Virus record (IMG/VR): IMGVR_UViG_2660238462_000006
Reading direction: 5' to 3' (one strand)
Length of the DNA: 6,117 bases
From: a virus
Lineage: Duplodnaviria > Heunggongvirae > Uroviricota > Caudoviricetes
Part shown: piece by piece, positions 1-6,117 of the stretch
How positions within the stretch are numbered: position 1 is the first letter of the stretch
Layout of the letters: each line of letters opens with the position of its first letter
The notes under the pieces: generated by a model
The model's database searches: none
The model's input: only the letters and a program-made list of their open reading frames with translations
What the model was told of the DNA's origin: nothing
Made by a program: the position numbers and the translations under genes

Positions 1-2405
<2,405 letters not shown>

Positions 2406-2431
<26 letters not shown>

Positions 2432-2951
2432 TCAGCAACCCCGGTATCAGTTCATCCAGCGCGGCTGCTTTGTTCATGGCTTTGATGATATCCCGTTTCA
2501 GGAAATCAACATGTCGGTTTTCCAGTTCCGGAAAACGCCGCTGCACCGACAGGGGGATCCCGTCGAGAATACTGGCAATTTCACCTGCGATCCGCGACAG
2601 CACGAAAGTACAGAATGCGGTTTCCACCACTTCAGCGGAGTCTCTGGCATTTTTCAGCTCCTGTGCGTCGGCCTGCGCACGCGTAAGTCGATGGCGTTCG
2701 TACTCAATAGTCCCTGGCTGGAGATCTGTCTCGCTGGCCTGCCGCAGTTCTTCAACTTCCCGGCGCAGCTTTTCGTTCTCAATTTCAGCATCCCTTTCGG
2801 CATACCATCTTATAACGGCGGCAGAGTCATAAAGCACCTCATTACCCTTGCCACCGCCTCGCAGAACGGGCATTCCCTGTTCCTGCCAGTTCTGAATGGT
2901 ACGGATACTCGCACCGAAAATGTCAGCCAGCTGCTTTTTGTTGACTTCCAT
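2406..2951 (-). CDS. Nu1: Terminase small subunit gpNu1 (181 aa; N-terminal winged HTH that binds cosB R elements)
   Basis: 181-aa ORF MEVNKKQLADIFGASIRTIQNWQEQGMPVLRGGGKGNEVLYDSAAV..., near-identical to lambda Nu1 with a few substitutions. It starts ~180 bp from cosN, as in lambda. Confidence 0.95.
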
Positions 2952-3128
2952 TGTTCATTCCACGGCCAAAAACAGAGAAAGGAAACGACAGAGGCCCAAA
3001 AGCTCGTTTTCAGCACCTGTCGTTTCCTTTCTTTTCAGGGGGTATTTTAAATAAAAACATTAAGTTACGACGAAGAAGAACGGAAATGCCTTAAACCGGA
3101 AAATTTTCATAAATAGCGAAAACCCGCG
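2952..3128. promoter_or_regulatory. cosB-like terminase binding region (R1, R2, R3 repeats and an A/T-rich IHF-type site I1)
   Basis: Three GAAAGGAAACG-type elements sit between the Nu1 start and cosN: about 2973-2993 (cagagaaaggaaacgacagag), 3016-3036 (inverted copy, cctgtcgtttcctttcttttc) and 3071-3090 (cgaagaagaacggaaatgcc). An A/T tract ggtattttaaataaaaacattaag lies between R2 and R3. The arrangement matches lambda cosB with a few point differences. Element boundaries are approximate. Confidence 0.7.
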
Positions 3129-3140
3129 AGGTCGCCGCCC
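3129..3140. other. cosN: 12-nt cohesive-end sequence (minus strand reads GGGCGGCGACCT)
   Basis: Plus strand 3117-3160 is gcgaaaacccgcg|aggtcgccgccc|cgtaacctgtcggatcgccg. Its reverse complement, CGGCGATCCGACAGGTTACG|GGGCGGCGACCT|CGCGGGTTTTCGC, is the lambda right-end/left-end junction as I recall it. Confidence 0.85.
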
Positions 3141-3339
3141 CGTAACCTGTCGGATCGCCGGAAAGGACCCGCAAAATGATAATAATTATCATCTGCATGT
3201 CACAACGTGCATCTACGCAATCAAACCACGTCAAATAATCAATTATGACGCAGATATCGTATTAATTGATCTGCATCAACTTAACGTAAAAACAACTTCA
3301 GACAATACAAATCAGCGACACTGAATACGGGACAACCTC

Positions 3340-3573
3340 ATGTCAACGAAGAACAGAACCCGCAGAACAACAACCCGCAACATCCGCTTTCCTAACCAAA
3401 TGATTGAACAAATTAACATCGCTCTTGATCAAAAAGGGTCCGGGAATTTCTCAGCCTGGGTCATTGAAGCCTGCCGCCGGAGACTGTGCTCAGAAAAAAG
3501 AGTTTCTCCTGAAGCAAACAAAGAAAAGAGTGACATTACTGAATTGCTCAGAAAACAGATCAGACCAGATTGA
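3340..3573 (+). CDS. Small basic ribbon-helix-helix-like protein, DUF3950/YlcI-like (77 aa); putative DNA-binding regulator
   Basis: Intact 77-aa ORF in an AT-rich segment where random ORFs are unlikely. Basic N-terminus KNRTRRTTTRNIRFP, then helix NQMIEQINIALDQ, G-x-S turn (KGSG) and second helix NFSAWVIEACRRRL, which is the RHH fold pattern. The SAW motif is the one I recall for DUF3950. The ribosome-binding site is weak, so start choice is uncertain. Confidence 0.7.
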   Translation: MSTKNRTRRTTTRNIRFPNQMIEQINIALDQKGSGNFSAWVIEACRRRLCSEKRVSPEANKEKSDITELLRKQIRPD

Positions 3574-3629
3574 AGCAATTTAGATAATCGTGCAGACTAC
3601 GCCCCTCATATCACATGGAAGGTACTACA

Positions 3630-4040
3630 ATGGCTCAGGTTGCCATTTTTAAACAAATATTCGATAAAGTGCGAAAAGATTTAAACTGTGAATTGTTTTA
3701 TTCTGAACTAAAACGTCACAACGTCTCACATTATATTTACTATCTAGCCACAGATAATATTCACATCGTGTTAGAAAACGATAACACTGTGTTAATAAAA
3801 GGACTTAAAAAGGTTGTAAATGTTAAATTCTCAAGAAACACGCATCTTATAGAAACGTCCTATGATAGGTTGAAATCAAGAGAAATCACATTTCAGCAAT
3901 ACAGGGAAAATCTTGCTAAAGCAGGAGTTTTCCGGTGGGTTACAAATATCCACGAACAAAAAAGATATTACTATACCTTTGATAATTCATTACTCTTTAC
4001 TGAAAACATACAGAGCACATCACAAATGTTTCCACACTAA
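3630..4040 (+). CDS. DUF1398/YbcV-like prophage protein of unknown function (136 aa from ATG 3630; in-frame alternative start at 3615 gives 141 aa)
   Basis: [64 protein letters not shown]... with a GGAAGG Shine-Dalgarno 7 nt before ATG 3630. No signal peptide or TM segment is visible. Family assignment is from memory of the E. coli DLP12 YbcV / lambda right-arm ORF and is unverified. Confidence 0.78.
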
Positions 4041-4308
4041 ACCATAACGTCCGGTTTCTTCTACCCCTGCACCGGACTGGCTGACATGAAGAGCAACCCC
4101 GCGTTCAGTTGACGCGTTAATAACCCGGTGTGCATCGTTTTTGATTATTCCCGCACACTCACGCAGAAGGAATTCCCCGTCGGGCTACGGTCATGGTTAA
4201 TGCGGGAATACGGCGACGATACAGCGCATGATGTGTCAGGCTTGAATACCTTTATCCGTTAAAAGGGATATCAGTTAAGTTATCCCGTGTAGGGTATAAA
4301 CCATTATC

Positions 4309-4335
4309 AAAGCCACTCTGTAGGGAGTGGCTTTT
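4309..4335 (+). terminator. Intrinsic (Rho-independent) terminator hairpin, possibly bidirectional
   Basis: Perfect 10-bp inverted repeat aaagccactc (4309-4318) / gagtggcttt (4325-4334) with 6-nt loop tgtagg, followed by ttttgt on the + strand. On the minus strand the hairpin is followed by tttgataat. Confidence 0.6.
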
Positions 4336-4543
4336 GTAATGACAATAAAAAGCCCCGCGAATACGAGGCTAAATCCTGGTATTTGTAATGACTGGCTCTT
4401 ATCTCAACGCAGCCCCTTACCGCGCGCAAGATGCTCAATATCAAGCATCAGCAATGAGATATTTAATCTGGATTCACTCCAGAAGTGATCACCACCCTGT
4501 CTACAGAGCCAGATGTGAAGGATGATGAGTAAAATTATCGCTA

Positions 4544-5011
4544 TCATCGAAGGCATTGCGTCCTGATATATTCCTGAAGCGTTCTCAGTGCTGTCTGGTC
4601 TCTGATGATTCCGTCCCGGATACCGAGAACGTTTCGTCCAGCAACTGGAGAGAGTTCGACGGTGGCATCATTGCCCATGCCGGAGGCGCTGGAGGTTTCG
4701 GCAGAGGATGGCACAGGGCATTTTCCTTTGACGAGCACCCTGCCACCATTATCAAGCTTCCGCAGAAGAGCATCATTTTCAGCTTTCGCATCAGCTAACT
4801 CCTTCGTGTATTTTGCATCGAGCGCAGCAACATCACGCTGACGCATCTGCATGTCAGTAATTGCCGCGTTCGCCAGCTTCAGTTCTCTGACATTTTTGTC
4901 GCGCTGGGCTTTGTAGGTAATGGCGTTATCACGGTAATGATTAACAGCCCATGACAGGCAGACGATGATGCAGATAACCAGAGCGGAGATAATCGCGGTT
5001 ACTCTGTTCAT
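4544..5011 (-). CDS. Rz: Rz i-spanin (inner-membrane spanin subunit), 155 aa from ATG 5011 (track ORF extends to a GTG at 5023)
   Basis: [40 protein letters not shown]... has an N-terminal TM segment and coiled-coil-like region matching lambda Rz over the first ~85 residues; the C-terminal half diverges. ATG 5011-5009 overlaps the endolysin TGA stop (ATGA). Confidence 0.9.
4585..4791 (-). CDS. Rz1: Rz1 o-spanin (outer-membrane lipoprotein), embedded in the +1 frame of Rz
   Basis: 68-aa [42 protein letters not shown]... with lipoprotein signal and lipobox (VAGC) and a proline-rich mature part. Strong GAAGGAG Shine-Dalgarno 7 nt upstream of ATG 4791. Lies entirely inside Rz, the classic embedded-gene architecture. 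Confidence 0.85.
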
Positions 5012-5505
5012 TGCTGACCCCACAAACAGATTTCACGCTCAATCTCACGACGAGTCATGAGACCTTTCCATTGCTTACCGCCAGCATATGTCCAGCGACG
5101 TAGCTGATCACATGCGTCTTTGATATCGCCCTTGTTTATTTTGCGAAGAAGCGTCGATGTTCTGAAATTGCCAGCACCCACGTTGTAAACGAATGAGTAA
5201 AGAGCGCCGCGCATTGTTTCCGGTATATCGACTTTGATGTACGGGTTAATTTGTCTGGCGACCGTGGCAAGGTCTTTATTCAGGAGGGCTTTGCATTCTG
5301 CTTTGGTATACGTTTTACCGAGCATGATGTCTTTTCCTGTATGCCCGTGACATACAGTCCATACACCAACAATATCTTTGTATGGTATGTAGCTGACACC
5401 TTCCAGACCATCGTTACCACTTGGGCCAGTAATTAACACTGATGCTATAGCAATTGCTCCGCCACCAATAGCAGCAGCAACGGCTTTTCGTAATGATGGA
5501 GGCAT
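5008..5505 (-). CDS. R: SAR endolysin (T4-lysozyme-like muramidase, GH24, with N-terminal signal-arrest-release domain), P21 R-type, 165 aa
   Basis: [57 protein letters not shown]... has a Gly/Ala-rich weakly hydrophobic N-terminal SAR segment, then the E35-D44-T50 catalytic triad spacing of T4-type lysozymes. Near-identical to the P21 endolysin as recalled. GAGGTG Shine-Dalgarno present; the start overlaps the holin stop (TAATG). Confidence 0.95.
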
Positions 5506-5720
5506 TATTCACCTCTCGCAGCCTTGCGCTTATCTTCTTTAATCTTGAAATAAAGGTTTGTCAGGTACGTCAGCAGGCCAAATACCAGGCTACCCAGCAC
5601 ACCTATTGCTGCCCACTGTGAGGGCGTGACTTTATCGAGCAGCTGTAAAAACCAGTAACCGGCACTACCTGCTGAGGTGCCATAGGCGACACCCGTTGTT
5701 AACTTATCCATGGATTTCAT
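5505..5720 (-). CDS. S: Pinholin, S21-type class II holin (71 aa) with dual-start motif
   Basis: [71 protein letters not shown] has two TM segments (the first Gly/Ala-rich) and a charged C-terminus. Met1 (5720) and Met4 (5711) separated by Lys give the antiholin/holin dual start. Matches P21 S21 / DLP12 EssD from memory. The upstream ribosome-binding site falls in the N gap. Confidence 0.93.
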
Positions 5721-5724
5721 AACC

Positions 5725-5734
5725 NNNNNNNNNN
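5725..5734. other. Assembly gap (run of 10 N) / scaffold join
   Basis: Ten consecutive N characters in the sequence. Exactly 10 N suggests an arbitrary-length scaffold spacer. Confidence 1.
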
Positions 5735-5786
5735 TAATAGTCAGGGTCAGGTGCAGATGGCGATGAACGGCGGCATCTATGATGAA

Positions 5787-5809
5787 GGTGATGCTGCCAA
5801 CTTACTGAT
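5787..5809. repeat. IS1 left terminal inverted repeat (IRL)
   Basis: ggtgatgctgccaacttactgat at 5787-5809, the canonical IS1 end. Confidence 0.9.
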
Positions 5810-5841
5810 TTAGTGTATGATGGTGTTTTTGAGGTGCTCCA

Positions 5842-6117
5842 GTGGCTTCTGTTTCTATCAGCTGTCCCTCCTGTTCAGCTACTGACGGGGTGGTGCGTAA
5901 CGGCAAAAGCACCGCCGGACATCAGCGCTATCTCTGCTCTCACTGCCGTAAAACATGGCAACTGCAGTTCACTTACACCGCTTCTCAACCCGGTACGCAC
6001 CAGAAAATCATTGATATGGCCATGAATGGCGTTGGATGCCGGGCAACAGCCCGCATTATGGGCGTTGGCCTCAACACGATTTTACGTCACTTAAAAAACT
6101 CAGGCCGCAGTCGGTAA
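5842..6117 (+). CDS. insA: IS1 InsA (transposition repressor; zinc-finger plus HTH), 91 aa, GTG start
   Basis: [91 protein letters not shown] has C-x2-C...C-x2-C and a C-terminal HTH. The stop codon TAA is at 6115-6117, the window end. Confidence 0.95.
6093..6099 (+). promoter_or_regulatory. IS1 programmed -1 ribosomal frameshift site (A6C) that produces the InsAB' transposase
   Basis: aaaaaac at 6093-6099, just before the insA stop, as in canonical IS1. The insB frame lies beyond the window. Confidence 0.8.

What the first reader, a model, noticed from the sequence alone, without database searches (positions are those of the whole stretch)
3340..4040. Opposite-strand two-gene unit between cos and the lysis cassette: RHH (DUF3950-like) regulator plus DUF1398/YbcV-like protein of unknown function
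The two ORFs run against the flanking lysis and packaging genes, in a segment far more AT-rich than the neighbouring phage genes. They have their own upstream AT-rich leader and a downstream intrinsic terminator, which suggests an independently transcribed, horizontally acquired cargo unit that may be expressed in the lysogen. The layout of a small RHH DNA-binding protein followed 56 bp later by a ~136-aa soluble protein resembles an antitoxin/toxin or regulator/effector pair, although the spacing is wider than in typical toxin-antitoxin operons. I know of no established function for either family, so this is the most plausible location for an undescribed accessory function such as superinfection exclusion, defence or host modulation.
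Basis: partly seen in the sequence, partly recalled or inferred. Interest (0 to 1): 0.55.

Follow-up and report, generated by a model that had tools for sequence, protein, structure and literature searches.

The report
Known lambdoid ynfO–ydfO accessory genes
The two opposite-strand genes are real, but they are the long-annotated ynfO and ydfO genes found beside the cos site of lambda-like prophages in most E. coli; their function is still unknown, and the evidence does not support a toxin–antitoxin pair.

Summary
Window 3340-3573 (+) encodes a 77-aa DUF3950 protein. After a 56-nt spacer, 3630-4040 (+) encodes a 136-aa DUF1398 protein. Both lie between cosN (3129-3140) and Rz, against the flanking genes, in AT-rich DNA (ydfO 32% GC, terminase 53-54%).

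This layout is that of E. coli K-12 Qin ynfO-ydfO. Homologues are ylcI/ybcV in DLP12 and an unannotated ORF plus lambdap78 in phage lambda. YdfO has a solved structure (2HH8). Matching DNA occurs in about 3,000-4,200 of 5,426 complete E. coli genomes.

Both genes are under purifying selection, but they are not an obligate pair:
- YnfO-like genes are 2.5-3.6 times commoner than DUF1398 genes.
- In Stx/BP-4795-type phages the YnfO-like gene stands alone next to a different packaging module.
- None of 31 distant DUF1398 genes has a YnfO-like neighbour.
- In lambda and DLP12 an opposite-strand gene (ybcW/lambdap79) separates the two.

The DUF1398 fold has no informative structural relative, and no defence-system model matches it. 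YnfO looks like an Arc/Mnt-type ribbon-helix-helix protein, but no statistical test confirmed this.

Most likely these are two independent lysogen-side accessory genes of unknown function. This is already known and of low to moderate interest.

The parts
3129..3140 (.). cosN cohesive-end sequence. AGGTCGCCGCCC is the reverse complement of lambda's GGGCGGCGACCT. It marks the right end of the packaged genome, 199 nt before the ynfO start.
   Evidence: Sequence read. The region is identical in lambda-type HK629, DLP12 and Qin (alignment A1). The identity of the lambda overhang sequence is from my own knowledge.
3177..3191 (.). Perfect 7-1-7 palindrome TGATAATAATTATCA just inside cos. It overlaps the -10 of a promoter-like site on the minus strand (3203-3176). 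Its role is unknown. It lies in the leader of the unit but is not shown to belong to it.
   Evidence: one match, none in 200 shuffles; minus-strand promoter-like hit. Both 7-nt arms are conserved in lambda-type, DLP12 and Qin; only the central base varies.
3238..3278 (.). Nested inverted repeats (ATCAATTATGACG/CGTATTAATTGAT and TGACGCAGAT/ATCTGCATCA) 60-100 nt upstream of ynfO. Candidate operator or promoter region; not tested.
   Evidence: The sequence is near-invariant in all lambda-type cos loci. It is absent upstream of the BP-4795-type ylcI-like genes.
3340..3573 (+). ynfO-like gene, 77 aa, DUF3950 (YlcI/YnfO family). Residues 1-50 are a conserved, probably Arc/Mnt-like ribbon-helix-helix module with a basic N-terminal arm. 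Residues 51-77 are a variable tail of the Qin type.
   Evidence: dN/dS 0.05-0.10; helices at 19-32 and 34-52; weak HicB-like and Arc-like PHROG hits; correct Arc register, E 0.12-0.14.
3574..3629 (+). 56-nt spacer holding the ydfO Shine-Dalgarno sequence GGAAGG (3617-3622). The adjoining 3553-3570 (AAACAGATCAGACCAGAT) matches the sequence reported as a PdhR-box-like site at ybcV and ydfO. It also marks the right edge of the roughly 560-bp ybcW/lambdap79 insert present in lambda and DLP12.
   Evidence: PMC7660256, read.
3630..4040 (+). ydfO/ybcV-like gene, 136 aa, DUF1398 (an in-frame ATG at 3615 gives 141 aa). A soluble protein built from two alpha2-beta3 repeats, with an orphan fold.
4049..4077 (+). 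Hairpin GTCCGGT...ACCGGAC directly after the ydfO stop, with no U tract. It is kept in all variants, with one compensatory T-A to C-G change in Qin. It is not a canonical terminator.
   Evidence: 11 sequence variants; dG -10.4, z -1.4.
4128..4228 (.). Conserved non-coding core. In lambda and DLP12 the same sequence lies upstream of bor, on ColV-type plasmids upstream of iss, and in DUF1398-less prophages directly after the ylcI-like gene. In this window bor itself is absent.
   Evidence: 12,861 places in 4,767 genomes..
4309..4334 (+). Strong terminator-like hairpin followed by UUUUG. It is the likely 3' end of the plus-strand unit.
   Evidence: dG -23.4 kcal/mol, z -6.7, 0 of 200 shuffles fold as well.
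4351..4370 (-). Terminator-like hairpin with a U tract on the opposite strand, facing the lysis genes. Together with 4309-4334 it forms a back-to-back convergent pair. In relatives a Rha-family gene is inserted exactly between the two.

Best explanation
**Identity (shown).** This is the Qin-type form of the accessory region at the right end of lambdoid phage genomes. It carries ynfO and ydfO.

**Gene organisation (shown by distribution).** The two genes are separate accessory ('moron') genes. Each is kept by selection, each is shuffled by recombination on its own, and they are adjacent only in this lineage. They are not a toxin-antitoxin pair.

**YnfO (inferred).** The conserved N-terminal 50 residues form a small DNA-binding module of the Arc/Mnt ribbon-helix-helix kind. 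Its constant partner is a position, not a protein. It always sits at the junction between the lysis genes and the packaging genes, on the strand opposite to late transcription.

**YdfO (part shown, part inferred).** It is a soluble cytoplasmic protein with an orphan fold and no recognisable catalytic motif. Its lambda homologue lambdap78 is not needed for lytic growth. I infer that it acts by binding another macromolecule in the lysogen.

**Expression (inferred from K-12 homologues).** The unit is normally kept quiet, probably by H-NS on the AT-rich DNA, and is switched on under particular stresses. In this window transcription would run from the cos-proximal leader to the hairpin at 4309-4334.
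For: **Identity.**
- Pfam matches for both genes and PDB 2HH8.
- Gene order and spacing match K-12 Qin nohA-ynfO-ydfO.
- NCBI annotation of the best genomic matches agrees.
- 79 of 80 IMG/VR loci with the 77-aa YnfO have ydfO 56-58 nt downstream (138 nt in one), and 78 of them, all that extend that far upstream, have Nu1 381-431 nt upstream, mostly 388-389.

**Independence of the two genes.**
- 155 phage records carry a YnfO-like gene, 43 carry DUF1398.
- E. coli genomes hold 9,865 ynfO-like places and 3,869 ydfO-like places.
- The ylcI-like gene stands alone beside HNH-TerS-TerL in BP-4795, Lys8385Vzw and strain S9.
- 0 of 31 distant DUF1398 loci have a YnfO-like neighbour.
- ybcW/lambdap79 is inserted between the two genes in lambda and DLP12.
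- The window is itself mosaic. Its YnfO tail is Qin-type, while its ydfO is 94% identical to lambda's and 80% to Qin's.

**Selection.** dN/dS is 0.05-0.10 for YnfO residues 1-50 and about 0.2 for ydfO.

**YnfO fold.**
- Helices are predicted at 19-32 and 34-52, after an unstructured basic arm.
- The motif N-x-R-x-P ... G-x4-S lies in the same register as Arc and Mnt.
- 15 of 17 family members weakly hit a HicB-like PHROG and 2 hit an Arc-like PHROG.

**YdfO.**
- The model is confident, and only 2HH8 matches it.
- No PADLOC defence model matches it convincingly (best E 0.016).
- lambdap78 is non-essential by CRISPRi (PMC10695390).
- The ybcV knockout of the Keio collection was used as a viable strain (PMC3945230).

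**Expression of homologues.** PMC4077768, PMC7660256 and PMC7827196.
Against: - No promoter-like site was found on the plus strand upstream of either gene, so the transcription start is unknown.
- The ribbon-helix-helix assignment is not statistically supported: hhalign E 0.12-0.14, Foldseek E above 5, and no PDB hit with the family profile.
- Within the lambda-type cos lineage the two genes almost always co-occur. A lineage-specific regulatory link, YnfO controlling ydfO, is therefore not excluded.
- The expression data come from K-12 homologues, not from this element.
- 'Binds another macromolecule' is a default inference for a small protein without motifs. It is not a result.
Confidence: 0.7

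Rival explanations
1. YnfO is an antitoxin or dedicated regulator, and YdfO is its toxin or effector, working as an obligate two-gene system.
For: - The two genes lie on the same strand 56 nt apart, with a small probable DNA-binding protein first.
- They co-occur almost without exception in the Qin-type module (79 of 80 loci).
- YnfO family members weakly hit a PHROG named HicB-like antitoxin (E about 0.004-0.007).
Against: - Each family occurs widely without the other.
- In lambda and DLP12 the genes are about 650 bp apart with an opposite-strand gene between them, so ybcV needs its own promoter there.
- The spacer is much longer than in typical toxin-antitoxin operons.
- YdfO was produced in quantity for an NMR structure (2HH8). 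I infer this argues against strong toxicity.
- Solo DUF1398 genes such as ycgX are intact in E. coli and other Enterobacteriaceae.
- No PADLOC model matches either protein convincingly: none for YnfO, best E 0.016 for the DUF1398 protein.
- The P0047 'fusion protein' is an artefact of reading TGA as Trp.
Confidence: 0.1
2. One or both genes give the lysogen protection against other phages (superinfection exclusion or defence), or act for the phage against host defence or as a trigger of it.
For: - The slot between the lysis genes and cos holds lysogen-expressed cargo such as bor.
- The neighbouring lambda gene lambdap79 is the protein that activates the Vulcan defence system. Escape phages delete it by recombining with Qin, which produces the layout seen in this window (bioRxiv 10.64898/2026.09.04.749371).
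- The genes lie at the DNA end that, from my own knowledge of lambda, enters the cell first.
Against: - PADLOC gives no convincing match.
- No paper in the searched library links these genes to phage resistance.
- There is no structural similarity to known defence or anti-defence proteins.
Confidence: 0.15
3. YnfO acts in cis at the lysis-packaging junction. For example it could bind near cos or the terminase genes, or its antisense transcription could modulate late read-through into the packaging genes. On this view ydfO is unrelated cargo.
For: - YnfO-like genes occupy the same junction, on the strand opposite to late transcription, next to two different packaging modules. These are Nu1/A with a lambda cos, and HNH-TerS-TerL.
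- The cos-to-ynfO interval is almost invariant among lambda, DLP12, Qin and the window.
Against: - The DNA upstream of the gene is unrelated in the two module types, and no shared motif exceeds chance.
- CRISPRi data exist only for lambdap78 and lambdap79, not for the lambda ylcI-like ORF.
- From my own knowledge, minimal lambda cos function does not require this region.
Confidence: 0.08
4. YdfO is a structural virion or envelope protein, as the database names 'head protein' (PHROG 413, RefSeq lambda) and 'putative envelope protein' suggest.
For: PHROG 413 is labelled 'head protein'. RefSeq and GenBank lambda-like records carry these names.
Against: - The gene lies on the strand opposite to the late operon.
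- Its lambda homologue is non-essential for plaque formation.
- The protein is a soluble monomeric NMR target. I saw no signal peptide or hydrophobic segment when reading the sequence.
- It is retained in defective prophages and as the solo chromosomal gene ycgX.
Confidence: 0.02

Closest known systems
E. coli K-12 Qin prophage ynfO (b4533) and ydfO (b1549)
   Same: Same order nohA/Nu1, cos, ynfO, ydfO. Same gene lengths (234 and 411 bp) and a 57-nt spacer against 56 nt here. YnfO is 95-96% identical in close relatives.
   Different: The window's ydfO is only about 80% identical to Qin ydfO and is closer to the lambda/DLP12 type (93-94%). The window keeps full-length terminase genes, whereas Qin is truncated. 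Qin has gnsB downstream, where the window has a bor-leader remnant and terminators.
DLP12 ylcI-ybcW-ybcV-borD, and phage lambda's unannotated ylcI-like ORF with lambdap79, lambdap78 and bor
   Same: The interval from cos to codon 57 of the first gene is homologous and almost identical. The DUF1398 gene is 93-94% identical. The hairpin after the stop and the non-coding core are shared.
   Different: Lambda and DLP12 carry a roughly 560-bp insert with ybcW/lambdap79 on the other strand. This replaces the YnfO tail (64 aa instead of 77) and separates the two genes. Bor follows in lambda and DLP12, and bor is absent here.
YdfO solution structure, PDB 2HH8 (structural genomics; function unassigned)
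   Different: Nothing structural. The entry carries no functional information.
P22 Arc and Mnt repressors (ribbon-helix-helix)
   Same: YnfO has the N-x-R-[FWM]-P strand motif, a G-x4-S turn and two helices of matching length, all in the same register. It is small and phage-borne.
   Different: No significant sequence or fold score (E 0.12-0.14; Foldseek E above 5). There is no neighbouring ant gene in this window. Any operator is unknown. Pfam files it as DUF3950, not Arc.
Type II toxin-antitoxin operons with a ribbon-helix-helix antitoxin (for example the HicB, ParD and CopG types)
   Same: A small probable DNA-binding protein is encoded first, a second small protein follows on the same strand, and the element is mobile.
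   Different: The spacer is 56 nt rather than overlapping or abutting. The partners are not co-distributed. The second protein has no toxin fold or motif. Lambda's version is split by another gene.

Membership tests
Pfam DUF3950 / NCBIfam YlcI/YnfO family | Score above the curated cut-off of the family profile | tested here: met
   PF13132 scores 74.8 bits against a cut-off of 25. NF041551 scores 35.7 against 30.
Pfam DUF1398 (YdfO/YbcV/YcgX) | Full-length match to the profile above its cut-off, and the YdfO fold | tested here: met
Ribbon-helix-helix (Arc/MetJ-type) DNA-binding proteins | Significant sequence or profile similarity to a bona fide ribbon-helix-helix family | tested here: inconclusive
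   hhalign against Arc/Mnt profiles gives E 0.12 and 0.14, in the expected register. Pfam at E up to 10 returns no ribbon-helix-helix family. PHROG HicB-like is hit by 15 of 17 members at E about 0.004-0.01, and Arc-like by 2 of 17 at E 0.09. A family-profile search of the PDB found nothing.
Ribbon-helix-helix (Arc/MetJ-type) DNA-binding proteins | Strand-helix-helix topology forming an intertwined dimer | tested here: inconclusive
   The monomer model has the two helices (19-32, 34-52) but no strand, at pLDDT 69. The best Foldseek hits are ribbon-helix-helix-like (TCP domain, Reg576) but at E 5.6-8.1. A dimer could not be modelled with these tools.
Ribbon-helix-helix (Arc/MetJ-type) DNA-binding proteins | Sequence-specific binding to repeated operator half-sites | not testable with these tools
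   Candidate repeats lie at 3238-3278, but they are not shared with the BP-4795-type loci.
Type II toxin-antitoxin system | The two genes are co-inherited as a pair wherever either occurs | tested here: not met
   155 phage records against 43. 9,865 genomic places against 3,869. 0 of 31 distant DUF1398 loci have a YnfO-like ORF. The ylcI-like gene stands alone in BP-4795-type phages.
Type II toxin-antitoxin system | Tight operon: overlapping or abutting genes under one autoregulated promoter | tested here: not met
   The spacer is 56 nt here. In lambda and DLP12 the genes are about 650 bp apart with ybcW/lambdap79 on the opposite strand between them.
Type II toxin-antitoxin system | The second protein belongs to a known toxin fold or family | tested here: not met
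Type II toxin-antitoxin system | Toxicity of the second protein, neutralised by the first | not testable with these tools
   There is only an indirect argument: YdfO was over-produced for NMR (2HH8).
Known anti-phage defence systems (PADLOC-DB 2.0) | Match to a defence-protein model | tested here: not met
   No family matches YnfO. For YdfO there is only a weak Csx23 hit at E 0.016.
Lambdoid 'moron' (lysogenic-conversion cargo such as bor) | Located between functional modules, on the strand opposite to late genes, with deviant base composition and its own terminator | tested here: met
   (32-44% GC against 52-54%). (terminator-like hairpin at 4309-4334).
Lambdoid 'moron' (lysogenic-conversion cargo such as bor) | Own promoter, active in the lysogen | tested here: inconclusive
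   No plus-strand sigma-70 consensus site was found. The K-12 homologues in defective prophages are transcribed and regulated (PMC4077768, PMC7660256, PMC7827196).

The most novel reading that the evidence does not exclude
The most novel reading has two possible forms.

**First form.** The YlcI/YnfO module is an Arc-like repressor that lambdoid phages keep at the lysis-packaging junction whatever their packaging system. It would work with the widespread but unannotated 100-nt core (window 4128-4228), which also lies upstream of bor and of plasmid iss. Together they would form an undescribed switch controlling lysogen-expressed cargo, including the serum-resistance genes bor and iss.

**Second form.** The orphan-fold DUF1398 protein is a new kind of effector in phage-phage or phage-defence conflict.
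Probability: 0.12. Interest if true: 0.55.

Novelty: already known. Interest (0 to 1): 0.25.

Why it matters
These genes sit in phage lambda itself and in most E. coli genomes, yet they still have no function. Any assignment would fill a gap in the best-studied phage and remove several entries from the list of uncharacterised E. coli 'y' genes.

For this scan, the practical points are these:
- The unit should not be filed as a candidate toxin-antitoxin or defence system on layout alone.
- The two genes should be studied separately.
- The database names 'head protein' and 'envelope protein' for DUF1398 are unsupported.
- The neighbouring lambdap79, absent from this window, has a reported role as the trigger of the Vulcan defence system. 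That shows this small region does take part in phage-host conflict.

Tried and rejected
- **Rfam at a permissive threshold.** It found nothing in 3000-4600 except a chance-level STnc560 hit.
- **Fused YnfO-DUF1398 protein P0047 (761 members) as evidence of a functional link.** Rejected. The 'fusion' reads the ynfO TGA stop as Trp.
- **Non-enterobacterial 'hosts' of the genes (Pseudomonas, Bacillus, Kitasatospora and others).** These are lambda DNA at 94% identity on short or low-coverage contigs, many about 3.5 kb. I take them to be lambda control or vector contamination, which is an inference. The noisy 3.5-kb ENA proteins have the same origin.
- **Pasteurella phage 'transcriptional repressor' hit for YnfO.** It lies on the strand opposite to that annotated gene, so I discarded it.
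- **Shared operator motif upstream of lambda-type and BP-4795-type ynfO genes.** Only 7-8-mers at chance frequency were shared.
- **Fold searches for YdfO.** They were uninformative. The AFDB50 library was unavailable.
- **Arc/Mnt homology for YnfO.** I tried a larger Arc/Mnt profile built from the third protein search. The score did not improve.
- **The conserved core 4128-4228 as a structured RNA.** RNAalifold energy was weak (-6 on the plus strand, -14 on the minus strand), and only one pair showed a double change.
- **The conserved core as a small ORF.** Frame +0 is open in 53 of 57 variants, but the codon-position signal is weak and lambda has a stop. Neither reading is established.
- **Known lambda or EHEC prophage small RNAs (PreS/LPR1, LPR2, 6S, HnrS).** They map elsewhere or have a different strain distribution.
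Full report
**What is in the window**

The window is a stretch of a lambda-like prophage, read in the opposite direction to the standard lambda map.
- On the minus strand lie gpW (303-509), the large terminase subunit (506-2431) and Nu1 (2406-2951).
- Further along the minus strand lie Rz/Rz1 (4544-5023 and 4585-4791), a lysozyme (5008-5505) and a P21-type holin (5505-5720). All have strong Pfam matches.
- The lambda cohesive-end sequence lies at 3129-3140.
- An IS1 insA gene begins at 5842.

Between cos and Rz, on the plus strand, are the two ORFs of the finding.

**Checking the observation**

ORF 3340-3573 encodes 77 aa and matches Pfam DUF3950 (E 4.9e-21) and NCBIfam YlcI_YnfO_N.

The second ORF matches DUF1398 over the whole profile (E 1.4e-46) and the PDB entry 2HH8, 'hypothetical protein ydfO' (E 2e-73). 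Its likely start is the ATG at 3630. A GGAAGG lies 7 nt upstream, and NCBI annotates 136-aa products in close relatives.

GC content is 44% for ynfO and 32% for ydfO, against 53-54% for the terminase genes and 52% for Rz.

Both ORFs evolve as proteins. dN/dS is 0.05-0.10 for YnfO codons 1-50 against the diverged copies of phages BP-4795 and Lys8385Vzw. It is about 0.2 for ydfO against the Qin and DLP12 copies.

The terminator detail needs correction.
- The hairpin immediately after the stop (4049-4077) has no U tract and does not fold better than shuffled sequence (z -1.4). It is nevertheless kept in all 11 sequence variants I collected, with one compensatory change in Qin.
- A much stronger hairpin followed by UUUUG lies at 4309-4334 (dG -23.4, z -6.7). 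It sits back to back with a minus-strand terminator at 4351-4370.
- No sigma-70-like promoter was found on the plus strand.

**What it is**

The arrangement matches nohA-ynfO-ydfO in the Qin prophage of E. coli K-12: the same gene lengths and a 57-nt spacer against 56 nt here. In DLP12 the homologues are ylcI and ybcV.

In lambda and HK629 the DUF1398 gene is lambdap78, annotated 'putative envelope protein'. A ylcI-like ORF is present in lambda but unannotated in the reference record.

Megablast of 3000-4600 finds matches in 4,989 of 5,426 complete E. coli genomes. NCBI names the products 'YlcI/YnfO family protein' and 'DUF1398 domain-containing protein'.

A five-way alignment shows three things.
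- The interval from Nu1 through cos to about codon 57 of ynfO is almost invariant among the window, Qin, DLP12 and a lambda-type phage.
- Lambda and DLP12 then carry a roughly 560-bp insert holding ybcW/lambdap79 on the opposite strand. This insert replaces the YnfO tail and separates the two genes.
- Homology resumes at GGTCAGACCAGATTGAAGC, just upstream of the DUF1398 gene.

The window is itself mosaic. Its YnfO tail is Qin-type, but its ydfO is 93-94% identical to the lambda/DLP12 protein and 79-80% to Qin's.

A recent preprint reports that lambda escapers of the Vulcan defence system delete lambdap79 by recombining with Qin. That event produces the layout seen here.

**Is it a pair?**

- Within the narrow set of loci encoding the 77-aa YnfO, pairing is nearly invariant: 79 of 80 IMG/VR loci. 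This is expected, because the Qin-type tail is physically continuous with the ydfO leader.
- Across the families the link dissolves. In the phage collection 155 records encode a YnfO-like protein and only 43 a DUF1398 protein.
- In complete E. coli genomes there are 9,865 ynfO-like places against 3,869 ydfO-like places.
- In BP-4795, Lys8385Vzw and strain S9 a ylcI-like gene stands alone. It is divergent from an HNH endonuclease and a TerS/TerL pair, and is followed by non-coding DNA and Rz. Homology with the window begins at the start codon and covers only the first 150 nt or so. The upstream DNA is unrelated.
- A scan of one genome per species found DUF1398 genes only in Enterobacteriaceae, once lambda contamination is set aside. 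They occur in Escherichia, Shigella, Citrobacter, Klebsiella, Kluyvera, Pseudocitrobacter and Salmonella diarizonae.
- None of the 31 distant copies (25-51% identity, including ycgX) has a YnfO-like ORF within 4 kb. Several of them lie beside integrase, DinI-like or icd-adjacent prophage remnants.

So each gene is a separate, mobile accessory gene. The constant feature of YnfO is its position at the lysis-packaging junction on the anti-late strand, not its neighbour.

**The proteins**

*YdfO.* The AlphaFold model is confident (pLDDT 87.6) and shows two alpha2-beta3 repeats.
- The viral structure library gives no hit at E 0.001 or better.
- PADLOC gives only a weak Csx23 hit at E 0.016.
- The names 'head protein' (PHROG 413, RefSeq) and 'envelope protein' have no support. 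The gene is on the anti-late strand, the protein is a soluble NMR target, and CRISPRi knock-down of lambdap78 does not affect plaquing.

*YnfO.* The first 50 residues are nearly invariant and the tail is variable.
- The model shows two helices (19-32, 34-52) after a basic arm.
- By eye the sequence RNIRFPNQMIEQINIALDQKGSGNFSAW lines up with Arc (FNLRWPREVLDLVRKVAEENGRSVNSEI). It shares the N-x-R-x-P strand motif and the G-x4-S turn.
- I checked my recalled Arc and Mnt sequences against the PDB. hhalign places the families in that register, but only at E 0.12-0.14, even with a larger Arc/Mnt profile.
- Weak PHROG hits to HicB-like and Arc-like families and weak Foldseek hits to ribbon-helix-helix-like domains point the same way.
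- I therefore call the ribbon-helix-helix assignment probable but unproven.

**Literature**

Full-text searches for all six gene and family names found no functional study. The reports are incidental.
- ydfO is induced 116-fold by an ionic liquid (PMC4077768).
- PdhR-box-like sites lie at ybcV/ybcW and within ydfO, and ybcV falls 10-fold in a pdhR mutant (PMC7660256).
- ybcV and ybcW rise more than 1000-fold when T4 MotB perturbs H-NS repression in BL21(DE3) (PMC7827196).
- ydfO is among four Qin genes that respond to DicC.
- ycgX is noted as a third K-12 paralogue (PMC3509220).

These reports show that homologues in defective prophages are transcribed and regulated independently of phage late expression.

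**Most likely mechanism**

*Shown.* These are two selected protein-coding accessory genes of known families. They are independently distributed, lie on the anti-late strand in AT-rich DNA, and are not needed for lytic growth in lambda.

*Inferred.*
- YnfO is a small Arc-like DNA-binding protein.
- YdfO is a non-enzymatic binding protein acting in the lysogen.
- The unit is normally silenced and is induced by stress.
- In this window it ends at the 4309-4334 hairpin.

I put 0.7 on this overall picture. The identity part is close to certain. The functional part is much weaker.

| Rival reading | Probability |
|---|---|
| Obligate toxin-antitoxin or regulator-effector pair | about 0.1 |
| Phage-conflict role | about 0.15 (compatible with the main picture) |
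| Cis role for YnfO at the packaging junction | about 0.08 |
| Structural protein | about 0.02 |

**Novelty and score**

The objects are already known: named K-12 genes, lambda ORFs, Pfam and NCBIfam families, and a PDB structure. What remains open is their function. That is a real but long-standing and modest question, and nothing in this window makes it more tractable than in K-12 or lambda. Interest is 0.25.

**By-product**

The most interesting by-product is the unannotated 100-nt core at 4128-4228, described under items noticed in passing.

Noticed in passing
window 4128-4228 (wider: 4046-4230): A highly conserved, never-annotated non-coding core. Matches to window 4045-4345 occur at 12,861 places in 4,767 of 5,426 complete E. 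coli genomes, 704 of them on plasmids. The same sequence lies upstream of bor in lambda and DLP12, upstream of iss on a ColV-type plasmid, and directly after the ylcI-like gene in prophages that lack DUF1398. Evidence for RNA structure is weak, and one reading frame is open in 53 of 57 variants but not in lambda. Its function is unknown. It may be a bor/iss regulatory leader.
   Followed up: partly
window 3177-3191: A perfect 7-1-7 palindrome, TGATAATAATTATCA. From memory this is the form of a Fur-box core. It lies just inside cos and overlaps the -10 of a promoter-like site on the minus strand that points towards cos and Nu1 (3203-3176). None occurs in 200 shuffles. It is conserved in lambda-type, DLP12 and Qin loci, where only the central base varies.
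   Followed up: partly
window 4040-4400: The bor gene is missing from this prophage, and the PhoP-box-like repeat TGTTTAGGGTTTGTTTA seen in DLP12 and lambda has decayed. Only the upstream part of the bor region remains. It is followed by two back-to-back convergent terminator hairpins (4309-4334 on the plus strand, 4351-4370 on the minus strand). In many relatives a Rha-family regulator gene is inserted exactly between these hairpins.
   Followed up: partly
window 5842-6117: An IS1 insA gene (Pfam InsA N- and C-terminal domains) starts about 120 nt beyond the holin start. The late-promoter/Q side of the prophage is therefore probably interrupted by IS1, which would make the prophage defective.
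   Followed up: partly
window 3340-4040 compared with L004 and L005: The unit is mosaic. The YnfO tail is Qin-type, while the DUF1398 gene is lambda/DLP12-type. A 2026 preprint reports lambda escaping the Vulcan defence system by swapping this region with Qin and losing lambdap79.
   Followed up: yes
loci L008-L042; proteins: Many assemblies of unrelated bacteria (Pseudomonas, Bacillus relatives, Kitasatospora, Flavobacterium, various MAGs) contain this region at 94% identity on short contigs, many about 3.5 kb. I take this to be lambda control or vector DNA contamination. It also inflates the protein clusters with frameshifted variants.
   Followed up: partly
window 4404-4556 (minus strand): A 50-aa ORF with a hydrophobic N-terminus overlaps the Rz start by 13 nt. 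NCBI annotates it as a hypothetical protein in relatives. It has no Pfam match.
   Followed up: no
L043-L074 (distant DUF1398 loci): In Kluyvera, Klebsiella and related genera, solo DUF1398 genes are often preceded by a conserved divergent 74-aa ORF (MLEGYFDLD...). They lie near DinI-like genes, integrases or icd, which suggests e14-like prophage remnants.
   Followed up: no

Follow-up and report, generated by a model that had tools for sequence, protein, structure and literature searches.

Genes and features at the essD/IS1 boundary

The DNA analysed here, referred to as the window, is a stretch of 6,117 nucleotides that corresponds to the reverse complement of L024:5389-11505 and sits at the very tip of scaffold JRSN01000068.1 (GCA_001413875.1; 1.97 Mb). 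A single run of N divides it into contig A (1-5724), which carries W, terminase A, Nu1, DUF3950, DUF1398, Rz/Rz1, R and essD, and contig B, which begins at 5735. Contig A is the late region of a lambdoid prophage of the phage-21/DLP12 type, and essD is its final gene. The features on the two sides of the N run are as follows.

4544-5505, minus strand: the lysis cassette apart from essD (R, Rz and Rz1)
4544-5011, minus strand: Rz (PF03245)
4585-4791, minus strand: Rz1, embedded in Rz, with the lipobox LIMVAGC (PF06085 in an identical sister sequence)
5008-5505, minus strand: endolysin R (PF00959)
5505-5720, minus strand: essD, an S21-type pinholin gene of 71 aa, with its ATG at 5720 and the dual start MKSM (PF04971, E = 2e-35)
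5721-5724: aacc, the last 4 nt of contig A, at -1 to -4 of the essD ATG
5725-5734: the 10-N spacer, the sole N run of the window, also present in the public record
5735-5786, plus strand: yigE' fragment, sense strand, 100% identical to K-12 yigE and truncated by IS1
5787-6117, plus strand: the left end of IS1, with IRL at 5787-5809 and insA at 5842-6117 (PF03811 and PF12759)

The dual-start PF04971 holin ("Bacteriophage P21 holin S" in Pfam), the PF00959 lysozyme, the PF03245 Rz and the embedded Rz1 together make up a phage 21-type lysis cassette. In matching complete genomes the holin gene is annotated "essD: phage lysis protein EssD", and the lysis genes bear the names essD, rrrD and rzpD of a DLP12-type cassette. 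The other Pfam matches in the window were to Nu1 (PF07471), DUF1398 and DUF3950. The terminase protein is a common one, present in 3,587 blocks listed.

The order essD-rrrD-rzpD/Rz1, then DUF1398, YlcI/DUF3950, Nu1 and terminase A, is that of the DLP12 / phage 21 late region (quuD - nmpC/ompC-like porin - essD - rrrD - rzpD), with the difference that the Q-porin-RBS part falls outside the window because the contig ends at -4. The window also differs from K-12 DLP12 in that its terminase genes are full-length. A further difference lies at 4344/4345, where a 670-bp segment with a Rha-family regulator gene, found between DUF1398 and Rz in many relatives, is absent. That this is a strain-specific deletion was considered and rejected; other complete genomes share the architecture without Rha, which is therefore a natural mosaic variant. 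The other end of the window begins about 3 bases from the scaffold end, inside the portal gene (a 102-aa fragment; window 1-40, L024 11200-11507), so the head and tail genes are also unlinked to the prophage in this assembly.

An earlier, sequence-only reading had described a holin ATG at 5720 followed by aacc, ten N, 52 bp and an IS1 end with insA, and all of these were found at those places. It had offered two explanations, an assembly join at a repeat or an IS1 insertion in or near the late control region that would leave the prophage lysis-defective. These are taken up below.

The yigE flank and an IS1-corA composite transposon

The 52 bp between the N run and IS1 had been called unassignable in the sequence-only reading. 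The length was correct, and a sequence search now assigns the segment: its letters match nt 237-288 of K-12 yigE (b4482; 765 nt; DUF2233 / phosphodiester glycosidase family) at 100% identity. Native yigE adjoins corA and continues agctatg... where the window has the IS1 end ggtgatg..., so that the two diverge at the next base. Judged by this identity, the flank is not phage late-region DNA. The yigE locus is distant from the DLP12-type prophage on the K-12 map.

The 96-nt yigE'-IS1 junction (yigE 52 nt, IS1 44 nt; window 5735-5830) was found whole and identical in 176 records and in 173 of the 5,426 complete E. coli genomes, and it occurs on both chromosomes and plasmids. In all four copies examined (L004 1579-4820, L030 2579-5820, L001 3579-6820 and L003 1579-4820) it is the inner right junction of a conserved 3,242-bp unit, in which two IS1 copies, the second inverted, enclose 1,706 bp with corA, ysgD and nt 1-288 of yigE. 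The contexts of the four copies were mrk/ydeT in CFSAN061762, NACHT and S8-peptidase genes in 2013C-4991, plasmid pSD134209-1, and the EcPF16 chromosome. Perfect 9-bp direct repeats flank the unit in two of these, caaatttaa on plasmid pSD134209-1 and gatgttgcc on the EcPF16 chromosome, and these target duplications indicate that the unit is a genuine IS1 composite transposon. A search for a named description of an IS1-corA composite transposon found none; a survey of IncHI plasmids notes variable presence of corA only (10.1101/334409). Letter for letter, window 5735-5830 matches the transposon's inner right junction, with the difference that the window holds just 52 bp of the passenger segment and that the outer side of its IS1 is afuB'.

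The IS1 end in the window matches IS1 in 9,833 records. The element is complete beyond the window (768 bp; L024 4953-5719, IRR present), with terminal inverted repeats, an insA with zinc-ribbon and HTH domains and the expected length of about 768 bp, and matching genomes annotate it as "IS1-like element IS1A family transposase". It is followed by afuB'-fbpC-mmuM-mmuP. Its IRL abuts yigE nt 288 and its IRR abuts afuB', so that phage DNA lies at neither end. The sequence-only reading had proposed looking for a target-site duplication; the flanks are atttggccc vs ttcatcata, without any direct duplication of 8-10 bp. The afuB'-IS1 junction was present in 969 complete genomes. EcPF16 carries both junctions on different IS1 copies 1.18 Mb apart, with rclR on the other side of the afuB'-IS1 copy and the yigE'-IS1 junction within the corA transposon. 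Given these separate copies, contig B may itself be a chimera through a collapsed IS1, or may reflect an IS1-by-IS1 rearrangement.

Spacers, contig breaks and the sequence upstream of essD

Scaffold gaps usually imply an order and orientation backed by read pairs or by a reference. The window's endolysin variant was found in 17 contigs only, all of them from one NCBI draft batch (GCA_0014129xx-0014138xx, accessions JRRI to JRSN); a literature search on the batch accession numbers found no paper. Every one of the 19 N runs seen in the batch (10 loci, about 105 kb) is exactly 10 N long, examples among batch loci L019-L027 being L021 3617-3626, L023 6870-6879 and L027 5166-5175, and the runs adjoin prophage segments, IS elements and REP elements. 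For the gaps at L027 5166 and L023 6870, queries matched all 5,426 complete genomes and the two flanks were side by side in none. With the window's own join, then, the sequences on the two sides were not neighbours in any complete E. coli genome in three cases out of three tested, and inspection showed further joins of aceA with a Q fragment and of Rz with aceK. A 10-N run in this batch is thus not evidence of adjacency. The uniform 10 N in the deposited record, the flanks from different loci and the recurrent contig ends are like those of a fixed-length scaffold gap in a draft assembly; unlike ordinary gaps, the batch joins behave as arbitrary concatenations, without the normal implied order and orientation.

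For the window's own join, a gap-spanning query found essD joined to the yigE' flank in none of the 5,426 complete E. coli genomes, the best coverage, 86%, being accounted for by essD plus the 44-nt IS1 end. Exact patterns that closed the contig ends by 0-30 nt gave 0 matches in the viral, species-representative genome and metagenome collections, where a gap-spanning pattern's N may or may not recognise an N letter of the record itself. A pattern for an aacc-type essD with an IS1 end 30 nt or less away likewise gave 0 matches in the species-representative genomes.

Contigs end at the essD start in three assemblies of the batch, at -4 in the source of the window and at -2 in the free-standing contigs L028 (2,163 nt, starting at -2 of essD) and L038 (1,247 nt, a 100% match to window 4476-5722). 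A gap falls at essD +63 in L023, and breaks inside Rz recur in four assemblies at L026 coordinates 6865-6869. A second, Rha+ prophage variant in the batch has the same sequence as the window over 4624-5724 (essD, R and the 5' part of Rz) and differs from it at 24 aligned positions in 4290-4623, by 23 substitutions and one indel. The lysis cassette thus acts as a repeat common to several prophages, and this repeat structure accounts for many of the contig breaks in the batch.

In close relatives aacc is followed by ccacctcgcagacaaagcggg, which contains a Shine-Dalgarno sequence. The native continuation upstream of essD is ccacctcgcagacaaagcgggtg, the relatives reading ccacctcgcag... after aacc. 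Farther upstream the relatives have an AT-rich spacer of about 590 bp, an ompC/nmpC-like porin gene on the opposite strand, and, about 1.9 kb away from essD, the gene quuD for the Q antiterminator. The sequence-only reading was right that RBS, Q and late promoter are unseen in the window; in this arrangement, and against expectation, Q is not directly upstream of the holin. Two other upstream types are found in other prophages, a lipocalin/YbgA type and a methyltransferase type, which depart from the porin type at -2/-5 and at -17, respectively. The end of contig A at -4 is roughly explained by its position near this point, where the prophages of the batch diverge.

Sister contigs L019, L021 and L025 are 100.0% identical to the window over about 4640-5724 (L025 from 4703) and continue gap-free into porin-type upstream sequence; L019 is also 100.0% identical to the window over 2625-4266. 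L020, equally identical in the cassette, runs into the methyltransferase type. Independent metagenome contigs, L032-L034, encode an identical Rz protein within an uninterrupted Q-porin-essD-R-Rz block. Judging from these sister and metagenome contigs, the region upstream of essD is most probably ordinary in the source strain too, although what the sisters show there could come from another prophage copy with the same cassette. A consensus promoter/terminator scan of the normal Q-essD interval (L026) did not locate pR', and promoter-like sites there were fewer than in shuffles.

Other sources of the contig ends were also considered. A k = 53 de Bruijn node would place the start of contig B 52 nt before the divergence of yigE'-IS1 from native yigE; this idea was weakened by other contig ends, which lie in REP elements (about 35 nt, an estimate) or beside SNPs, at inconsistent offsets of 1 to 18 nt. 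A break from a short exact repeat shared with a paralogous holin was rejected, as identity to the second holin of L025 and to those of L012 and L016 is just about 85% and exact runs do not exceed about 17 nt. Confusion with an IS1 beside the paralogous holin of L025 was rejected as well: the insA-like gene in question is part of a divergent member of the IS1 family, some 700 nt off, and what lies upstream of that holin is of the ordinary lipocalin type.

Explanations for the join

We think it very probable that the 10-N run is a fixed-length spacer joining contigs that are not neighbours in the chromosome; no feature of the window shows a disrupted late control region. A draft pipeline would have placed a fixed 10-N spacer between the non-neighbouring contigs A and B, of which A stops 4 nt upstream of the essD start, and B starts in the 52-bp yigE remnant and runs through IS1 into afuB'/fbpC/mmuM/mmuP. 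If A and B are not neighbours, the RBS, the spacer of about 590 bp, the porin gene, Q and the late promoter most likely exist in the strain and either were assembled elsewhere or dropped out of the assembly. Of the two explanations offered by the sequence-only reading, the assembly join is the supported one: the flank comes from yigE and is never beside essD in complete genomes, the 10-N joins of the batch link non-adjacent DNA, the break at the essD start recurs in sisters, and sister and metagenome contigs show the normal upstream region. The proposal of IS1 in the late control region, with a lysis-defective prophage, is not supported for the window, as this IS1 abuts yigE DNA and has flanks without a target duplication, and nothing ties it physically to essD.

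The disruption idea was a reasonable one, and a true IS1 insertion is not implausible a priori, because 28 other complete E. coli genomes have the left end of an IS1, in the same orientation, at 23-640 bp upstream of essD. The 15 records listed show 13 different essD-IS1 spacings, and most genomes among the matches listed are rich in IS1, which matches at about 39 places per record (examples of relatives of window 5721 onward are L005 4322-4370, L006 4322-4350 and L007 4322-7710). Strain EC6 has IS1-ompC-IS1 and then an integrase fragment adjoining ybhC in place of Q and the whole early region; its lysis cassette really is cut off from Q. The window resembles these genuine insertions (E. coli WP8-S18-CRE-02, MS6198 and EC6) in that the IS1 left end points away from essD at a distance of tens to hundreds of bp. 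It differs in what lies between the two, which is continuous phage sequence including the RBS in the genuine cases and a spacer plus yigE sequence in the window.

Two ways in which the linkage might still be real were weighed. In one, the 3.2-kb IS1-corA-yigE'-IS1 composite would have inserted immediately upstream of the essD RBS, with one IS1 and about 1.65 kb of corA-ysgD-yigE' hidden by the gap, and the lysis genes would be separated from Q-dependent late transcription. The hidden segment repeats the native locus and so would be hard to assemble; the composite is mobile, as the 9-bp duplications at two sites attest, and is found in many contexts; the orientation in the window, yigE' and then IRL pointing away from essD, fits one orientation of insertion; and IS1-family events upstream of essD are common. 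Against this, the scaffold enters afuB'/fbpC rather than phage upstream sequence after the right-hand IS1, so that a second misjoin would be needed. No base of IS1 is found at the end of contig A, while other batch contigs extend 64-250 nt into the element, and the same break point is a free contig end in two other assemblies. The 10-N joins of the batch are unreliable, moreover, and no such insertion was seen in any other sequence searched. We regard this insertion as very unlikely.

In the other, a different IS1 copy would truly lie near essD, the scaffolder would have linked contig A by read pairs in IS1, and the 52-bp yigE' flank would come from another copy. The 28 genomes with a nearby IS1 and the EC6 precedent favour this, as does the source's chromosomal flank, which is 100% identical to IS1-rich genomes with at least 40 matching pieces. 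Here too the end of contig A in phage sequence counts against the idea, as do the recurrence of the break in sister contigs without any scaffold link to IS1, the 0 matches for an aacc-type essD with an IS1 end 30 nt or less away in the genome-representative records, and the two other tested 10-N joins, which give no sign of real proximity. We consider it very unlikely as well. One version of a real linkage, that the composite or one of its IS1 arms landed within a few bases of the essD RBS, the spacer hiding about 2.4 kb, and cut the intact lysis and packaging genes off from Q-dependent late transcription, we hold to be highly improbable; if true, it would be a natural example in which a metal-transporter transposon, by way of IS1, domesticated a lambdoid prophage. 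A real linkage would otherwise add one more instance of IS1-mediated prophage decay, a known type of event with precedents in complete genomes such as EC6.

With contigs A and B most likely unlinked, the apparent loss of late control in the window is no ground for calling the prophage cryptic or lysis-defective, and the megabase scaffolds of GCA_0014129xx-0014138xx are unfit for inference of synteny or insertion sites across 10-N runs. Of independent interest, the 52-bp flank is part of a widespread IS1 composite transposon that carries the Mg/Co/Ni transporter gene corA.
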